A DNA stretch of 64,000 nucleotides from a virus: positions 1-64,000 of the IMG/VR virus record IMGVR_UViG_3300050132_000084. One strand, given 5' to 3'. The position numbers were made by a program, and so were the translations under genes. Shown one piece after another: positions 1-64,000 of the stretch (the first letter of the stretch is position 1; every line of letters starts with the position of its first letter). The notes under the pieces were generated by a model, which saw nothing but the letters and a program-made list of their open reading frames with translations, did not search any database and was not told the DNA's origin.

Positions 1-296
1 GCATATTCAACAAATGGAATATCATGGACTGCCTCTACTTTACCTTCATCACAATCATGGACATCTGTGACATACGGTAATGGAACATTTGTTGCTGTGG
101 CTGGTGGTGGTGTTTCAGTGGCTGCATATTCAACAAATGGAATATCATGGACTGCCTCTACTTTACCTTCATCACAATCATGGACATCTGTGACATACGG
201 TAATGGAACATTTGTTGCTGTGGCTGGTGGTGGTGTTTCAGTGGCTGCATATTCAACAAATGGAATATCATGGACTGCCTCTACTTTACCTTCATC
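1..296 (+). repeat. Perfect 123-bp (41-codon) in-frame tandem repeat, about 2.4 copies
   Basis: nt 1-123 and 124-246 are identical; 247-296 repeats the first 50 nt exactly before diverging. Confidence 0.9.
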
Positions 297-2280
297 CACA
301 AATTGGTATTCCGTTACATTTGGTAACGGAATATTTGTTGCAATATCACAATATAGTGGTGGAAATACAAATTTTGCATCAATATCACCAGATGGAATAA
401 ACTGGACTGCATATTTAAATTCTACAAGCAGTAACTGGAATAATATTTGTTATGGTGGGGGAACATTTGTATCTGTATCTGGTGCTGGTGCTGGTAATGG
501 TAATCTTGCATCAACAGTAACATCAGCATTTACACCATCACCAATCCCAAATACAATTGTTAGTAATTCTACAATTAAAGTTGTAGCATGTTCTAATGGA
601 ACAAATTATACATCATCTGATGGTATTTGTTGGACATCACGAACAGGATTAGCAATTTCTACACCATGGGTATCTTCTGTATATGGTGGAACAACCTTTG
701 TGATGATACCAAAATCTGGCAATATTGCTAGTTATAGTGCTGATGGAATCACATGGACTGCCTCTACTTTACCAAGTTCTACAACATGGACAAGTGTAAC
801 CTACGGTAATGGAACATTTGTGGCAGTGGCTACTGGTGGAACAAGTGCGGCATATAGTTCAAATGGTATCACATGGACTGCCTCTACTTTACCAAGTTCT
901 ACAACATGGGCATCTGTGACAGCATCATCCACAACATTTGTGGCAGTGGCTACTGGTGGAACAAGTGCGGCATATAGTTCAAATGGTATCACATGGACTG
1001 CCTCTACTTTACCTTCATCTTCAACATGGTCAACTGTTGGATATGGAAACAGTTTATTCATCACTGTTGCAACAGGAACTAATAAAGCAGCATATTCTAG
1101 TAATGGCGTAACATGGACAGCCGGTACAATGCCAACTACGGCAAATTGGAATTCTATCGTTTATGGTGCATCATTATTCAGTGTGACTAGTGATGGAATT
1201 ACTGGTGCAACTACTACGAACGGTAGTGCATGGACTCAGACAACGGGAATTAATGGTGCATTAACATTTGATGGAACACAATTCATTTCAATGGCTGGAT
1301 TCGATTCTGTTAAAACATCACCAGATGGAACCAACTGGACAAGCCATATTTTACCATTTCCTCAAATATTAAATAATGTTACCTATGGTAATGGATTATT
1401 CGTGGCTGTTGGATCAGGACAAAATAATGTATCAGTAAGTTCAAATGGTGTGACATGGACACAATCTCAGATTCCATCTAATATAAATTGGCAATCTGTG
1501 GCTTACGGTAATGGGGTATTCGTGGCACTATCTGGTGGATTAACATCTACATCTAGTGCAGCATATTCTAGTAATGGTTTAACATGGACATTGAGTACAC
1601 TACCAACTACGGCAAATTGGTCATGTGTTGCATATGGAAATGGAATATTTGTTGCATTATGTACAGGTGCAGGAACTTTAACAAATGGAACCAATTTTAA
1701 TTGTGCTACAAGTCCTAATGGAATAAATTGGACTCAACGTGTTATTACTAATCCAACAACTAATTATATGTCATTTTGGACATCTATTGTATATGGTAAC
1801 GGAATATTTGTTGCAGCAGCAGCAAATAATAATGTAGTGGTAACGGCAACATCACCAGATGGAATAAATTGGTCAAACAGTACTGTAGCCGCAACAATCG
1901 GAAATGGTGCATCTGTAACATATGGTAACGGTGTGTTTGTTATGCTTAATAATGCACCTACTTTTGCACAATCATCTACGGATGGAATAAATTGGACAAA
2001 ACGAACATTACCAACAGTTTCTGGATATTGGTCTACTGTAACATATGGTAATGGTGTATTCGTGGCATTGGCTGGTACATCATATGGGGTAGCATCAGCA
2101 GGATTGGGGCCAACAATATCAGGCGTGGCGGCAACATCACCAGATGGAATAAATTGGACACAACGAGCAATTCCAGTTTCATCAAATTGGAATTCCATTG
2201 CATATGGTGGTGGTGTATACGTTGCAACAAATGGATATACTGCTACACCCACAAATACTATGTTGTGCAGCACGATCTAA
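1..2280 (+). CDS. Repeat-rich virion fibre / receptor-binding-like protein (5' partial; frame open to window start)
   Basis: Frame 1 is open from nt 1; the listed ORF start at 67 is an internal GTG. More than a dozen ~40-aa units W.SV.YGNG.FVAV...S.(D/N)G(I/L).WT resemble BNR/Asp-box beta-propeller repeats. Lies in the late structural block. Confidence 0.75.
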   Translation, partial: AYSTNGISWTASTLPSSQSWTSVTYGNGTFVAVAGGGVSVAAYSTNGISWTASTLPSSQSWTSVTYGNGTFVAVAGGGVSVAAYSTNGISWTASTLPSSTNWYSVTFGNGIFVAISQYSGGNTNFASISPDGINWTAYLNSTSSNWNNICYGGGTFVSVSGAGAGNGNLASTVTSAFTPSPIPNTIVSNSTIKVVACSNGTNYTSSDGICWTSRTGLAISTPWVSSVYGGTTFVMIPKSGNIASYSADGITWTASTLPSSTTWTSVTYGNGTFVAVATGGTSAAYSSNGITWTASTLPSSTTWASVTASSTTFVAVATGGTSAAYSSNGITWTASTLPSSSTWSTVGYGNSLFITVATGTNKAAYSSNGVTWTAGTMPTTANWNSIVYGASLFSVTSDGITGATTTNGSAWTQTTGINGALTFDGTQFISMAGFDSVKTSPDGTNWTSHILPFPQILNNVTYGNGLFVAVGSGQNNVSVSSNGVTWTQSQIPSNINWQSVAYGNGVFVALSGGLTSTSSAAYSSNGLTWTLSTLPTTANWSCVAYGNGIFVALCTGAGTLTNGTNFNCATSPNGINWTQRVITNPTTNYMSFWTSIVYGNGIFVAAAANNNVVVTATSPDGINWSNSTVAATIGNGASVTYGNGVFVMLNNAPTFAQSSTDGINWTKRTLPTVSGYWSTVTYGNGVFVALAGTSYGVASAGLGPTISGVAATSPDGINWTQRAIPVSSNWNSIAYGGGVYVATNGYTATPTNTMLCSTI
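748..1016 (+). repeat. 120-bp in-frame tandem repeat inside the fibre gene
   Basis: Lines 781-900 and 901-1020 align with a 120-nt offset. About 80 nt are identical (tttgtggcagtggctactggtggaacaagtgcggcatatagttcaaatggtatcacatggactgcctctacttta), flanking a diverged ~30-nt patch. Confidence 0.85.
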
Positions 2281-2289
2281 GGATAATTG

Positions 2290-2820
2290 ATGAAATTAAT
2301 TATACAAAATAATAAAGTAGCATATACCGCAACTAATGAATATGTTCAGAATGGCAGTGAACAGGATATTGTCACTGTTCCTGATGGAACGGATATCACG
2401 AATTATGTTTACCTTGGAAACAATGTAGCCACTGCTCAAGCAAATTTAACAGCATCATTAGAGAATTATAGGATGGCTGCACAAAATGCTGGTCATAGTT
2501 ACACATTTCCTGATGGTGTAGGGGTGATTCAAACACGTGATCAGACATTGTATCAGGATATCTCCAATATTAATGGACAGGTGACAGCAGCATTGATTTT
2601 ACAATCACAGAATGTTACTACACCTGTATTAGATTTTCGTGATGAATCCAATGTGACACATTCTATGACACCGGCACAGGTCATCGCTATGGGTATGGCG
2701 GTATCCACATTCATTTCAGAATTATATCTATATAAATGGAATTTAGCCACGGAAATTGCAGCATATACCACAATGGAACAAATTGAAGCATTTAACCCAA
2801 GTTCAGGATGGCCTACATGA
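2290..2820 (+). CDS. Hypothetical protein downstream of fibre gene (possible fibre chaperone; DUF4376-like by recollection)
   Basis: ATG at 2290 follows aagga; the track start at 2287 is TTG. Position directly after the fibre gene; family assignment is weak. Confidence 0.6.
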   Translation: MKLIIQNNKVAYTATNEYVQNGSEQDIVTVPDGTDITNYVYLGNNVATAQANLTASLENYRMAAQNAGHSYTFPDGVGVIQTRDQTLYQDISNINGQVTAALILQSQNVTTPVLDFRDESNVTHSMTPAQVIAMGMAVSTFISELYLYKWNLATEIAAYTTMEQIEAFNPSSGWPT

Positions 2821-3104
2821 AAGAGAGATTAGGATTATTTTTAATCACATTTTTAATAATTATGTGTTTTCCATTGGCACTGATTAGATTATTTTATGCA
2901 ATATTAACAAATACAACAAGGGCATGGGAAATATTGGTAGCATTTGATCGTGTGGGGAACGCTGGTTTAAATGGTAATCCATCAGAAACTATTAGTTCAC
3001 GTGCATACAGGGGAACCACTGAAGGTAATAAAGGGTGGTGCATTTTATGTAAAATATTAGATAAAATACAGGCCAATCACTGCAAGAATTCTGCTGGAAC
3101 ATGA
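2808..3104 (+). CDS. Small membrane protein
   Basis: N-terminal hydrophobic helix LGLFLITFLIIMCFPLALIRLFYAIL; co-directional ORF overlapping the upstream stop. Confidence 0.5.
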   Translation: MAYMKERLGLFLITFLIIMCFPLALIRLFYAILTNTTRAWEILVAFDRVGNAGLNGNPSETISSRAYRGTTEGNKGWCILCKILDKIQANHCKNSAGT

Positions 3105-3110
3105 TAAATA
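3103..3110 (+). promoter_or_regulatory. T4-type late promoter motif (GATAAATA)
   Basis: Matches 7/8 of the T4 late -10 element TATAAATA, about 40 nt upstream of the ATG at 3151; a gp55 homologue is present in the window. Confidence 0.35.
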
Positions 3111-3150
3111 TTGCTAATGTTCAATATTAAACAATAACACGAGAAATCTA

Positions 3151-3576
3151 ATGACTCAAACTACAGCAGAACTAGCACATAGAATCGATATGTTAGAACA
3201 AATAAAAGAATCGATTAATGAGCGCACTAAAAATACAGATAAACGTGTTGAACTATTGGAACAAGCTGCTATAGATTCATCTGAACGATTGGATGCCATG
3301 AATGAAGTTCATACTGAAACTATGAATACATTATTTAAAATGCAGATCACATTAGAACAATTGAATGAAGTATTAACCACATTTAACAAATGGAAGAATA
3401 CTGGAAGTATCGTTAGAACAATTGGTGATGGGTTCATATGGATAGCAAAAGTAGGTATTGTTATAACAATGTTATGGAGTGCATTAACATTTCATCCGGG
3501 GAATACACATACAGAAAATGGCAAATTAGTACAAGATAAAGCCATATTAGAAAAAATAATTGAGATGGAAAAGTAA
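3151..3576 (+). CDS. Coiled-coil protein with C-terminal transmembrane helix
   Basis: Heptad-like N-terminal half, then the hydrophobic stretch FIWIAKVGIVITMLWSALTF. No family recognised. Confidence 0.6.
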   Translation: MTQTTAELAHRIDMLEQIKESINERTKNTDKRVELLEQAAIDSSERLDAMNEVHTETMNTLFKMQITLEQLNEVLTTFNKWKNTGSIVRTIGDGFIWIAKVGIVITMLWSALTFHPGNTHTENGKLVQDKAILEKIIEMEK

Positions 3577-3890
3577 TGGCACAAGATTACACACTATACA
3601 TTGATCAAGGGGCAAATTTCACAGAATCTATCACTGTTAATAATGTTGATTTAACTACGGCCACAATTTCATCTAAGATGCGACCTACGTATGCATCATC
3701 TTCATTTACATCGTTCACTATAACTCCAACATTATTGAGTGGTGGACAATTCACAATGTCATTAACGGCTGCACAAACTGCTGCATTAACGCCGGGAAAA
3801 TATGTTTATGATCTAATTTATAGTATTGGTGGAAATGTTATTCGTGTGATGCAAGGTATCGTTGATGTTAGTCCAATGGCAACATATTAA
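3576..3890 (+). CDS. Hypothetical virion-module protein
   Basis: TAATG-coupled to the upstream gene; lies in the structural block. Confidence 0.6.
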   Translation: MAQDYTLYIDQGANFTESITVNNVDLTTATISSKMRPTYASSSFTSFTITPTLLSGGQFTMSLTAAQTAALTPGKYVYDLIYSIGGNVIRVMQGIVDVSPMATY

Positions 3891-3892
3891 TC

Positions 3893-4384
3893 ATGGTATC
3901 TATCACAGTCAATCAACCACAACCAGTACAGGTTAAAGCATTACAAGTTGGCCCACAGGGGCCAGCAGCACCTAATGGTGCAACACTAGCTTCAAATGAA
4001 TTCACTGGTGCACAAATACTAAAGAATAATGATTTAGAAACAGCTAAGACCATCACATTTAATGGTGAATATGATAATGGTGCATCAGGAACAGGTAATA
4101 TCACCATTAATTGGGAAAATGGACAATTTCAGAGAGTTGAATTAACTGGAAATTGTACTATCACGATAAATAGTCCTATTGGAGTTTGCCATAATCAATT
4201 GAGATTGATTCAGAATGCTACTGGTGGATACACTGTGACATGGGTTGGATTAAGTTCAACACGATGGATGGGAAGTGCAATAGTTCCTAATATAAATAGT
4301 AATGCAAATGGAGAAACAGTGATTAATATGTTTTTCGATGGTTCAAATTTTTTACAGAGTATGGGCCGCATAGGTACAAGTTAA
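3893..4384 (+). CDS. Hypothetical virion-module protein
   Basis: Co-directional packed ORF. The C-terminal pattern LTGNCTITIN...GGYTVTW...DGSNF resembles that of ORF 59428. Confidence 0.6.
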   Translation: MVSITVNQPQPVQVKALQVGPQGPAAPNGATLASNEFTGAQILKNNDLETAKTITFNGEYDNGASGTGNITINWENGQFQRVELTGNCTITINSPIGVCHNQLRLIQNATGGYTVTWVGLSSTRWMGSAIVPNINSNANGETVINMFFDGSNFLQSMGRIGTS

Positions 4385-4404
4385 TTAAACGAAAGAGAAT
4401 AAAA

Positions 4405-4590
4405 ATGTCTATTCCAAAGGGTACAACAGTAGTACAAAAAGTTGAAGTAATCACTGGTGTGACTACTAAAACACAATTTAACGAAAGTGTTGACTCACTA
4501 GAATATTTGGTTGAATACACCAATGCTGCTGGCGAACCTCATTCACGGTGGTTTTTAGAATCACAAATTTCACCAGTAACAGGAGCTTAA
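4405..4590 (+). CDS. Hypothetical small protein
   Basis: Packed ORF between structural genes with an agagaataaaaATG context. Confidence 0.45.
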   Translation: MSIPKGTTVVQKVEVITGVTTKTQFNESVDSLEYLVEYTNAAGEPHSRWFLESQISPVTGA

Positions 4591-4591
4591 T

Positions 4592-5221
4592 ATGATGACT
4601 AACGATAAAGTAGACTCAACTGAAAATATTTCATCTACCACTTCTGCGACATCTGGTGTCAATGAAGATTGTGGCATGATAATCGGACGATTCACCGCAG
4701 TTTGTAAAGATTCTGATGGTAATACCCTATGGACAGAAGAATTCAATAATACTGTCACAGTGATTGGTAAACAATTACTATTGGATACTACACTGGCTGG
4801 ATCAGCTTATACCACAGTTGGGCCATATATGGGATTGATTTCATCAGTTTCATATGCTGGTGCACCATTGTATAGTGATACCATGGCTTCTCATACAAAT
4901 TGGAAAGAAGCTGATTCAACTAATGCACCAGCATATACACTAGGACTAACATCTGGTGGTGGTGCCACACGTGGAACTACAGCTTGGTCAGCATCAACAA
5001 CTTCTACAAGCACTGCCACTAAAGCATTATCAGCATCACAGAATTATTATTTCACTGGTGCAGGAACCGTTGAAGGTATTTTCATTGTGACTGGCACTGG
5101 TGCAGTTTCAACATGGGAAAATACTTCAGGAACATTGTTTAGTGCTGGTGCATTTGGCACAGCCCAACCAGTTGTAGCTACAAATACTTTGAGTGTAAGT
5201 TATTCCACTTCAATTGCTTAA
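4592..5221 (+). CDS. Hypothetical virion-module protein (Ser/Thr/Gly-rich)
   Basis: Packed ORF; composition typical of fibre or decoration proteins. Confidence 0.6.
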   Translation: MMTNDKVDSTENISSTTSATSGVNEDCGMIIGRFTAVCKDSDGNTLWTEEFNNTVTVIGKQLLLDTTLAGSAYTTVGPYMGLISSVSYAGAPLYSDTMASHTNWKEADSTNAPAYTLGLTSGGGATRGTTAWSASTTSTSTATKALSASQNYYFTGAGTVEGIFIVTGTGAVSTWENTSGTLFSAGAFGTAQPVVATNTLSVSYSTSIA

Positions 5222-5235
5222 TAGTTAGAGATTAA

Positions 5236-6984
5236 ATGTCAGATAATGTTGTATTAAATCTCGGTAGTGGTGGTGCATCAGTTCGTGCAAAGAATATTGC
5301 CGGGGTTGATACACAGATCATTCAATTAGATTTTGGTGGAGAAAGTGCTGAATCACTTGTCTCTAATACCAATCCACTACCTTCTGGAATTTATGATGCA
5401 TCAGGTAATGCAATAAATTCTTTAGCAGCAGGAACAGGACAAAATGGATTAATGGTTGCCATGGGGGCAACCAATTTTTTCTATAGTGTAGTAAACACGA
5501 CATCAACACAACTGGCTGCTGGTGCATCGTTCGTCGGTGGTGTTGAAACAGCTTTAAATGAACCATCTGCATCAATATTATTAACTACAGATCAACCAGT
5601 AATATTCACAATAAATCAGTATGAGGATGCTGGTGGAACACAGTTGGTCAGTACATGGTCATGGAATATTGCTGCAAATAATTCATTTAGTAGATCATTT
5701 GTAATAAATGGAAATTATTTAAATTTCGTCGTGATTAATGTAGGTCAACAAGCTACAACTAAATTTAATTTAAATGTAGCTTATGGTGCGATACCAAGTG
5801 CAACAAATCTTGGAAATACACCAGTATCATTAAATGAAATTAATGGAATACAAATTCCAACTGGTGGTAGTTTACCTGTCAATGTTATTGGAAGTACCTT
5901 AGTTGGTGATCCTGCCACAATTGCAGCACAATCATCTGATTCACCTTTATTCCTTGCTCAAACTGGTGATCCTTCTGGTGATTGGGCAAACGTTGATATG
6001 TTCGATGCCATGTTTAATCCATCAACAGGATTATCTCAGGCTGTGAACGTGGTGAATCCTGTACCAACTGATGTAAATTCTGTAAATAATGGAACGCTTG
6101 AAGCAGACAGTAAAACTTATTATTTGTCTAGTGGACAATCAATATTAATTGATACAACTGGATATGATTCATTAAGCATTCAATCTATTGCTGGTATCAT
6201 CACAGTTACACAGGGTAATACTCAAAATGCATTAATAAGTTTTTCAAATGTTCTTAATAATACTACCGGGGCAACTCTTAACACAGTAGCTACTGGTGTT
6301 GTTGGAACTATGCCAACAACTTGTAGATGGGTAAAATTAGCAATGGCTGTAGGTGCAACTAACTATGGTGTGGCTGTTTTGCGTAGTGCACCACCAACTA
6401 TAAATTCACTAGGTGGTTTTGGCATAAATTTATCGACTATTGCTGGAAATAGCGTAGTAAATGGTGGTATAACAGGATCACTAGGTGTTGGTGGTAACGT
6501 TGCAGAAAATACTGTCGCCGGTGGATTTCCAGTCATGGTTGGGGGTGTTGCAAGAACAACAGCATTAATAGCACAAAGTAATGGTGCTATTGTTAGACAT
6601 ACTATGAGTTCAGGTGGTGCACTTGTTACATGGCCGTATGCCGTGCCGGACGTTTCGTGGCAAGCCACATCAGGGTTAACTCCACTAGCAACTACCGCAT
6701 CAACTGCACTTGTTGCTGCTGGCGCTGCTGGAATTAGAAATTATTGCACAGCCATTCAAATACAAAATACTTCTACTTCTATACAACCAGTTGTAACTAT
6801 ATTGGACGGTACAACTGTAATATGGGCAGCGTGTCTAGGTGAAGGTTCAGCAACTAGTGATCCAATGATTACAATAGTATTTCCAACCCCACTTAAAGGA
6901 ACTGCTGCTACTGCAATGAATATTCAGTCGTCATCAGCAGTAGCAACAGTTTACTATAATGCCCAAGGATTCCAAGCACCTTAA
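5236..6984 (+). CDS. Large hypothetical virion protein
   Basis: 582-aa ORF in the structural block; Gly/Thr/Asn/Val-rich, beta-rich composition. Confidence 0.7.
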   Translation: MSDNVVLNLGSGGASVRAKNIAGVDTQIIQLDFGGESAESLVSNTNPLPSGIYDASGNAINSLAAGTGQNGLMVAMGATNFFYSVVNTTSTQLAAGASFVGGVETALNEPSASILLTTDQPVIFTINQYEDAGGTQLVSTWSWNIAANNSFSRSFVINGNYLNFVVINVGQQATTKFNLNVAYGAIPSATNLGNTPVSLNEINGIQIPTGGSLPVNVIGSTLVGDPATIAAQSSDSPLFLAQTGDPSGDWANVDMFDAMFNPSTGLSQAVNVVNPVPTDVNSVNNGTLEADSKTYYLSSGQSILIDTTGYDSLSIQSIAGIITVTQGNTQNALISFSNVLNNTTGATLNTVATGVVGTMPTTCRWVKLAMAVGATNYGVAVLRSAPPTINSLGGFGINLSTIAGNSVVNGGITGSLGVGGNVAENTVAGGFPVMVGGVARTTALIAQSNGAIVRHTMSSGGALVTWPYAVPDVSWQATSGLTPLATTASTALVAAGAAGIRNYCTAIQIQNTSTSIQPVVTILDGTTVIWAACLGEGSATSDPMITIVFPTPLKGTAATAMNIQSSSAVATVYYNAQGFQAP

Positions 6985-6997
6985 TTAAGGAAATTTT

Positions 6998-7336
6998 ATG
7001 AGTACAACACAATATGATGCAACTGTAATTGGTGGAATGCGCGTAGATGTTTCACGAGTTTTAATCGATTATGCACAATCTGGAATACCCACAGTAAATG
7101 TTATTCAGACTGGTGCAGTCACTATGGCAGATGGTTCAGTACAATGGATTCCACTACCACCTAATGTTTCTTCAACATTAACATTCCAATTGGATTTAGT
7201 AAATAATGCGGCTACACCTATACCAGAAGTTGATTTTACCACTGGTGCAACGTTATCTACTAATACATCATTGGAACAAGTTCTATTAGGTGTGTTGGCA
7301 ATAATTCGTCAACAACAAAATATTTCTAACCCATAA
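6998..7336 (+). CDS. Hypothetical virion-module protein
   Basis: Packed co-directional ORF with an aaggaaattttATG context. Confidence 0.6.
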   Translation: MSTTQYDATVIGGMRVDVSRVLIDYAQSGIPTVNVIQTGAVTMADGSVQWIPLPPNVSSTLTFQLDLVNNAATPIPEVDFTTGATLSTNTSLEQVLLGVLAIIRQQQNISNP

Positions 7337-7339
7337 ATA
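7332..7339 (+). promoter_or_regulatory. T4-type late promoter motif (CATAAATA)
   Basis: ATAAATA core 29 nt upstream of the ATG at 7368. Confidence 0.4.
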
Positions 7340-7367
7340 GTACATAATTAAATAAGGAGCAATAAAC

Positions 7368-8012
7368 ATGATCGTAACAGGCAACGTAGGTGCACCACAG
7401 GCATCATCAACACCGGGAACACAAACACAACCAATTCGTCAGGGTAATCTGAATGAAATTATCATTGGTGAAGTTCATGGCACATATTATGAGGGTACAT
7501 ATCGTGGGGGACGTTTTGGTGGTGCAATGCAAGCGGTATTAGCTACTGCAACTATCGCTGGTGTAAGCACAGCCGTCACTGGTACATCAGTTTTATATAA
7601 TCCAATTGGTTCCAAAGTGAACTTGGCTATAGATAAATTTGGTGTTGGATTTGTTGTTGCACCAGCAGCACCATTAGTTTATGGTCTTGCAACTGGATGG
7701 AGTACAGGAGCATTAGCAGGTACATTGACATCATTGAATCCAAAATCCAAGAATATTGGTTCAGGTTATCAACCAGTAGGACAATTATTCGCATCTGCCG
7801 CAATCACATTACCAGTTGCACCAACAGTTGATACAGTTTTAGGAATGTTAGACACTGGTGCTGTAACCACTGTAACTAATACCGTTAATATATTCGATTT
7901 GCAAAGTGGAATCATTCTTCCACCGGGTGGATATGCTGTATTCTGGACTTCGGCCGTATTAGCAGCATCAGCACATATTGCAAGTTGGAGTTGGGAAGAA
8001 GTCCCCGTATAA
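7368..8012 (+). CDS. Hypothetical virion-module protein
   Basis: RBS aaggag upstream; followed by a strong terminator. Confidence 0.65.
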   Translation: MIVTGNVGAPQASSTPGTQTQPIRQGNLNEIIIGEVHGTYYEGTYRGGRFGGAMQAVLATATIAGVSTAVTGTSVLYNPIGSKVNLAIDKFGVGFVVAPAAPLVYGLATGWSTGALAGTLTSLNPKSKNIGSGYQPVGQLFASAAITLPVAPTVDTVLGMLDTGAVTTVTNTVNIFDLQSGIILPPGGYAVFWTSAVLAASAHIASWSWEEVPV

Positions 8013-8030
8013 TTGTATTTAAGAAACTTT

Positions 8031-8071
8031 AATGCATCCAGTGATTTATTTTGCTGGATGCATTTTCATTT
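8031..8071 (+). terminator. Rho-independent terminator
   Basis: Stem atgcatccag (8032-8041) pairs with ctggatgcat (8054-8063), followed by tttcattt. Confidence 0.8.
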
Positions 8072-8107
8072 ATGGACTAAATAAAATATATAATAGAAGG
8101 TCTATAA

Positions 8108-9220
8108 ATGACGTTATTAACATTATTTCAGAACAATTTGAGTAGTGGTGGATCAGGAAACTTTAGTGTTTCATTGACTGATACCATCACTAGTTCTGAT
8201 TTAATATCCAATGTTGCTAATTTCAATGCAACATACGCCGATCCCACAATAACAAGTAGTGATACACTATCGGAAATAATGGCTGCAACTGATGCCGTTA
8301 CTGATAGTGCTACAATATCAGATATCAATTCATCTGGCCTTGGTCTATCATTGACTGATAGTGCTACAATTTCTGACACATTCACTGAAATTATGGCAGT
8401 GACTGAATCATTGACTGATAGTGCTACAATATCAGATATTATATCCGAAATAACAGGATATCCAAAGTCAAACACTGATAGTGGTACAATTTCTGACACA
8501 TTCACTGAAATTATGGCAGTGACTGAATCATTGACTGATAGTGGTACAGCATCAGATATTATATCCGAAATAACAGGATATCCAAAGTCAAACACTGATT
8601 CAGTAACAGCATCAGACACAAATAATGCACAAATGGCAGCTACAGATATTGTATCTGATAGTGGTACAGCATCAGATATTATATCCGAAATAACAGGATA
8701 TCCAAAGTCAAACACTGATTCAGTAACAGCATCAGATATCAATTCATCTGGCCTTGGTCTATCATTGACTGATAGTGCTACAATTTCTGACACATTCACG
8801 GAAATAATGGCTGCAACAGATTCATTGACTGATAGTGATACAATTTCTGACACATTCACTGAAATTATGGCAGTGACTGAATCATTGACTGATAGTGGTA
8901 CAATTTCTGACACATTCACGGAAATAATGGCTGCAACAGATTCATTGACTGATAGTGGTACAATTTCTGACACATTTATTGTCAGTTATGCAATATCACA
9001 AAATATTGTTGATAGTATTACATCAAATGATTTGAGTTCATATGTGGCTACTTTTGTAGCTTCATTAAATGATTCAGCCACTATCAGTGATACACAATCC
9101 AATATATTTGGACGATATCTAAATATGATGGAGACAATGACCATTTCTGATACAACAACATTCACATTCTCAGGAAGTGGTTATAGTGTAAATGGATTAT
9201 TCTTCGGTACAGCATTCTAA
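8108..9220 (+). CDS. Highly repetitive protein in the wac (fibritin) position upstream of g13
   Basis: About 14 copies of a 20-aa unit (S)LTDS(A/G)TISDTFTEIMA(V/A)TE, interleaved with ISDIISEITGYPKSNTDS units. It sits immediately before the g13 homologue, as wac does in T4. Confidence 0.7.
   Translation: MTLLTLFQNNLSSGGSGNFSVSLTDTITSSDLISNVANFNATYADPTITSSDTLSEIMAATDAVTDSATISDINSSGLGLSLTDSATISDTFTEIMAVTESLTDSATISDIISEITGYPKSNTDSGTISDTFTEIMAVTESLTDSGTASDIISEITGYPKSNTDSVTASDTNNAQMAATDIVSDSGTASDIISEITGYPKSNTDSVTASDINSSGLGLSLTDSATISDTFTEIMAATDSLTDSDTISDTFTEIMAVTESLTDSGTISDTFTEIMAATDSLTDSGTISDTFIVSYAISQNIVDSITSNDLSSYVATFVASLNDSATISDTQSNIFGRYLNMMETMTISDTTTFTFSGSGYSVNGLFFGTAF
8330..8975 (+). repeat. 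60-/120-bp in-frame tandem repeat array (coding)
   Basis: Near-identical units such as tcattgactgatagtgctacaatttctgacacattcactgaaattatggcagtgactgaa recur throughout. Confidence 0.85.
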
Positions 9221-9232
9221 AAAGGTAATATA

Positions 9233-10234
9233 ATGGCAGCAAACATTCCGGCATCAGTAGCAGCATTAGAGCAATATTGCCTTACAAAATTAGGTGCACC
9301 TGTATTGGATATTGCCATTGATCCACAACAATTGGATGATCGTATTGAGGATGCCATGGAGTTCTTCACGGAATTTCATGGTGATGGTGTTGAACGAATT
9401 TATCTGAAACATCAAGTCACTGGTAATACATTAATTGTTAATAATGCAACAGTGTTTAATCAAGTTGAATTGCTTACTGGTTTAACATCAGGGGCATCAG
9501 TCACAGTTAATCATATATTAACAAGTACGACATTGGAAGTGAGTACACCCACACCAATATACAATATTGATGGTGATTTATCAGATGCCACATTAGTGAA
9601 TGGTGGATTTCAGATTGGTGAGACCGTGGTAGGTTCTATAACAGGTCATACAGCCGTTGTATCAGAATGGACTACTGGTGACATCGACAATGGTTATATC
9701 ACGTGTGATCCGTCTGTACGCAACGTGATAGGCATTCTACCGATCAGTGCATCAACGTCAACCAACAGTGTGTTTGATATTCGATATCAATTAAGATTAT
9801 CTGATTTATATTCATTACAGTCTGCATCGATTATTCAATATGAACAGATTCAATACCATTTGGCATTGATTGATACATTATTCGTGGGAACACAGAATTT
9901 CAGATTTAATCGTCAACAAAGCACGATTTATATTGATATGGATTGGCCCAACATGGTTGCACCGGGGCAATATATAATTATTGAATGTTATCGCGCACTT
10001 GATCCAACAGTGTACACATCGATATATAATGAAAGGGCATTGAAGCAGCTTGCCACGGCATACATCAAGAAACAATGGGGAACCAACTTGAAATTATTTG
10101 CTGGTGTTGCTTTGATAGGTGGTATTACAGTGAATGGACAACAAATTTATGATGAAGCTGTTCAAGATTGTAAAGAAGCGGAAGAACACATAATTAGTGC
10201 ATATTCATTACCACCAACTTTTATGGTTGGATAG
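9233..10234 (+). CDS. g13: Neck protein, T4 gp13 homologue
   Basis: N-terminus ...LTKLGAPVLDIAIDPQQLDDRIEDAMEFFTEFHGDG matches T4 gp13 ...[36 protein letters not shown]. C-terminus GGITVNGQQIYDEA...PPTFMVG matches GGVTIDGQRLIEEA...PPFGILVG. Confidence 0.9.
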   Translation: MAANIPASVAALEQYCLTKLGAPVLDIAIDPQQLDDRIEDAMEFFTEFHGDGVERIYLKHQVTGNTLIVNNATVFNQVELLTGLTSGASVTVNHILTSTTLEVSTPTPIYNIDGDLSDATLVNGGFQIGETVVGSITGHTAVVSEWTTGDIDNGYITCDPSVRNVIGILPISASTSTNSVFDIRYQLRLSDLYSLQSASIIQYEQIQYHLALIDTLFVGTQNFRFNRQQSTIYIDMDWPNMVAPGQYIIIECYRALDPTVYTSIYNERALKQLATAYIKKQWGTNLKLFAGVALIGGITVNGQQIYDEAVQDCKEAEEHIISAYSLPPTFMVG

Positions 10235-10312
10235 GCGACGTTTCAATTTGTATAAGTATTGGATGTCGCGGAATTCCAGTTCCCACAAAGGATTCAAGTG
10301 CAAAAAATTAGG

Positions 10313-10936
10313 CTAACCTTTATAGTCAACCATAGGATGATTTCGTTCCTTGGTACGTTCAAACATTTCCCACTCATAATCGAATAGATAATTGTGGGAG
10401 TTTCCTTTCAGATTATATTGCTTGTCTGATATTGAGATTTTCACAAATGTTCTGAAGCCCGGTTCTTTGCATTCTGCCACACGATGGACTACAGTTTGAT
10501 CCAACAATAGTAAGGAATTATTAGGAAAAGTGATTATATTTTCCTTTCTTGCTTGTCTTTCCATTTCATACATTGAAATATTGTGATCATCACTAAGATC
10601 AAATTCTTGAACACAAAATTCTGTGGGGACTGAATCATACCAGATATAATTCAAATCTTTTGTACCAAACCCATCACAATGCCAACCGGGACGATTTGAT
10701 GGACAATCTGGACTCACATACATTTTCTTCACTGTGGCATAGATATAGTCCTTATCATCATCATACGTTAACAGATACAAGCGCAAATCTTCCAGAAACT
10801 TTAGGTTAGGTGGAAGTCTGAAATCGAGATTAGGCATCTTGATTGGAAGATACTGATAGAACATCATTTCATCACATTGAAGTGAGAAATTTCCAATATA
10901 TTCTGGTTCTTTACCGTACTTCATAAAACTTCCCAA
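10313..10936 (-). CDS. Putative 2OG-Fe(II) oxygenase-fold protein
   Basis: Has H-x-D (GWHCDG), a distal His (VVHRV) and an Arg (GFRTFVKIS) in the order expected for the 2OG/Fe(II) facial triad plus 2OG-binding Arg. Confidence 0.45.
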   Translation of the reverse strand: MGSFMKYGKEPEYIGNFSLQCDEMMFYQYLPIKMPNLDFRLPPNLKFLEDLRLYLLTYDDDKDYIYATVKKMYVSPDCPSNRPGWHCDGFGTKDLNYIWYDSVPTEFCVQEFDLSDDHNISMYEMERQARKENIITFPNNSLLLLDQTVVHRVAECKEPGFRTFVKISISDKQYNLKGNSHNYLFDYEWEMFERTKERNHPMVDYKG

Positions 10937-11172
10937 TAATCAGCAACGTTATAAACATATTTCCCATCTTTCTTCACTTTGCTGATACGATAGCTAGTTA
11001 CACCAAAACCAATTGGATTGGATATGATTACATCAAGTTTGGTGGTTGGAAACTGGTCAATATTCAATGCACCAGTATCATACAATTCTGCTTTCGTGTA
11101 GAGTCCAAGTCTTGGGAATGTGATCATGATGTCTCCATTAATTTGTTTCGATAAGACATCATACCATACCAT
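10921..11172 (-). CDS. Hypothetical protein
   Basis: Member of the reverse-strand cassette; overlaps the downstream gene by 16 nt. Confidence 0.55.
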   Translation of the reverse strand: MVWYDVLSKQINGDIMITFPRLGLYTKAELYDTGALNIDQFPTTKLDVIISNPIGFGVTSYRISKVKKDGKYVYNVADYWEVL

Positions 11173-11193
11173 TTGTTAGACTGCAAGAACTAT

Positions 11194-11577
11194 TTAAATC
11201 GACAATTTTGGTGCAGCTTCTACTGGATGTTCTTTCATGTACTTCAAGATCGAAGTCACGAAATTCTTTTCAACAGTATCTAATGCTGTTTGGGATTCTT
11301 CTGATAGTTTGACCTTTTTGTAGTCTGTTGGCAATAGTTCAACTGCCATTTTACGACACATTGAAGCATTTTTGAATACTTGTTCATCTGATACACCTAG
11401 ACCTGCATCTAGAATTGAACTTACCCTACCTAATACACAACCGATGAATATACCACCAGTACGTTCTGTCACAACACGTTCATCATACATTGTGTATTGT
11501 TGAACTTGTGGTGCAACTTGTGCAAATAGTGAAGCAGATAACATCATAGTAATCAAAAACGTTGAAACATATTTCAT
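11194..11577 (-). CDS. Secreted/periplasmic hypothetical protein
   Basis: Signal-peptide-like N-terminus MKYVSTFLITMMLSASLFAQVAP. Confidence 0.6.
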   Translation of the reverse strand: MKYVSTFLITMMLSASLFAQVAPQVQQYTMYDERVVTERTGGIFIGCVLGRVSSILDAGLGVSDEQVFKNASMCRKMAVELLPTDYKKVKLSEESQTALDTVEKNFVTSILKYMKEHPVEAAPKLSI

Positions 11578-11614
11578 TGTATTCTCCGGTAGGGTGGTTG
11601 TGTATCACCCCTAC

Positions 11615-11905
11615 TTATAATTCACTACGATCAATAATAACACAACCTGTCCAATAAGTTCCATTATGGGTACTTTTCTTGGTAGCCCACTTTTCTGCCA
11701 CATTCAGGCTGGCGAAGCGTACAGTGGACATGAAGCCACGTTTGAAGTACACGGTGACTTCTGCACTCTTTTCTTCATTTTTACCGAGAGGATCAATCAC
11801 GATTCGTTTCACTCCATGCATACGTCGCGCATATTGATTCAGGATATCAAGATTTTTACCTTCTGCTACCTGTTGGAAGTGCTTGTTAAGAATTTGGACA
11901 GTCAT
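11615..11905 (-). CDS. Hypothetical protein (first gene of reverse-strand cassette)
   Basis: RBS ggaggc precedes the ATG (reverse complement of gcctccgg at 11911-11918). Confidence 0.6.
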   Translation of the reverse strand: MTVQILNKHFQQVAEGKNLDILNQYARRMHGVKRIVIDPLGKNEEKSAEVTVYFKRGFMSTVRFASLNVAEKWATKKSTHNGTYWTGCVIIDRSEL

Positions 11906-11965
11906 GATTGCCTCCGGTTAAGTGAATGCTACATTTTAGTTCAAAGGGAACGATGATACAATGAC

Positions 11966-11994
11966 ATTATACTACCAAAATTCATACATGTCAA
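11966..11994 (-). promoter_or_regulatory. Consensus sigma70-type early promoter on the minus strand (TTGACA-N17-TATAAT)
   Basis: The reverse complement of 11989-11994 is TTGACA and of 11966-11971 is TATAAT, with exactly 17-nt spacing, about 60 nt upstream of the ATG at 11905. Confidence 0.7.
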
Positions 11995-12063
11995 TTACAT
12001 TATCATCGTATTGTTCAAGTGTATCACCATACAATATGCATATTTCCTCCAAGTATTGTAAAT

Positions 12064-12071
12064 GATAAATA
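12064..12071 (+). promoter_or_regulatory. T4-type late promoter motif (GATAAATA)
   Basis: 27 nt upstream of the g14 ATG at 12098. Confidence 0.4.
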
Positions 12072-12097
12072 GTACAACCATTATATCAGGATAGTCC

Positions 12098-12838
12098 ATG
12101 TCTGTAAACAAGTATTTCCAAAGCGGAGTACCAACACAATACACGCCCACTCAGCGAATGTATGAACGATTGATCATTCAGTCCATTCAGGTCAATGGTT
12201 CAAATGTTTATTATATGCCAAGACAATGGGTAGATGTTGATGAAGTATTCACAGAAGATGCATTAGCACAGTTCCCATGGGCAATACAAATTGAAATGTA
12301 TCTGGATAATGCCCAAGGATTTGAGGGAAATGGTTCATTCATGTCAAAGTTTGGTATTGAGATACAAGATACCTGTACCTTTGTTGTAGCCAAGTCACGA
12401 TGGGATAAAGAAGTTGGACGTTCAGGTAATGCTGTATTAACGAATCGCCCAACAGAAGGTGATTTGATTTATTTCCCATTGTCAAGCACGATGTTTGAAA
12501 TAAAGAAAGTAACATCCAATGCACCATTCTATCAATTAGGTAAATTATTCGTCTATAAAATTGATTGTGAAGTATTCCGTTATAGTTCAGAACGGCTTAA
12601 TACAGGCATTCCTGATATTGATAATAATCCATATATGATTAGTCAAGTTGCAGAAGATTATATATTGCTTGAGACTGATGGTACAGGACTATTACTCATG
12701 GATGGAACAAGTTTAACCTTACAAGGATATGATCTAAGTATAACTAGCCCCGGTTCACAAAATGATGTGTTTCAATCTGAAGCAGATGTTGTGATTGACT
12801 GGTCTGAAACTAATCCTTTTGCAGAATTGTCTAGATAA
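12098..12838 (+). CDS. g14: Neck protein, T4 gp14-position homologue
   Basis: Synteny between g13 and g15, and a size (246 aa) close to T4 gp14. No strong motif recalled. Confidence 0.6.
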   Translation: MSVNKYFQSGVPTQYTPTQRMYERLIIQSIQVNGSNVYYMPRQWVDVDEVFTEDALAQFPWAIQIEMYLDNAQGFEGNGSFMSKFGIEIQDTCTFVVAKSRWDKEVGRSGNAVLTNRPTEGDLIYFPLSSTMFEIKKVTSNAPFYQLGKLFVYKIDCEVFRYSSERLNTGIPDIDNNPYMISQVAEDYILLETDGTGLLLMDGTSLTLQGYDLSITSPGSQNDVFQSEADVVIDWSETNPFAELSR

Positions 12839-13596
12839 TGTTAAGTACACAACCATATTATTTTGCTACAACACGTAAGGCAATTTCTGTCTTTGGTTCA
12901 TTATTCAAAGATATTGAAATTGAACGTGTGAATGATACCAATGGTGAAATTACACAAACAATTAAGATTCCACTCAGTTATAGTCCCAAGGAAAAATATA
13001 TCCTACGGGCAATTCAGGAACCAGATATCGATGGCAAGATGGTGGGTGTTGTTCTTCCACGTATGGCATTTGAAATTAAAAATTTAGCATATGACCCATC
13101 ACGGAAACTGAATACCAATACAAGGAATGTCAATTCTTTTAATGGTACAACGTCTGTTCAAAGCAATCCTGTACCATATAACATTGATATTGATCTATAT
13201 GTATATGTGAAGAATCAAGAAGACGGTCTACAAATTATTGAACAGATTGTTCCATTTTTCACTCCACAATTCAATGTGACAGTGAATGCAGTAACTGAAA
13301 TGAACATCACCTATGACTTACCGATCATATTGAAAAATGTTTCATATGAAGATAATTATGATGGTGCTTATACTGAACGTAGGGAAATCATTTGGACATT
13401 ATCATTCACCTTAGAATTGAATTACTATGGAAGTATTGATACCACAGGAAATGGCATCATTAAGAATGCTATCGTAAATTTCTATAGTGATGATGCCATG
13501 ACATTACAAACTGGATCAATAAGTCAAGCTGTGAATCCATCTAGTGCATCGGTAGATGAAGCATATACTATATCCACAGTAATTGAAGGTTTCTGA
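12838..13596 (+). CDS. g15: Tail sheath stabiliser / tail completion protein, T4 gp15 homologue
   Basis: YYFATTRKAISVFGSLFKDIEIER...IKIPLSYSPKEKY parallels T4 gp15 YFYNSSFRRYATLMGDLFSNIQIKR...IRVPITYASKEHF. Also IIEQIVPFFTPQFNVT matches IVEQILPYFQPHFNTT. Confidence 0.88.
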   Translation: MLSTQPYYFATTRKAISVFGSLFKDIEIERVNDTNGEITQTIKIPLSYSPKEKYILRAIQEPDIDGKMVGVVLPRMAFEIKNLAYDPSRKLNTNTRNVNSFNGTTSVQSNPVPYNIDIDLYVYVKNQEDGLQIIEQIVPFFTPQFNVTVNAVTEMNITYDLPIILKNVSYEDNYDGAYTERREIIWTLSFTLELNYYGSIDTTGNGIIKNAIVNFYSDDAMTLQTGSISQAVNPSSASVDEAYTISTVIEGF

Positions 13597-14096
13597 TGGA
13601 AAATAGTGGTGACAAATATATTCCAAAGATGACTGCACCTTCATCTTATACTGAATTGAATGCAACATTCGGGATTGATGGTGCACTGATAGAACAGGAA
13701 CCACAACCACCAAGGGTATATCCTGTAGTAGATTCATCTGAACATCCTGTAACACAAAAGGAACGTGATGATGATTTCGCCACTGTTCGTGCCACTTTAC
13801 ATAGAATATTACAGAAAGCAGAGAATAATTTAGATGATTTATCCATTGTAGCAAAAGGTTCAGAACATCCACGATCATATGAAGTGGTGTCAACATTAAT
13901 AAACACCATAACAGATATCACAGTAAAGATCGTGGAAGTACATGAGAAGAAAGCTAAATTGGATTTGGGAAAAACTGAATCACCTATTGGAAATATTGAA
14001 CAACAGAACAATATTGTTTTCACTGGTTCAACTGCTGAGTTATTGGATTCGTTAAAGCGTAGTAAAGAAAAAGTTATTGATAATGGCGACAACTAA
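13596..14096 (+). CDS. g16: Terminase small subunit, T4 gp16 homologue
   Basis: DDDFATVRATL...SEHPRSYEVVSTL...NIVFTGSTAELLD parallels T4 gp16 EDDYGVVRRNM...ADSPRHMEVFATL...NATVFMGSPTELMD. Confidence 0.8.
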   Translation: MENSGDKYIPKMTAPSSYTELNATFGIDGALIEQEPQPPRVYPVVDSSEHPVTQKERDDDFATVRATLHRILQKAENNLDDLSIVAKGSEHPRSYEVVSTLINTITDITVKIVEVHEKKAKLDLGKTESPIGNIEQQNNIVFTGSTAELLDSLKRSKEKVIDNGDN

Positions 14097-15792
14097 AAAG
14101 GCACGAACACAAAAAATTGGTTATCGTGGTAACATAAATCTTAAACCTCTAGGATATGTACACCAGCTAACAGCCTTTGAAGCATCAGAATATGCTAAAT
14201 GCGCAAGTGATCCAATATATTTCATTGAAACTTATGTAAAAATCACCACGTTAGATCATGGTATTCAACCATTTACTTTATACCCATATCAAAAGAAATT
14301 AATACTTGCTATCCACAATAGTCGTAAGGTTATAGCTAAAGTTGGTCGTCAATTAGGCAAAACTCAGGTATCCGCTGCTTATATATTATGGTATACACTC
14401 TTTCAAAGTGTGATGACCGTTTCAATTCTGGCAAACAAACTATCGGCAGCACGTGAAATTCTTCGACGTTATCAAGATATGTTTCAATCCATTCCACTAT
14501 GGATGCAGCAAGGTATTGTAGATTGGAATAAAGGTAATATCACACTAGAAAATGGTTCCATGATATTCACAAGTGCTACATCACGTGATGGTACTCGTGG
14601 ACGTTCAGTAAACCTTATCTATGTTGATGAAGTTGCTATCATTCCAAATTTGGTTGCTGAAGAATTCTTCACAGCGATTTATCCAACTATATCTTCAGGA
14701 ACGTCAACTAAACTTCTATTAACATCTACTCCACTTGGATATAATTCTTTTTGGAAACATTGGGATGAAGCAGTCAAAAGTATTAATGGATTTTTGCCAA
14801 TTGAAGTTCATTATTCAGAAATTCCCGGACGTGATGCAGCATGGGCCGCACAACAATTACAATTATTAGGTGAACTAAAATTCACCCAAGAAGTTTTATG
14901 TGAATTCCTTGGTTCTAGCTTAACCTTGGTTCGTGGTGATGTAATTTCTAAGATGATTCGCCATGCATTTGAATATTCCAAGGATAATCTTGATATTGGC
15001 GTACCACCAATAAAAAATCATTCATATGTCATTGTGGCCGATACATCACGTGGGGTTGGTGGTGATTATTCTGCATTCACTGTTATGGATGTAACAGAAA
15101 TCCCATATAAGATGGTTGCAAAATACAAAAACAACAAGATTTCTCCATTATTGTATCCATCTGTCATTCATCGTGTAGCTAAAGATTACAATGATGCACT
15201 TATATTAGTAGAGATTAATGACATTGGTGGGCAGGTTGCTGATGTTCTATACCAAGACTATGAATACGAAAATATAGTGTTCGTCACCAAAGAAAAGGGT
15301 GGACAGAAGATTTCAGCAGGATTCACAGGAAATTCTCAAGCTGGTGTTAGAACTGACAAATTGGTTAAACGTGTTGGTTGTTCCACACTTAAAACATTAA
15401 TAGAAGAAAATAAATTATTAGTTCACGATTCAGATATTATTTCGGAGTTTGCTACATTTACTGAAACTAAAACTGGTTTCTTTGCTGCTGATGGTGGATA
15501 TCACGATGATCTAGTGATGACATTAGTATTGTTTTCATGGATGACCACTCAGGCATATTTCAAGGATTTAACTAATAATGATCTACGGAAATCTTTATTT
15601 GAATCACAGATAAATAACATAGAGCAAGAATTAACACCATTTGGAATTGTAGAGAATGGTATAGCACCAGAAAAAACATATGAAGTAATACAAGGGGAAA
15701 TGTGGGAAGTGGCCGATGCTCCACCAAAATTCGAAGATTTTGGTCGTATTATTCAAAAAGAACGAGAAAACGCCAAAGACTGGAATTGGTAA
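14083..15792 (+). CDS. g17: Terminase large subunit, T4 gp17 homologue
   Basis: Walker A KVGRQLGKTQ (T4: SRQLGKTT), Walker B LIYVDEVA and a C-terminal nuclease region. ATG at 14083 overlaps the g16 end; the track start at 14077 is TTG. Confidence 0.95.
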   Translation: MATTKKARTQKIGYRGNINLKPLGYVHQLTAFEASEYAKCASDPIYFIETYVKITTLDHGIQPFTLYPYQKKLILAIHNSRKVIAKVGRQLGKTQVSAAYILWYTLFQSVMTVSILANKLSAAREILRRYQDMFQSIPLWMQQGIVDWNKGNITLENGSMIFTSATSRDGTRGRSVNLIYVDEVAIIPNLVAEEFFTAIYPTISSGTSTKLLLTSTPLGYNSFWKHWDEAVKSINGFLPIEVHYSEIPGRDAAWAAQQLQLLGELKFTQEVLCEFLGSSLTLVRGDVISKMIRHAFEYSKDNLDIGVPPIKNHSYVIVADTSRGVGGDYSAFTVMDVTEIPYKMVAKYKNNKISPLLYPSVIHRVAKDYNDALILVEINDIGGQVADVLYQDYEYENIVFVTKEKGGQKISAGFTGNSQAGVRTDKLVKRVGCSTLKTLIEENKLLVHDSDIISEFATFTETKTGFFAADGGYHDDLVMTLVLFSWMTTQAYFKDLTNNDLRKSLFESQINNIEQELTPFGIVENGIAPEKTYEVIQGEMWEVADAPPKFEDFGRIIQKERENAKDWNW

Positions 15793-15915
15793 TAGTTTCT
15801 ATAATGTAACTATTATCGAAGTTTAATTTTTTATAAGTATATAAGAATTAAAATAATTTTAGCCGGTCTTTGTGAAGCATTGATCAATTTGTAACAAAAT
15901 ATAAGGAAATAAAAT

Positions 15916-18018
15916 ATGTCTAGTTTTAGTTTATCACCAGCAGTAACCGTACAAGAAATTGATGCTACTTCATACATTCCAGCAGTATCTACTTCAACTG
16001 GTGCGTTTGCTGGAACATTTCAGTGGGGGCCAGTTCTACAAATTGTAAATTGTGCAAGTCCTTCTGATCTATTAACCAATTTCTATCAACCAAACAACAA
16101 TACTGCTGTATCATATTTCACAGCAGAAAACTATTTACAATATAGTGCAAACCTAAACGTTGTTCGTAATGTCGGTGCGGGTGCATTGAATGCTACTGAA
16201 TCAGGTACAGGTGTGTTGATTTCTAATCTAAACACATATACCAACTCATATTCAAACAATGTTACTACATGGGGTGGCTTTGCTGCAAAATATCCGGGTG
16301 CTTTAGGTAATGCATTACGTGTTTCACTATGTGACAATAAGAATTTTAAACAAACGCTGACTGGTACAATTTCAGCATTCCCTGCTGTCACTTTGACAGG
16401 AACCATCACAACCAACAGTGCAACAACTGCATTGACTGGTTCTGGCACAAATTTCACAGGTCAATTGACTGCTGGTGCTACTGTTAGCTATAATGGTGTT
16501 GTTCTAGGCACAATTGCCTCAGTTACTAATGCTACTGCTGCTGTTCTAACCGGCAATGCATCATCTACCCAAGCTGGTGTCACTGCAACCACTTCAGGTT
16601 CAGTAAACGTTATTGGTGCTAGTACAGCTTTCACCACTCAATGTTCAGTTGGTTCCATCATTTCCGATAGTTCCGGCAATGTTGTTGGTCGTATTGGTAC
16701 TATTTCTTCAAATAATGCTATCATTTTAACAACTATTGCTGCATATGCTGAAACAAGTGCAACAAACTGTGTGGTAGCATGGGAATTTGCATCATTATTC
16801 TCAGGTGCACCAGCAACATCACCATATGTTGCGAATGAAGGTGGTTCATTGGATGAAGTACACGTTGTTGTGCAAGATACCCTTGGATTATTTTCACCAG
16901 CACCGGGAACAATTCTAAAGACGTATGCATTCTTGTCTGTGGCATCTGATGCATTGAATTCTTCAGGTTCTTCAAATTACTACAAGACAGTCATTAATCG
17001 TTCAGATTTGTATGTTTGGCATATGGCTCACCCAACTTCAGGTACAAATTGGGGTAATACTGGTGCGAATACTACCTATGCTTCATTGACATCAATTCCA
17101 TCATACCAATTCGCTGGTGGTGTATCAAATGACGTTCTAACTGATGCAATTGCTGAAGCAGGATACAACATGTTTGCTAATGCGGATATTGTTGATGTCA
17201 GCTTGATTCCACTAGGCGGTGCTTCACCTACAGTTGCAAACTATGTGATTTCTAATATCACTACAGTTCGTATGGATTGTATGGCATTCGTTTCACCACA
17301 AATGACTGACGTTGTACAAAACGTTGGATTTGAATGTGCTTCAGTTATCGCCACTCGTAATCTATTGCCAGCTACAAGCTATGCAGTGATGGATTCAGGA
17401 TGGAAATATCAGTATGACCGATACAATGACGTTTATCGCTGGATTCCATTGAATGGTGATATTGCTGGTCTATGTGCACAAACCTCTGCAACCAATAATG
17501 ATTGGTGGTCTCCTGCTGGTTACAATCGTGGACAGATCAAGAATTGCGTTAAGTTGGCATATTCTCCAAATATCAATGATCGTAACCTATTGTTCCCATT
17601 GGGTATTAATCCAGTGATTACACAGAAAGCACAGGGAACATTCTTGTTTGGTGATAAGACACTTCTTTCACGCCCATCAGTGTTTGATGCAATTGGTGTT
17701 CGTCGTTTGTTCATCTTGCTAGAAAAATCTATTGCTACTGCTGCGAAATATCAGTTGTTCGAATTCAATGATGCACCTACACGTGCTAATTTCTTGGGTG
17801 CAGTGAATCCATTCCTACGAATTGTTCAGGGTGGTCGTGGTATTGTTGTTTTCAGTGCAGTTTGTGATAAGACCAATAACACTCCTGCTGTTATTAACTC
17901 AAATCAATTCGTTGCATCAATATTCATTCAGCCTAATTTGTCAATTCGCGGTATTACACTGTCATTCGTGGCAACTCCTGCTGGCGTAGCCTTCACAGAA
18001 TTTGTGTCTGACTTGTAA
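15916..18018 (+). CDS. g18: Contractile tail sheath, T4 gp18 homologue, with a repeat-module insertion domain
   Basis: N-terminus SPAVTVQEID...GAFAGTFQWGP matches T4 SPGIELKETT...AALAGKFQWGP. C-terminus YQYDRYNDVYRWIPLNGDIAGLCA...WWSPAGYNRGQIKN...FVASIFIQP...ITLSFVAT is close to T4. Confidence 0.95.
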   Translation: MSSFSLSPAVTVQEIDATSYIPAVSTSTGAFAGTFQWGPVLQIVNCASPSDLLTNFYQPNNNTAVSYFTAENYLQYSANLNVVRNVGAGALNATESGTGVLISNLNTYTNSYSNNVTTWGGFAAKYPGALGNALRVSLCDNKNFKQTLTGTISAFPAVTLTGTITTNSATTALTGSGTNFTGQLTAGATVSYNGVVLGTIASVTNATAAVLTGNASSTQAGVTATTSGSVNVIGASTAFTTQCSVGSIISDSSGNVVGRIGTISSNNAIILTTIAAYAETSATNCVVAWEFASLFSGAPATSPYVANEGGSLDEVHVVVQDTLGLFSPAPGTILKTYAFLSVASDALNSSGSSNYYKTVINRSDLYVWHMAHPTSGTNWGNTGANTTYASLTSIPSYQFAGGVSNDVLTDAIAEAGYNMFANADIVDVSLIPLGGASPTVANYVISNITTVRMDCMAFVSPQMTDVVQNVGFECASVIATRNLLPATSYAVMDSGWKYQYDRYNDVYRWIPLNGDIAGLCAQTSATNNDWWSPAGYNRGQIKNCVKLAYSPNINDRNLLFPLGINPVITQKAQGTFLFGDKTLLSRPSVFDAIGVRRLFILLEKSIATAAKYQLFEFNDAPTRANFLGAVNPFLRIVQGGRGIVVFSAVCDKTNNTPAVINSNQFVASIFIQPNLSIRGITLSFVATPAGVAFTEFVSDL

Positions 18019-18020
18019 GA

Positions 18021-18050
18021 ATATGGGAGATAACTTCTCCCATATCTTTG
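18021..18050 (+). terminator. Rho-independent terminator-like hairpin after g18
   Basis: Stem atatgggag (18021-18029) pairs with ctcccatat (18037-18045), followed by ctttgg (short U tract). Confidence 0.55.
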
Positions 18051-18058
18051 GATAAATA
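18051..18058 (+). promoter_or_regulatory. T4-type late promoter motif (GATAAATA)
   Basis: 22 nt upstream of the g19 start. Confidence 0.4.
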
Positions 18059-18079
18059 TATCAAATAACATAAGGAAAA

Positions 18080-18688
18080 ATGATGGCTATTGAAACAACC
18101 CCTTTTAATGTAGAACAATTCCGTGCATCACTAGGTGGTGGTGGTGCGCGTAGTAACCAATTCTTGGTTCAACTAACATTCCCACAGTACGTTCAGCAAG
18201 GTACACAAGCTACTGCTGCTGCACCATTTCTAGTGTCTGCTGCTTCACTACCACAATCACAAATTAATCAAGCTATGCTTTATTATCGTGGCCGTGAAGT
18301 GAAACTAGGTGGTGAACGTATATTTGCACCATGGTCAATCACTGTCATTAATGACTTGAATATGACTTTGCGTAGTGCATTTGAAGACTGGCAAAATGGT
18401 ATTAATAATCTTCAGGATAATTCCGGTTATGAAGACCCTACCATGTATTATCAAGACTTCACAGTAACACAATTGGATCGTAATAGTAATCCATTGAAGG
18501 CATACGCCATTCGTGGTGCATTTCCATTGGATGTTGCTCCAATTTCGTTGGATTTTGGTGTTAACGATCAGATTTCTAATTTTAATGTGACATTCGCACT
18601 TCAAGATTTCACCACGATGTTTGATGGTACACCAGATGATGGTTCTTCAAATAACCCTACGAATTCACAAAGCACTATTACTAGTTAA
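18080..18688 (+). CDS. g19: Tail tube protein, T4 gp19 homologue
   Basis: ARSNQFLVQLTFP...SLPQSQI...W(S)ITVINDLNM..R.AFEDWQ...NFNVTFALQDF parallels T4 gp19 ARPNLFQVEISY...ALPAGIV...WTVTVMNDEAH...FVDWQ...TFEVTLALDYW. Confidence 0.9.
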   Translation: MMAIETTPFNVEQFRASLGGGGARSNQFLVQLTFPQYVQQGTQATAAAPFLVSAASLPQSQINQAMLYYRGREVKLGGERIFAPWSITVINDLNMTLRSAFEDWQNGINNLQDNSGYEDPTMYYQDFTVTQLDRNSNPLKAYAIRGAFPLDVAPISLDFGVNDQISNFNVTFALQDFTTMFDGTPDDGSSNNPTNSQSTITS

Positions 18689-18693
18689 TTCTG

Positions 18694-20304
18694 ATGGAAA
18701 TTTTGGGATTTAAAATATCTAAAGCTAAACGCTTTGGACTGGATAGTGATGAAGGGAAAGATCAAATCCCTTCATTCGTCGCACCTATTGATGATAGTGG
18801 TGCTAGTCCTGTATCCAATGGTGGTGGCTATTATGGGAGTTACTTAGATTTTGACGGTACTGCTAAATCTGAACTAGAATTAATTGCAAGGTATCGGGAT
18901 GCTGCATTGTATCCCGATACCGATAATGCTATCGAAGAAATCTGTAATGAAGCAATTGGTGCAGAAGATGACGAAACTGTAGTAAAAATATTTTTGGATG
19001 ATGTTGATCAGTCTAAAGCAGTAAAACTAAAGATTGAAGCAGCATTCGAAGAAGTAAAACAGTTATTGGACTTTGAAGCAAAAGCCCATGATATATTCAA
19101 ACGATGGTATATCGATGGTAGAGTTTATTACCATAAAATGACTGACCCAAAGAGTCCACAAAAAGGGATTCAAGAATTACGTTATATTGATCCACGAAAA
19201 ATTAAGAAAATTCGTGAGATTACTAAATCAAAAGATGTCGGTACTGGTATAGAAGTTATCAGCAAAATTAAGGATTATTTCTTATATGCTGAACGTCCAA
19301 TGCAAAAACAAACTGGATATGCCTCACAGTTATTCAATGTGAATGGTGTCAAAATTGATCCAGAAGCTATTTGTTATGTTACTTCTGGACTTATTGACCT
19401 AGAACGTAATATGGTTCTAGGCCATTTACACAAAGCCGTTAAGCCAATTAATATGTTGAAATTGGCTGAAGATGCTATGTTGATATTCCGTTTATCACGT
19501 GCACCATCACGCCGTGTATTCTATATTGACGTTGGTAATCTACCAAAACAAAAGGCTGAACAGTATCTAAAAGATACCATGCAAAGGTATCGTAATAAAA
19601 TAGTTTATGATGCTTCTACAGGTGAAATTCAAGATGATCGTAAGCATATGTCCATGCTGGAAGATTATTGGTTGCCACGGCGTGAAGGTGGTCGTGGTAC
19701 ACAAATCGAGAATCTTGAAGGTATCACTAATACCAACCAAAAAGAAGAAGTTGAATATTACCTGAATCGTGTTTATAGCACTATGAATGTACCAATGTCA
19801 CGTTTGACACAAGGTACAACCATGAATTTTGGTAAGCAAGCAGAAATTACTCAGGATGAATTAAAATTTGCCAAATTTATTGCTAGGCTTCGTAGGAAAT
19901 TTTCAGAAATATTTGGTGATCTACTACGTACTCAGGCTGTATTAACTGGTATATGTTCTGTTGAAGATTGGGATGAATTAATCAAACCATTCATCAAATA
20001 TAATTTTGCACAGGATATCTACTGGAAAGAAGCTAAAGAACTAGAAGTATTCCGTTCACGAATCGAATTATTAACTTCCATTCAACCATTTGTAGGAACT
20101 TACTATTCAAAAGAATTCGTCAAGAAAAATATATTAAAACAAACTGACGATGAAATAGATGAAATGCAACAGGAAATGGCTGGTGAACAGGAAGAACAAG
20201 TAAGGGATGCACAATTTAAAGGACAGATAGATGGTGCACAACAAGCTGCCACTATGGAAATGCTGCCACAAGAACCAACAGCCGCCCCTGCCAAGAAGAA
20301 ATAA
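18694..20304 (+). CDS. g20: Portal vertex protein, T4 gp20 homologue
   Basis: FKRWYIDGRVYYHKMTDPKSPQKGIQELRYIDPR, LHKAVKPINMLKLAEDAMLIFRLSRAPSRRVFYIDVGN and MSMLEDYWLPRREG closely parallel T4 gp20. Confidence 0.95.
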   Translation: MEILGFKISKAKRFGLDSDEGKDQIPSFVAPIDDSGASPVSNGGGYYGSYLDFDGTAKSELELIARYRDAALYPDTDNAIEEICNEAIGAEDDETVVKIFLDDVDQSKAVKLKIEAAFEEVKQLLDFEAKAHDIFKRWYIDGRVYYHKMTDPKSPQKGIQELRYIDPRKIKKIREITKSKDVGTGIEVISKIKDYFLYAERPMQKQTGYASQLFNVNGVKIDPEAICYVTSGLIDLERNMVLGHLHKAVKPINMLKLAEDAMLIFRLSRAPSRRVFYIDVGNLPKQKAEQYLKDTMQRYRNKIVYDASTGEIQDDRKHMSMLEDYWLPRREGGRGTQIENLEGITNTNQKEEVEYYLNRVYSTMNVPMSRLTQGTTMNFGKQAEITQDELKFAKFIARLRRKFSEIFGDLLRTQAVLTGICSVEDWDELIKPFIKYNFAQDIYWKEAKELEVFRSRIELLTSIQPFVGTYYSKEFVKKNILKQTDDEIDEMQQEMAGEQEEQVRDAQFKGQIDGAQQAATMEMLPQEPTAAPAKKK

Positions 20305-20309
20305 TTTCA

Positions 20310-20317
20310 TATAAATA
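20310..20317 (+). promoter_or_regulatory. T4-type late promoter, perfect TATAAATA
   Basis: Exact T4 late consensus 23 nt upstream of the ATG at 20340. Confidence 0.5.
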
Positions 20318-20339
20318 ATATTAACAATAAGGTATCAAT

Positions 20340-20861
20340 ATGTCCAGTTTACTAGAATATACAATAGAAAAAATTAAAGGTGGTGTCAGAATAAAACACT
20401 ACGGCAAGATCGTGCACACTGCCAAGGATTCTGTAGAAGCACAAAAGTGGATTGAAAGATTACCACATGGTGCAATAGGACGTAATGTTCGTGAATCCGA
20501 AGAAGGAAAGTATGGTGATGTTGAATATGCTGATACCAAGAATAAGAAATATCCAGTAGACACTGAAAAACATATTCGTGCAGCATGGGATTATATTCAT
20601 GTTGGTAAAAATGCCGCTAATGAAACAGATGTAGATGGTATTAAGAAAAATATTATTAAAGCATGGAAAGAAAAGATTGATAAATCTGGCCCACCAGAAG
20701 CTAGTAATGAAGGAAATAAAATGTCAGAAAATTTCATTGATGCAACATTAAAACAAGATTATCTAGGTGCTGAAGCAGCATTCAAAGAAATGATGGCTTC
20801 CAATGTAGCACAATATCTAGAACAACGTAAACAAGAACTAGCATCTGAAATGTCTAGATAA
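20340..20861 (+). CDS. Hypothetical prohead-associated protein (between portal and protease)
   Basis: Lies in the T4 gene 67/68 interval. Contains YGDVEYADTKNKKYPVDTEKHIRAAWDYI, a motif I recall from phage scaffold/protease-associated proteins (DUF6582-like). Confidence 0.6.
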   Translation: MSSLLEYTIEKIKGGVRIKHYGKIVHTAKDSVEAQKWIERLPHGAIGRNVRESEEGKYGDVEYADTKNKKYPVDTEKHIRAAWDYIHVGKNAANETDVDGIKKNIIKAWKEKIDKSGPPEASNEGNKMSENFIDATLKQDYLGAEAAFKEMMASNVAQYLEQRKQELASEMSR

Positions 20862-20875
20862 AATGAAAGAATAAT

Positions 20876-21115
20876 ATGTGGTTTCCTAAGAAAATTGTAA
20901 CTGATCTACTAGAAGGTCATGCTGAATATCACGATTATGACAATAAGGCTGGTGATAAAGCACTTTTGATGGTGATGCATTACAGTGATCCTAGTGTTCC
21001 ACCAGATCATACAGTCCATATTACCGGACATAGAATCACTGTGCATTCTAGTAAAGATAAAGCACATAAGAAATTAACAAGTATGGGATTTAAACCCATG
21101 AAGGAAAATAAATGA
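20876..21115 (+). CDS. Hypothetical small protein (gene 67/68 position)
   Basis: 79-aa ORF, ATGA-coupled to the next gene. Positional analogy only. Confidence 0.5.
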   Translation: MWFPKKIVTDLLEGHAEYHDYDNKAGDKALLMVMHYSDPSVPPDHTVHITGHRITVHSSKDKAHKKLTSMGFKPMKENK

Positions 21116-21510
21116 CAGTAGCCGTCCCAACAACACAAGCAGTAGCAGTTATATCACTAGGTAGACTGAGTGCTGGATACGTATTCACAGGTGGTGGTTC
21201 AACACCAGTCACAGGTACTTTAGCATCACTAACACGTTCAGATGAAACTGAAGGTACACCAGCAGTTGATATCCATGCAATATATTGGACTACAAGTGCC
21301 ACAAATTTGATGACTATAACCAGAAATGGCGTAATTCTATATTACCTACAAGGTTCTGGATCATTTATTTACGAAGATCACCTTTGTGATAATAGAGGAA
21401 ATGCTAATGACATCGTGGTTGATCTTGGTACTGCTGGTGGAACCATTACTCTTGGTGTTCGCAAAACCAGTGGATTTAATATCACAGTAAGTGATCAGAA
21501 CCCATACTAA
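21112..21510 (+). CDS. Hypothetical protein (gene 67/68 position)
   Basis: 132-aa packed ORF immediately upstream of the prohead protease. Confidence 0.55.
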   Translation: MTVAVPTTQAVAVISLGRLSAGYVFTGGGSTPVTGTLASLTRSDETEGTPAVDIHAIYWTTSATNLMTITRNGVILYYLQGSGSFIYEDHLCDNRGNANDIVVDLGTAGGTITLGVRKTSGFNITVSDQNPY

Positions 21511-21519
21511 GGATAATTC

Positions 21520-22173
21520 ATGAAATTTCTAACAGAAATATATGATGATGTAGAAGTGCTTGTTGAGGGTGCAGGAGAACACAAGCAACTTTTCATTCAT
21601 GGTATCCATGCTCAGGCAGAATTGGTTAATCGTAATAAACGAAATTATTCTAAATCTGTCTTAGAAAATGCTATCACAAAATACAATAAAGACTTTGTTA
21701 TGACCAATCGTGCATTGGGTGAATTGAATCACCCTGCACGGATGTCAGTTGATCCTGAACATGTTTCACACAGGATTTGTGAACTACGATGGAATGGCAA
21801 TGATGTCATCGGTAAATCACTGATTCTCAATACCCCTAAAGGTAACATTATTAAGGGATTGCTAGAAGGTGGAACTAAACTTGGTGTATCTACTCGTGGT
21901 GCAGGAAGTATCACATTAAAAGAGGGTGTTTCACATGTTGGTAGTGATTTCGTATTATCTACTATTGACGCTGTTTTAGACCCTTCAGGAATTTCGTGTT
22001 GGGTAGACCCATTAATGGAATCTGCTGATTGGATATTTGAATCAGGTGTATGGAAGATTTCTGATTTGGAACAAGCACAGAAAACCATTAAAGAAGCATC
22101 TAGCATTGATTTAAAGAAGAATTTTCTAGAATTATGGGAAAAATTTGTTGGAAATTTACAAAATATGCGTTAA
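21520..22173 (+). CDS. g21: Prohead core protease, T4 gp21 homologue
   Basis: GIHAQAELVNRNKRNYSKSVLENA...ALGELNHPARMSVDP...WNGNDVIGK...GVSTRGAGS parallels T4 gp21 GIFMQAEVVNRNKRLYPKRILEKA...ALGELNHPPRANVDP...WKGNDVYGR...GVSSRGLGS. Confidence 0.95.
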   Translation: MKFLTEIYDDVEVLVEGAGEHKQLFIHGIHAQAELVNRNKRNYSKSVLENAITKYNKDFVMTNRALGELNHPARMSVDPEHVSHRICELRWNGNDVIGKSLILNTPKGNIIKGLLEGGTKLGVSTRGAGSITLKEGVSHVGSDFVLSTIDAVLDPSGISCWVDPLMESADWIFESGVWKISDLEQAQKTIKEASSIDLKKNFLELWEKFVGNLQNMR

Positions 22174-22244
22174 TTACTCAAAAATTAGTGTTAGCGAGAA
22201 ATTAATTTTACTAAGTATTATATACGAAACAAAAAGGAAACAAT

Positions 22245-23597
22245 ATGTCAGTTGAACAAGCAATCCGCAAGATGTTGAATGAACGTGCCACACTACCAAT
22301 TGGTGCTAGCGTAAACTATGGTGATATGTCTCAACCAAAGCAAGGTAATTCACAAGAAACTCCTTATGATGAAGAAGACGAAAATGCACCGGGTACGACT
22401 ACTGCAAAGAAAATAGGTACTACTGGATTGCCAATTGGTCAATCTGCAACTTCAGGTGATGGTGCACAACCACCACAAGGTTCCAGCGGCAATGTAATGC
22501 CAGAAACACCAGCACCTACAGGAACTAATCTTGGTGCTGATAGTAATGGACAACCACCACAAGGTGCTAGTGGAATCAAAGCACCGGGATTGTTTGATTC
22601 AGTACAAATTACCGGAAAAGATGGTAAAACAGCAAAAATGACTGGTGCTGATCTAGCTGAAGCATTCACTAAGAAACACTTTATCGCAACTGCTGAACTA
22701 TTGAATTCTATTAGTGACCATAAGCAACGTAATGCTATTGGTGCTAAACATATCGAAATGTTCAAGAAAGATAATCCACGTTTCGATGAAGGTAAGTTCA
22801 AGAAAGCCGCTGGTATGGATGCAGCATCGCAGCAAGCTGAATCAGTTCGTACTACAGAATTAAAAGAGAGTATTGCAGCACTATTCACAGGTCAAGAAAA
22901 TCTAGCTGAAGGTTTCCTAGATAAAGCTACTTCACTATTCGAAGCTGCTGTTATTGGTCGTGTTAATGCTGAAATGATCAAGGTTAATGAAGAATTGGAA
23001 GCAATGGCCGAACAAGAATTGACAACATTGAAAACAGCTTTATCAGAACAAGTCAATTCTTACGCTACACAAATGGTTAACGTTTGGATTAAAGAAAACC
23101 AACTAGCTATTGATCAAGGACTGAAACAAGAAGTATCAGAATCATTCATGAGTGGTCTACGCAATTTGTTTGCAGAACACTATATTGATGTTCCAGAAAA
23201 TAAAGTTGATGTACTAGAATCACTTACAAAAGAACTAGAAACATCAAAGAAACGAATCAATGAAGAAGCTAATAAAACATTGAAAGTTCAAAAAGAATTA
23301 ACCGACCTGAAGAAGCAAGCAGTCGTTGCCGAAGCATCCAAGGGTATGACAGCAGTTGATGCAGATCGACTTCTGACGCTGGTTGAGGGTATAGAGTTCG
23401 ATTCACCAGAACTCTATACCGAAAAAGTTGCAGTAATCAAAGAGTCACACTTTAAGAAAACTGCTAAAAAATCAGCGGAAGTAATCTTGGCTGAGTCTAC
23501 AGGCGGTAACGCAACTGAAGAAGTGGTTGATCCATCTATTCAGCGTGTTGTTGCAGCCCTAAATCGTGGCAATTCTGGTAATGTTTTTACTAACTAA
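22245..23597 (+). CDS. g22: Prohead scaffolding protein, T4 gp22-position homologue
   Basis: Synteny between g21 and g23; low-complexity N-terminal part followed by a long charged coiled-coil region. Confidence 0.75.
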   Translation: MSVEQAIRKMLNERATLPIGASVNYGDMSQPKQGNSQETPYDEEDENAPGTTTAKKIGTTGLPIGQSATSGDGAQPPQGSSGNVMPETPAPTGTNLGADSNGQPPQGASGIKAPGLFDSVQITGKDGKTAKMTGADLAEAFTKKHFIATAELLNSISDHKQRNAIGAKHIEMFKKDNPRFDEGKFKKAAGMDAASQQAESVRTTELKESIAALFTGQENLAEGFLDKATSLFEAAVIGRVNAEMIKVNEELEAMAEQELTTLKTALSEQVNSYATQMVNVWIKENQLAIDQGLKQEVSESFMSGLRNLFAEHYIDVPENKVDVLESLTKELETSKKRINEEANKTLKVQKELTDLKKQAVVAEASKGMTAVDADRLLTLVEGIEFDSPELYTEKVAVIKESHFKKTAKKSAEVILAESTGGNATEEVVDPSIQRVVAALNRGNSGNVFTN

Positions 23598-23639
23598 ATA
23601 TTAACAGAAATAAATTTTTAAAATAACAAGGAGTAACAC

Positions 23640-24965
23640 ATGGCATACGTATCACAAGAAGTAACAAATAAGTGGAAACCAGTTCTTGATGCAGAAGGTA
23701 CTGTACCAATCCGCGATGCACACAAACGTGCAGTTCTAACCAAACTTCTAGAGAATCAAGTACAAGAATCATCAAAAGAAGGTGAAATGTTGTTCGAAAA
23801 TGGTACTGGTGATGTTTCAACCAATGCTATTGGTTCAGCACCAGATACTGGCGGTACAGCTAAATTTGATCCACTGTTGATCAGTCTAGTTCGCCGTTCA
23901 CAACCTAACTTGATGGCATACGATATCGCTGGTGTGCAACCAATGTCAGGCCCAACTGGTTTGATCTTCTGTATGAAGTCCAACTACGGTGCAAACCAAG
24001 CTGCTGCAACACGTACCGAAGCACTGTTTAACGAAGCTAATACCGCGTTCGCAGGTACTGGTTCACAAGCTGGTAGCAATCCGGGTACAGGTACATACAC
24101 TCGTGGTACTGGTATGACTACTACCGCTGCCGAACTATTAGGCACAACTGGTGGTAATACTTTCAACGAAATGAACTTCACAATTGAAAAAACAACTGTG
24201 ACTGCTCAAACTCGTGCATTGAAAGCATCATACACCCTAGAATTGGCTCAAGACTTGAAAGCAGTTCATGGTCTAGATGCTGAAGGTGAATTGTCCAATA
24301 TTCTTTCACAAGAAATTGGCTTTGAACTAAACCGCGAACTTGTTCGTACCGTGTATCAAGTTGCACAAACTGGTGCACAATCAACCGTAACTCCGGGTAC
24401 ATTTGACTTGAACATCGATTCAAGTGGTCGTTGGTCTGTTGAACGTTTCAAGGGACTATTGTTCCAAATTGAACGTGATGCTAATGCTGTTGGTCAATTG
24501 ACACGTCGCGGTAAAGGTAATATCCTAATCACTTCTTCAGACGTAGCTAGTGCATTGGCCTTGGCTGGTGTTCTAAACTATGCACCAGCACTTCAAGCTG
24601 GTACTAATCTGGAAGTTGATGATACTGGCAATACATTCGCTGGTATCCTGAATGGTAAGATCAAGGTTTATATTGATCCATATTCAGCAAATATTTCCGC
24701 TGCTTCACAATTCTATGTAGTTGGCTATAAAGGCCAATCAGCATATGATGCAGGTATCTTCTATTGCCCATATGTCCCACTACAAATGTTACGTGCAGTT
24801 GATCCTGAGTCATTCCAACCAAAGATCGCGTTCAAGAGTCGTTATGGTATGATTGCTAACCCATTCGTTATTAATCCGGGTGCAAGCAATGCGTCAGACG
24901 GTAGCAACTTTACCGCAGGACTTAATCAATACTACAGAAAAGTACAAGTACTCAATCTTTTGTAA
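23640..24965 (+). CDS. g23: Major capsid protein, T4 gp23 homologue
   Basis: NKWKPVLD, VRRSQPNLMAYDIAGVQPMSGPTG, LKASYTLELAQDLKAVHGLDAEGELS, KGLLFQIE and YKGQSAYDAGIFYCPYVPL...FQPKIAFKSRYG closely parallel T4 gp23. Confidence 0.97.
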   Translation: MAYVSQEVTNKWKPVLDAEGTVPIRDAHKRAVLTKLLENQVQESSKEGEMLFENGTGDVSTNAIGSAPDTGGTAKFDPLLISLVRRSQPNLMAYDIAGVQPMSGPTGLIFCMKSNYGANQAAATRTEALFNEANTAFAGTGSQAGSNPGTGTYTRGTGMTTTAAELLGTTGGNTFNEMNFTIEKTTVTAQTRALKASYTLELAQDLKAVHGLDAEGELSNILSQEIGFELNRELVRTVYQVAQTGAQSTVTPGTFDLNIDSSGRWSVERFKGLLFQIERDANAVGQLTRRGKGNILITSSDVASALALAGVLNYAPALQAGTNLEVDDTGNTFAGILNGKIKVYIDPYSANISAASQFYVVGYKGQSAYDAGIFYCPYVPLQMLRAVDPESFQPKIAFKSRYGMIANPFVINPGASNASDGSNFTAGLNQYYRKVQVLNLL

Positions 24966-24984
24966 CATTTCTGTAATAGGAATT

Positions 24985-25016
24985 AAAGCCCGATTCGAAA
25001 GTTTCGGGCTTTTTTA
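24985..25016 (+). terminator. Rho-independent terminator after g23
   Basis: Stem aaagcccga pairs with tcgggcttt, followed by a ttttt run (25011-25015). Confidence 0.85.
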
Positions 25017-25039
25017 CGTCCATATATTTCAACCAATAG

Positions 25040-25068
25040 TTGCATATATGTGATAAATATGTTATAAT
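25040..25068 (+). promoter_or_regulatory. Early sigma70-type promoter (TTGCAT-N17-TATAAT with TG extension)
   Basis: ttgcat at 25040-25045 and tgttataat at 25060-25068, with 17-nt spacing. Confidence 0.65.
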
Positions 25069-25087
25069 GTACTTAATGGAGGAAATT

Positions 25088-26611
25088 ATGACATATGAAA
25101 CCGAATTGGTTGATTTTTGTAGATCAACCACAGCACAGGCATTATCAAAAACAAAGAATCCTAATATTCTTGAATGGAAATCAAAAATAATTTCATCCAC
25201 ACAATTTCTTGATTCCACACTACCAGAAGTATTCATGGTAAATCGCATATATTGTATAGAAAATGACATTTACGAATGTCCAACATGTAAATCTTGCGAA
25301 AATGCGTGTGGGTTCTTTTCGGCAGATAACAAAAAGGGGTTTAATGAATACTGTTCAAAAGAATGTCGGCAACATTCGACAGGAAATCCGGTAGGGGTGG
25401 ATGAAAAATTATCAGATTATGCATGGATGTTTGAACATAGGATAACCAAAAGAATGTCTGCACTCAGTATAGGAGAAATACTTGGCATTTCCGAAGTTCC
25501 CGTAGCTAAATGGTGTAAGAAACATAAATTCCCAAAGACCAAATACAATGCGTCCCATTCTGTGGTTCAAGAATTTCTTGATGATTTTGATTGGGTATTC
25601 AAAAAATACAAAATAGATAAATTATCACTGCGCGATATAGCAGATGAAATAGGTTCTTCTATGGCAACTGTAGCTATAGCAGTTAAAAAACATGGCATAG
25701 AACCCAACAAAGGCAATGAGTATGATCGCAAATTTCATAAACAATCTTTGGGTGAACTAGAATTACGGGAATTCATAAGATCAATATACCATGGGGAAAT
25801 ATTGGTAGGGAAAAAGAACCTATTGCAAGATACCCGGGACATAGACATACACATCCCAGAATTAAATATTGCATTTGAATATAATGGTGTCTATCGACAT
25901 AGATACAACCCCAATGGGAATTCATATTCTGCAAAAAAGGATAGCACATACCATATTTCAAAAACCAATATATGCGCATCACAAGGTGTCGAATTGATAC
26001 AGATTTGGTCATCATCTTGGCTCACAAAAAAGGAAATTTGGAAATCCAGAATTCGTGCAAAATTTGGGATAATAAAATCACGAATTTATGCAAGGAAATG
26101 TACCATCAAAGAAATATCAACAGGAATTAAAAATACATTCTTGGATAAAAACCACATTCAGGGTAGAGATAAATCGGGAACAAAACTAGGTTTATTCCAT
26201 GATGACGAACTAGTGTCTGTTATGACATTCGCAAAAAGTAGATATAACAAATGTGCAGAATGGGAGCTTGTTCGGTTCGCCACCAAATTAGACACTATTG
26301 TGATTGGTGGATTTTCTAAACTACTGAACCACTACAGAAAATCAAATGTCGGGTCTATCATTTCTTATGCGGATCGCATGCATTCAAATGGGAATGTTTA
26401 TGTAAAAAATGGATTTTCTTTATTAAAACAAAACCCCGCAGGATATCACTATTTTAAAAAGAATACCGAAATTTTACTCAATAGACAAAATTTTTACAAA
26501 TCAAAAATTCAAAATGGAAAAGATGATGTTCGTACAGAATTTGAAATAATGACGGATAATGGCTATATGTGGGTATATGATTGTGGAACTATTGCATTTA
26601 TTCTAAATTAA
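25088..26611 (+). CDS. Free-standing homing-endonuclease-like protein (Zn-ribbon + HTH modules + Vsr/PD-(D/E)XK-like core; 'Hef-like')
   Basis: CPTCKSC...YCSKEC, two HTH-like segments, nuclease-like DIHIPELNIAFEYNGVYRH, then ARKCTIKE...FLDKNHIQG...ELVRF...GGFSKLL...ISYADR. Start set at the ATG after ggagga; the track start at 25040 lies inside the promoter. Confidence 0.6.
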   Translation: MTYETELVDFCRSTTAQALSKTKNPNILEWKSKIISSTQFLDSTLPEVFMVNRIYCIENDIYECPTCKSCENACGFFSADNKKGFNEYCSKECRQHSTGNPVGVDEKLSDYAWMFEHRITKRMSALSIGEILGISEVPVAKWCKKHKFPKTKYNASHSVVQEFLDDFDWVFKKYKIDKLSLRDIADEIGSSMATVAIAVKKHGIEPNKGNEYDRKFHKQSLGELELREFIRSIYHGEILVGKKNLLQDTRDIDIHIPELNIAFEYNGVYRHRYNPNGNSYSAKKDSTYHISKTNICASQGVELIQIWSSSWLTKKEIWKSRIRAKFGIIKSRIYARKCTIKEISTGIKNTFLDKNHIQGRDKSGTKLGLFHDDELVSVMTFAKSRYNKCAEWELVRFATKLDTIVIGGFSKLLNHYRKSNVGSIISYADRMHSNGNVYVKNGFSLLKQNPAGYHYFKKNTEILLNRQNFYKSKIQNGKDDVRTEFEIMTDNGYMWVYDCGTIAFILN

Positions 26612-26625
26612 TCCTAAAGTTTCTG

Positions 26626-26654
26626 TTGTATTTGCCGTATAAGTATGGTATAAT
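26626..26654 (+). promoter_or_regulatory. Early sigma70-type promoter (TTGTAT-N17-TATAAT)
   Basis: ttgtat at 26626-26631 and tatggtataat at 26644-26654. Confidence 0.6.
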
Positions 26655-26684
26655 TAAAATATAACAGCACCATAAAGGATAATA

Positions 26685-28166
26685 ATGAATCATATATCAG
26701 AGGATTTCTTGAAAGTCGTCACCGGGAAAGATGGTAATACTATATCAAAACGGTTTACGCGACAATATTTTGAACGCAATAATTATGCCCACATATGGGA
26801 TTTGGTGATGATCAATACCGGATTCCTACCAGATTCTTCAAATATGTCACATAGAATTTATGCACTGCAAAATGGTATAAATGCGTTACATACATGCCCA
26901 ACATGCAAAATTGGAATATCTCGACTAGTAGGAAAATCACTAGCAGATATTTCATATTCTGAGTTCTGTTCCACCAAATGTATGCTTAAATCAGAATCCA
27001 GAGGAAAAAGGATTTCTGATGGGTGGAACAAAATAGATAAAGATGCAGCAAACGAAAAGCGGGCAGCTACCATGACAGAAAAATATGGCGTGGCATTCAA
27101 TTCACAGCGCGAAGAAATCCATCATATATGGGAACGGTCTAAACTTGATGATCAAGAAGTTATCGATAAATTAAATAATCGGGAATGGTTGATTGAGCAG
27201 TATGAAATAATGGAAAAACCAAGTACAGTTATTGCGGCAGAATTGTTCTGTGACTATGACACCGTTTTATCTCACCTGAGACAATTTGGTATACCAATTA
27301 GACAATATCAGAACCGATCATATTTGGAAAGAATGGCATCGGAATATGTATCGACTTTAGTTGATGGTGTTATAAACAATGATCGCAAAATTCTGGCACC
27401 TTATGAATTAGATGTGGTTATTCCAGAATATAAACTAGCAATTGAAATTAATGGCATGTACTGGCATTCACTGGATCACCATGCATCAAAAGAAGAACGC
27501 AATCGCCACCTATACAAAACCCTATCAGCATTGAACTCTGGATACACAGTATTACATATCTTGGAATCTGAATGGAATCAGCAACATGAGATAGTAAAAT
27601 CAATCATTTCATCACGACTGGGTAAATCAGAAACAGTTTTTGCCAGAAAATGTGAAATTGTTTCTTTGTCACGCCACGATGAACACTCTTTTCTTAAAAA
27701 TAACCATATTCAGGGATTCGTGTCATCCAGTGTATGTTATGGCTTGGTTTGTGGTGGTGAACTGGTTCAATTAATGTCATTCGGAAAACCAAGATTTAAC
27801 AAAAATTACCAGTGGGAATTATTGCGGTCATGTGCTAAATTAAATACTACCGTATCAGGTGGTGCTGGAAGACTCCTTAGCCACTTTCGCAAGAATCATA
27901 TGGGCAACATCATATGTTACAGTGATCGCCGCTTTGGTGAGGGTCTGGTGTATTCAAAGATAGGGTTTACATTTAAAGAATCGTTACCACCAAGCTATCA
28001 TTACACAGACAGGAAAAACGCATATTCACGATATAAATTCCAGAAGAAACAGTTGTCAAAATTGCTGAAAAATTTCAAAGAAGAACTCACCGAAGAACAA
28101 AATATGTTCGCAAATGGATATCGAAAAATTTGGGACTGTGGAAATAATGTGTACGTCTTTGATTGA
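26685..28166 (+). CDS. Second homing-endonuclease-like protein, paralogue of 25088..26611
   Basis: Same architecture: CPTCK...FCSTKC, HTH, DVVIPEYKLAIEINGMYWHS, ARKCEIVS...FLKNNHIQG...ELLRS...GGAGRLL...ICYSDR. Confidence 0.6.
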   Translation: MNHISEDFLKVVTGKDGNTISKRFTRQYFERNNYAHIWDLVMINTGFLPDSSNMSHRIYALQNGINALHTCPTCKIGISRLVGKSLADISYSEFCSTKCMLKSESRGKRISDGWNKIDKDAANEKRAATMTEKYGVAFNSQREEIHHIWERSKLDDQEVIDKLNNREWLIEQYEIMEKPSTVIAAELFCDYDTVLSHLRQFGIPIRQYQNRSYLERMASEYVSTLVDGVINNDRKILAPYELDVVIPEYKLAIEINGMYWHSLDHHASKEERNRHLYKTLSALNSGYTVLHILESEWNQQHEIVKSIISSRLGKSETVFARKCEIVSLSRHDEHSFLKNNHIQGFVSSSVCYGLVCGGELVQLMSFGKPRFNKNYQWELLRSCAKLNTTVSGGAGRLLSHFRKNHMGNIICYSDRRFGEGLVYSKIGFTFKESLPPSYHYTDRKNAYSRYKFQKKQLSKLLKNFKEELTEEQNMFANGYRKIWDCGNNVYVFD

Positions 28167-28170
28167 ATAA

Positions 28171-28197
28171 ATAGTGCATTCAATAAGGATGCACTAT
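28171..28197 (+). terminator. Hairpin after second endonuclease gene (weak terminator candidate)
   Basis: Stem atagtgcat pairs with atgcactat around a 9-nt loop; no U tract follows. Confidence 0.3.
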
Positions 28198-28258
28198 GTC
28201 AACCCAACTATAGATTTTCCTGTTGTCAGTATGGGTGTTGATCCATGGAAAGAAGAAA

Positions 28259-35806: not shown

Positions 35807-36342
35807 TGATTAAAATTAGAAGTATTATTGATCCATATCTTGAACAGATTATGGTTGACCTTGAAACAATTTCCACAGCAAACAATGCAGTCATTGTGTC
35901 AATTGGTGCAACACGATTCACCCTTCATGAAGGTATAATCGATAAATTCTCCATCAACGTTGATCCATTCGATGCTAAAAAATATGGACTACATATTGAT
36001 CCAGATACAATCGCATGGTGGAAAAAACAACCAAAAGAAGTTTCTGATTTATGGAAAGTGAATCCAGTACCTTTAAAAGAAGCACTAAATAAATTCGATT
36101 TATTCTATGGGCCGAAATTAATTCCTATCTATGGTAACAGTGCATCATTTGATGTTGATATTCTTGAATCATCACATAGGGCCACAAACATGGCTATACC
36201 ATGGGATTTCAGGGATGGTACATGCTTTAGAACTATCTGCAAAATGTTTCCAGATGTTGAATATGAAAGGGCAGTTGTAGCACATTCTGCTTTAGATGAT
36301 GCAATCACACAAACAAACCATTTATTGAAACTTCTTGCATGA
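35806..36342 (+). CDS. dexA: DnaQ-fold 3'-5' exonuclease (T4 DexA-like)
   Basis: Exo I motif VDLET; IAWWKKQ matches T4 DexA IEWWKNQ; Exo III motif HSALDDA. Confidence 0.7.
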   Translation: MIKIRSIIDPYLEQIMVDLETISTANNAVIVSIGATRFTLHEGIIDKFSINVDPFDAKKYGLHIDPDTIAWWKKQPKEVSDLWKVNPVPLKEALNKFDLFYGPKLIPIYGNSASFDVDILESSHRATNMAIPWDFRDGTCFRTICKMFPDVEYERAVVAHSALDDAITQTNHLLKLLA

Positions 36343-36614
36343 AGATTATTACATGGTTAGCCACATTCACAAGTATATTCGGTGTCCTTCTTTCAGCAGT
36401 AGATTTCTATCCATATTTCATTTATGTATTTCTTTTAAGTAATGTTCTATGGATTTATATTGGTGTAAATTGGCAAAAGTTTCCAATAATAGTTTCAAAT
36501 TCCGTTGTACTTTTTATTAATCTTGTAGGTTTATTTTTGGAGTTTCATGAACAAATTTCTTGTTTCTGTATTACTCATTTTAGCAACGCTGTCTGGATGT
36601 TCCACTACACCTAG
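36339..36614 (+). CDS. Small polytopic membrane protein
   Basis: Three hydrophobic helices; ATGA-coupled to dexA. Confidence 0.5.
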   Translation: MKIITWLATFTSIFGVLLSAVDFYPYFIYVFLLSNVLWIYIGVNWQKFPIIVSNSVVLFINLVGLFLEFHEQISCFCITHFSNAVWMFHYT

Positions 36615-37155
36615 ACCTTATGATTCAATTGAATATCTTGCCAATGTAAGTGTCACTGTTGATACCACAAGGGCCATTCATGAATGTCACAATCGAGATA
36701 GATTAGAATTTTATAATTATCTTCATCAAGCAAATTCCGAGAGTATGTTACTGGATGAATTTGCTAAAGGTAAATCAGATTCAACTAAGCTGATTACTGC
36801 TGTTGATATTGAACGAAGCATGTTTAATGAAATCATTGTTCGTGGTGATTTCAGTGAATCATACTGTGTTGAAAAATTGACTAACATTCAGGCTGTATCA
36901 CGTATTCTTGCACGTGTAGATGGTGGATCAGGAAACTTCAACATGTGCGACGGTGGTATCAAGGAACGATATACTCTATTCTCACAAAGTTATGCCAATG
37001 GTGATATCACTGTATCAGAATACAAGGAATTGGTTACTGATGTATTAAAGCTGGATAAAGTTGATACTAGTGGTTGTAGTATTGAATCAAAGCGTAAATT
37101 GTTGGATGACCTTCAGTTTATTGAATCTATTGCCCCTACAATTATGAAACTATGA
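36547..37155 (+). CDS. Lipoprotein
   Basis: Signal peptide with lipobox MNKFLVSVLLILATLSGC; RBS ggag upstream. Confidence 0.7.
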   Translation: MNKFLVSVLLILATLSGCSTTPRPYDSIEYLANVSVTVDTTRAIHECHNRDRLEFYNYLHQANSESMLLDEFAKGKSDSTKLITAVDIERSMFNEIIVRGDFSESYCVEKLTNIQAVSRILARVDGGSGNFNMCDGGIKERYTLFSQSYANGDITVSEYKELVTDVLKLDKVDTSGCSIESKRKLLDDLQFIESIAPTIMKL

Positions 37156-37394
37156 AAACATCATTTACAAAAGAACCACCATCAGAACAACAGAAGGTTA
37201 GTGATGTAGTATCCAAGAAATATCAGGAACTAACACAATTCATGAATCGTAAGGCACGGCGGTCTAAGAATGGCAAGAAACAATTAATGTATGCCCAACA
37301 TGCTGCAATCACTGCTGGTGTACAGTATCTTAAAGATTTGCATAAGGATGACGGTGTACAAGAAGGAAAAGACAATGGATCAGTTGCATCATGA
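37152..37394 (+). CDS. Hypothetical small basic protein
   Basis: ATGA-coupled at both ends. The N-terminus MKTSFTKE only weakly resembles the CTS leader. Confidence 0.55.
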   Translation: MKTSFTKEPPSEQQKVSDVVSKKYQELTQFMNRKARRSKNGKKQLMYAQHAAITAGVQYLKDLHKDDGVQEGKDNGSVAS

Positions 37395-38425
37395 GTAAAT
37401 TTGTAATTCTAGGTGATACTCACTTTTCTGTTCGGAATGGCGATAAACGATTCGTTAATTATTTCGATAAGGTTTATACTGATTGGTTCTTTCCTGAATT
37501 GAAGAAGCGTGGACTAAAGAAAATCATTCAGGTTGGTGATCTATTCGACAAACGTACTGGTAATGATTCATTCGCCGTGTCAGAATCCAAGCGATACTTC
37601 TTCGATAAGTTATGTCAAGATGGTTGTTACATGTGGACTCTACTCGGAAACCATGATTTATATTTTAAGAATTCATTGGATGTTAGTTCACCAGAACTTT
37701 TATTGGATGGATACCAAAATATTACCATCATTAATAAACCAACCAAGATTGGAAGTCTAGATTTCATTCCATGGATTTGTGATGAAAATCGTGCTAAAGT
37801 ATTCCAATTCATCAAGGACAGTGAGTCTAAATTCTGCTTCGGCCATTTTGAAATCACTGGCTTCAGCATGTACAAGGGTGTCAAAGGACAAGATGGATTA
37901 TCACCAACGATCTTCAACAAGTATGATGGTGTCTTTAGCGGTCATTATCACACTGCTAGTAAACAATTAAATATTCAATACACTGGTAGTCCGGCAGAAT
38001 ACACATGGTCTGATGCAGATGATCCAAAGGGATTCTGGATATTTGATGACGAAACTGGTGAAACAGAATTCGTAGTTAATCCATTCACCATGTTCACCAA
38101 GGTGTTCTATGATGAAGAAGATATTGGTAAATTTGACTTTACTACATTAACAGACAAATTTGTTCGCTTGTATGTGATCAACAATAAAGACCTGAAGAAG
38201 TATGATAAATTTGTTCAAAATATCAACGAATCAAATCCACATGAACTAAAAATTATTGAAGAAGGTCAATCTGCTGTGTCGGATGTTGATACAGAAAATA
38301 TCGATGTCCGTGATACACCATCATTGATTGAACAATATATTGATGGACTGGAAACTGATCTTGATAAGGAACGATTGAAAAAGATGATGCGTAAATTATA
38401 TGTTGAAGCACAAAGTGAGGAATAA
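37391..38425 (+). CDS. g47: Recombination nuclease subunit, T4 gp47 (Mre11/SbcD-like)
   Basis: ILGDTHF, GDLFDKR, LLGNHDLYFKN, IPWICDEN, FGHFEI.GF, FSGHYH and DPKGFWIFDDET parallel T4 gp47. Confidence 0.92.
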   Translation: MSKFVILGDTHFSVRNGDKRFVNYFDKVYTDWFFPELKKRGLKKIIQVGDLFDKRTGNDSFAVSESKRYFFDKLCQDGCYMWTLLGNHDLYFKNSLDVSSPELLLDGYQNITIINKPTKIGSLDFIPWICDENRAKVFQFIKDSESKFCFGHFEITGFSMYKGVKGQDGLSPTIFNKYDGVFSGHYHTASKQLNIQYTGSPAEYTWSDADDPKGFWIFDDETGETEFVVNPFTMFTKVFYDEEDIGKFDFTTLTDKFVRLYVINNKDLKKYDKFVQNINESNPHELKIIEEGQSAVSDVDTENIDVRDTPSLIEQYIDGLETDLDKERLKKMMRKLYVEAQSEE

Positions 38426-40143
38426 TGCATATCATATTTAAAACCATAACATACCAGAACTTTTTATCTACAGGTTCAAATGGTGTCACGATTCAATTGA
38501 ATCAAAATCCAACCACCCTGATAACAGGGAAAAATGGTGCAGGAAAATCATCGTGGGTGGATGCATTGTGCTACGCATTATTCAATAAGCCACATCGTGA
38601 AGTAAATCTTCCAGCATTGGTCAATTCTGTTAATGGTAAGAAAATGCTGGTTGAACTTGAATTCTCTATTGGTACACATGAATTCAAAATTCGCCGTGGT
38701 GCTAAACCATCCGTGTTTGAAATATTCAAGAATGGTGAACTAATCCCACAAGATGCAGCCAATGGTGATTATCAAAAATATCTGGAATCACAAATCCTTG
38801 GGATGAACCATAAAACATTCTGTCAATTGGTCATCATCGGGAAAGCATCATACACACCATTTATGAAATTATCATCGGCTGTCCGTAGGGATAAGATTGA
38901 AGATTTCTTGGATATTCGTATATTTTCCAACATGGCTGAAATAATCAAAGAAGATGTGTCATCATCAAAACAATTAATCACAGGAATCGAATCTGAGTAC
39001 ACCATTCACAAAAATAAAATCGATGTACAACAATCTTACATCAATACTTTATCTGCTGACCATACGAAAAAGACTGAAGAAACACAGTTGCAGATCAGTT
39101 CTATATTCACCAAGATTAAAGAACTAGAAGCCGAAGTAGAAATACAACAAAAGGCTGTGGCTGAATTGTTACCAACTGTTGCAGATCATAAATCAGTATC
39201 GGAAAAGTCCACCAAGATGAATGAACTGAAATACAAGCTGTCCACCAACGAGAAATCATTGTTGACAGAATTAGCATTTTTTGAGAATAATAATGACTGT
39301 CCAACATGTAAGCAGCATATTGATAATGAATTCAAGTCCGAAATAGTTATACAAAAATCGGACAAGAAGGATGAACTTGAAAAAGCATTGGTTTCATTGA
39401 ATACACAAGTTTCAACGGTTGCTGAAAGAATCAAAGATATTGAATTAGTGAATCGTGAAATCACCAAGATCAACAATGAAATACGAGACCTACAAGGCTC
39501 TATCACATCAGAACAGCGTTACCTACAGAAACTTCAAAAAGAATTGACTGAGGCCGCGCAAAGTGATTCCAATCTTGATGTAGAACGTGACAAGCTGAAA
39601 CAGTATGCAATCACTGCAATGAATATCATCGAACGAAAAAATGTATTGATGACAGATAGACAATATATTGATTTATGTGTCAAGTTGCTGAAGGATACTG
39701 CAATCAAGGCTGAAGTCGTGGCACAATACTTACCTATCATCAATAAATTGATTGCAAAGTATTTGGAGAAACTTGAATTTTTTACAACATTTGATTTAGA
39801 TACAAGTTTCAATGAATCAATATTGAGTCGTGATCGTGATTTGTTTTCGTACAATTTATTTTCGATAGGTGAACAATCGAAAATTGACTTGTCATTATTG
39901 TTCACATGGATTACAATTACCACATTGAAAAATACAGTAAGTACGAATATTATTGTGTTTGATGAAATGTTGGATTCCGGTTTGGACTCTGATTCCAGTT
40001 CATTGGTGATGGATATTTTGCTGGAAGATTTTGGTAATCGCAACATTGTGATTATATCGCACTACCCTGATTTGTATACTGATAAAGTAAAACAACACAT
40101 TAAATTTGCTAAAGTTGGCAATTATTCTGAAATTGTGGTATAA
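38425..40143 (+). CDS. g46: Recombination ATPase subunit, T4 gp46 (Rad50/SbcC-like)
   Basis: Walker A GKNGAGKSS, a long central coiled coil with a CPTC zinc hook, and a C-terminal signature/Walker B region (IIVFDEMLDSGLD). Confidence 0.9.
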   Translation: MHIIFKTITYQNFLSTGSNGVTIQLNQNPTTLITGKNGAGKSSWVDALCYALFNKPHREVNLPALVNSVNGKKMLVELEFSIGTHEFKIRRGAKPSVFEIFKNGELIPQDAANGDYQKYLESQILGMNHKTFCQLVIIGKASYTPFMKLSSAVRRDKIEDFLDIRIFSNMAEIIKEDVSSSKQLITGIESEYTIHKNKIDVQQSYINTLSADHTKKTEETQLQISSIFTKIKELEAEVEIQQKAVAELLPTVADHKSVSEKSTKMNELKYKLSTNEKSLLTELAFFENNNDCPTCKQHIDNEFKSEIVIQKSDKKDELEKALVSLNTQVSTVAERIKDIELVNREITKINNEIRDLQGSITSEQRYLQKLQKELTEAAQSDSNLDVERDKLKQYAITAMNIIERKNVLMTDRQYIDLCVKLLKDTAIKAEVVAQYLPIINKLIAKYLEKLEFFTTFDLDTSFNESILSRDRDLFSYNLFSIGEQSKIDLSLLFTWITITTLKNTVSTNIIVFDEMLDSGLDSDSSSLVMDILLEDFGNRNIVIISHYPDLYTDKVKQHIKFAKVGNYSEIVV

Positions 40144-40144
40144 T
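40115..40144 (+). promoter_or_regulatory. Early promoter (TTGGCA-N18-TATAAT, TGTGGTATAATGGTTGTAT box)
   Basis: ttgtggtataatggttgtat at 40133-40152 is identical over 20 nt to the promoter at 48420. Confidence 0.6.
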
Positions 40145-40173
40145 GGTTGTATTGAATATTTTTGGGAATAATT

Positions 40174-40449
40174 ATGGAAGATTTTAACTTGCCTTGGCAT
40201 TTCATTTTAACTACATATAATAATCAATTAATTTCTCTTAAAGAAAGTTCATTGGGGAAATTGTTGTGGAAGCGTAATAATGAAAAACAAACCAAGATAG
40301 ACAACATTAATTTAAAACTTACAGAATTAAGACAACATAAAGATGATGTAAATAACCAAATTGAATCATTAGTGAAACAATTAAAAAAACTTGGGTATCC
40401 GTATTTTATGGTTGACAACGGATGCAATGGGCCTATAATCACTATATAG
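40174..40449 (+). CDS. Hypothetical small coiled-coil protein (last AT-rich gene before the GC-rich island)
   Basis: First ATG is at 40174 (the track start at 40162 is TTG). The C-terminus ...GYPYFMVDNG is echoed by ...KPYFAVDER just inside the island. Confidence 0.5.
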   Translation: MEDFNLPWHFILTTYNNQLISLKESSLGKLLWKRNNEKQTKIDNINLKLTELRQHKDDVNNQIESLVKQLKKLGYPYFMVDNGCNGPIITI

Positions 40450-40490
40450 ATAAACCGTATTTTGCGGTTGATGAAAGGGAGCGAGGCGTG

Positions 40491-40721
40491 ATGGCCGTAT
40501 ATCCAATACGCGATGAAATTGTAACTGCGCGAAAGTTTCACTTTTGCGATGCCTGTGAGATTTTCCAAGGTGCTGACATTCCAGAGTCTTACTTAACGCC
40601 GGATGAACTGCTGATTGTTCAAGCAGCGAGATCAGATAACTGGAAGATCAAGCCTGCGGCAATCGAGGATATGGCGAAATTGACAGATGCCGCCGATTCA
40701 ATTAAATCAGACGAATGTTGA
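40491..40721 (+). CDS. Hypothetical protein, first gene of GC-rich island
   Basis: ATG preceded by gggagcgagg. An alternative longer ORF starts at 40422. Composition switches to GC-rich here. Confidence 0.5.
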   Translation: MAVYPIRDEIVTARKFHFCDACEIFQGADIPESYLTPDELLIVQAARSDNWKIKPAAIEDMAKLTDAADSIKSDEC

Positions 40722-40733
40722 AGGAGAAGCAAA

Positions 40734-40982
40734 ATGAGAAAAAATTACGATATGCTGCCGGAAGACTTAGCAAAGATCAAAGAGGCATGTAAGCCAGAGC
40801 CGTTAATTGTGCTTCAGTGCGGGATGCCAAGATCGCTGCAAGAGCGCGCTAATTCCGCATGGAAGGAATTAGGTGAAAGAATGGGATTCGACCACATGAC
40901 CGTGCGGCCACGCAGCGGAAGCGAACGGTTCTTTAGCGCGGAAGAAACTATTCACCCGACCGAATCGCGGAGTCTGTCATGA
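40734..40982 (+). CDS. Hypothetical protein (GC-rich island)
   Basis: RBS aaggag 7 nt upstream; ATGA-coupled to the next gene. Confidence 0.6.
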   Translation: MRKNYDMLPEDLAKIKEACKPEPLIVLQCGMPRSLQERANSAWKELGERMGFDHMTVRPRSGSERFFSAEETIHPTESRSLS

Positions 40983-41242
40983 CCAGACTAACCGAAGCTG
41001 AGCAACAGATGCGCGATAACCTGGCCGATATTCTTGTCGAAGCCGGATGGTACCGCGACACCATCGACGGCAATCATCGACTTGGCGAAGCTATTCCAGC
41101 GATCATGCGGGAGCTTGAGATTAAGCCGCAAGGCGATGCACTCGATGCGATGAAACTTGCGATTACGGCTCTAGTCGCAGTTACAAATAACGCGCCGGAA
41201 TCGATTGCCGCGATGGACGCGATGGACGCGCCAAAGTCATGA
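40979..41242 (+). CDS. Hypothetical protein (GC-rich island)
   Basis: ATGA overlaps at both ends. Confidence 0.6.
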   Translation: MTRLTEAEQQMRDNLADILVEAGWYRDTIDGNHRLGEAIPAIMRELEIKPQGDALDAMKLAITALVAVTNNAPESIAAMDAMDAPKS

Positions 41243-41556
41243 CAACCTACTCAATCCGCTGCCGCAACAGCCGTTGTCGTCATCGCCGCGTGTCGAAGAC
41301 GCACCCTGACGATTACAAGATCGTGCCGAAATGCGCGGCCTGCGGTGAGCGGCGCGGCAATATCGTCGGACAAGATGAGTCTGGCGAGGATTCGATTGCA
41401 GGACACAAGCGCATGTGCACGATGTTTGAGGCGCATGGCAAACAATTGGATGATGACGATGAGGCCGGGAAACTGCTTGCTGAAGGAGATCCTGCCTTGC
41501 AGGACGACACTGACTACACCCCGAACGATAACTCAACATGGGCACCACGATCATGA
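41239..41556 (+). CDS. Zn-ribbon protein with acidic tail (GC-rich island)
   Basis: CRNSRC...CAAC at the N-terminus; ATGA-coupled at both ends. Competing ORFs in other frames look like GC-composition artefacts. Confidence 0.5.
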   Translation: MTTYSIRCRNSRCRHRRVSKTHPDDYKIVPKCAACGERRGNIVGQDESGEDSIAGHKRMCTMFEAHGKQLDDDDEAGKLLAEGDPALQDDTDYTPNDNSTWAPRS

Positions 41557-41795
41557 AGAAAATATTTACGCAAATTATTAGAGGGTGCGGCGACCTACCT
41601 TATGTAGGCGAGCATCCCGGTACGCCGGTCATGATCCTGATGATGCTTGCCGGAGGTGGCGCAGGAATCAAAGGGGGGATGTCTGGGTTCTTGGCAGGCA
41701 TATGCTTTATGGCTGTTTTCATTTTGCCGATTTATCTATACGGCGCATGGGATAGGGCTGAATTGTCTGATGTGCTTCAAAAGGAAAACGAATGA
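41553..41795 (+). CDS. Small membrane protein, two TM helices (GC-rich island)
   Basis: PVMILMMLAGGGAGI and FLAGICFMAVFILPIYLYGAW; start chosen at the ATGA overlap. Confidence 0.55.
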   Translation: MKKIFTQIIRGCGDLPYVGEHPGTPVMILMMLAGGGAGIKGGMSGFLAGICFMAVFILPIYLYGAWDRAELSDVLQKENE

Positions 41796-42052
41796 TTGAT
41801 GATTCGGACAGATTGAAGCCATGCCCGTTTTGTGGTGGCGTGCCGCAAAGCGTTCCAACATCAAATGGTGCTAGATTTATTGAATGCACAAAATGCCACG
41901 CATCAACTAGCCTTGTGTATTCCACGGGCGAAGATTGCGCGCCGATTCTTGCAGAGAAGTGGAATAAACGCGCTTTACTGACAAGTGATTTTGGTGAAGA
42001 TGTCCGCAAATTCTCTCACCACATGGACGACAGGGGGCAAGGCTGGATATGA
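41792..42052 (+). CDS. lar: Lar-family restriction alleviation protein
   Basis: LKPCPFCGG...IECTKCHAS...AEKWNKRA fits the Lar signature CPFCGG...C..C...A...WN.R. Confidence 0.7.
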   Translation: MIDDSDRLKPCPFCGGVPQSVPTSNGARFIECTKCHASTSLVYSTGEDCAPILAEKWNKRALLTSDFGEDVRKFSHHMDDRGQGWI

Positions 42053-42101
42053 ACAGCATTTGCAAAAATACGATTTATACAACGAATAGGGAGCTACACA
42101 A

Positions 42102-42308
42102 ATGAACGAGCAAAATGACGCTTGGGTTGCAGTGAATGGCGGGATTGCAGAGATGACTGACAAAAATGAGAGCCTCGATAACCTGCGCCGGGAGTGTGAC
42201 GAAATCACAGAGCTTAACTATGCTCAATGGCTTGCTCTTGAGAATTGCAGGCTGCTTGCAAGTCGCAGTCGTAAAGAGGAATGGGCGCAGCATGTCTTGC
42301 GATTCTGA
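42102..42308 (+). CDS. Hypothetical protein (GC-rich island)
   Basis: RBS gggag upstream; 68 aa. Confidence 0.55.
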   Translation: MNEQNDAWVAVNGGIAEMTDKNESLDNLRRECDEITELNYAQWLALENCRLLASRSRKEEWAQHVLRF

Positions 42309-42319
42309 AAACTTAAATA

Positions 42320-42577
42320 ATGCCAACACTAATTAGACTAGGTGATCCCGGTTCCCATGGCGGAACCATGATTACAGCAACAGGAAATTTCACTGACGAT
42401 GGCATTCAGGTATGTGTGAATGGTGATACATATCATTGTAATGTGCATGGCAACCAAACTGTTACAGCATCGTTCAGTGGATTTTCTGCCAATGGTAAGG
42501 CCGTTCTTGTGGATGGCGATACAGCAGCTTGTGGTGCAACGATTGGCCCCGGCAGTCCAGATACAACTGCATATTAA
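42320..42577 (+). CDS. PAAR-domain protein (spike-tip; T4 gp5.4-like)
   Basis: Three GD-anchored repeats: RLGDPGSHGG, CVNGDTYHCNVHG and VLVDGDTAACGATIG; 85 aa, the typical PAAR size. Confidence 0.65.
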   Translation: MPTLIRLGDPGSHGGTMITATGNFTDDGIQVCVNGDTYHCNVHGNQTVTASFSGFSANGKAVLVDGDTAACGATIGPGSPDTTAY

Positions 42578-42585
42578 AGGAAAAT

Positions 42586-42747
42586 ATGTATTACGATATG
42601 AAAATTTATGATCGGTATGAAGGCATGATTCAAATAACAGTTTCGGCAAATTCAGATAGTGAAGCAATTGAAGAAGCTACAATATCAGCGGCTGAGAATG
42701 GTTGTATGGAAGTAACAGATATAGAAATAATTGACTGCTACGATTAA
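42586..42747 (+). CDS. Hypothetical small acidic protein
   Basis: ATG after aaggaaaat; AT-rich again. Confidence 0.45.
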   Translation: MYYDMKIYDRYEGMIQITVSANSDSEAIEEATISAAENGCMEVTDIEIIDCYD

Positions 42748-42759
42748 TTGTGGTATAAT
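42731..42759 (+). promoter_or_regulatory. Early promoter (TTGACT-N17-TATAAT, TGTGGTATAATG box)
   Basis: ttgact at 42731-42736; tgtggtataatg at 42749-42760. Confidence 0.7.
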
Positions 42760-42785
42760 GTTGTTTAAATTATGAAAGGTAAGTG

Positions 42786-43715
42786 ATGTCATTAACAGTA
42801 AGTGAACTTCAAAGTATTGTCAAGCGTAATTCAAATCATATTCGGAATCTAGAGAAAGACCGAAAAGACCGAAAAGACTTCATTTGTGAAACCAAATCAC
42901 GATTTAAAGTCCCTGATTCAATGTATACAGCTTTGCGGAAGAAAACCAAAGAGTTAAAAGTTGATGCATTGCATCAACGTCTTCTTAAACAAGAGTTGAA
43001 ATCATTATATCAACTTGTTCCAAAATCAAGTGAAGTCCCCAAAATCGAAGCACCAAAATATAGTGTTTTCTATGTAGAGGTATTTGGAGAAGAACATTCA
43101 AATCTGGTTCAACAAATTATGTTTAATCTTGGTTATCGTTGGGCATCAGGGAGTGTCAACCCATTATCTGAATTTAGTCATTGTTATCTTCAGACATTTG
43201 AAGATGGAACGATTAAGGCACAGTTTCATAAAGAGTTTCTAGTAGGTGTTTGTAAAATATTAACTACAGATGGACAATTGACAACTTTTCCTGATTCAGT
43301 AGAAATCTATGAACCACCAGAAGTAGACCATCCTGTGGCTGTGAATAAAGTTGAAGTACCAAATGTTGTAGGTGATATTCATAGTGATGCCATGGGTTCC
43401 GGTGCACGATATAATAATGGGAAACCAGATTATTCATTGATTCCATTGTGTACAATGGATGGTGAGGCACGTGTGTGGATGAAGGGCACAGAAAAATATA
43501 CTGCTTGGAACTGGATGCGTGGAATGAAATGGTCTGTTCCACTAGCTAGTGCACTTAGACATTTATCAAAGTGGCAAAGTGGCGAAGATATTGATGAAGA
43601 ATCTGGTGAATCACATTTAGATCACATTATGTGTAATATCAGAATGCTAAAATTATACACAAAAACATTTACTGAAGGTGATGATCGACCAAAAAAATGG
43701 TTACATTATGCGTAA
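42786..43715 (+). CDS. Two-domain protein; C-terminal DUF5664-like (dATP/dGTP pyrophosphohydrolase-type) domain
   Basis: GARYNNGKPDYSLIPL...KGTEKYTAWNWMRGMKWS..LASALRHLSKWQSGEDIDEESGESHLDHIMCN matches my recollection of KYD.GK..L.P...KY...NW..G......SA.RH.....GE..D.ESG..HL.H. Confidence 0.5.
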   Translation: MSLTVSELQSIVKRNSNHIRNLEKDRKDRKDFICETKSRFKVPDSMYTALRKKTKELKVDALHQRLLKQELKSLYQLVPKSSEVPKIEAPKYSVFYVEVFGEEHSNLVQQIMFNLGYRWASGSVNPLSEFSHCYLQTFEDGTIKAQFHKEFLVGVCKILTTDGQLTTFPDSVEIYEPPEVDHPVAVNKVEVPNVVGDIHSDAMGSGARYNNGKPDYSLIPLCTMDGEARVWMKGTEKYTAWNWMRGMKWSVPLASALRHLSKWQSGEDIDEESGESHLDHIMCNIRMLKLYTKTFTEGDDRPKKWLHYA

Positions 43716-43914
43716 AATCAAAAAACTACTGAAGCAAATTGGACTTATTCTGACACCAATTGTTCTATTATATGGACATTTTGTGTATCTTGCACCAATG
43801 TTATTTGCACATACATCGTCTGCTGCATTCAATATGGCTGTTGGTATCACTATTTTCCTAGTGTTGTTAGAAGCGATGGCAATTACTATGGTGAACGGTG
43901 GTGCTGTGCGATGA
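43708..43914 (+). CDS. Small membrane protein
   Basis: Two hydrophobic helices; an alternative start lies at 43678. Confidence 0.5.
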   Translation: MRKIKKLLKQIGLILTPIVLLYGHFVYLAPMLFAHTSSAAFNMAVGITIFLVLLEAMAITMVNGGAVR

Positions 43915-44489
43915 TAAATGATTATACTGAAAAACAAATTCAACCAAAGATATCAACAAAAGAAGCTATCTGTCAACTTGTTCATGGTACTGGAATTTTT
44001 GAAAGTCAAAGAGGCCAATTAAAGTATTTCTACATTCTAAATACGATTGAAGATGGTCTACCGTCTATCAGGGCATTGAGTGTTAATCCAGATGATTTAG
44101 ACAAACTATCAGGTCTAACATTCATCGATTACGCGAAAAATACAAAAATTCCAGTACCACGGTTTCAAGATGAAGCCTATGTTGATTATACTGAAAAACA
44201 AATTCAACCAAAGATATCAACAAAAGAAGCTATCTGTCAACTTGTTCATGTTGTAAATCATGATCGAGACTATGCTTGGGTATGGCAATGTAGTCTAGCC
44301 ATGGCAATTCTAGATGAAGGTGGTTCACACGAATTATCTAATCGTGCAGCAGCAAGATTCCTACAGCAAATATTCGCAGTAGACATCACGAAATTCGCAG
44401 AGTTCAAAGACTTTGAGGAACAATGGAAGAAAGATGCATCTAAAAAATATTATGAAGATATAGATATTGACATTGATGATGGATGTTAA
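43911..44489 (+). CDS. Hypothetical protein containing an in-frame 68-bp direct repeat pair
   Basis: DYTEKQIQPKISTKEAICQLVH occurs twice, at aa 4-25 and aa 92-113. Confidence 0.6.
   Translation: MINDYTEKQIQPKISTKEAICQLVHGTGIFESQRGQLKYFYILNTIEDGLPSIRALSVNPDDLDKLSGLTFIDYAKNTKIPVPRFQDEAYVDYTEKQIQPKISTKEAICQLVHVVNHDRDYAWVWQCSLAMAILDEGGSHELSNRAAARFLQQIFAVDITKFAEFKDFEEQWKKDASKKYYEDIDIDIDDGC
43919..43986 (+). repeat. 68-bp perfect direct repeat, copy 1
   Basis: tgattatactgaaaaacaaattcaaccaaagatatcaacaaaagaagctatctgtcaacttgttcatg. Confidence 0.9.
44183..44250 (+). repeat. 68-bp perfect direct repeat, copy 2
   Basis: Identical to 43919-43986; the offset is 264 nt (88 codons). Confidence 0.9.
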
Positions 44490-44523
44490 GTGAAGTAATC
44501 CTATAAACTATGAAAGGTATTAA

Positions 44524-45180
44524 ATGAAATTTTCAGCACAAACGATTCAAATCCTTAAAAACTTTGCAACAATCAATCAAAACATCATGTTGCGTCCCGG
44601 ATCAGAATTGGCTACAATCTCCACAGGGAAGAATATTTTCGCCACAGCTACCATCGCAGAAGAAATTCCAATTGAAGTCCCTATCTATGATCTAACCAAT
44701 CTACTAGCCCTTCTATCATTGACACAGGAACCAGAAATTGATTTTGGTGAAAAGTCATTGATTATTTCCAAGGATGGTGCAACATTCGAATACTATTATT
44801 CCAGCCCTGATATCATTGTGGCACCACCACAAAAGAAAATCGTGGTGGATGAACACTTTACATTCACACTGGCTAAAGATGATATTACGACCATTCTGAA
44901 GGCTGCTGCTGTCATGAGTGCACCAACATTATCATTCGTGACTAAGGGTGGTAAGGTATTCGTAACAGTGGGTGATCCTAAAACAAAAAGTTCCAATTCA
45001 TATAAGAAGCAAATTGGTGAATCTGAACATGAGTTTGATGTTCAAATCGGTGTTGAAATGATCAAGGTGATTCCAGAAAACTACACAGTGGCATTGTCCA
45101 AGAAGAAATTTATTCACTTCCGTAACGATGAACGTGGCCTGAAATATTGGTTGGCTGCTGGCCCACAATCAACAATTTGA
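44524..45180 (+). CDS. g45: Sliding clamp, T4 gp45 homologue
   Basis: MKFSAQTIQILKNFATINQNIMLRPG against T4 MKLSKDTTALLKNFATINSGIMLKSG; similar size. Confidence 0.93.
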   Translation: MKFSAQTIQILKNFATINQNIMLRPGSELATISTGKNIFATATIAEEIPIEVPIYDLTNLLALLSLTQEPEIDFGEKSLIISKDGATFEYYYSSPDIIVAPPQKKIVVDEHFTFTLAKDDITTILKAAAVMSAPTLSFVTKGGKVFVTVGDPKTKSSNSYKKQIGESEHEFDVQIGVEMIKVIPENYTVALSKKKFIHFRNDERGLKYWLAAGPQSTI

Positions 45181-45187
45181 GTTTGTT

Positions 45188-46138
45188 ATGGAAGAAACAT
45201 ATTTCATAGAAAACAATTTATTCATCTGGACGGAACTTTACCGGCCACTGAATATTGATTATTGTATCCTACCAGATTCAATGAAAGTTGAATTCAATGG
45301 TCTAATCAAAAAGAAGGTACTACCAAACCTGATTCTGAAGGGTACAGCAGGGGTAGGTAAGACAACCATCGCTCGTGCACTATGTGAACAGCTTGGTTGT
45401 GATTATATCATTGTGAACGGTTCTGGTGGTCTTAATGTGGATGAACTACGGGTTCGTGTTACAGATTTCGTTACATCAGTTTCATTAAGTGGAAAACGTA
45501 AATGCGTTCTAGTGGATGAAGCTGACGGAATGAGCCATAAAGTTCAGGATGAACTACGGGGATTCATCGAAGCACATACTAAAAATGTGTTCTTTATCTT
45601 CACATGTAACTTTGCAAATAAGATTATCACACCAATCCATTCACGTTGTTCGGTGATTGACTTTAGGTTAGCTAAAGAAGATAAACCGGCAATGGCTAAA
45701 AAGTTTATGGAACGTGTGAAGGAAATCCTGAAGATTGAGAACGTAACATTCGATAACAAGGTGCTTGCACAAGTTGTCATGAATTATTTTCCAGATTTTC
45801 GTCGCACACTAAATGAACTGCAACGGTATTCTGCTGGTGGTACAATCGATGCTGGTATATTGACTAAATCTGTTGAATCAGATGTGTCAGATTTGATTTT
45901 GACTATCAAGGAAAAATCATTCAAGAAAATGAGGCAGTGGTGCGAAAACAACAGTGATGGTGATTTCAATCTGATTTATTCTAAACTATTTGATTCACTA
46001 TTAGATCAGGTGAATGAAGTACCACAGGCCGTTCTGATCATTTCTGAAGCAGCATATAGGGAATACTTTTGTGTGAATAAAGTGATTAATCTTGTGGCAT
46101 GTTGTACAGAATTGATGGGTTCAGTAAGTTTCAAATGA
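45188..46138 (+). CDS. g44: Clamp loader large subunit, T4 gp44 homologue (AAA+)
   Basis: Walker A GTAGVGKTT, Walker B VLVDEADG and sensor-1 region FIFTCN. Confidence 0.9.
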   Translation: MEETYFIENNLFIWTELYRPLNIDYCILPDSMKVEFNGLIKKKVLPNLILKGTAGVGKTTIARALCEQLGCDYIIVNGSGGLNVDELRVRVTDFVTSVSLSGKRKCVLVDEADGMSHKVQDELRGFIEAHTKNVFFIFTCNFANKIITPIHSRCSVIDFRLAKEDKPAMAKKFMERVKEILKIENVTFDNKVLAQVVMNYFPDFRRTLNELQRYSAGGTIDAGILTKSVESDVSDLILTIKEKSFKKMRQWCENNSDGDFNLIYSKLFDSLLDQVNEVPQAVLIISEAAYREYFCVNKVINLVACCTELMGSVSFK

Positions 46139-46338
46139 ATGCCAATATCCCATATATAATTCCAGATATAAGTTATACCTGTAGAGATAGTGATTTGTTT
46201 GTTTCGTCAGATAATGAAATTCATTCTTTGACACTATTAGAACAATTTTCTTATGCTACAGGAATTATTAGTCTTGATGATCTAGATAAAAAATATAGTA
46301 AATTATGGCTACACGATCAAAAAACAAAAAAACTGTAG
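46135..46338 (+). CDS. Hypothetical small ORF between g44 and g62
   Basis: ATGA-coupled to g44; ends in an A-rich run (caaaaaacaaaaaaactg) that overlaps the g62 start. Confidence 0.4.
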   Translation: MNANIPYIIPDISYTCRDSDLFVSSDNEIHSLTLLEQFSYATGIISLDDLDKKYSKLWLHDQKTKKL

Positions 46339-46808
46339 AATCTACTGGTGATAGCTTGGCATCACTACTAGGGATGGATGAATCTGTTCCTACTGTGATT
46401 GAACCTTATAAAGTTCAGAAGCTGTCACCATTCGATTTCATTAATGCTATATCATACACAAAGGAAAATTTAATCACTGACGAAACAGTGAATCAATACT
46501 TGCCTTTCATTGTGAATAATGGGTTATCGCAATATCAGGATACCGTAGTGTTGGCAAATTATGTTAATTGTAGACCACATATTCCGAATAAAGGTCAATT
46601 TTATTTCCTCATAAATACTGTTACCAAACGTAAAAGGTTTGATAAATGGTGCAAGAGCATTGAAGTGGAAAATCTTGATTTAGTAATGGAATATTATAAT
46701 TGTTCTAGAAGTAAAGCAATCTCCGCTTTGAAAATCTTGTCAGAAGAAAATATAGCCATGATAAGGCATAAGACAAGAAAAGGTGGTAATGATGGACAGA
46801 CTAAATGA
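46305..46808 (+). CDS. g62: Clamp loader small subunit, T4 gp62 homologue
   Basis: NQYLPFIVNNGLSQYQD...FYFLINTVTKRKRFDKWCK parallels T4 gp62 KDYSKFMVENALSQFPE...FNYLMAAVPRGKRYGKWAK. Confidence 0.75.
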   Translation: MATRSKNKKTVESTGDSLASLLGMDESVPTVIEPYKVQKLSPFDFINAISYTKENLITDETVNQYLPFIVNNGLSQYQDTVVLANYVNCRPHIPNKGQFYFLINTVTKRKRFDKWCKSIEVENLDLVMEYYNCSRSKAISALKILSEENIAMIRHKTRKGGNDGQTK

Positions 46809-47244
46809 CGTATTTAAATTAGATAGATTTGATTATGAACCGTTAGAAATAACATTGACAACACCTGATTCGTTTTTGAAGATTCGTGAAACGCTTACCA
46901 GAATTGGTATACTATCGAAAAAATCTAATGTACTATGGCAGTCATGTCACATTCTGTCCAAGCGTGGTAAATTTTATTTGGTACATTTCAAAGAGTTATT
47001 TGCACTATCAAACAAGAAAACAGATTTAACTGATAATGATATTGAACGTAGAAATCGCATTGCCAAACTTCTAGAAGATTGGCGATTGTTGAAAGTGGTA
47101 ACTGTTTCACAATTGTACTATATGTGTCCATCTAATGAAATCTCTATCATCAGCTATAAGGATAAGAGTAAGTATGAATTGAAGACAAAATATTGCATGG
47201 TAACAGAATTTAATGAACGTAAGAAAGCACAACTTGGAGAATAA
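46789..47244 (+). CDS. regA: Translational repressor RegA
   Basis: LEITLTTPDSFLKIRETLTRIGI...VLWQSCHILSKRGKFYLVHFKELF...RRNRIAKLLEDWRLL parallels T4 RegA IEITLKKPEDFLKVKETLTRMGI...VLYQSCHILQKKGLYYIVHFKEML...RRDSIAWLLEDWGLI. Confidence 0.88.
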   Translation: MMDRLNDVFKLDRFDYEPLEITLTTPDSFLKIRETLTRIGILSKKSNVLWQSCHILSKRGKFYLVHFKELFALSNKKTDLTDNDIERRNRIAKLLEDWRLLKVVTVSQLYYMCPSNEISIISYKDKSKYELKTKYCMVTEFNERKKAQLGE

Positions 47245-47561
47245 TGATGTCGTTGAATGAAGCAAAGATTGAACAAGAAATAATCAATAAAAAACTAAAT
47301 GCACCACGATTAACACCAACAATGATTGATGCTACAATCGAATCCACGGCATATTACGTATTCCCCGGAACAACTTTGACTGTATGTTGCATCACTCTAC
47401 AAAATGGATTCAATGTGGTTGGTGAAAGTGCAGCAGCTAGTCCAGAAAATTTTGATGCAGATATTGGTCGTAAGATTGCATTCGAAAATGCCCGTAATAA
47501 AATTTGGGAATTAGAAGGATATCTTTTAAAACAACGTTTATTTGAAGGAAGTACAAAATGA
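47244..47561 (+). CDS. Gp49-like family protein (N4 gp49 / Sf6 gp66 type)
   Basis: Y.FPGTTLTVCCITLQNGF.VVGESAAASPENFDADIGRKIAFENAR.KIWELEGYLL is the pattern I associate with that family. Confidence 0.55.
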   Translation: MMSLNEAKIEQEIINKKLNAPRLTPTMIDATIESTAYYVFPGTTLTVCCITLQNGFNVVGESAAASPENFDADIGRKIAFENARNKIWELEGYLLKQRLFEGSTK

Positions 47562-47986
47562 GTAATTTGACTTACACAACACCACCAGAATATGGATTTT
47601 GGGCTGACGGTAATATTAATAAGCATTCGTTTTCTGATATCGTTTATCAGTTCACTACATCTTTGATTAATGCATATCTTTATCATGATAGATTCAATTT
47701 GAATTTGAGTTCAACTAAATCATTAGAAGAAGCAATGTATGAGTATAGAAATGAACCATGTGGCGAAAATAATACCAAATATACAGTTTCCTTAAATAAT
47801 GCTGATTTGAAAGTGGCTGCATTATTGATTAAGAATATCAAAGCAACTGAATTCGAAATTTCACCAAGTTGCACTTATGTCCACTTTGATAACATTGATT
47901 CGGCACGAGTGTTTATTACGGTATATAATGATATCATTGCTGGCGTAGCATTGGAACTAGTTGATGGATATATTGACCAAAATTGA
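47558..47986 (+). CDS. Hypothetical protein
   Basis: ATGA-coupled packed ORF. Confidence 0.6.
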   Translation: MSNLTYTTPPEYGFWADGNINKHSFSDIVYQFTTSLINAYLYHDRFNLNLSSTKSLEEAMYEYRNEPCGENNTKYTVSLNNADLKVAALLIKNIKATEFEISPSCTYVHFDNIDSARVFITVYNDIIAGVALELVDGYIDQN

Positions 47987-48109
47987 AATATCATTGGATA
48001 TTGATTCAGTGAATTCAATTTTGGAATCACTCACTGAATTGCAATATAAAGTTGCATATCCAATCATTCAAGAAATTATTAGACAAATAAACAACCAAAA
48101 GAATAGATT

Positions 48110-48406
48110 ATGATCGTAGTAATGCGTATGTTGAATGGTGAAGAAATTATTGGTAAAATTGCAACTGATAAAGATGGATCAACAACAATTGAAAATCCTT
48201 GTATTATTGATACAGTAATTTCTGGTGCAGGTCAAGTTAAAGCTAACATGATTCCTACTGCATTATTCTGTAAAGATCGTACTGTTTTATTGAACCAACA
48301 TTCTGTAATGTGGTCAAATGAAGCCACAGATGAAATGGCTAATGCATATAATGCTAAATACAGTACAATCATCACTCCACCCACAAAAAGTATTCTTCAT
48401 AGTTGA
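48110..48406 (+). CDS. Hypothetical protein (possibly Sm-like fold)
   Basis: The N-terminus VVMRMLNGEEIIGKI resembles Sm/LSm beta-strand motifs. Weak. Confidence 0.55.
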   Translation: MIVVMRMLNGEEIIGKIATDKDGSTTIENPCIIDTVISGAGQVKANMIPTALFCKDRTVLLNQHSVMWSNEATDEMANAYNAKYSTIITPPTKSILHS

Positions 48407-48431
48407 CATCACAAAATAGTTGTGGTATAAT
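48403..48431 (+). promoter_or_regulatory. Perfect consensus early promoter (TTGACA-N17-TATAAT with TG extension) driving tRNA genes
   Basis: ttgaca at 48403-48408; tgtggtataatg at 48421-48432. The first tRNA starts 19 nt after the -10 box. Confidence 0.8.
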
Positions 48432-48449
48432 GGTTGTATAAGTAACAAA

Positions 48450-48527
48450 CTCTGTGTCGTACAGTCTGGTCTAGTATACGTGCTTTGGGAGCATGGGACA
48501 TTGGTTCAAATCCAGTCGCGGAGACCA
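48450..48527 (+). tRNA. tRNA-Pro (anticodon UGG), CCA encoded
   Basis: Hand fold: acceptor ctctgtg/cgcggag (two G-U pairs), D stem gtac/gtat, anticodon stem cgtgc/gcatg, loop ttTGGga, T arm attgg-ttcaaat-ccagt, A73 and C1-G72 as in bacterial tRNA-Pro. Confidence 0.8.
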
Positions 48528-48543
48528 AGAATTTAGCAGCAAT

Positions 48544-48629
48544 GCCGGGTTCGCATAGTGGGATTGCGCTTGACTTGTAATCAAGAAGGGGAAACCCTAA
48601 GTGGTGTTCGATTCACCAATCCGGCACCA
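48544..48629 (+). tRNA. Class-II-shaped tRNA (3-bp D stem, 16-nt variable arm) with anticodon UGU (Thr), CCA encoded
   Basis: Hand fold: acceptor gccgggt/atccggc, D stem gca/tgc, perfect anticodon stem cttga/tcaag, loop ctTGTaa, variable arm aaggggaaaccctaag (ggg/ccc stem), T arm tggtg-ttcgatt-cacca, A73. Confidence 0.7.
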
Positions 48630-48668
48630 TAATAGGGAGCCAAGTTTTATATATTATGAGGAAACCGT

Positions 48669-48866
48669 ATGGAACAGCAGCAACAATATATTCATGATTT
48701 CAGTAAATGTGTTGGACAAACACAACAATTTGACTGTCCAGTTAAATCCGAATGTAAACGTTTTACTGAACAATCAGTACAACCACCAGCATGGCAACCA
48801 TGGTTCCTTATAATTCCTTATAATCAACAAAAAAATTCATGTGAATTGAAGGTAAATAATGGCTGA
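48669..48866 (+). CDS. Cys-rich small protein (paralogue A)
   Basis: C-x8-C-x4-C-KRFT...PWF...C pattern shared with the next gene. Confidence 0.5.
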   Translation: MEQQQQYIHDFSKCVGQTQQFDCPVKSECKRFTEQSVQPPAWQPWFLIIPYNQQKNSCELKVNNG

Positions 48867-49212
48867 TATCAGTATGTGTTCCGGTGAAGGGTGTGATATT
48901 AAACTTTCTTGTCATCGCCATACAGCAGTAAAGAATCCTTATTTTCAGGCTTATTTTCAGGTTCCACCAATTGTAGGGAAAAACTGTGATCAATTTTGGT
49001 CAAACATAGGTTACAATAAAGATAAGGAATTAAAGATGCCAAGACTTCAATCGATTAGTGAATTAACACCAGAACAACAAGATAAGATTCGTAATAATTT
49101 GAATGAATATTACGTGTCAATTGATCCAAGGTCATATGAAAAATATATTCGTGTGTATGGTATTGATATAAGCTATAAATCAATCGTTGAATCACAACTT
49201 CTAGAGGAGTAA
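48859..49212 (+). CDS. Cys-rich protein (paralogue B)
   Basis: MCSGEGCDIKLSCHRHT...YFQ.PP...C pattern; overlaps the upstream gene by 8 nt. Confidence 0.55.
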   Translation: MADISMCSGEGCDIKLSCHRHTAVKNPYFQAYFQVPPIVGKNCDQFWSNIGYNKDKELKMPRLQSISELTPEQQDKIRNNLNEYYVSIDPRSYEKYIRVYGIDISYKSIVESQLLEE

Positions 49213-49214
49213 AC

Positions 49215-49472
49215 ATGAAAAAACTATTTCTACTTGCTGTACTGTTGTTTTCTATTAATGTAATGGCACATCCTGTTGTCATTGTTAGTCCAATCGTGAT
49301 TGCACCACCTGTTGTGGTTTATCCACCATTCCCACCTGTGTATTTGCAACCACAACCATATTACGTTGAACCAGAATTCATTGTGACTATGGTGTTCGAT
49401 GAACGTTGCCGGTGCAATATAGAACATCGTGTTCGTAATCCAAATTTCCTCAAACGTATTCAGCGTCGTTAA
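49215..49472 (+). CDS. Secreted Pro/Val-rich small protein
   Basis: Signal peptide MKKLFLLAVLLFSINVMA, then HPVVIVSPIVIAPPVVVYPPFPPVYLQPQPYY. Confidence 0.6.
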   Translation: MKKLFLLAVLLFSINVMAHPVVIVSPIVIAPPVVVYPPFPPVYLQPQPYYVEPEFIVTMVFDERCRCNIEHRVRNPNFLKRIQRR

Positions 49473-49473
49473 T

Positions 49474-49662
49474 ATGAAATCATTAATCAACTGGTTTCCA
49501 CAGTGGAAATATATTTGGATTGTAATTCAGCACATGTTGGTGTGTGCTTGGGTTATGGCGTTCGTGGTTTTTCTTCTTGTCACAGCCAAATATTATGTGC
49601 CATTATTTCTATTAATTATGATACCAACTATTATTGTTATTCTGGCGAAGTTGTTTTCATAG
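49474..49662 (+). CDS. Small membrane protein
   Basis: Two TM helices. The ATG at 49474, right after the upstream stop, is preferred over the track start at 49429. Confidence 0.5.
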   Translation: MKSLINWFPQWKYIWIVIQHMLVCAWVMAFVVFLLVTAKYYVPLFLLIMIPTIIVILAKLFS

Positions 49663-49673
49663 AGTATTTTAGT

Positions 49674-49748
49674 TTGACCATAACTTAATGGTTAAAGTCG
49701 TGGATTGTGATTCCGCTTATGTGAGTTCGATTCTCACTGGTCAACCCA
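49674..49748 (+). tRNA. tRNA-His (anticodon GUG), CCA encoded, no encoded G-1
   Basis: Hand fold: acceptor ttgacca/tggtcaa, D stem actt/aagt, anticodon stem gtgga/tccgc, loop ttGTGat, T arm gtgag-ttcgatt-ctcac, C73. The base at -1 is T. Confidence 0.8.
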
Positions 49749-49779
49749 AAGTATTTTATAATTAATATGGAGTATCACA

Positions 49780-52275
49780 TTGAATAGTTTTTATACAAGT
49801 GCAAGACAGTATGGCAATCAGATTTTGGTTCGTGGTGTAAAAGATGGAAAACGGTATCTTGATCGTCAAAAATTTAAGCCAACACTTTATACACTGAAGA
49901 ATTCACCATCAAAATTCAATTCCCTTCAAGGTGAACCATTAGTCGCACACAAATTCGATAGTATCAATGATGCCAAAGAATATGTCAAAAAATATGAAGG
50001 CATCCGCAATTTCAAAATATTCGGCAATACAGCCTATCAATTTCAATGGGTAAATGAAACACATAATGGACTAATTGAGTATGACCCTGATCTTATTAAA
50101 ACATCAACTGTTGATATTGAAACTACGGTTAATCATGGCTTTCCAGATTATTTCAATCCAATTGAAGAAATTACTTTAATTTCAGTAAAGGATCGTGTAA
50201 CCAAAGAAGTCACTACATTTGGATGTTGGGACTATACCCCAAAGAAGGATAATGTCACCTACGTTAAATGTGACAATGAAAAAGAATTGTTGATGGAATT
50301 CCTTTCATTTTGGGAAGAAGATTATCCAGACATTATCACAGGATGGAACACAGATGAATTCGATATTGTCTATACCATAGAACGCATGAAGCGTGTCATT
50401 GGTGAGGATAATACTAAACGATTATCACCATTCGGCATTATCAGGGGCCGCGAATATGATCAGCTTGGTCAAAAGAAGATGGAATATGAAATCTTCGGTA
50501 TTGCATCATTGGACTACCTACGATTATACAAGAAATTTGCTGATGAAAAGCGTGAGTCATACAAGCTAGATTTCATTGGTGAAGTTGAACTAGGGATGAA
50601 TAAGAATGAAAATCCCTATCCATCATTCAAGGAATGGTATGAGAATGATCCAGAATCATTCATTGATTATAACATTGTCGATACTGACATTGTGGATGGA
50701 CTTGAAGATAAACTAAGTTTCATTGCATTGGCTATATCCCTTGCATACAAAGCAAAGATTAATTTTGATGATGTGTTTAGTCCTGTTAAAATGTGGGATA
50801 CCATCATTTACAATCATCTATTGGATCAGAACATAGTTGTTCCATTCAAGGATGAAAGTTTCCATGAAGAAAAATCCATTGAAGGTGCATTTGTAAAAGA
50901 CCCTATTCCGGGGTTATATAAGAATGTCGCATCATTTGACTTAGCTTCATTGTATCCGCACATTATCATGGCACTCAATATGAGTCCTGAGACCATCCAT
51001 GACACCATGGTTGATGTTGATGTGAAGACCCTACTAGAAGGTGCATACAACGTTATTGAAGGCTTCTCACTAGCCCCTAATGGCAGTATGTACGATATGT
51101 CCAAAGCTGGATTCTTACCGGCATTGATGAAATATTATTACAGTGAACGTAAGATTGTCAAAAAGGAAATGTTGAAGTTAAAAAGTCAACTTGAGATTTC
51201 ACGTGAAACATTATTACCTGAAGATAGACGATATTTAGAAAATCGTATTGCTACACTACATGCATTACAATTGGCATTGAAGATTGCATTGAATTCAGCA
51301 TATGGTGCACTGGCACAGAAAAGTTTCAGATTCTTTGATACACGTATTGCAGAAGGTATCACGATGTCTGGACAATTGATCATCCAACATGCCGAACATG
51401 CCGCAAATAACATGTTGAATAAAATCCTTAATACTGATAAGGATTATGTCATCGCCTGTGATACTGATTCAGCATATTTGAATCTGGAATCATTTGTGGA
51501 GAAATTCTGCAATGGTAAAACAGTGGATCAGAAAATTGATTTCATGATGAAAGTTTGTGATGGTAAATTTCAAACTGAATTAAATGATTCCTGTGATAAA
51601 CTTTCTATTAGTATGAATTGGAAAACTGGATTAATCGCATTCAAGCGTGAAGCAATCTGTACTGCTGGTGTATGGACAGGCAAGAAGCGATATGCACTAA
51701 TGGTCTATGATAATGAAGGGGTTCGTTACGCTGAACCACAATTGAAAGTCACTGGCTTATCTGTAGTGTCATCAGGCACACCAAAATGTGTTAAGGAACC
51801 ATTGCGTGATTGTATTCGACAAATCCTTACTGGTGATGAAAAAACGCTTCAGGCATTCGTTAAAGAACAGGAAACACGATATATGGATTTGATGCCAGAT
51901 GTTATTTCATTTCCAAAGGGTGTGAATAACCTGATGAAATATACATCACATAATGAAATTTATACCAAGGGTACACCAATTGGAGTACGTGCAGCATTAC
52001 TTCATAATCACCTAGTAAATACCAAGTCATTGAGTAATTATGAATTGATTAAAGAGGGTGGAAAAATAAGATTCCTGTACTTAAAGGAACCAAATATTTT
52101 AAGAGAAAATGTAATTGGGTTCGTTGACCATCTTCCACCAGAATTTGGATTGACACAATATGTTGATTATCCTTTAATGTGGGAGAAATCATTTATTGCA
52201 CCATTAAAGAAAATTACAGATGCAGTTGGTTGGAATTATGAAGAAAAAAACACTTTAGACACACTTTTTGAATAA
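49780..52275 (+). CDS. g43: Family B DNA polymerase, T4 gp43 homologue
   Basis: Exo I VDIET, Exo II/III regions, motif A FDLASLYP, motif B KIALNSAYG and motif C ACDTDS. Apparent TTG start 8 nt after ggag; the N-terminus NSFYTS parallels T4 KEFYIS. Confidence 0.95.
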   Translation: MNSFYTSARQYGNQILVRGVKDGKRYLDRQKFKPTLYTLKNSPSKFNSLQGEPLVAHKFDSINDAKEYVKKYEGIRNFKIFGNTAYQFQWVNETHNGLIEYDPDLIKTSTVDIETTVNHGFPDYFNPIEEITLISVKDRVTKEVTTFGCWDYTPKKDNVTYVKCDNEKELLMEFLSFWEEDYPDIITGWNTDEFDIVYTIERMKRVIGEDNTKRLSPFGIIRGREYDQLGQKKMEYEIFGIASLDYLRLYKKFADEKRESYKLDFIGEVELGMNKNENPYPSFKEWYENDPESFIDYNIVDTDIVDGLEDKLSFIALAISLAYKAKINFDDVFSPVKMWDTIIYNHLLDQNIVVPFKDESFHEEKSIEGAFVKDPIPGLYKNVASFDLASLYPHIIMALNMSPETIHDTMVDVDVKTLLEGAYNVIEGFSLAPNGSMYDMSKAGFLPALMKYYYSERKIVKKEMLKLKSQLEISRETLLPEDRRYLENRIATLHALQLALKIALNSAYGALAQKSFRFFDTRIAEGITMSGQLIIQHAEHAANNMLNKILNTDKDYVIACDTDSAYLNLESFVEKFCNGKTVDQKIDFMMKVCDGKFQTELNDSCDKLSISMNWKTGLIAFKREAICTAGVWTGKKRYALMVYDNEGVRYAEPQLKVTGLSVVSSGTPKCVKEPLRDCIRQILTGDEKTLQAFVKEQETRYMDLMPDVISFPKGVNNLMKYTSHNEIYTKGTPIGVRAALLHNHLVNTKSLSNYELIKEGGKIRFLYLKEPNILRENVIGFVDHLPPEFGLTQYVDYPLMWEKSFIAPLKKITDAVGWNYEEKNTLDTLFE

Positions 52276-52284
52276 GGAAATATA

Positions 52285-52512
52285 ATGATACAAACTATTA
52301 CAAACATCACAATTTATGACGAAGAAAGTGATGTTGCAATTTTAATTGACCGTGGTACAGATAAAGCTGTTCCGTCAATTAGCATTAAATCATTAGGTAT
52401 GATGTATGACGGTGAACCAGATGAATTAAATATTACTATTACATTGGATGAAGCTAGGGCTTTGGTTGATGCAATAGAACGTCAAATTGAATATATTGAG
52501 AGTGATATTTGA
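52285..52512 (+). CDS. Hypothetical small acidic protein
   Basis: RBS aagga upstream; packed ORF. Confidence 0.55.
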   Translation: MIQTITNITIYDEESDVAILIDRGTDKAVPSISIKSLGMMYDGEPDELNITITLDEARALVDAIERQIEYIESDI

Positions 52513-52514
52513 TT

Positions 52515-52685
52515 ATGCATGAAGCTGGAAAAGGTGATAAGCCACGACCAATTATTGATAAAGAAAAATTCAATGCTAATTGGGATGCAATATTCAAGAA
52601 TAAAGAAACACTAAAATTTTTTGAGGAATTAGATAAAAACAATGAACGATTTACTAGCAAGACTGAAAAAGAATTCAACGATTAA
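52515..52685 (+). CDS. Possible 56-aa ORF (below the ORF-track length cutoff)
   Basis: MHEAGKGDKPRPIIDKEKFNANWDAIF... resembles a small-protein motif (KGD.PRP...F..NWD.IF) I recall from many phages. Overlaps the uvsX start by 44 nt. Confidence 0.4.
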   Translation: MHEAGKGDKPRPIIDKEKFNANWDAIFKNKETLKFFEELDKNNERFTSKTEKEFND

Positions 52686-53715
52686 AGAAGCTGATATTCT
52701 GGAAGATTCAAAATTTTTTGATGAACCAGATGTAATACCAACACTAATTCCAATTATCAATGTAGCACTATCAGGTAATCTTGATGGTGGACTTACAGCA
52801 GGATTAACAACATTTGCAGGCCCGTCTAAGCACTTCAAAACAGGTTTTGCATTGATGCTACTGAAAGCATATCTAGACAAATATCCAGATGCTGTCGGTA
52901 TTGTTTATGATTCAGAATTTGGTGCACCAAAATCATACTTCGCTGCATTCGGTATTGATCCAAAACGTATCCTTCACTGTCCATTAACAGATATGGAACA
53001 ATTCAAGTTCGATATCATGCACCATTTTGATAGGGATAATAAAGAAGGTATCAAACGTGGCGAACATGTATTCATTCTTGTAGACTCAATGGGTAATCTT
53101 GCATCAATAAAAGAAATTGAAGATGCTGAAGATGGTAAGGGTACTCAAGATATGACTCGGGCTAAACAGAATAAATCCATCTTCCGTATGGTAACACCAC
53201 ACCTGAGATTGAAGAATCTTCCGATGGTGGTGATCCAACACACTTATAAATCACAAGAAACTTATTCTAAGGATGTGGTTTCTGGTGGTACAGGATTGTA
53301 TTATAGCTCAGATAATATTTTCATCTTGGGCCGTCAACAAGATAAACCAGCAGATGAAATTATTGGATTCAACTTTGTAATCAATGTCGAAAAATCACGA
53401 TTGGTAAAAGAGAAATCAAAATTCTTCATTAACATTCAGTTTGAAGCTGGTATGTCAAAGTGGTCTGGACTAATGGATGAAGCATTAGAATCAGGCCATG
53501 TGATTAAACCCAAAGCTGGATGGTATGCCAAGGTGGATAAATCTACAGGTGAAGTTGGGAAGAATCATCGTCTAGCTGATACCAACAATAAAGAATTCTG
53601 GACTAACATTCTAGCAGATGAAACATTTAAGGAATTTGTCAAAAATAAATACACACTAGAAAATGGTAGTATTGTTTCTGATGATGATATTGATGCCGCA
53701 TATGAGGACGCATAA
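52642..53715 (+). CDS. uvsX: UvsX recombinase (RecA family)
   Basis: MNDLLARLKKNSTIKEADILEDSKFFDEPDVIPTLIPIINVALSG against T4 MSDLKSRLIKASTSKLTAELTASKFFNEKDVVRTKIPMMNIALSG. Walker A GPSKHFKT. Confidence 0.95.
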   Translation: MNDLLARLKKNSTIKEADILEDSKFFDEPDVIPTLIPIINVALSGNLDGGLTAGLTTFAGPSKHFKTGFALMLLKAYLDKYPDAVGIVYDSEFGAPKSYFAAFGIDPKRILHCPLTDMEQFKFDIMHHFDRDNKEGIKRGEHVFILVDSMGNLASIKEIEDAEDGKGTQDMTRAKQNKSIFRMVTPHLRLKNLPMVVIQHTYKSQETYSKDVVSGGTGLYYSSDNIFILGRQQDKPADEIIGFNFVINVEKSRLVKEKSKFFINIQFEAGMSKWSGLMDEALESGHVIKPKAGWYAKVDKSTGEVGKNHRLADTNNKEFWTNILADETFKEFVKNKYTLENGSIVSDDDIDAAYEDA

Positions 53716-53936
53716 TGGATAATAAAACACTAAGAGAACTTGCAGCAAAAGCTAAAATTACTATTGATACGTTTGGTTCACCCATTCTAGATAACCTTCA
53801 CCAACTTAATCTGTTTGCTGAAGTCATTGTTCGTGAATGTATAGCCACACTCGGAACAGAAGTACAAAATAAACTGTACACAAAATTCGACATGAAACCA
53901 CCTGTTCAACAACCAACATATATTCCAAAATGGTAG
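53715..53936 (+). CDS. Hypothetical small protein
   Basis: TAATG-coupled to uvsX. Confidence 0.55.
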   Translation: MDNKTLRELAAKAKITIDTFGSPILDNLHQLNLFAEVIVRECIATLGTEVQNKLYTKFDMKPPVQQPTYIPKW

Positions 53937-54235
53937 CCAAATATAAAACCACCCCATCCAAAGACGGAATTGTATTCGAAATCCTTGATGGTGATTACAT
54001 CGAATATCAATATCTATATGGTACAGTATCATTGGAAGAACCTAAACCACCAGCTATTGAAGCCACGTTGAAGTTCAATTATAACATCATATATCCAGAA
54101 GGTACTGAAGCCACAGATGAATTCACACAAGTGGCCGGTGATATCCTTCAGAATGTCATCCTTGGTCTAGATGAAGGTCATATTGAGACAGTTGACTATA
54201 ATGATATTGACAGTGAAGTAGAAAAAGTGTTATAA
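53930..54235 (+). CDS. Hypothetical small acidic protein
   Basis: Packed ORF overlapping the upstream gene by 7 nt. Confidence 0.55.
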   Translation: MVAKYKTTPSKDGIVFEILDGDYIEYQYLYGTVSLEEPKPPAIEATLKFNYNIIYPEGTEATDEFTQVAGDILQNVILGLDEGHIETVDYNDIDSEVEKVL

Positions 54236-54236
54236 T
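54207..54236 (+). promoter_or_regulatory. Early promoter (TTGACA-N18-TATAAT, TG-extended) upstream of g41
   Basis: ttgaca at 54207-54212; tgttataat at 54228-54236. Confidence 0.6.
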
Positions 54237-54250
54237 GTAGCTTGTAATAA

Positions 54251-54271
54251 ATGGCGGTGCAATGCCGCCAT
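54251..54271 (+). terminator. GC-rich hairpin in the g41 leader (attenuator, 5' stabiliser or weak terminator)
   Basis: Stem atggcgg pairs with ccgccat around a 7-nt loop, followed by gtttgtctc. It lies about 8 nt downstream of the predicted start site. Confidence 0.35.
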
Positions 54272-54299
54272 GTTTGTCTCATAATTAAACAAGGAACAC

Positions 54300-55715
54300 A
54301 TGCAACGTATCGAACAAACAATTCTATCAAATTTACTGTACAGTGAAGAATACCTAAGAAAAGTATATCCATTCCTTAAAGCCGAATACTTTCCAGATAA
54401 AGTAGACAACAAATTATTCAAAACCATTTCATCATTCATCGATGATTACAATACCAATCCAACTAAAGAGGCAATCGAAATCACACTCCAAAATGAGAAT
54501 GGTATCGATGAAGACCTTTATGATGGATGCACAGAACAATTAGAAGAACTAGAACCATCAGAAACTGAATTTCAATGGATCGTGGATGAATCAGAGAAAT
54601 TCTGCAAATCACAAGCTATCTATAATGCCATAACCCGTTCAATCAGTATCCAAGAAGGTAAGGATAAAGAACTACAGCCCAATGCCATTCCATCTATTCT
54701 GCAAGATGCATTATCAGTAGCATTCAATACTGAAATTGGTCATAGTTATTTTGGTGATGCTGCTAATCGTCATGATGCATACAATCGTAGTGATGTTCGT
54801 GTTCCATTCAAATTGGATATGCTTAATCGTATTACCTATGGTGGTGTCACTAAGAAATCGTTATCCTGCTTTCTATGTCCTACTGGTGGTGGAAAAACCG
54901 TTTTCATGTCCGATTGGGCAGCGTTCCTAGTGTCCATTGGCTATGATGTATTGTATATCACTGGTGAAATGGCCGATATCAAGATTGCCGAACGTGTTGA
55001 TGCAAATTTGTTGGATGTCCCTATCAATGAAGTGAAGCATATTAAAAAGAGTGTGTTCGTTGATCGTGTTGGTGCAATCCAAAGCAAAGTGAAGGGTGAA
55101 TTGGTAGTGAAGGAATTTCCTACCGCTTCAGCACATGTTGGACATATTAAGACAGTATTGAATGAACTGCGGATCAAGAAAAACTTTGTACCAAAAATTG
55201 TCTTCATTGATTATATCAATATTTTCCTGTCACAACGATACAAGCCCGGTAACAATGCCAACACCAATACCATCATCAAGGCTATCTCTGAAGAATTCCG
55301 TGGCATGGCTGTCGAATATGACCTACCTGTAGTCACTGCTACACAAGTTACCCGTAGTGGATTAACAAATACTGATCTTGAAATGGGTGACACTAGTGAA
55401 TCTATTGGTCTTACTTCAGTTTTAGATTTCTATATGGCTATGATTCCATCTGATGAATTGGATGAAATGAACCAAATCATGTTCAAACAATTAAAAAATC
55501 GTTGGGGTGATATTAATTATTATAAACGGTTTGTAGTAGGTAAAGATTTCTCCAAGATGAAACTATATGATGTTGATAATAATGTTGCTAACACACAACG
55601 TTCTGAAAAAGAAAAGGAAACTATTCAACAAGCTGAAAAATATAATGATATCAGCGGTACTAAAAGTTCTTCAAAATTGGCCGGTAAAAACTTTGATGGA
55701 ATCAACTTCAACTAA
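54300..55715 (+). CDS. g41: Replicative DNA helicase, T4 gp41 homologue (DnaB family)
   Basis: N-terminus IEQTILSNLLYSEEYLRKVYPFLKAEYF, Walker A CPTGGGKT, Walker B FIDYIN, and the LPVVTATQVTR and FKQLKNRWGD motifs. Confidence 0.9.
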   Translation: MQRIEQTILSNLLYSEEYLRKVYPFLKAEYFPDKVDNKLFKTISSFIDDYNTNPTKEAIEITLQNENGIDEDLYDGCTEQLEELEPSETEFQWIVDESEKFCKSQAIYNAITRSISIQEGKDKELQPNAIPSILQDALSVAFNTEIGHSYFGDAANRHDAYNRSDVRVPFKLDMLNRITYGGVTKKSLSCFLCPTGGGKTVFMSDWAAFLVSIGYDVLYITGEMADIKIAERVDANLLDVPINEVKHIKKSVFVDRVGAIQSKVKGELVVKEFPTASAHVGHIKTVLNELRIKKNFVPKIVFIDYINIFLSQRYKPGNNANTNTIIKAISEEFRGMAVEYDLPVVTATQVTRSGLTNTDLEMGDTSESIGLTSVLDFYMAMIPSDELDEMNQIMFKQLKNRWGDINYYKRFVVGKDFSKMKLYDVDNNVANTQRSEKEKETIQQAEKYNDISGTKSSSKLAGKNFDGINFN

Positions 55716-55774
55716 GTATTCGTATATGAATATGGAGGATTATCATTTATATCACACCACGAATACGGACTGAA

Positions 55775-56404
55775 TTGAAAAAAATTGAACCACTTTTCAA
55801 GGGAACACTATCATACAAAAAAGTTATCACAATATTAAGACCAATATTAAGAAAATTTAGATCAAAGCCATTGTTACTTTTAGCTAACATAGAAAAGAAT
55901 CAATGTTCTGTCGGTGGTGTGTATGATACACAAGCAGTAAGATTACCAATAGCAGTTGAAATATTATTCAGTTCCAATTCAGATGAAATAAAAATGCCAA
56001 TGAAATATTGGCGAAATTTTCTGTTCAACGTATTCGAAACAATAATTCATGAACACATTCACCTTTGTCAGATGTCATGCAGAAGTGGTGATGAATGGGC
56101 GCAATATCACCCATTAGATGACAATGCATTAATGACAGATCAACAATCGTATCTGTCAGAATTAGATGAAATCGATGCATATGGTCATAATATTGCCTTG
56201 GAGATACTTTATCAATATCCTAAAGATGATCCATTCAAGATACTGTCAGATTTAAAGAACCGTGGAATTGAGTCTTACGATATGTATCTTATTGATTTTA
56301 ATGGAACAAAATGGACTGATATAAGAAATGACCTGTTGCGTAAAACATACAAATGGTTGAATCTCATATTGGACAATGATTGGGGATGGATGGAAAAGAA
56401 TTGA
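55775..56404 (+). CDS. HExxH-motif protein (possible SprT-like zinc metallopeptidase)
   Basis: FETIIHEHIHLCQ. The ORF has no in-frame ATG for its first 72 codons, so a TTG start is assumed. Confidence 0.4.
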   Translation: MKKIEPLFKGTLSYKKVITILRPILRKFRSKPLLLLANIEKNQCSVGGVYDTQAVRLPIAVEILFSSNSDEIKMPMKYWRNFLFNVFETIIHEHIHLCQMSCRSGDEWAQYHPLDDNALMTDQQSYLSELDEIDAYGHNIALEILYQYPKDDPFKILSDLKNRGIESYDMYLIDFNGTKWTDIRNDLLRKTYKWLNLILDNDWGWMEKN

Positions 56405-56429
56405 CTATAGTAGAAATTTCTGTTATACT
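56401..56429 (+). promoter_or_regulatory. Early promoter (TTGACT-N17-TATACT, TG-extended)
   Basis: ttgact at 56401-56406; tgttatact at 56421-56429. Confidence 0.6.
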
Positions 56430-56450
56430 TAATAAATTATGGAGGTTCAT

Positions 56451-56597
56451 ATGAAAGCATATTGTGTTTATATTAAATATGGTAGTGATTTTGAAGGATC
56501 ACCATTTTTAATTATTCCTGATTATAGTGGTGATGAACCACAAGATAAGATTACTTTTGATAAACGAGAAGCAGAAATACGTATTAAAGAAATGTAA
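56451..56597 (+). CDS. Possible 48-aa ORF (below the ORF-track cutoff)
   Basis: Strong RBS ggagg 5 nt upstream of the ATG, downstream of the promoter at 56401. Confidence 0.5.
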   Translation: MKAYCVYIKYGSDFEGSPFLIIPDYSGDEPQDKITFDKREAEIRIKEM

Positions 56598-56726
56598 TCA
56601 CAATATCCAAAAGTAATATACACTTTGATTGAATTCGAAGTACCAGATTAAACAATTCATTGTACTTTTGCCGAATATGTACAGTGGATCAATGAAATTC
56701 GGTAACATTATGGAGATTATCAATAA

Positions 56727-56936
56727 ATGGCAAAGAAGCAACGTATTTCACAAAAAGAACGGTTTTTGAATTTTATGGGCCAAGGTCGTACACTATCCAC
56801 GAAACAAGCTAAGACCATGTTTCATGCACACAAACCATCAGCACGAGTGTGGGAACTTCGCAATGAAGGGTATGAAATCACTTCCACCACTAACAAAGTA
56901 GGGAATTTTGCATACGTACTAGACTCAGTAGCATGA
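56727..56936 (+). CDS. Small winged-helix DNA-binding-like protein
   Basis: LSTKQAKTMFHAHKPSARVWELRNEGYEI...FAYVL resembles the wHTH pattern A...F.....ARI.ELR..GY.I......AY.L. Confidence 0.5.
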   Translation: MAKKQRISQKERFLNFMGQGRTLSTKQAKTMFHAHKPSARVWELRNEGYEITSTTNKVGNFAYVLDSVA

Positions 56937-56975
56937 TTTAAATGTAGCAAAAGTGGTTAAAAGTCACGCTATATA

Positions 56976-57017
56976 ATGCCGCACCGTCCTCACAATGGAT
57001 CGTGCGGCATTTTTATT
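56976..57017 (+). terminator. Rho-independent terminator
   Basis: Stem atgccgcac pairs with gtgcggcat, followed by ttttatt. Confidence 0.8.
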
Positions 57018-57061
57018 ATGCTAAATATATAATAGATTACACATTTCAATAAGGATTTACC

Positions 57062-57331
57062 ATGACGCAAAAAGATATGACCCCTACTTCAACAGTTCAG
57101 AAAACGACTGGCATGGCTCAAGATGCAAGTAATGGGACTACACCTATGATGCAGACTTTTGCACAGTATAACACTCCAAATCAACCTGAAAAGAATAATC
57201 AGGAAAAAACTGAAGATGAATTGAATAATCCACAGAGTGGCCCAACTGGTGCAATTCGTACCAAAAAGGATTCTATTTTGAATCAGGCTAGACAGATTTA
57301 CAATACGCAACTAAATAATAATCAAGCATAA
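57062..57331 (+). CDS. Hypothetical low-complexity (Gln/Asn/Thr-rich) protein
   Basis: RBS aagga upstream. Confidence 0.55.
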   Translation: MTQKDMTPTSTVQKTTGMAQDASNGTTPMMQTFAQYNTPNQPEKNNQEKTEDELNNPQSGPTGAIRTKKDSILNQARQIYNTQLNNNQA

Positions 57332-57341
57332 AGGAACTATC

Positions 57342-57575
57342 ATGACAACGTTAAAAGAGGAATTTGTAGCAGAAGTAGAAAAAATTGAAGCAGATGTTAA
57401 GTCTGTTGTTACTAAGATTGAATCTGAATTCAAAAAAGCACCTGTAGTGGCTGCACCTGTAGTCGCTGCACCTGTAGTCGCTGCACCTGTAGTCGCTGCA
57501 CCTGTAGTGGCTGCACCTGTAGTGGCTGCACCTGTAGTCGCTGCACCTGTAGTCGCTGCACCAGCTAAAGTATAA
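57342..57575 (+). CDS. Small protein with (APVVA)x8 tail
   Basis: N-terminal helical segment EEFVAEVEKIEADVKSVVTKIESEFKK followed by eight APVVA repeats. Confidence 0.6.
   Translation: MTTLKEEFVAEVEKIEADVKSVVTKIESEFKKAPVVAAPVVAAPVVAAPVVAAPVVAAPVVAAPVVAAPVVAAPAKV
57438..57557 (+). repeat. 15-bp tandem repeat x8 (gcacctgtagtSgct), coding
   Basis: Eight consecutive units differing only at one G/C position. Confidence 0.95.
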
Positions 57576-57587
57576 AGGAATACTATC

Positions 57588-57788
57588 ATGGCACTAAAAT
57601 GGGATCATTTTACATTTCCAACATGGAAAACCGTTGTAAATAAAGTTGAAGCAGAAGTAACAAAAGTTGAAGGTGAAATTAAGGCTGAATTTGAAAAGCC
57701 TGTAGTTAAAACTGCAACCGCTGTTGCACCAGAACCAGCACCTGTAGCCGCACCAGCAGTTGCAGTAAATACTACCGTAGCAAAATAA
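57588..57788 (+). CDS. Paralogue of 57342 without the expanded repeat
   Basis: VNKVEAEVTKVEGEIKAEFEKPVV parallels VAEVEKIEADVKSVVTKIESEFKKAPVV; has an Ala/Pro/Val-rich tail. Confidence 0.6.
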   Translation: MALKWDHFTFPTWKTVVNKVEAEVTKVEGEIKAEFEKPVVKTATAVAPEPAPVAAPAVAVNTTVAK

Positions 57789-57803
57789 TAAAAGGACATT
57801 AAA

Positions 57804-59414
57804 ATGGCAAATTGGTCATACACAACACCACCTAACTACTATATTGTTGGTGATAATTTTCAGGCAGCATTGACAGCAACAAATATGGGGTGGACTAATA
57901 ATACTTCATTCCCACCAGAAGTTGTTATTCCTGTTGCCAATCTTAATGTACTTCAACAAGCGGCATTGGCTGTTCCTACTTTCACAGTGACACCACCAAC
58001 TACACCGTTAACTGGCACAGTCACTACAACAGGTGAAGTAGCATTATCAGGAACAATTACAGATTTTCCTGCTGTCACTTTAACTGGCACTGTTTCTGCG
58101 TTTGCACCCGGTACACTTACAGGTACTATTTCAACATTCGCACCAGCTACTTTGACAGGTACAATCACCACATCAAGTGTAACTACAGCGTTGTCTGGTG
58201 TTGGTACATCATTCACTACACAATTACAAATTGGTTCAACTGTAAGTTATAATGGCGTTGTTCTAGGAACTATTACATCAGTTACTAACAATACAACTGC
58301 CGCCTTCACAGCAAATGCAACTTCCACTCAGACATCAGTAGTTAATGCTACGACTTCAGGTTCAACTACAATTACAGGTTCTGGTACATCTTTCACCACT
58401 CAGTTGAACGCTGGTTCTATCCTGTTTTTTGATGGTACACCAATTGGTACTGTGGCTTCTGTCACAAACAACACAACAGCAGTGTTGACCGCAATTCCAT
58501 TAATTGGTCAATCTGGACTTACATATACTACATCAGGAACTGTAAATTTGGTTGGTTCTGGAACAGCATTTGCAACTCAATTACAAGTTGGTTCAACTGT
58601 TTCTGTTGGTGGTACATTGATTGGTACTATCGCTGGAATCACTAGCAATACCGCTGCAACATTCTACCAAATTGCAACCACTTCTGAATCTGCTGCTACT
58701 GCTACTACAGCCGGTTCTGTAAACTTGGTTGGTGCTGGTACATCATTTACAACTCAATTGCAAGTAGGTTCCACAATTAATGTTGGTGCAACATTAATTG
58801 GTACTATCGCTTCAATTGCTAGTAATACTTTGGCTACATTTGTGGCAGTTCCAACTACATTGGAATCTGGTGCAACTGCCACTGCCGGGGGTAGTGCTGC
58901 TGGTTCAACAACTGTAACGGGTTCTGGTACATCATTCACCACTCAAACTTTCGTTGGTGCTGAACTTTATTACGGTAACGTTAACTTGGGTGTTGTTAAC
59001 TCAATCACAAATAACACTACTTTGGTATTGTCTGCTGCTGCTTTGGCTAACGTTACTGCCGGAACTGTGAGTACATCACAATCATTTGGTACTGGTGCAG
59101 TTATGAAATTCATTGTTGTTCCAAGTGCACCAGTGAACGTTGCTGGAAATCCTACGATTAACGTTTCCGTTGGTGCAAATAATACGGTTCTAACTTATAA
59201 TCCATTTGATTCTACTTCTACCGCATTGTCATTTGAATACACTGTTTTGAATACCGATACAGCTACATCAGGTAACGTTGTGTTGACAGGATCAATGAAT
59301 TTGCCAGTTGGTGCTGGTGTGGCTAAACAATTAGTTGGTGGAAATGAATTTGCTGTACCATTAGCAAACTTAACATTCACTGTTCCTAGCACAATCGGTA
59401 CAATCGTAACCTAA
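57804..59414 (+). CDS. Virion protein built from about five ~58-aa GSGTSFTTQL...G.IG.I.S.T.NT modules
   Basis: Five consecutive modules. The first is about 85% identical at nucleotide level over the stretch I aligned by eye to part of the g18 insertion domain. Confidence 0.7.
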   Translation: MANWSYTTPPNYYIVGDNFQAALTATNMGWTNNTSFPPEVVIPVANLNVLQQAALAVPTFTVTPPTTPLTGTVTTTGEVALSGTITDFPAVTLTGTVSAFAPGTLTGTISTFAPATLTGTITTSSVTTALSGVGTSFTTQLQIGSTVSYNGVVLGTITSVTNNTTAAFTANATSTQTSVVNATTSGSTTITGSGTSFTTQLNAGSILFFDGTPIGTVASVTNNTTAVLTAIPLIGQSGLTYTTSGTVNLVGSGTAFATQLQVGSTVSVGGTLIGTIAGITSNTAATFYQIATTSESAATATTAGSVNLVGAGTSFTTQLQVGSTINVGATLIGTIASIASNTLATFVAVPTTLESGATATAGGSAAGSTTVTGSGTSFTTQTFVGAELYYGNVNLGVVNSITNNTTLVLSAAALANVTAGTVSTSQSFGTGAVMKFIVVPSAPVNVAGNPTINVSVGANNTVLTYNPFDSTSTALSFEYTVLNTDTATSGNVVLTGSMNLPVGAGVAKQLVGGNEFAVPLANLTFTVPSTIGTIVT

Positions 59415-59427
59415 TATTGGGATTTAA

Positions 59428-59862
59428 ATGAGTCAACAACTTAATAATATGGTAGCAGCAAGCGGTGTAACAGCCGCTGATATAATGTATCTTGTACAAA
59501 GTTTGACGGATAAGCAGGTTAGCATTGCAACATTGTTTGCTAACCTGCCAGTTCCTGTTGGTACTTCAGAATATTTTCAGGCTGTAGGAACACCAGAACT
59601 TATATCGTCTGGTGCAATTTCCGTTGTTACTCCATTAAGCAATCTTGCGTTAAGTGGAAATACAACGATTACATTAGCTGCTGGTGTCCAAGGTCAAATT
59701 AAAACTATTATTGCTATTAGCACAGGCGGTTCATCATCTGCTGTTATCAATGCAAACATTGGACATACAAGTATCACCTTCACAAAAGCTGGAAGCACAG
59801 CTAATTTAATGTACGATAGTGGTGCATGGTATTTCATAGGTGGTACAGCAACTGTCGTTTAA
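59428..59862 (+). CDS. Hypothetical virion-module protein
   Basis: Packed ORF. LSGNTTITLAAGVQGQ...STGG...YDSGAWYFIG resembles the C-terminus of ORF 3893. Confidence 0.6.
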   Translation: MSQQLNNMVAASGVTAADIMYLVQSLTDKQVSIATLFANLPVPVGTSEYFQAVGTPELISSGAISVVTPLSNLALSGNTTITLAAGVQGQIKTIIAISTGGSSSAVINANIGHTSITFTKAGSTANLMYDSGAWYFIGGTATVV

Positions 59863-59864
59863 GC

Positions 59865-60242
59865 ATGAAGATAACAAAAGATAATTTTGATGTATTAGCA
59901 ATTAAGGCACATCAGTGTATAGGGTGTGAAGGTATAGAAGATATCCTTGGTGATATAGCAAAATTTACACATATAAATAAGCTATTCATGAAATATATTT
60001 CTGGTGATGAATTAAATGAACGATTGATTATGAATCACATTGTTACATTATTCAATGTGTTTGGTAGTGAAACAATCCGATTCTTGTTTTTCAAAATAAA
60101 ACCAGAATATTATAAAGCATTACTTCCATTTTTGGCGTATCTGAATAGACTTGATAAAACCGTTGAAATAAAAAATAAAATGGTTTCAATAAGTAAAATA
60201 GGATATGATGAATATGTTCTAGAAAGACTTCAGCAAATATGA
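59865..60242 (+). CDS. Hypothetical protein
   Basis: The ATG at 59865 just after the upstream stop is preferred over the track start at 59826. Confidence 0.55.
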   Translation: MKITKDNFDVLAIKAHQCIGCEGIEDILGDIAKFTHINKLFMKYISGDELNERLIMNHIVTLFNVFGSETIRFLFFKIKPEYYKALLPFLAYLNRLDKTVEIKNKMVSISKIGYDEYVLERLQQI

Positions 60243-60427
60243 AAACATTCGAACAATTTAAAAAATACATTGCTGAAGATGGTGATGGCGGTGGTACAGT
60301 TGGTGTCACTGTTAATCCAGCACCCGGTGGTTCCACAGAGAATACCAATTCAGTCATTAATCCAAATAATCAAGGTCTAGGCAAAAAGAAGAAAATTGTC
60401 AAACGTCCTGTTCCAAATGTAATGTAA
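60239..60427 (+). CDS. CTS-tagged small protein with basic C-terminus (internal-protein-like)
   Basis: Leader MKTFEQFKKYIAE (T4 IPIII: MKTYQEFIAE), then a Gly-rich linker and the KKKKIVKRP tail. Confidence 0.6.
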   Translation: MKTFEQFKKYIAEDGDGGGTVGVTVNPAPGGSTENTNSVINPNNQGLGKKKKIVKRPVPNVM

Positions 60428-60428
60428 G

Positions 60429-61157
60429 ATGAAAACATTTTCAAAATTTTATGAAGAATTCTCTAGTGGTCTTGAATATCACGATGAACTAAATCCTAAG
60501 ATTTGGGATGGTGATAAACTACGGCCAGAAGTAAAAATCGCATTGGATGTGGTTACACAAAATTTCATCAAGTTCCTAAAAATTGATTCATCAAAAATTT
60601 CAGATGTTGTCCTAACAGGTTCATCAGCAAATTTCAATTATACTGGTCAATCTGATCTAGATATTCATGTTATTGTCAATTTTGATCCAAATGAAAATAA
60701 TTCCATTGGACTTCATGCCGGTTATTCATTCAATACAGCCAAGACTCTATATAACCTGAGACACAAGATCACTATTCATGGCTACCCTGTGGAAGCATAT
60801 GTTCAACCTGAATCAGAACACTTTAACGGTAATGCCGGGGTGTATTCACTTAGAAATCAAATGTGGGTTCAACATCCACAAAAACAATCTGTGGACTTTG
60901 GTTCAAAAGAAATTCAACGTAAAGCACAACCAATCATTGATCAAATAAATTATATTGTTGATAATAATATCGAAAATACAAAAATGATTAAAGATTTGAA
61001 AGCCAAAGTTAAACAACTTCGGGCTGTTGGTATGGAAGATAAAAGTGAATTTTCTATCGAGAATAGTGCATTCAAGGCCATTCGTAATGGTGGTTATCTT
61101 GAAAAACTTTCCAATTTTGCATCAAAAGTTGAAGATAAACTACTCAGCTTAGAATAA
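60429..61157 (+). CDS. CTS-tagged nucleotidyltransferase-fold protein (Pol-beta superfamily)
   Basis: Leader MKTFSKFYEE; NTase signature LTGSSANFNYTGQSDLDIHVIV (G-S...D-x-D) and the downstream acidic HGYPVEAYV. Confidence 0.6.
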   Translation: MKTFSKFYEEFSSGLEYHDELNPKIWDGDKLRPEVKIALDVVTQNFIKFLKIDSSKISDVVLTGSSANFNYTGQSDLDIHVIVNFDPNENNSIGLHAGYSFNTAKTLYNLRHKITIHGYPVEAYVQPESEHFNGNAGVYSLRNQMWVQHPQKQSVDFGSKEIQRKAQPIIDQINYIVDNNIENTKMIKDLKAKVKQLRAVGMEDKSEFSIENSAFKAIRNGGYLEKLSNFASKVEDKLLSLE

Positions 61158-61172
61158 AGTTCTTGAGTATGG

Positions 61173-61201
61173 TTGCATAATGTAACTAACTGTGGTATAA
61201 T
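61173..61201 (+). promoter_or_regulatory. Early promoter (TTGCAT-N17-TATAAT, TGTGGTATAAT box)
   Basis: ttgcat at 61173-61178; tgtggtataat at 61191-61201. Confidence 0.6.
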
Positions 61202-61232
61202 AAGGACTTCGTAAATGGAGTCCTTATTTTAT
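61199..61232 (+). terminator. Rho-independent terminator overlapping the -10 box
   Basis: 10-bp stem aataaggact pairs with agtccttatt, followed by tttt. It would terminate read-through from the NTase gene. Confidence 0.6.
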
Positions 61233-61314
61233 GACGTTTCGATTTTACTAAGTATATTAATGCGAATTAATAATTCGCGTCTGTCGCGTATCTTGAAAAT
61301 ACCACAGACCCTAA

Positions 61315-61515
61315 CACTTATCGGAGCGTCAGCAAACTACTTATCAAATAAATTTATCTATATACAAGATAACGAACAATGTTACTGGTCTAGTCTATAT
61401 TGGTAAAACCACACAAACCCCAAATAAGCGATGGACTCAACACAAAAGTAGTTCAAATAAAAGATCAAAAAGAGAAAGACCCATAAAGGGTATTCTTGTA
61501 GAAAATTATAATTAA
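61315..61515 (+). pseudogene. Remnant of a GIY-YIG homing endonuclease gene (Seg/I-TevI-like N-terminal motif, no ATG start, truncated)
   Basis: Frame starting at 61315 reads HLSERQQTTYQINLSIYKITNNVTGLVYIGKTTQTPNKRWTQHKSSSNKRSKRERPIKGILVENYN*. IYKITN..TG.VYIGKT....RW..H is the GIY-YIG signature. There is no Met and only 66 codons. Confidence 0.65.
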
Positions 61516-61527
61516 TTTGGGAACATA

Positions 61528-62580
61528 ATGGCTTTGTGGATAGACCAAAAATACGTTAACCTTTTGTCGATGTATCTTGATAAATTCAAAAAAATTGACA
61601 ATGGGCTTTATAATTTCCGTTGTCCTATTTGTGGAGATAGTCAAAAAAACAAATCTAAATGTCGCGGATATCTTTATACAAAATCACAAGCAATTTTCTA
61701 CTCATGTAAAAATTGCGATGCGGGAACTACGCTAGGAAAATTCTTAGAACATGTTTCATCATCACTAGCAGCAGAATATCGCCGTGAATTGTATCTGGAC
61801 AAATCAGAAGACTCACCACAACGTTCATTGAATGATGGTGCAGAATCTACACTAGTCATACCAAAAGTGGCTTCACGCTTCATTAAAGCCAAACCAAAGG
61901 AAATCACTGATCCATTCAGCGGTAAGCTGGAATGCCTAATATCCTTGGCAAAAGACCACCCTGCTACCCAATATATTAGGCATCGTAAAATACCAGATTC
62001 ACAATTACACAAGTTGTACTACATTCCAGAAATTCGTAATATAAGCAATATTCCCGGCTTCAGAAAATATGAAGAACGAATCAAAGGATATGAACCACGA
62101 ATAGTGTTGCCATATTTCAACATTGATGGAAAATTGACAGGTGTAACATGCCGTGCCATTGAGGATCATCCACTGCGATATGTGTCATTGAAAGTTGTAG
62201 AAGATGAACCATTGATATTTGGTATGCTAGATATTGACATGAACAAGCCAATATTTGTCACAGAGGGTGGCTTTGATTCAATGTTCATTGAAAATTGTAT
62301 TGCTGTCGGCGGTACTGGCATGGGGAAGTTAGAATCACTTGGAATTGACCGTGATAAATTAACCATCATATTTGATAATCAACCAAGGAACAAAGTATTG
62401 GTTAATATCATTGATAAGACTATACGAAATGGATATCGTGTGTTAATATGGAACAGTCGCACAAAAGGTAAAGATATTAATGAAATGGTTTTAAATGGTG
62501 AAAATTATCTTGACCAGATCGAAAATAGATGTTATAATGGTTTACAAGCTAAAATTGAATTTAACCAATGGAGAAAATAA
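61528..62580 (+). CDS. g61: DNA primase, T4 gp61 homologue
   Basis: Zn-ribbon FRCPICGDSQKNKSKCRGYLY...CKNC and Toprim motifs VTEGGFDSMF and IIFDNQPRN. Confidence 0.88.
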   Translation: MALWIDQKYVNLLSMYLDKFKKIDNGLYNFRCPICGDSQKNKSKCRGYLYTKSQAIFYSCKNCDAGTTLGKFLEHVSSSLAAEYRRELYLDKSEDSPQRSLNDGAESTLVIPKVASRFIKAKPKEITDPFSGKLECLISLAKDHPATQYIRHRKIPDSQLHKLYYIPEIRNISNIPGFRKYEERIKGYEPRIVLPYFNIDGKLTGVTCRAIEDHPLRYVSLKVVEDEPLIFGMLDIDMNKPIFVTEGGFDSMFIENCIAVGGTGMGKLESLGIDRDKLTIIFDNQPRNKVLVNIIDKTIRNGYRVLIWNSRTKGKDINEMVLNGENYLDQIENRCYNGLQAKIEFNQWRK

Positions 62581-62762
62581 TGAGAGCATTAATTGTTTTG
62601 TTGTTTCAAACCTGTATTGCTATGATTGGATATACAATTCACGGAAGTATATTTTGGTCTATTATAGACTTCATCTTCAGTCCTATTGCATTGGTCAAGT
62701 GGCTAATCTGTCATGAAATCACATTCGCAGTCATTCATCAAACATTCTCATTCTTAGGATAA
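62580..62762 (+). CDS. Small membrane protein
   Basis: Two TM helices; TAATG-coupled to g61 (the track start at 62568 lies inside g61). Confidence 0.5.
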   Translation: MRALIVLLFQTCIAMIGYTIHGSIFWSIIDFIFSPIALVKWLICHEITFAVIHQTFSFLG

Positions 62763-62764
62763 TT

Positions 62765-63193
62765 ATGAATAAATTTAAAGTAGGTGATAACGTTCGTGTA
62801 GTGAGTCTTGATGGTTATCTTCAAATTGGTATTAAATCATCATTTGTCGAAATTGGTGGAGAATATAAAGTAGTTAGTTTAAATGTTGATAGTGTCATAA
62901 TTATGACTTCAAAGGGAAATTGGTGGATTGATGATAGTGATCTTGAATTGGTTATTGCTGATTATTACAAACCACATGATGAATCTTGGTGGATTGATTT
63001 CAGTGATATTAAACATTTTGTAGATAAAACTGATCGTACAGGTACTACTACTACTGCACCACGGCGAATCTTATTGAACATCAATATTACACAGCCTGAT
63101 AGCGATAATATTAAAACAACATTCGATTCTGATTCAATCACTGTGGATGCCGCACGTGAAATTATTTTGATATTACTAAATGAATATCAGTAA
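62765..63193 (+). CDS. Hypothetical protein
   Basis: Packed ORF. Internal echo WWIDDSDLE / WWIDFSDIK. Confidence 0.55.
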   Translation: MNKFKVGDNVRVVSLDGYLQIGIKSSFVEIGGEYKVVSLNVDSVIIMTSKGNWWIDDSDLELVIADYYKPHDESWWIDFSDIKHFVDKTDRTGTTTTAPRRILLNINITQPDSDNIKTTFDSDSITVDAAREIILILLNEYQ

Positions 63194-63368
63194 TGATATA
63201 TTGGTTGGCCGACAATATGTTCCTGCTGATGAAGCAAAGTGTATTCAATGTCGCCAACCATTTAAATATGGGGTGAATGTTTTCACAAAAGAAGGTCATG
63301 CTGAAACTAAAATTTCTGGCATGTGTGAGAAATGTTTTGATAAATTATTTAAGGATGAAGATGATTGA
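63180..63368 (+). CDS. Small Zn-ribbon protein
   Basis: CIQC...CEKC. Confidence 0.5.
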   Translation: MNISNDILVGRQYVPADEAKCIQCRQPFKYGVNVFTKEGHAETKISGMCEKCFDKLFKDEDD

Positions 63369-64000
63369 AGGTAAGTGTGGCATTTATGCCAATGTAGTAT
63401 GTGATAGTATTTGTAATCATTCTGGAATTCGTATCACCACCTTGGAATTACAATATCCACGGATTGTCCATAGTGAATTCATGACTCACAGGATGTTCTC
63501 ACGCAATGCAGCATCTTCTCGTGCTATCCCATTCAACAAAATGGTAGAACAGCTTACAGGCTGTCCTGTACGGTTTGGTGCTAATCAATCGGGGATGCAG
63601 GATGCTGGTGATCATGATGCATTTGTAGAAGGTGATCATGATGCATTTTTAGAAGGTGATTATTATTATAACTACGAACCAGAAGATGCATGGGATAAAG
63701 CAAAAAAAGATGCAATCAAATGGTCTGAACGTTTCCATCGTGCCGGATATCATAAACAAGTAGTGAATCGTCTGACTGAACCATTCCAGATGATCAAGGT
63801 GGTTTGTACTGCTACAGAGTGGCACAACTTCTTGTGGTTGCGTGATCATGATGCTGCTGATCCTACCATTGCTGAATTGGCTAAGTGTATCCATCTTGCA
63901 TTACAAGGTAGCACACCAGTAGCATTGAAAGCTGGTGAATGGCATTTGCCTTATATTGAACTTGTTAAAAATACGGATTCAACAGTACCACCATTGTATT
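63361..64000 (+). CDS. thyX: ThyX-like flavin-dependent thymidylate synthase (3' partial, runs off the window)
   Basis: Not in the ORF track because there is no stop in the window. HSEFMTHRMFSRNAASSRAIP resembles the ThyX motif RHR..S....S.R; the frame is open from 63361 to 64000. Confidence 0.5.
   Translation, partial: MIEGKCGIYANVVCDSICNHSGIRITTLELQYPRIVHSEFMTHRMFSRNAASSRAIPFNKMVEQLTGCPVRFGANQSGMQDAGDHDAFVEGDHDAFLEGDYYYNYEPEDAWDKAKKDAIKWSERFHRAGYHKQVVNRLTEPFQMIKVVCTATEWHNFLWLRDHDAADPTIAELAKCIHLALQGSTPVALKAGEWHLPYIELVKNTDSTVPPLY

Follow-up and report, generated by a model that had tools for sequence, protein, structure and literature searches.

Gene content of the interval between g46 and g45

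The DNA analyzed here (the window) comprises positions 1 to 64,000 of IMG/VR virus record IMGVR_UViG_3300050132_000084, and all features given coordinates below lie on its + strand. In this T4-like genome, the genes for gp47 and gp46 lie upstream, and those for gp45 and gp44 downstream, of an interval of 4,380 nt. The interval opens, directly after the g46 stop codon, with a native early-type promoter (40115-40144; TTGGCA-18-TATAAT with the extended -10 sequence TGTGGTATAAT, an 11/12 match with the TG present), followed by native orf0 (40174-40449; 91 aa), the seven open reading frames A to G that span 40491-42308, a PAAR gene (42320-42577; 85 aa; PF05488, E = 4.2e-11, 43.4 bits against a cutoff of 27), and native ORF I (42586-42747; 53 aa), which has gene calls in contig L001 and closes the transcription unit. 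Another native early-type promoter lies at 42731-42759 (TTGACT-17-TATAAT with TGTGG). Family searches with orf0 gave no match, and the best cultured-phage matches of the PAAR gene are in P2-like phages, at 38 to 41% identity. Rfam and tRNA scans detected nothing within the island formed by A to G.

Most of the island genes had been proposed to be chained by translational coupling, and this was confirmed, with ATGA overlaps at four consecutive junctions (B/C, C/D, D/E, and E/F) and GGAG-type ribosome-binding sites at the A-to-B and F-to-G transitions. Through these overlaps, B to F would be translated as a single coupled chain.

The original prediction had also described the g46-g45 junction as conserved in T4-like genomes, with the block as an accessory island within it. 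The accessory position held up, but a conserved tight junction did not, as at least 2.7 kb of unrelated cargo lies between these genes in both the distant relative L009 and Melnitz. The L009 interval contains a peptide deformylase gene, a DUF3310-like gene, a vWA gene, and a glycosyltransferase gene (assigned by reading translations, not by a family scan), and the Melnitz interval contains eight other genes. DLP_6 has no clamp gene within ~6 kb past g46 and carries other cargo there. In a search for a close relative with an empty site, gp46 retrieved only 39-40% relatives from IMG/VR and the metagenome collection, gp46, orf0, and the 99-aa A protein, looked up as exact sequences, led back to the same contig only, and exact junction strings gave no match in IMG/VR. 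No close relative with an empty site having been found, we infer the insertion event itself.

Composition and limits of the GC-rich block

The GC content of positions 40450-42577 is 0.495, compared to 0.362 across the remaining window; windows of the same length elsewhere have a mean GC of 0.362 (standard deviation 0.019, maximum 0.413), which places this segment at a z of ~7. The profile rises from flanking values of 0.27-0.37 to 0.57 at 41050-41500 and falls to 0.33 by 42550, and none of the other 1-kb bins in the 64 kb exceeds 0.422. A two-change-point maximum-likelihood fit delimits a segment at 40464-42560 with a GC of 0.499 versus 0.347 (log-likelihood gain, 70). These measurements bear out the sharp jump in composition that had been predicted from hand counts of G+C, and the counts themselves (34/60 at 41221-41280 and 18/60 at 39001-39060) were exact on recount.

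We found that the block, predicted to be a foreign insertion, is also foreign in its synonymous codon usage. The log-likelihood ratio per codon lies on the foreign side for all of A to G (+0.09 to +0.41), while usage is of the native type in the PAAR gene, orf0, gp45, and gp46. In addition, TGA is the stop codon of 7/7 island open reading frames and of 7/34 native long ones (Fisher p = 1.5e-4). Amino acid composition was considered as a cause of the high GC; the GC3 and synonymous-codon statistics ruled it out for A to G and led us to accept it for the PAAR gene.

On the left, orf0 has a GC of 0.28, a GC3 of 0.27, and a codon log-likelihood ratio of -0.135 per codon, and on the right the ratio for ORF I is -0.137 per codon. 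The PAAR gene had been described as having intermediate GC, which does not indicate any foreign origin: its GC3 of 0.29 and its codon log-likelihood ratio of -0.13 per codon are like those of gp46 and gp45, and its overall GC is intermediate because of its Gly and Ala codons. It is native and lies outside the recent import, and it is kept in L012, where different cargo stands upstream of a PAAR region otherwise 96.5% identical.

Promoters and junctions

Exact copies of TGTGGTATAAT occur six times in the window, all on the + strand (at 29608, 35108, 40134, 42749, 48421, and 61191). With one mismatch or fewer there are 11 matches against 3.5 expected, a number reached by 0/100 shuffles. The promoters flanking the interval share the 15-nt sequence AATTGTGGTATAATG, found in the one at 42731-42759 and at 40131-40145 in the other. 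Terminator prediction identified none before the next promoter at 42731, the right end of the island included. The promoter at 40115-40144 probably drives orf0, the island, the PAAR gene, and ORF I; judged from promoter consensus only, the block would be transcribed early from this promoter and perhaps also from one at the left junction.

The left junction (40399-40471) consists of an imperfect 17-nt direct repeat, with copies at 40399-40415 and 40455-40471, that brackets a 12/12 consensus sigma-70 promoter (TTGACA-16-TATAAT, 40412-40439) lacking the TGTGG phage signature. The donor-type homology of gene A begins at 40497, and the GC change point is at ~40464. At the sequence level, the left join is a short repeat scar with a consensus sigma-70 promoter; it was seen in the window and one Logan contig only, possibly from the same sample. 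As a separate observation, removal of 40399-40454 would join orf0 to A in frame. The right junction (42308-42317) is the 10-nt AT-rich motif AAAACTTAAA, which is common to donor-type and T4-type contexts. It occurs once in the window; in four different contexts upstream and two downstream, the shared sequence has its exact left edge at this motif. The right-hand join is a 10-nt AT-rich microhomology.

These junctions bear on whether the block is real. The record is of metagenomic origin, the community is clearly polymorphic at this locus, which is rich in repeats, and one related scaffold (L011) contains a gap of Ns, all of which would fit an assembly chimera in which a piece of a GC-richer phage or of a bacterium was misjoined into a T4-like contig. 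We regard such a misassembly as extremely improbable, since the separately assembled Logan contig contains both junctions and is 100% identical over 12,157 nt, and three ENA assemblies of other samples (L002, L003, and L011) also contain the right junction, from the island to the start of the PAAR gene. Open reading frames and ribosome-binding sites are also continuous across the joins, and the block lies within one promoter-to-promoter unit.

Truncation and fusion of the island genes

Comparison with donor-type contigs showed that B and E alone are intact and that the other five island genes, A, C, D, F, and G, are, on their sequences, truncated or fused forms of full-length donor-type genes. 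Gene A (40491-40721; 76 aa) is a chimera in which residues 1 to 55 belong to the phrog_13613 family and the tail has been replaced. Its best start is at 40491, not 40422, as a ribosome-binding site is present there and homologues start M-S/A-V-Y-P-I-R-D. Gene A matches phrog_13613 with E = 3.3e-11 over profile positions 5 to 54 of 91 only, compared to 1.4e-27 over positions 5 to 90 for the full-length copy in L015. The tail swap runs through the 17-nt repeat ATAACTGGAAGATCAAG at 40636-40652, where two BLAST matches overlap over 40636-40656, and both copies of this repeat were found in L024. The DNA identity of gene A is 83.5% to L015 and 84 to 87.5% to L024, L011, and L028.

Gene B (40734-40982; 82 aa) encodes a protein found unchanged on seven other contigs, all from other samples. 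The copy in L019/L020 is 96% identical, with the B-C stretch there at 92.6% DNA identity over 403 nt, and the copies in phage contigs L016 and L014 are 57 to 63% identical. In gene C (40979-41242; 87 aa), the N-terminal ~72 residues are conserved and the C terminus is replaced after 41195; its homologues adjoin NinB in L017/L018 and are also found in the YqaJ-bearing contig L019. Structure prediction gave models too poor for a fold search for both proteins, with a pLDDT of 51.5 for B (AlphaFold, single sequence) and of 57.6 for C (6-sequence alignment; three to four helices).

Gene D (41239-41556; 105 aa) is a mosaic of a Cys4 zinc-ribbon N terminus (residues 1 to 40) and an acidic C-terminal segment of 69 residues, in agreement with the zinc-ribbon, acidic-tail protein predicted for the block. 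The N terminus is 77.5% identical to genes in L006-L008, residues 37 to 76 have 80% identity with a gene in L005, and the C-terminal 69 residues are those of a 121-aa gene in L024 whose N terminus differs. Gene D has been deleted independently in L011 (41210-41492) and L028 (41317-41516). Gene E (41553-41795; 80 aa) is an intact small membrane protein gene, 100% identical in L011 and L024 and without a match in family searches. Two transmembrane segments had been predicted for its product. One helix is clear (maximum Kyte-Doolittle value of 2.16 over 19 residues, with qualifying windows that start at residues 39 to 48), and the second, a shorter hydrophobic stretch rich in Gly, is plausible but uncertain.

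Gene F (41792-42052; 86 aa) encodes a Lar-type zinc ribbon whose C terminus was lost through a ~305-nt deletion; a 108-aa full form is present in L024, L011, L027, and L028, and the 3' half of F has 96.6% DNA identity to L015. The same deletion left the F-G spacer (42053-42101), the noncoding leftover of a second A-type gene, from its 3' end. Gene G (42102-42308; 68 aa) was truncated by a ~80-nt deletion that also creates its TGA stop, and a 99- to 104-aa form is found in L011 and L024. Its residues 24 to 68 form a conserved 45-residue module that occurs in ~90 representative clusters, at 55 to 78% identity and in proteins of 71 to 762 aa, and for which Pfam, PHROG, and PDB gave no match.

Sister contigs show the same locus in other states. 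L002 and L003 match the window at 98% identity, differing in coding DNA by synonymous changes only, and the differences from L002 are concentrated in the spacer (9/53 columns, compared to 2/606 in the flanking coding DNA; Fisher p = 3.5e-9). In L011, a scaffold with an N gap that may be partly misjoined, the long form of G is joined to the PAAR gene. Gene order and content differ in every contig examined, genes of the A-to-G set are also found separately in other phages, and one contig has a copy of B-C beside an IS1595-family transposase gene. The block is under reshaping by short-repeat and illegitimate deletions. The proposal that it had been imported as one operon stands insofar as the genes are contiguous in L024, but their order there is circularly permuted, and the truncated and fused genes do not fit it.

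Because of the AAAACTTAAA edge, the circular permutation of the donor-type order, and the existence of variants with G at both ends, we also considered that the cassettes, in place of moving by random illegitimate recombination, are exchanged between unrelated phage families through a defined boundary, possibly by way of a circular intermediate, as a cross-family analogue of the mini-circles of promoter-cassette (PeSL) shuffling. We consider this improbable.

Probable source and timing of the capture

The closest DNA is in L024, which is 100% identical to two blocks of the island (691 nt and 560 nt), and L027 and L028 are 98 to 100% identical to island DNA. Identities are lower to L019 (92.6% over 403 nt), L017 (86.8%), and L015 (96.6% over 149 nt and 83.5% over 158 nt). 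The contigs with homologues of A to G have a GC content of 0.48 to 0.65. The donor-type contigs carry genes for NinB, YqaJ, RecT, Rha, ERF, SSB, PolA, VRR-NUC-like proteins, terS/HNH, or DNA methylase, and none of them carries T4 core genes. The likeness to the nin and early accessory regions of higher-GC phages that had been noted from the sequence was therefore substantiated, with homologues adjoining NinB, RecT/YqaJ, Rha, ERF/SSB, PolA, and DNA methylase genes. The near-identical donor-type contigs are short (1.9 to 3.9 kb), and some donor-type contigs may represent pieces of the hyperplastic region from other variants of this T4-like phage, not of another phage family. Only a weak, irrelevant match came from scanning for a longer donor contig. 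Among 50,697 cultured phage genomes, DNA searches with the region and the island, in near and distant modes, gave no match, and tblastn of the seven concatenated proteins found none of A to G at an E value of 1e-3 or below.

A bacterial host chromosome, in place of other phages, is a very unlikely source. One homologue of B is on a contig binned with an Akkermansiaceae metagenome-assembled genome (MAG), and the B-C copy next to the IS1595-family transposase gene would also fit such an origin. However, the MAG contig looks phage-like, with a terminase small subunit and an HNH endonuclease recognized by reading its translations, and it was the only one found in a scan of 185,579 species genomes. 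All other homologues are in phage replication, recombination, nin, or lysis modules, and the matches to the Lar-type gene in cultured collections are all in phages.

Of the sites that differ in G+C between the window and the homologous donor segments, 95 have A/T in the window and 83 have G/C (p = 0.41). The island shows no drift toward AT, and the transfer is therefore likely to be recent. Taken together, we consider it probable that the 1.85-kb block, from ~40464 to 42308/42317, is a mosaic of small early or nin-type genes that was captured very recently. Its source is likewise likely to be a pool of accessory genes in unrelated phages with ~50% GC, which occur together with this 36% GC T4-like phage.

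Possible functions of the island genes

The original prediction listed a Lar restriction-alleviation protein in the block, and at the level of the domain this is gene F. Its product exceeds the cutoff of PF14354 (45.9 bits against 28.6; E = 6.7e-12), with residues 7 to 61 aligned to profile positions 2 to 58 of 58, and matches the "Lar-like" PHROG 599 (1.1e-9). Its translation contains a four-cysteine zinc ribbon (C11-P-F-C14 and C32-T-K-C35). The score against TIGR03655 is marginally under the cutoff (38.9 bits against 39.6), and that against the RalR equivalog NF007260 is far under it (26.3 bits against 113). Searched alone against cultured phage genomes, gene F gave weak Lar-type matches (best E = 2e-4). 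PADLOC, Pfam, NCBIfam, PHROGs, and PDB provided no functional clue for A to G besides Lar.

We weighed whether the seven proteins act together as a dedicated, selected operon for anti-defence or superinfection exclusion. The Lar domain in F, the tight translational coupling of B to F, the early-promoter context, and the identity of B and E across many contigs are all compatible with such an operon, as is the conservation of E, F, and G, whose coding DNA differs from L002/L003 at two sites, both synonymous, beside the more variable spacer. We nevertheless consider it unlikely: the losses and fusions relative to donor-type copies affect most of its genes, D has been deleted independently in two variants, and the variable order and content and the separate occurrence of the genes show that they are not an obligate unit. 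Moreover, no known defence or anti-defence family besides Lar was recognized, and PDB sequence searches with D, F, and the G-module profile gave no solved-structure match (nothing below E = 0.06). The roles that such an operon would assign, namely Lar acting against type I restriction-modification, D mimicking DNA or serving as an inhibitor, and E mediating exclusion, are correspondingly doubtful.

If the block is instead a recently captured mosaic, its most likely contribution, stated with low confidence, would be accessory early host-takeover functions. With the same low confidence, gene F is the best candidate for a selectable activity, a putative alleviation of type I restriction, and B and E may be the other functional genes. 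Passenger DNA being lost probably makes up part of the block, and perhaps much of it, given the visible erosion. These considerations nominate F, B, and E for functional testing.

Comparison with known systems

Gene F resembles Lar/RalR of the Escherichia coli Rac prophage (King & Murray 1995, as cited in PMC4041452) in having a Lar-type Cys4 zinc ribbon and in coming, likewise, from a phage accessory region. In contrast to RalR, which has also been described as a DNase toxin (PMC4041452), it is only ~32% identical (E = 1e-2), its C terminus is truncated, and it scores below the RalR equivalog and Lar subfamily cutoffs.

The island as a whole shares with the nin and early accessory regions of lambdoid and other temperate phages the neighbors of its homologues (NinB, RecT/YqaJ, ERF/SSB, Rha, and DNA methylase genes), small ATGA-chained open reading frames, and mosaicism below the level of the gene. 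Like classic morons, it has a composition unlike that of the surrounding genome. It differs from both kinds of system in that its genes sit in a lytic-type, T4-like genome, and, under a strict definition of a moron, it would differ in that no terminator of its own was predicted and its own promoter (40412-40439) is only a candidate. The occurrence of 100% identical DNA in a 36% GC T4-like phage and in contigs of ~50% GC with lambdoid early genes offers a clean snapshot of gene flow across phage families, and the sister contigs show intermediate states of deletion and fusion.

Further close parallels are the hyperplastic regions (HPRs) of T4-type phages and the modular shuffling mediated by promoter-early stem-loop (PeSL) cassettes (Arbiol et al. 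2010, PMC2839356; Comeau et al. 2014, PMC4122927). As in HPRs, the island consists of small genes, mostly of unknown function, placed between core genes and with a content that changes from one close relative to another. Repeated early promoters of a near-consensus sigma-70 type (40115-40144 and 42731-42759) bound it, indels and replacements occur at the edges of its cassettes, and it is circularly permuted relative to a donor-type contig, as passage through a circular intermediate would give. In contrast to PeSLs, neither promoter has a stem-loop or terminator partner beside it, the predicted fold of 40340-40500 is no better than that of shuffles (z = -0.01), and the crossovers lie outside the promoters, at a 10-nt AT-rich motif and at a 17-nt repeat. 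The cargo also differs from that of HPRs, as it comes from phages that differ in composition and lack a T4-like appearance, with some of the DNA still 100% identical to theirs. The block is real but ordinary cargo, placed in a T4-type hyperplastic region with native orf0 on one side and the native PAAR gene on the other, and reveals ordinary phage gene swapping, not a new kind of system. As such, it documents the speed at which hyperplastic-region cargo turns over, the joining of cargo at motifs of 10 to 21 nt, and its erosion after capture.

Composition and extent of the imported segment

In 300-nt windows, the GC content of the phage is 0.27 to 0.37 until 40450, peaks at 0.57 at 41050-41500, remains at 0.46 to 0.49 to ~42550, and then falls to 0.33. 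The region proposed earlier as a composition jump, 40450-42577, has a GC content of 0.495 compared to 0.362 for the remainder of the window, a z of ~7 relative to same-size windows elsewhere (standard deviation, 0.019; maximum, 0.413). All other 1-kb bins across the 64 kb are at or below 0.422, so the jump is real and unique within the window, and the original hand counts (34/60 and 18/60) were exact on recount. A two-change-point likelihood fit on GC placed the boundaries at 40464-42560.

All genes here lie on the + strand. After gp47 (37391-38425, 344 aa), gp46 (38425-40143, 572 aa), and the small native gene orf0 (40174-40449, 91 aa) come the seven island genes, A (40491-40721, 76 aa), B (40734-40982, 82 aa), C (40979-41242, 87 aa), D (41239-41556, 105 aa), E (41553-41795, 80 aa), F (41792-42052, 86 aa), and G (42102-42308, 68 aa). 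These are followed by the PAAR gene (42320-42577, 85 aa), I (42586-42747, 53 aa), J (42783-43715, 310 aa), K (43678-43914, 78 aa), L (43911-44489, 192 aa), gp45 (44524-45180, 218 aa), and gp44 (45188-46138, 316 aa). ATGA overlaps join B/C, C/D, D/E, and E/F, with GGAG-type ribosome-binding sites between A and B and between F and G. The stop codon is TGA in all seven of A to G, compared to 7 of 34 long native open reading frames (ORFs) (P = 1.5e-4).

GC3 is 0.42 to 0.60 in A to G, 0.29 in the PAAR gene, 0.27 in orf0, and 0.21 to 0.36 in surrounding genes. In a leave-one-out comparison of island and native models of synonymous codon use, the log-likelihood ratio per codon was positive in each of A to G (+0.09 to +0.41) and native-like in PAAR (-0.13), orf0 (-0.135), gp46 (-0.125), and gp45 (-0.116). 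Together, these values indicate a recent import of roughly 1.85 kb (GC, 0.504) from ~40464 to 42308/42317. Thus, A to G are foreign-type by both measures, as predicted, whereas the PAAR gene, originally counted within the GC-rich extent, is native by codon usage, and its intermediate GC reflects Gly/Ala-rich first and second positions of its codons. The PAAR gene may have entered the phage earlier and since taken on its composition. We detected no homologue of it in cultured T4-like phages; its only cultured-phage matches (38 to 41% identity) lie beside baseplate genes in P2-like phages of Alphaproteobacteria (Aurantimonas AmM-1 and Rhizobium RR1-B).

Donor-type contigs and timing of transfer

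A tblastn search of cultured phages with concatenated A to G gave no match at E <= 1e-3, while F alone had weak Lar-type matches in temperate phages, including Rac ralR. In metagenomes, homologues were found on phage-type contigs with GC contents of 0.49 to 0.65. Residues 1 to 40 of D are 77.5% identical (aa) to proteins of L006 (GC, 0.53; neighbors DUF2800 and Enc34 single-stranded DNA-binding) and L007/L008 (GC, 0.65; primase-polymerase), and residues 37 to 76 are 80% identical (aa) on L005 (GC, 0.51; ERF, SSB, and PolB exonuclease). B-C matches L019/L020 (GC, 0.52 and 0.49; YqaJ, KTSC, and RHH) at 92.6% nt over 403 nt, C matches L017/L018 (GC, 0.53; NinB and lysozyme) at 86.8% nt, and B matches L016 (GC, 0.55; Rha by Pfam and RecT-/YqaJ-like genes read from translations) at 57% aa and L014 (GC, 0.56; terS and HNH, read from translations) at 63% aa. 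The IMG/VR contig L015 (GC, 0.52; family-A DNA polymerase and pentapeptide-repeat protein) carries the 3' half of F (96.6% nt over 149 nt), an A-type gene (83.5% nt), and the start of G. The closest contig, L024 (3.9 kb; GC3 of 0.44 to 0.57 throughout, with a DNA methylase at its end), is 100% identical to window positions 41352-42042 (691 nt) and 40636-41195 (560 nt), segments to which L027 and L028 are 98 to 100% identical. Horizontal transfer of the island, documented with these contigs, is therefore strongly supported. Of the sites that differ in G+C from donor-type homologues, 95 are A/T and 83 are G/C in the window (P = 0.41); with no measurable drift toward recipient composition, the transfer is recent.

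The L015 pentapeptide-repeat gene (990-1604; PF00805, 1.2e-28) lies directly upstream of the F-A-G-type genes of this family-A-polymerase phage; that family includes DNA mimics. L019 (YqaJ, KTSC; GC, 0.52) carries a gene with a Pfam T4_Y16D domain (8525-8803), which hints that small genes also pass from T4-like phages into the donor-type pool.

Rearrangement and erosion of the island

The gene order A-B-C-D-E-F-G of the window is permuted relative to that of L024, which is D''-E-F' (108 aa)-A' (90 aa)-G' (99 aa)-B-C' (97 aa). Only B and E are intact in the window. Alignment to donor-type copies shows that a ~305-nt deletion removed the C terminus of F together with most of a second A-type gene, whose leftover 3' end is the 49-nt F-G spacer (42053-42101). 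G has lost ~80 nt, a deletion that makes its TGA stop, the C terminus of C is replaced beyond 41195, and D is a zinc-ribbon N terminus grafted to the C-terminal 69 residues of L024 D''. A joins the first 55 codons of an A-type gene to sequence preceding B in L024, at the repeat ATAACTGGAAGATCAAG, of which L024 holds both copies. Because A is chimeric, its match to phrog_13613, a family of no assigned function, is limited to the first 54 of 91 positions, whereas the L015 copy matches over the full length. In L028 and L011 (the latter a scaffold with an N gap, treated cautiously), G stands at both ends (G'-B-C-deltaD-E-F'-A'-G'), and D was lost through different deletions in the two. Three deletions would suffice to turn such an arrangement into that of the window.

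The right junction lies at the 10-mer AAAACTTAAA (42308-42317), which the window contains only once. Shared sequence begins exactly at this motif in four upstream contexts: the truncated G of the window, the long G of L011, unrelated cargo (GC, 0.46) in the T4-type sister contig L012, and the IS1595 side of L025. On the downstream side of the motif, T4-type contigs have PAAR and donor-type contigs have ATAACTGGAAG...B. In L025, an IS1595/ISXO2-family transposase gene (1114-2001, - strand) has an AT-rich gene for a trypsin-like protease (GC3, 0.32) on one side and, on the other, a B-C' cassette (2066-2772) that is 100% identical to L024 and joined exactly at AAAACTTAAA. This may reflect transposase-assisted cassette movement or mis-assembly, which are indistinguishable here. 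Exchange of cassettes across a defined AT-rich boundary, or by way of a circular intermediate, seems improbable to us.

At the left junction, similarity to A-type genes begins at 40497. Upstream of it is a sigma-70 promoter match (12/12 consensus, 40412-40439) that lacks the phage TGTGG signature and is bracketed by an imperfect 17-nt direct repeat with copies 56 nt apart; ~0.1 such repeats per region are expected from block-wise shuffles. Deleting one copy plus the spacer would join orf0 to A in frame.

Expression context

The extended -10 11-mer TGTGGTATAAT has six exact copies, all on the + strand (29608, 35108, 40134, 42749, 48421, and 61191), and 11 matches with at most one mismatch, compared to 3.5 expected. 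A -35-like hexamer lies 17 to 18 nt upstream of each exact copy, and from their sequence the six sites are probably phage early promoters. The unit orf0-[A-G]-PAAR-I lies between the copies at 40134 and 42749, with no terminator predicted between them, from which we infer an early-promoter expression context for the island. No stem-loop partner of the promoters was found, so the sites match only half of the PeSL definition. Directly downstream of a 12/12 consensus promoter (48403-48431) are tRNA-Pro(TGG) (48450-48527) and tRNA-Thr(TGT) (48544-48629); tRNA-His(GTG) is at 49674-49748.

Predicted functions of island genes

F contains a Lar_restr_allev domain (PF14354; 45.9 bits, cutoff 28.6) with an intact Cys4 ribbon, scores marginally under the cutoff for TIGR03655 (38.9 versus 39.6 bits), and is far under that of the RalR equivalog. 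The Lar/RalR archetype is said to alleviate restriction (King & Murray 1995, cited in PMC4041452) and was later described as a DNase toxin (PMC4041452). D has a Cys4 zinc ribbon and an acidic tail, and E has one clear transmembrane helix. B and C had no family match, and their structure models (pLDDT, 51 to 58) are not interpretable. PADLOC reported nothing on the island.

Residues 24 to 68 of G (42171-42308) form a highly conserved 45-residue module (consensus ECDAITELNHAQWLALENVRLLAARxRKEEWAQHxLRFC) that occurs at varied positions in ~90 representative protein clusters (P0017-P0106), in proteins of 71 to 762 aa. It had no match in Pfam, PHROG, or PDB and is therefore an undescribed phage domain. 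Between the window and the sister contigs L002/L003, E, F, and G coding DNA has two differences, both synonymous, in 606 aligned columns, compared to nine in 53 columns of the F-G spacer (P = 3.5e-9), a contrast compatible with either constraint on F and G or spacer allele swapping. The anti-defense or exclusion role originally proposed is a hypothesis based on one domain, the Lar domain of F, and a coordinated module is made less likely by the erosion seen in five of the seven genes.

Elsewhere in the window, a perfect 68-nt direct repeat (43919-43986 and 44183-44250) lies inside ORF L; its 264-nt spacing (88 codons) is in frame, so the 22-residue segment DYTEKQIQPKISTKEAICQLVH occurs twice. 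The repeat arose through a very recent internal duplication, or else it is an assembly artifact. Just upstream of uvsW, an ADP-ribosyltransferase toxin-type gene (PF03496; ~31020-31902, + strand) adjoins an ADP-ribosylglycohydrolase gene (PF03747; 32095-33159, - strand; positions from gene calls on the Logan contig L001), a predicted ADP-ribosylation writer/eraser pair.

The g46-g45 interval in T4-like phages

The nearest cultured matches of gp46 are 38 to 39% identical (cyanophages, Methylophilales phage Melnitz, Sinorhizobium phiN3, and Stenotrophomonas DLP_6), and relatives in IMG/VR and the metagenome collection reach 39 to 40% at best, so the phage branches deeply among T4-like phages and is known from metagenomes alone. 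A contig from an independent Logan assembly (SRR35930972) matches window positions 31792-43948 at 100% identity, both island junctions included.

The g46-g45 junction had been taken as conserved, but it is not tight. In the related contig L009, the interval is 2.7 kb without a GC jump and carries a peptide deformylase gene, a DUF3310-like gene, a vWA gene, and a glycosyltransferase gene (read from translations, without a family scan); eight cargo genes occupy it in Melnitz, and DLP_6 has no clamp gene within ~6 kb after g46. These arrangements identify g46-g45 as a cargo slot within a conserved gene order. The C-terminal 100 residues of ORF J match the dATP/dGTP diphosphohydrolase N-terminal domain (PF18909, 1.3e-23), and DUF3310-like genes are present in the interval of both L009 and Melnitz; should the J domain prove related to DUF3310, genes of this type would be the sole semi-conserved cargo of the interval. 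The slot is a hyperplastic region as that term is used in PMC4122927, and the island is an instance of the well-known behavior of such regions in T4-type phages, here the recruitment of cargo from other phages' pool of nin-type genes.

Follow-up and report, generated by a model that had tools for sequence, protein, structure and literature searches.

The closest described systems for the locus presented here come from phage T4, where Alt is the classic head cargo, with RNA polymerase as its target, and the internal protein IPI counters a restriction system. Proteins injected with the phage DNA act before phage gene expression and so are the first means by which the host is taken over and its defences are countered; to our knowledge few of them have a known activity, Alt and IPI being the main examples. 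The T4-type leader is about 10 residues long and resembles MKTYQEFIAE. On the side of the enzyme stand the MNTs, single-domain proteins of about 100-130 aa with a gene that adjoins a HEPN toxin gene. For the T4 capsid-targeting (CTS) leader the first 10 residues suffice, with positions 4 and 7 mattering for targeting and positions 8 and 10 for processing (PMC9026906). MntA neutralizes HepT through polyadenylylation (PMC7641770). Among polyvalent proteins, the Pol-beta nucleotidyltransferase (NTase) domain that has been described occurs solely in conjugative elements of Firmicutes and in a minimal form (PMC5512222).

In the stretch of 64,000 nucleotides analyzed here (positions 1-64,000 of the IMG/VR virus record IMGVR_UViG_3300050132_000084, called the window below), two adjoining genes can be compared with these systems, and we consider it probable that they make up a head-cargo cassette whose NTase would be an injected, host-modifying effector. 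Judged by its sequence the source of the cassette is a T4-like myovirus, and a T4-type portal, gp21 protease, gp22 scaffold and gp23 capsid protein are all encoded within the 64-kb window. No cultured close relative of the phage was found in two comparisons: megablast of the locus against GenBank phages gave no match, and the major capsid protein has at most 58% identity to its cyanophage and pelagiphage counterparts. The cassette and its immediate surroundings are laid out as follows.

59865-60242, plus strand: DUF7207 / phrog_407 gene upstream of the cassette, with the ATG at 59865 as its likely true start
59972-59979, plus strand: consensus of the T4 late promoter, TATAAATA, some 260 bp before the cassette (weak evidence)
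60239-60427, plus strand: small basic protein gene, 62 aa, MKTFEQFKKYIAED...GKKKKIVKRPVPNVM
60429-61157, plus strand: NTase gene, 242 aa, starting MKTFSKFYEEFSSG; phrog_36119, without a specific Pfam family
61199-61233, plus strand: intrinsic-terminator-like hairpin with a 12-bp stem, a 6-nt loop and a U-rich tail, which closes the cassette

The two ORFs of the preliminary description are present on the plus strand, tightly linked, and are real genes. The ATG of the small ORF overlaps the stop codon of the upstream DUF7207 gene (ATGA), so the pair is probably co-transcribed, and a single base separates the stop codon of the small ORF from the ATG of the NTase. The hairpin has a predicted energy of -21 kcal/mol (z = -5.2), and none of 200 shuffled sequences was equally stable. 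The late-promoter consensus TATAAATA occurs four times in the window where seven copies are expected, and since it is not enriched it does not demonstrate late transcription of the cassette; another copy immediately precedes the head-core gene at 20340. The locus gave no match in Rfam and none in a tRNA scan. The cassette sits in the replication module rather than the head module, with the gp41 helicase gene on one side and the gp61 primase gene on the other. A DUF7207-like gene is also found near the NTase gene in Synechococcus phages S-CREM2 (ORF159) and S-CRM01 (g122), as judged by comparing the N-termini by eye.

The connection to the phage head comes from the leaders of the two proteins, and from the following features of the window.

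21520-22173, plus strand: prohead core serine protease of the gp21 type (Peptidase_S77), the expected remover of leaders
22245-23597, plus strand: scaffolding core protein of the gp22 type, to which CTS leaders are expected to dock
28259-31902, plus strand: first CTS locus, with ORFs 28259, 30365 and 31018, each with an MKTF start
60239-60277, plus strand: small-protein leader MKTFEQFKKYIAE, with F4 and F7, ending in a canonical I-x-E site (IAE/D)
60429-60458, plus strand: NTase leader MKTFSKFYEE, with F4, F7, Y8 and E10, predicted to be removed after E9 or E10

An MKTF start is found in 4 of the 92 non-overlapping plus-strand ORFs of at least 60 aa, and a fifth appears in ORF 30365 when it is read from an internal ATG five codons into the ORF. 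By chance we would expect 0.02 such starts from composition or 0.07 from position-specific frequencies, against the five seen, and the probability for a single gene is on the order of 1e-3 or less. The MKTF leader common to these ORFs is not a product of chance, and at the DNA level ATGAAAACATT is common to all five leader genes. As set by the first CTS locus, MKTF-x-x-F...E reads as this genome's own capsid-targeting leader. That locus encodes an ADP-ribosyltransferase-like protein (ORF 28259) and an Alt-like ADP-ribosyltransferase (ORF 31018), with no identity assigned to ORF 30365, so the Alt-like proteins of the window and the NTase bear the same MKTF leader. None of the five leader-bearing proteins has a match in NCBIfam. 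The identification of MKTFSKFYEE as a capsid-targeting leader, made in the preliminary description, is upheld by F4 and F7, which fit the T4 rule, by the five MKTF ORFs and by the presence of gp21 and gp22. Compared with the T4 leader, positions 1-3, 7 and 10 are identical and position 4 is a conservative change.

Cleavage of the NTase leader is a different matter from targeting. The NTase has Y at the cleavage-governing position where L or I is expected, giving F-Y-E or Y-E-E and no canonical [LI]-x-E, and the closing residues of the window's remaining leaders are FRE, VFE and LRE. From these sequences we give removal of the leader from the NTase an even chance. The leader does behave as a separate segment in the model and in the alignments: pLDDT is about 60 for residues 1-10 and above 90 for the core, and all the invariant residues of the family lie downstream of the leader, L21 being the first. 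A 'hydrophobic-x-E' element just before the NTase core is conserved across the family and could be partly structural instead of a cleavage site. The gp22-type protein has 11 [LI]xE sites where 5.4 are expected. We had also considered the depletion of internal [LI]xE motifs as a sign of exposure to the prohead protease (none in the present NTase where 2.5 are expected), and this was dropped, as the observed/expected ratio of 0.72 for the family is mild.

The enzymatic nature of the 242-aa protein can be stated with more confidence. The sequence and the structural model agree that it is a Pol-beta-superfamily NTase with intact catalytic residues, and it is very likely to be active. The parts of the protein that matter for this assignment are given below.

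60618-60671, plus strand: catalytic motif GSSANFNYTGQSDLDIHV, residues 64-81, with G64-S65 and then D76-x-D78-x-H80
60783-60803, plus strand: YPVEAYV, residues 119-125, the beta-strand bearing the third catalytic carboxylate E122
60906-61145, plus strand: C-terminal four-helix domain, residues 160-239, with invariant R198, N212, K216 and R219

G64-S65 followed by D76-L-D78-I fits the Pol-beta pattern of hG[GS] and then [DE]h[DE]h 9-13 residues on, and the motif aligns with the core of DrrA and of MNT-type NTases. The NTase signature that had been noticed in the letters alone is borne out by Pfam, where NTP_transf_2 reaches 23.9 bits (cut-off 21); 37 of the 52 family members also match NTP_transf_2 when each is taken by itself. 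G64, S75, D76, D78, H80 and E122 are invariant in alignments of 37 and 52 sequences, so the G-S / D-x-D motif has held, together with E122, in all 52 homologues. The AlphaFold model (pLDDT 91.8) has a helix at 33-50, strands at 57-63 and 77-83, a helix at 97-111 and a strand at 119-127 that carries E122; almost all of its Foldseek matches are NTases, and the third carboxylate and the features of the core fold are found in it. Apart from the catalytic core, the C-terminal domain is the most conserved segment, and by analogy with two-domain NTases of the kanamycin nucleotidyltransferase type it probably binds the NTP or the substrate. The protein is thus a two-domain, acidic one of 26 kDa, and because the NTase domain is acidic across the family (median pI 5.2) it looks like an enzyme and not like DNA-binding filler.

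The structure prediction and Foldseek search proposed in the preliminary description gave a confident NTase topology but not a placement in a known clade. Against the PDB the matches were weak (E of 7e-5 or above, TM 0.2-0.3) with no close structure among them, and therefore no NTase subfamily can be assigned. The whole-chain matches, which are weak, are to AAD(9), ANT(4'), LinB and CD-NTases, and the core matches are to the MNT antitoxin 8xeo and the minimal NTase 2rff (prob 0.89-0.98). In a profile search of PDB sequences the best match was DrrA (E 0.003 over 67 residues, covering the catalytic core alone), with only minimal NTases at marginal E-values besides it. PADLOC gave weak matches to small MNT-like models (E 2e-4), with no defence or anti-defence family and no CBASS cyclase, and neither the NTase nor its family matches Pfam SMODS or Mab-21.

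Three groups of described enzymes resemble the NTase in part. With MntA and the other MNTs it has in common the catalytic signature G-S...S-D-x-D with a later carboxylate, and no group matches better in Pfam, in PADLOC or, at the level of the core, in Foldseek; unlike the MNTs, it has an added conserved N-terminal segment and the four-helix C-terminal domain, is restricted to phages and has no HEPN partner. ANT(4'), AAD(9), LinB and AadA likewise have an NTase core with a helical domain behind it, in about 250 aa (Foldseek prob up to 0.94), but the NTase has neither a sequence-level match to these antibiotic NTases nor a resistance context. The AMPylation domain of the Legionella effector DrrA/SidM, which is GlnE-like, has the same G-x11-D-x-D core, and 3 of the 52 family members match Pfam SidM_N. 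DrrA/SidM also enters its target cell and nucleotidylylates a host protein, as we propose for the NTase, although neither its delivery route, type IV secretion, nor the remainder of the protein is related.

Several class assignments were tried and rejected along the way. The MNT antitoxin class did not fit a protein of 242 aa and two domains that has DUF7207, the small CTS protein and the primase gene as neighbors and no HEPN. The CD-NTase class was set aside for having no Pfam or PADLOC match and a Foldseek TM of 0.2-0.29, and the kanamycin nucleotidyltransferase/ANT class for its TM of 0.25-0.32, identity of 8-14%, rmsd above 10 Å and lack of any sequence match at E <= 1. Readings as RlaP, a CCA-adding enzyme or a CD-NTase were dropped as no model matched.

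The family to which the NTase belongs is large. It comprises 5,872 representative clusters at 50% identity and at least 589 loci in IMG/VR, while a search of 185,579 species genomes with a narrower family alignment gave 29 loci, nearly all of them in MAG, single-cell or uncultured-bin assemblies. The family is thus found essentially in phage sequence only. Homologues occur in Caulobacter phage Cr30 and in Synechococcus phages S-CREM2 and S-CRM01. A strict CTS pattern is present in 26 of 68 IMG/VR homologues (MHNFSEFIAE, MKTYNGFYKE and MKSFSSFITE are examples) against 55 of 1,244 background ORFs. About 15-25 of those 55 look like adjoining CTS genes, and about one third have starts of a UvsX type (MDFLKDIVKE) or an MG.LKPIGSEKL type, which recur and do not represent cargo leaders. 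The NTase gene stands within arrays of leader-bearing genes in S-CRM01 (g129-g125) and in contigs L046, L054 and L022. On the closest contigs with long flanks, L004 and L005, the gene upstream of the NTase encodes an unrelated 510-aa protein and no further leader-bearing gene lies within 10 kb on each side. Fusions to other modules recur in the family, namely to Phage_lysozyme (L046), PG_binding_1 (L077 and L085), Hydrolase_2 of the SleB type (P0035), Amidoligase_2 (P0139, P0071 and P0169, 1,359-1,633 aa) and a zincin-like HExxH module. In this the family resembles the phage polyvalent proteins with their effector and lytic modules, the present protein being a solo version (PMC5512222). In P0057, P0058 and P0061 the family member is duplicated in tandem, which hints at dimers; kanamycin nucleotidyltransferase has its active site at a dimer interface.

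Virion evidence for packaging comes from the homologue in S-CREM2, ORF156, which is 35% identical to the NTase over the full length (E 1e-49). It was detected in CsCl-purified virions with 6 unique peptides and 15.2% coverage (PMC10665884 Table 3), peptide counts that resemble those of the prohead protease and of the scaffold remnants in the same virions. ORF154 and ORF155, which adjoin the NTase gene, and the nearby ORF160 were likewise detected, and the authors caution that abundant non-virion proteins might co-purify (PMC10665884). Three of the six 'non-structural' enzymes of these virions have a clear leader, the SAM hydrolase with MKDFDSFLEE, the kinase with VKRFDAFLTE and the cytidylyltransferase with MKNFSSFLTE, and in a fourth, the Cas9-like ORF12, a motif of this kind lies away from the annotated start. 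In S-CREM2 the virion enzymes of the cyanomyovirus kind (NMNAT/cytidylyltransferase-like, kinases, SAM hydrolase) have the leader type of the NTase. From its leader and by analogy with these proteins it appears quite likely that the NTase is packaged in the virion. The suggestion that it would be found in virions is supported through a homologue by mass spectrometry, at the distance of 35% identity. The accompanying suggestion that no NTase is known as phage cargo holds for this type of enzyme insofar as ORF156 had not been recognized as an NTase, being published as a 'hypothetical protein' (PMC10665884). It does not hold for HIGH-type NTases, since NMNAT/cytidylyltransferase-like enzymes of the HIGH superfamily, with a different fold, are already reported in cyanophage virions (PMC10665884).

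The small protein consists of a CTS-type leader, a middle rich in G, N, P and T that is probably disordered, and a tail of basic character, KKKKIVKRP. After maturation it is predicted to have 49 aa, a mass of 4.9 kDa and a pI of 9.8. Two environmental orthologues are 72-78% identical, and on one independent 1-kb contig (L092) the orthologue directly precedes an NTase orthologue as well. Comparison with the L092 gene gave 27 identical, 19 synonymous and 12 non-synonymous codons, and it is this excess of synonymous changes that marks the small ORF as a real gene. The genes that precede the NTase gene in S-CRM01 (g126) and S-CREM2 (ORF155) were considered as homologues, which the pairwise E of 0.011 over low-complexity sequence does not establish. 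The preliminary description saw here a classical DNA-associated internal protein; the leader and the basic tail are indeed there, and the rest of that description is an analogy only. The likeness to the T4 internal proteins lies in a leader of about 10 residues, MKT-aromatic-x-x-F...E, that is common to unrelated proteins of one genome, and in a small and basic product (ending its leader in ...IAE/D, with its basic mature part) comparable to those of the hypervariable T4 loci. The 49 aa of the mature peptide fall below the size of every T4 internal protein (about 8-20 kDa), and the mature parts have no sequence homology.

Several other explanations of the cassette have to be weighed. The packaged NTase could act on nucleic acid, either adding nucleotides to the ends of the injected phage DNA and so protecting them, or modifying or repairing the 3' ends of host or phage RNA or tRNA as infection begins. 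Many Pol-beta NTases are polynucleotide-directed, a basic and possibly DNA-associated peptide is co-encoded, and the poly(A)-polymerase palm model PF22600 gives weak matches to 16 of the 52 members, yet the acidic NTase domain, in which no nucleic-acid-binding domain was detected, has no match at E <= 1 to RNA-repair or CCA-adding NTase models, including RlaP (PMC7824862). The nearest sequence matches of solved structure are protein AMPylators (DrrA, MNT-type), and the one relative (L006) with a T4 Rnl1-type RNA ligase gene at a distance of about 3 kb represents a linkage that does not recur among the relatives' loci. We consider an action on nucleic acid unlikely. A narrower version of an injected protein-modifying enzyme, and a sub-case of the explanation that we prefer, is that the NTase mimics an MNT and (poly)AMPylates HEPN-type RNase toxins as an antitoxin delivered in advance. 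The core does match NTP_transf_2, the family of the MntA antitoxins, and the PADLOC matches and the Foldseek matches 8xeo and 2rff are of this small type. That likeness is confined to the generic core, and the C-terminal helical domain lacks the Rx4-6H motif in the family consensus that we inspected, which leaves this version decidedly unlikely.

A further alternative is that the NTase is not packaged but is a cytoplasmic enzyme, for example an antibiotic-type one acting on a small molecule, with a chance resemblance to the CTS and with carry-over in the S-CREM2 preparation. The name 'aminoglycoside nucleotidyltransferase' given to a homologue in one GenBank record, the whole-chain architecture that resembles ANT(4'), AAD(9), LinB and AadA, the position of the gene in the replication module and the caution of the S-CREM2 authors about contamination (PMC10665884) would all be in keeping with this. 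It would have to contend, however, with the improbability of an MKTF start, with the CTS-like leaders and the clustering with leader-bearing cargo genes that recur across the family, with the leaders of the S-CREM2 virion enzymes (three clear, that of ORF12 similar) and the detection of ORF154, ORF155 and ORF160 in the same virions, and with fusions to lysozyme and peptidoglycan-binding modules that are typical of ejected proteins, and we regard it as improbable. Least probable of all, and hardly to be expected, is that the packaged NTase makes, mimics or depletes a signaling nucleotide in the manner of a CD-NTase, OAS or Hailong-like enzyme and so jams a defence at entry, since the top Foldseek PDB matches that include CdnE, CdnC, CdnB, CdnG, cGAS and Hailong HalB are weak (TM 0.2-0.3, rmsd 12-19 Å, E 7e-5 to 0.1) and neither a CBASS cyclase in PADLOC nor SMODS or Mab-21 in Pfam was matched.

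We return to the explanation that we prefer, in which the NTase is an injected enzyme that modifies the host. By analogy with T4, the leader would dock both products on the gp22 scaffolding core during prohead assembly, and the gp21-type protease would then remove it, cutting the small protein behind E13 and the NTase behind E9 or E10. Once matured, both proteins would remain in the DNA-filled head and be ejected into the host with the genome; as both bear a T4-type head-loading leader, the NTase is probably injected with the DNA. There it would move a nucleoside monophosphate onto a hydroxyl of a host target at the very start of infection. That this target is a protein, instead of a nucleic acid or a small molecule, we put forward tentatively. 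The 49-aa basic partner would most simply be a minimal internal protein accompanying the DNA. The proposed course parallels that of T4 Alt, a host-modifying enzyme that is loaded to the prohead core by a propeptide removed by gp21 and is ejected at infection (PMC9026906). The folds are unrelated, and while Alt ADP-ribosylates from NAD+ the NTase is predicted to transfer NMP from NTP, so that as an effector of host takeover or counter-defence it would use nucleotidylylation where Alt uses ADP-ribosylation.

A wider reading, which we offer as a speculation with the chances rather against it, is that the family as a whole consists of widespread, phage-only effectors that are pre-loaded in the capsid and nucleotidylylate a specific host protein on injection. 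Loading would then depend on the CTS in T4-like phages and on a polyvalent-protein module in others, and possible targets would be HEPN-type or other abortive-infection toxins, as for MntA, or a core host machine, as for Alt.

These findings bring to light a large family of intact NTases, thousands of clusters without annotation, as what appears to be a recurrent head cargo, and they extend the T4 capsid-targeting rule to T4-like phages of the cyanophage and pelagiphage type. Since Cr30, S-CREM2 and S-CRM01 encode homologues, the targets of the NTase could be sought by experiment. The NTase is a concrete candidate for a new injected chemistry, nucleotidylylation, and if the wider effector reading is true it would add AMPylation/NMPylation to the repertoire of enzymes that phages inject.

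The two genes of the cassette are real and their coordinates, as given in the preliminary description, were confirmed exactly. They are set out here with the features of the phage on which the argument draws.

Cassette and related features of the window
60239-60427, + strand: small ORF, 62 aa, MKTFEQFKKYIAEDGDGGG...GLGKKKKIVKRPVPNVM
60429-61157, + strand: nucleotidyltransferase (NTase) ORF, 242 aa, beginning MKTFSKFYEEFSSGLEYHDELNPKIW
61199-61233: hairpin closing the cassette, 12-bp stem, -21 kcal/mol, z = -5.2, then a U-rich tail
28259-31902: first capsid targeting sequence (CTS) locus, with three MKTF-leader ORFs (28259, 30365, 31018)
18694-20304: portal gp20
21520-22173: prohead protease gp21
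22245-23597: scaffold gp22
23640-24965: major capsid protein gp23

The window (G+C 36.6%) comes from a T4-like myovirus, whose gp23 is at most 58% identical to the capsid proteins of marine cyanomyoviruses and pelagimyoviruses, and a DNA-level search against GenBank phages gave no match. Its gp21 protease and gp22 scaffold show strong enrichment of [LI]xE motifs (10 vs 3.0 expected and 11 vs 5.4 expected), the pattern to be expected of proteins that are broken down as the head matures, and LFE at residues 51-53 of gp23 is a likely propeptide cleavage site.

The cassette lies within the replication module, with DNA polymerase, UvsX and gp41 helicase upstream and the gp61 primase gene next, at 61528, and it is set in a run of unconserved ORFs. 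Its genes are tightly packed: the stop codon of a DUF7207/phrog_407 gene directly 5', which probably starts at 59865, overlaps the small-ORF ATG (ATGA), one base separates the small-ORF stop codon from the NTase ATG, and the strong hairpin follows 40 bp 3' of the NTase stop. No RNA family or tRNA was found in searches of the locus. By eye, there is also a near-consensus sigma-70 promoter with an extended -10 at 61173-61201 (TTGCAT, 17 nt, TGgTATAAT), absent from the list of a promoter scan of the window, whose -10 box adjoins the 5' arm of the hairpin. Transcripts starting there, missing part of that arm, could continue into the primase gene, and those from further upstream would end at the hairpin.

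Just upstream of the cassette, and still in the replication module, a gene with a 177-bp tandem repeat (57804-59414) encodes a Thr/Gly/Ser-rich protein of 536 aa in units of ~59 aa (SGTSFTTQLQVGSTV...GTIASI.SNT). Its product looks like a fibre or adhesin, with a weak tail-fibre PHROG match and Pfam matches (MlaD, YajC) that look spurious. A 77-aa ORF (57342-57575) contains 8.3 copies of a 15-bp unit (57438-57562, 97% identical, encoding (PVVAA)n) and has the motif K.E.E.K.. in common with the adjoining 66-aa ORF (57588-57788); family searches gave no match for either. The DNA polymerase gene is closely preceded by three tRNA genes (Pro-TGG, Thr-TGT, His-GTG; 48450-49748).

Several genes of the genome share the leader. 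Five ORFs start with MKTF (28259, 30365, 31018, 60239 and 60429), where 0.02-0.07 would be expected by chance among 92 non-overlapping + strand ORFs, and at the DNA level all five have ATGAAAACATT in common. Two of the other three encode Alt-like ADP-ribosyltransferases (PF03496; phrog_802), which are textbook T4 head cargo. The leaders, MKTFSKFYEE in the NTase, MKTFEQFKKYIAE in the small protein, and MKTFKQFVFE, MKTFKQFRE and MKTFNQLRE, match the register of the T4 CTS, the first 10 residues of IPIII, in which targeting is influenced by residues 4 and 7 and processing by residues 8 and 10 (PMC9026906). The NTase leader has F-Y-E-E and no clean [LI]-x-E, so the case for its targeting is stronger than that for its cleavage. 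In the first CTS locus, ORF 28259 is ADP-ribosyltransferase-like (PF03496 at 24.8 bits), with a 39-bp tandem repeat (2.3 copies) that encodes ERQIPFDICEHGD twice, ORF 31018 is an Alt-like ADP-ribosyltransferase, and a family search with ORF 30365 (217 aa) gave no match at all; the leader ORFs are interspersed with a gp19-like tail-tube gene (29076) and an ORF of 147 aa.

The 242-aa protein exceeds the gathering score of Pfam NTP_transf_2 (23.9 vs 21 bits) and falls in phrog_36119, annotated 'unknown function' (2e-55). Its AlphaFold model (pLDDT 91.8, pTM 0.82, with low confidence for residues 1-10) shows the fold of an NTase, in which a four-helix domain comes after the core. Alignments of 37 and 52 homologues at 30-70% identity have G64, S75, D76, D78, H80, E122, S140, W146, P150, R198, N212, K216 and R219 invariant, so that the catalytic set G-S / D-x-D / E is complete and intact and the G-S / D-x-D motif is conserved in the way that the preliminary description had proposed; the C-terminal helices carry a conserved basic cluster. 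NTP_transf_2 is matched individually by 37 of the 52 members and fewer match Polbeta, MTPAP-like palm, Adenyl_cycl_N or SidM_N, and given these mixed matches we assign the protein to the Pol-beta superfamily and not to a subfamily. Foldseek against the PDB gave only weak matches (E from 7e-5, TM 0.2-0.3), to the CD-NTases CdnE, CdnC and CdnB and the antibiotic NTases AAD(9), ANT(4'), LinB and AadA, and the core alone matched MNT-type minimal NTases. The nearest solved protein by sequence profile is the Legionella DrrA AMPylation domain (E 0.003, core only), and a search of predicted viral structures gave strong matches only to uncharacterised proteins, many of greater length, that uncultured tailed phages encode. 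The NTase domain is acidic (median pI 5.2).

Relatives supply the evidence for packaging. In Synechococcus phage S-CREM2 the homologue is ORF156 (35% identity, full length, E 1e-49), listed as a 'hypothetical protein' among the proteins detected by mass spectrometry in CsCl-purified virions (PMC10665884, Table 3), with 6 unique peptides and 15.2% coverage, comparable to the 4 and 7 peptides of the prohead protease and scaffold. Also detected were the adjoining ORF154 and ORF155, and ORF160, four genes downstream. The presence in virions claimed for the NTase is in this way supported through one homologue. Three virion-detected 'non-structural' S-CREM2 enzymes, a SAM hydrolase (MKDFDSFLEE), a kinase (VKRFDAFLTE) and a cytidylyltransferase (MKNFSSFLTE), carry a T4-CTS-like leader, M-K-x-F-x-x-F-L-x-E, of which the parts of PMC10665884 used here make no mention. 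Similar leaders occur in ORF13 (MKDLHSFLTE) and ORF136 (MQTFSMFFSE); ORF156 itself begins MKKLISE|L and the homologue in Caulobacter phage Cr30 MRKFSQLLE|D. A similar motif, LRFASFMAE, lies ~17 residues after the annotated start of a Cas9-like S-CREM2 protein. In Synechococcus phage S-CRM01 the NTase gene g125 is the last of five consecutive leader-bearing genes (g129-g125; L001:1923-4699), an array that adjoins the kinase gene g130 and lies upstream of the primase gene, as in the window. A putative S-CRM01 kinase has been reported as a virion protein (PMC10665884), and this is probably g130.

For the 62-aa protein only two relatives could be detected (72-78% identity); one is encoded directly 5' of an NTase orthologue on an independent 1-kb contig. 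Codon comparison (27 identical, 19 synonymous, 12 non-synonymous) shows the signature of purifying selection on the ORF. Its leader has a canonical IAE|D at its end, and the predicted mature peptide (49 aa, 4.9 kDa, pI 9.8) is of low complexity with a conserved NSVINPNNQGLGKKKK core; judged by sequence, the protein behaves like a miniature internal protein. No homology could be demonstrated between the 62-aa protein and the internal proteins of T4, or the products of the genes that stand before the NTase gene in S-CRM01 and S-CREM2. At another locus (L059) the gene before the NTase encodes a basic, G/D-rich protein of 51 aa with a leader, a hint that a small basic protein is a recurring partner.

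The NTase family is large, with 5,872 representative clusters (50% identity) at E <= 1e-3, 3,020 at E <= 1e-30, and at least 589 IMG/VR loci. One-genome-per-species data (185,579 species) yielded only 29 loci, of which nearly all carry a MAG, single-cell or uncultured-bin label and so are probably on phage contigs; the family is essentially confined to phage sequence. A strict CTS pattern is found in 26 of the 68 IMG/VR homologues with a resolvable start, among them MHNFSEFIAE, MKTYNGFYKE, MKSFSSFITE, MLNYSNFLTE and MRSYKDFLNE, vs 55 of 1,244 background ORFs, counts that are not phylogenetically independent. Roughly 15-25 of these 55 look to be leader-bearing NTase neighbours, but about a third have starts of the recurring UvsX type (MDFLKDIVKE) or MG.LKPIGSEKL type, which are not cargo leaders. 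Such neighbours number four or five at L046, three at L022 and two at L054, with leaders alike within each locus. The closest relatives of the window NTase start MKLLSLxEF or MTxLTLxEF, L-x-E sites included. A relative of 197 kb encodes, next to the NTase, a 300-aa phosphoribosyltransferase (PF00156; L006:11010-11912) that starts MKLSLKEFLEQ, closely like the MKLLSLxEF leaders, and a T4 Rnl1-type RNA ligase gene lies ~3 kb away.

Some family members are fused to Phage_lysozyme, PG_binding_1, SleB-type hydrolase or Amidoligase_2 domains (the last in proteins of 1,359-1,633 aa), and others to a second NTase copy or to an HExxH module, zincin-like by eye and without a model match. This architecture is shared with the injected phage 'polyvalent proteins', in whose defining survey the sole form of Pol-beta NTase is a minimal domain carried by conjugative elements (PMC5512222). 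Our literature search turned up no description of a Pol-beta NTase as cargo of a phage head. Tandem duplications (representative proteins P0057, P0058 and P0061) keep both catalytic motifs intact, with [LI]xE-[LF] before each copy, and members at L046, L054, L077, L085, L052 and L084 have a C-terminal lysozyme or peptidoglycan-binding module or a motif (DGxHR) that is ParB-like by eye and without a model match. The duplicated or fused members may be polyproteins that the prohead protease cleaves.

The core of the preliminary description, a CTS locus with a head-packaged NTase and a small basic protein, holds on both counts, presence of a homologue in virions and catalytic conservation. By analogy with T4, the cargo would dock on the scaffold core, have its leader taken off by gp21, be retained in the head and be ejected along with the DNA. 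Nucleotidylylation of hydroxyl groups is common to DrrA, MNT-type and antibiotic NTases, and from these nearest relatives we infer that the NTase would transfer an NMP onto a hydroxyl group of a host target. The most favoured candidate for this target is a protein, at somewhat less than even odds, with a nucleic acid, a small molecule or a signalling nucleotide as the alternatives. The mode of delivery is already known and the cargo is new; its interest lies in the size of a family with no characterised member and in the availability of tractable phages for target finding.
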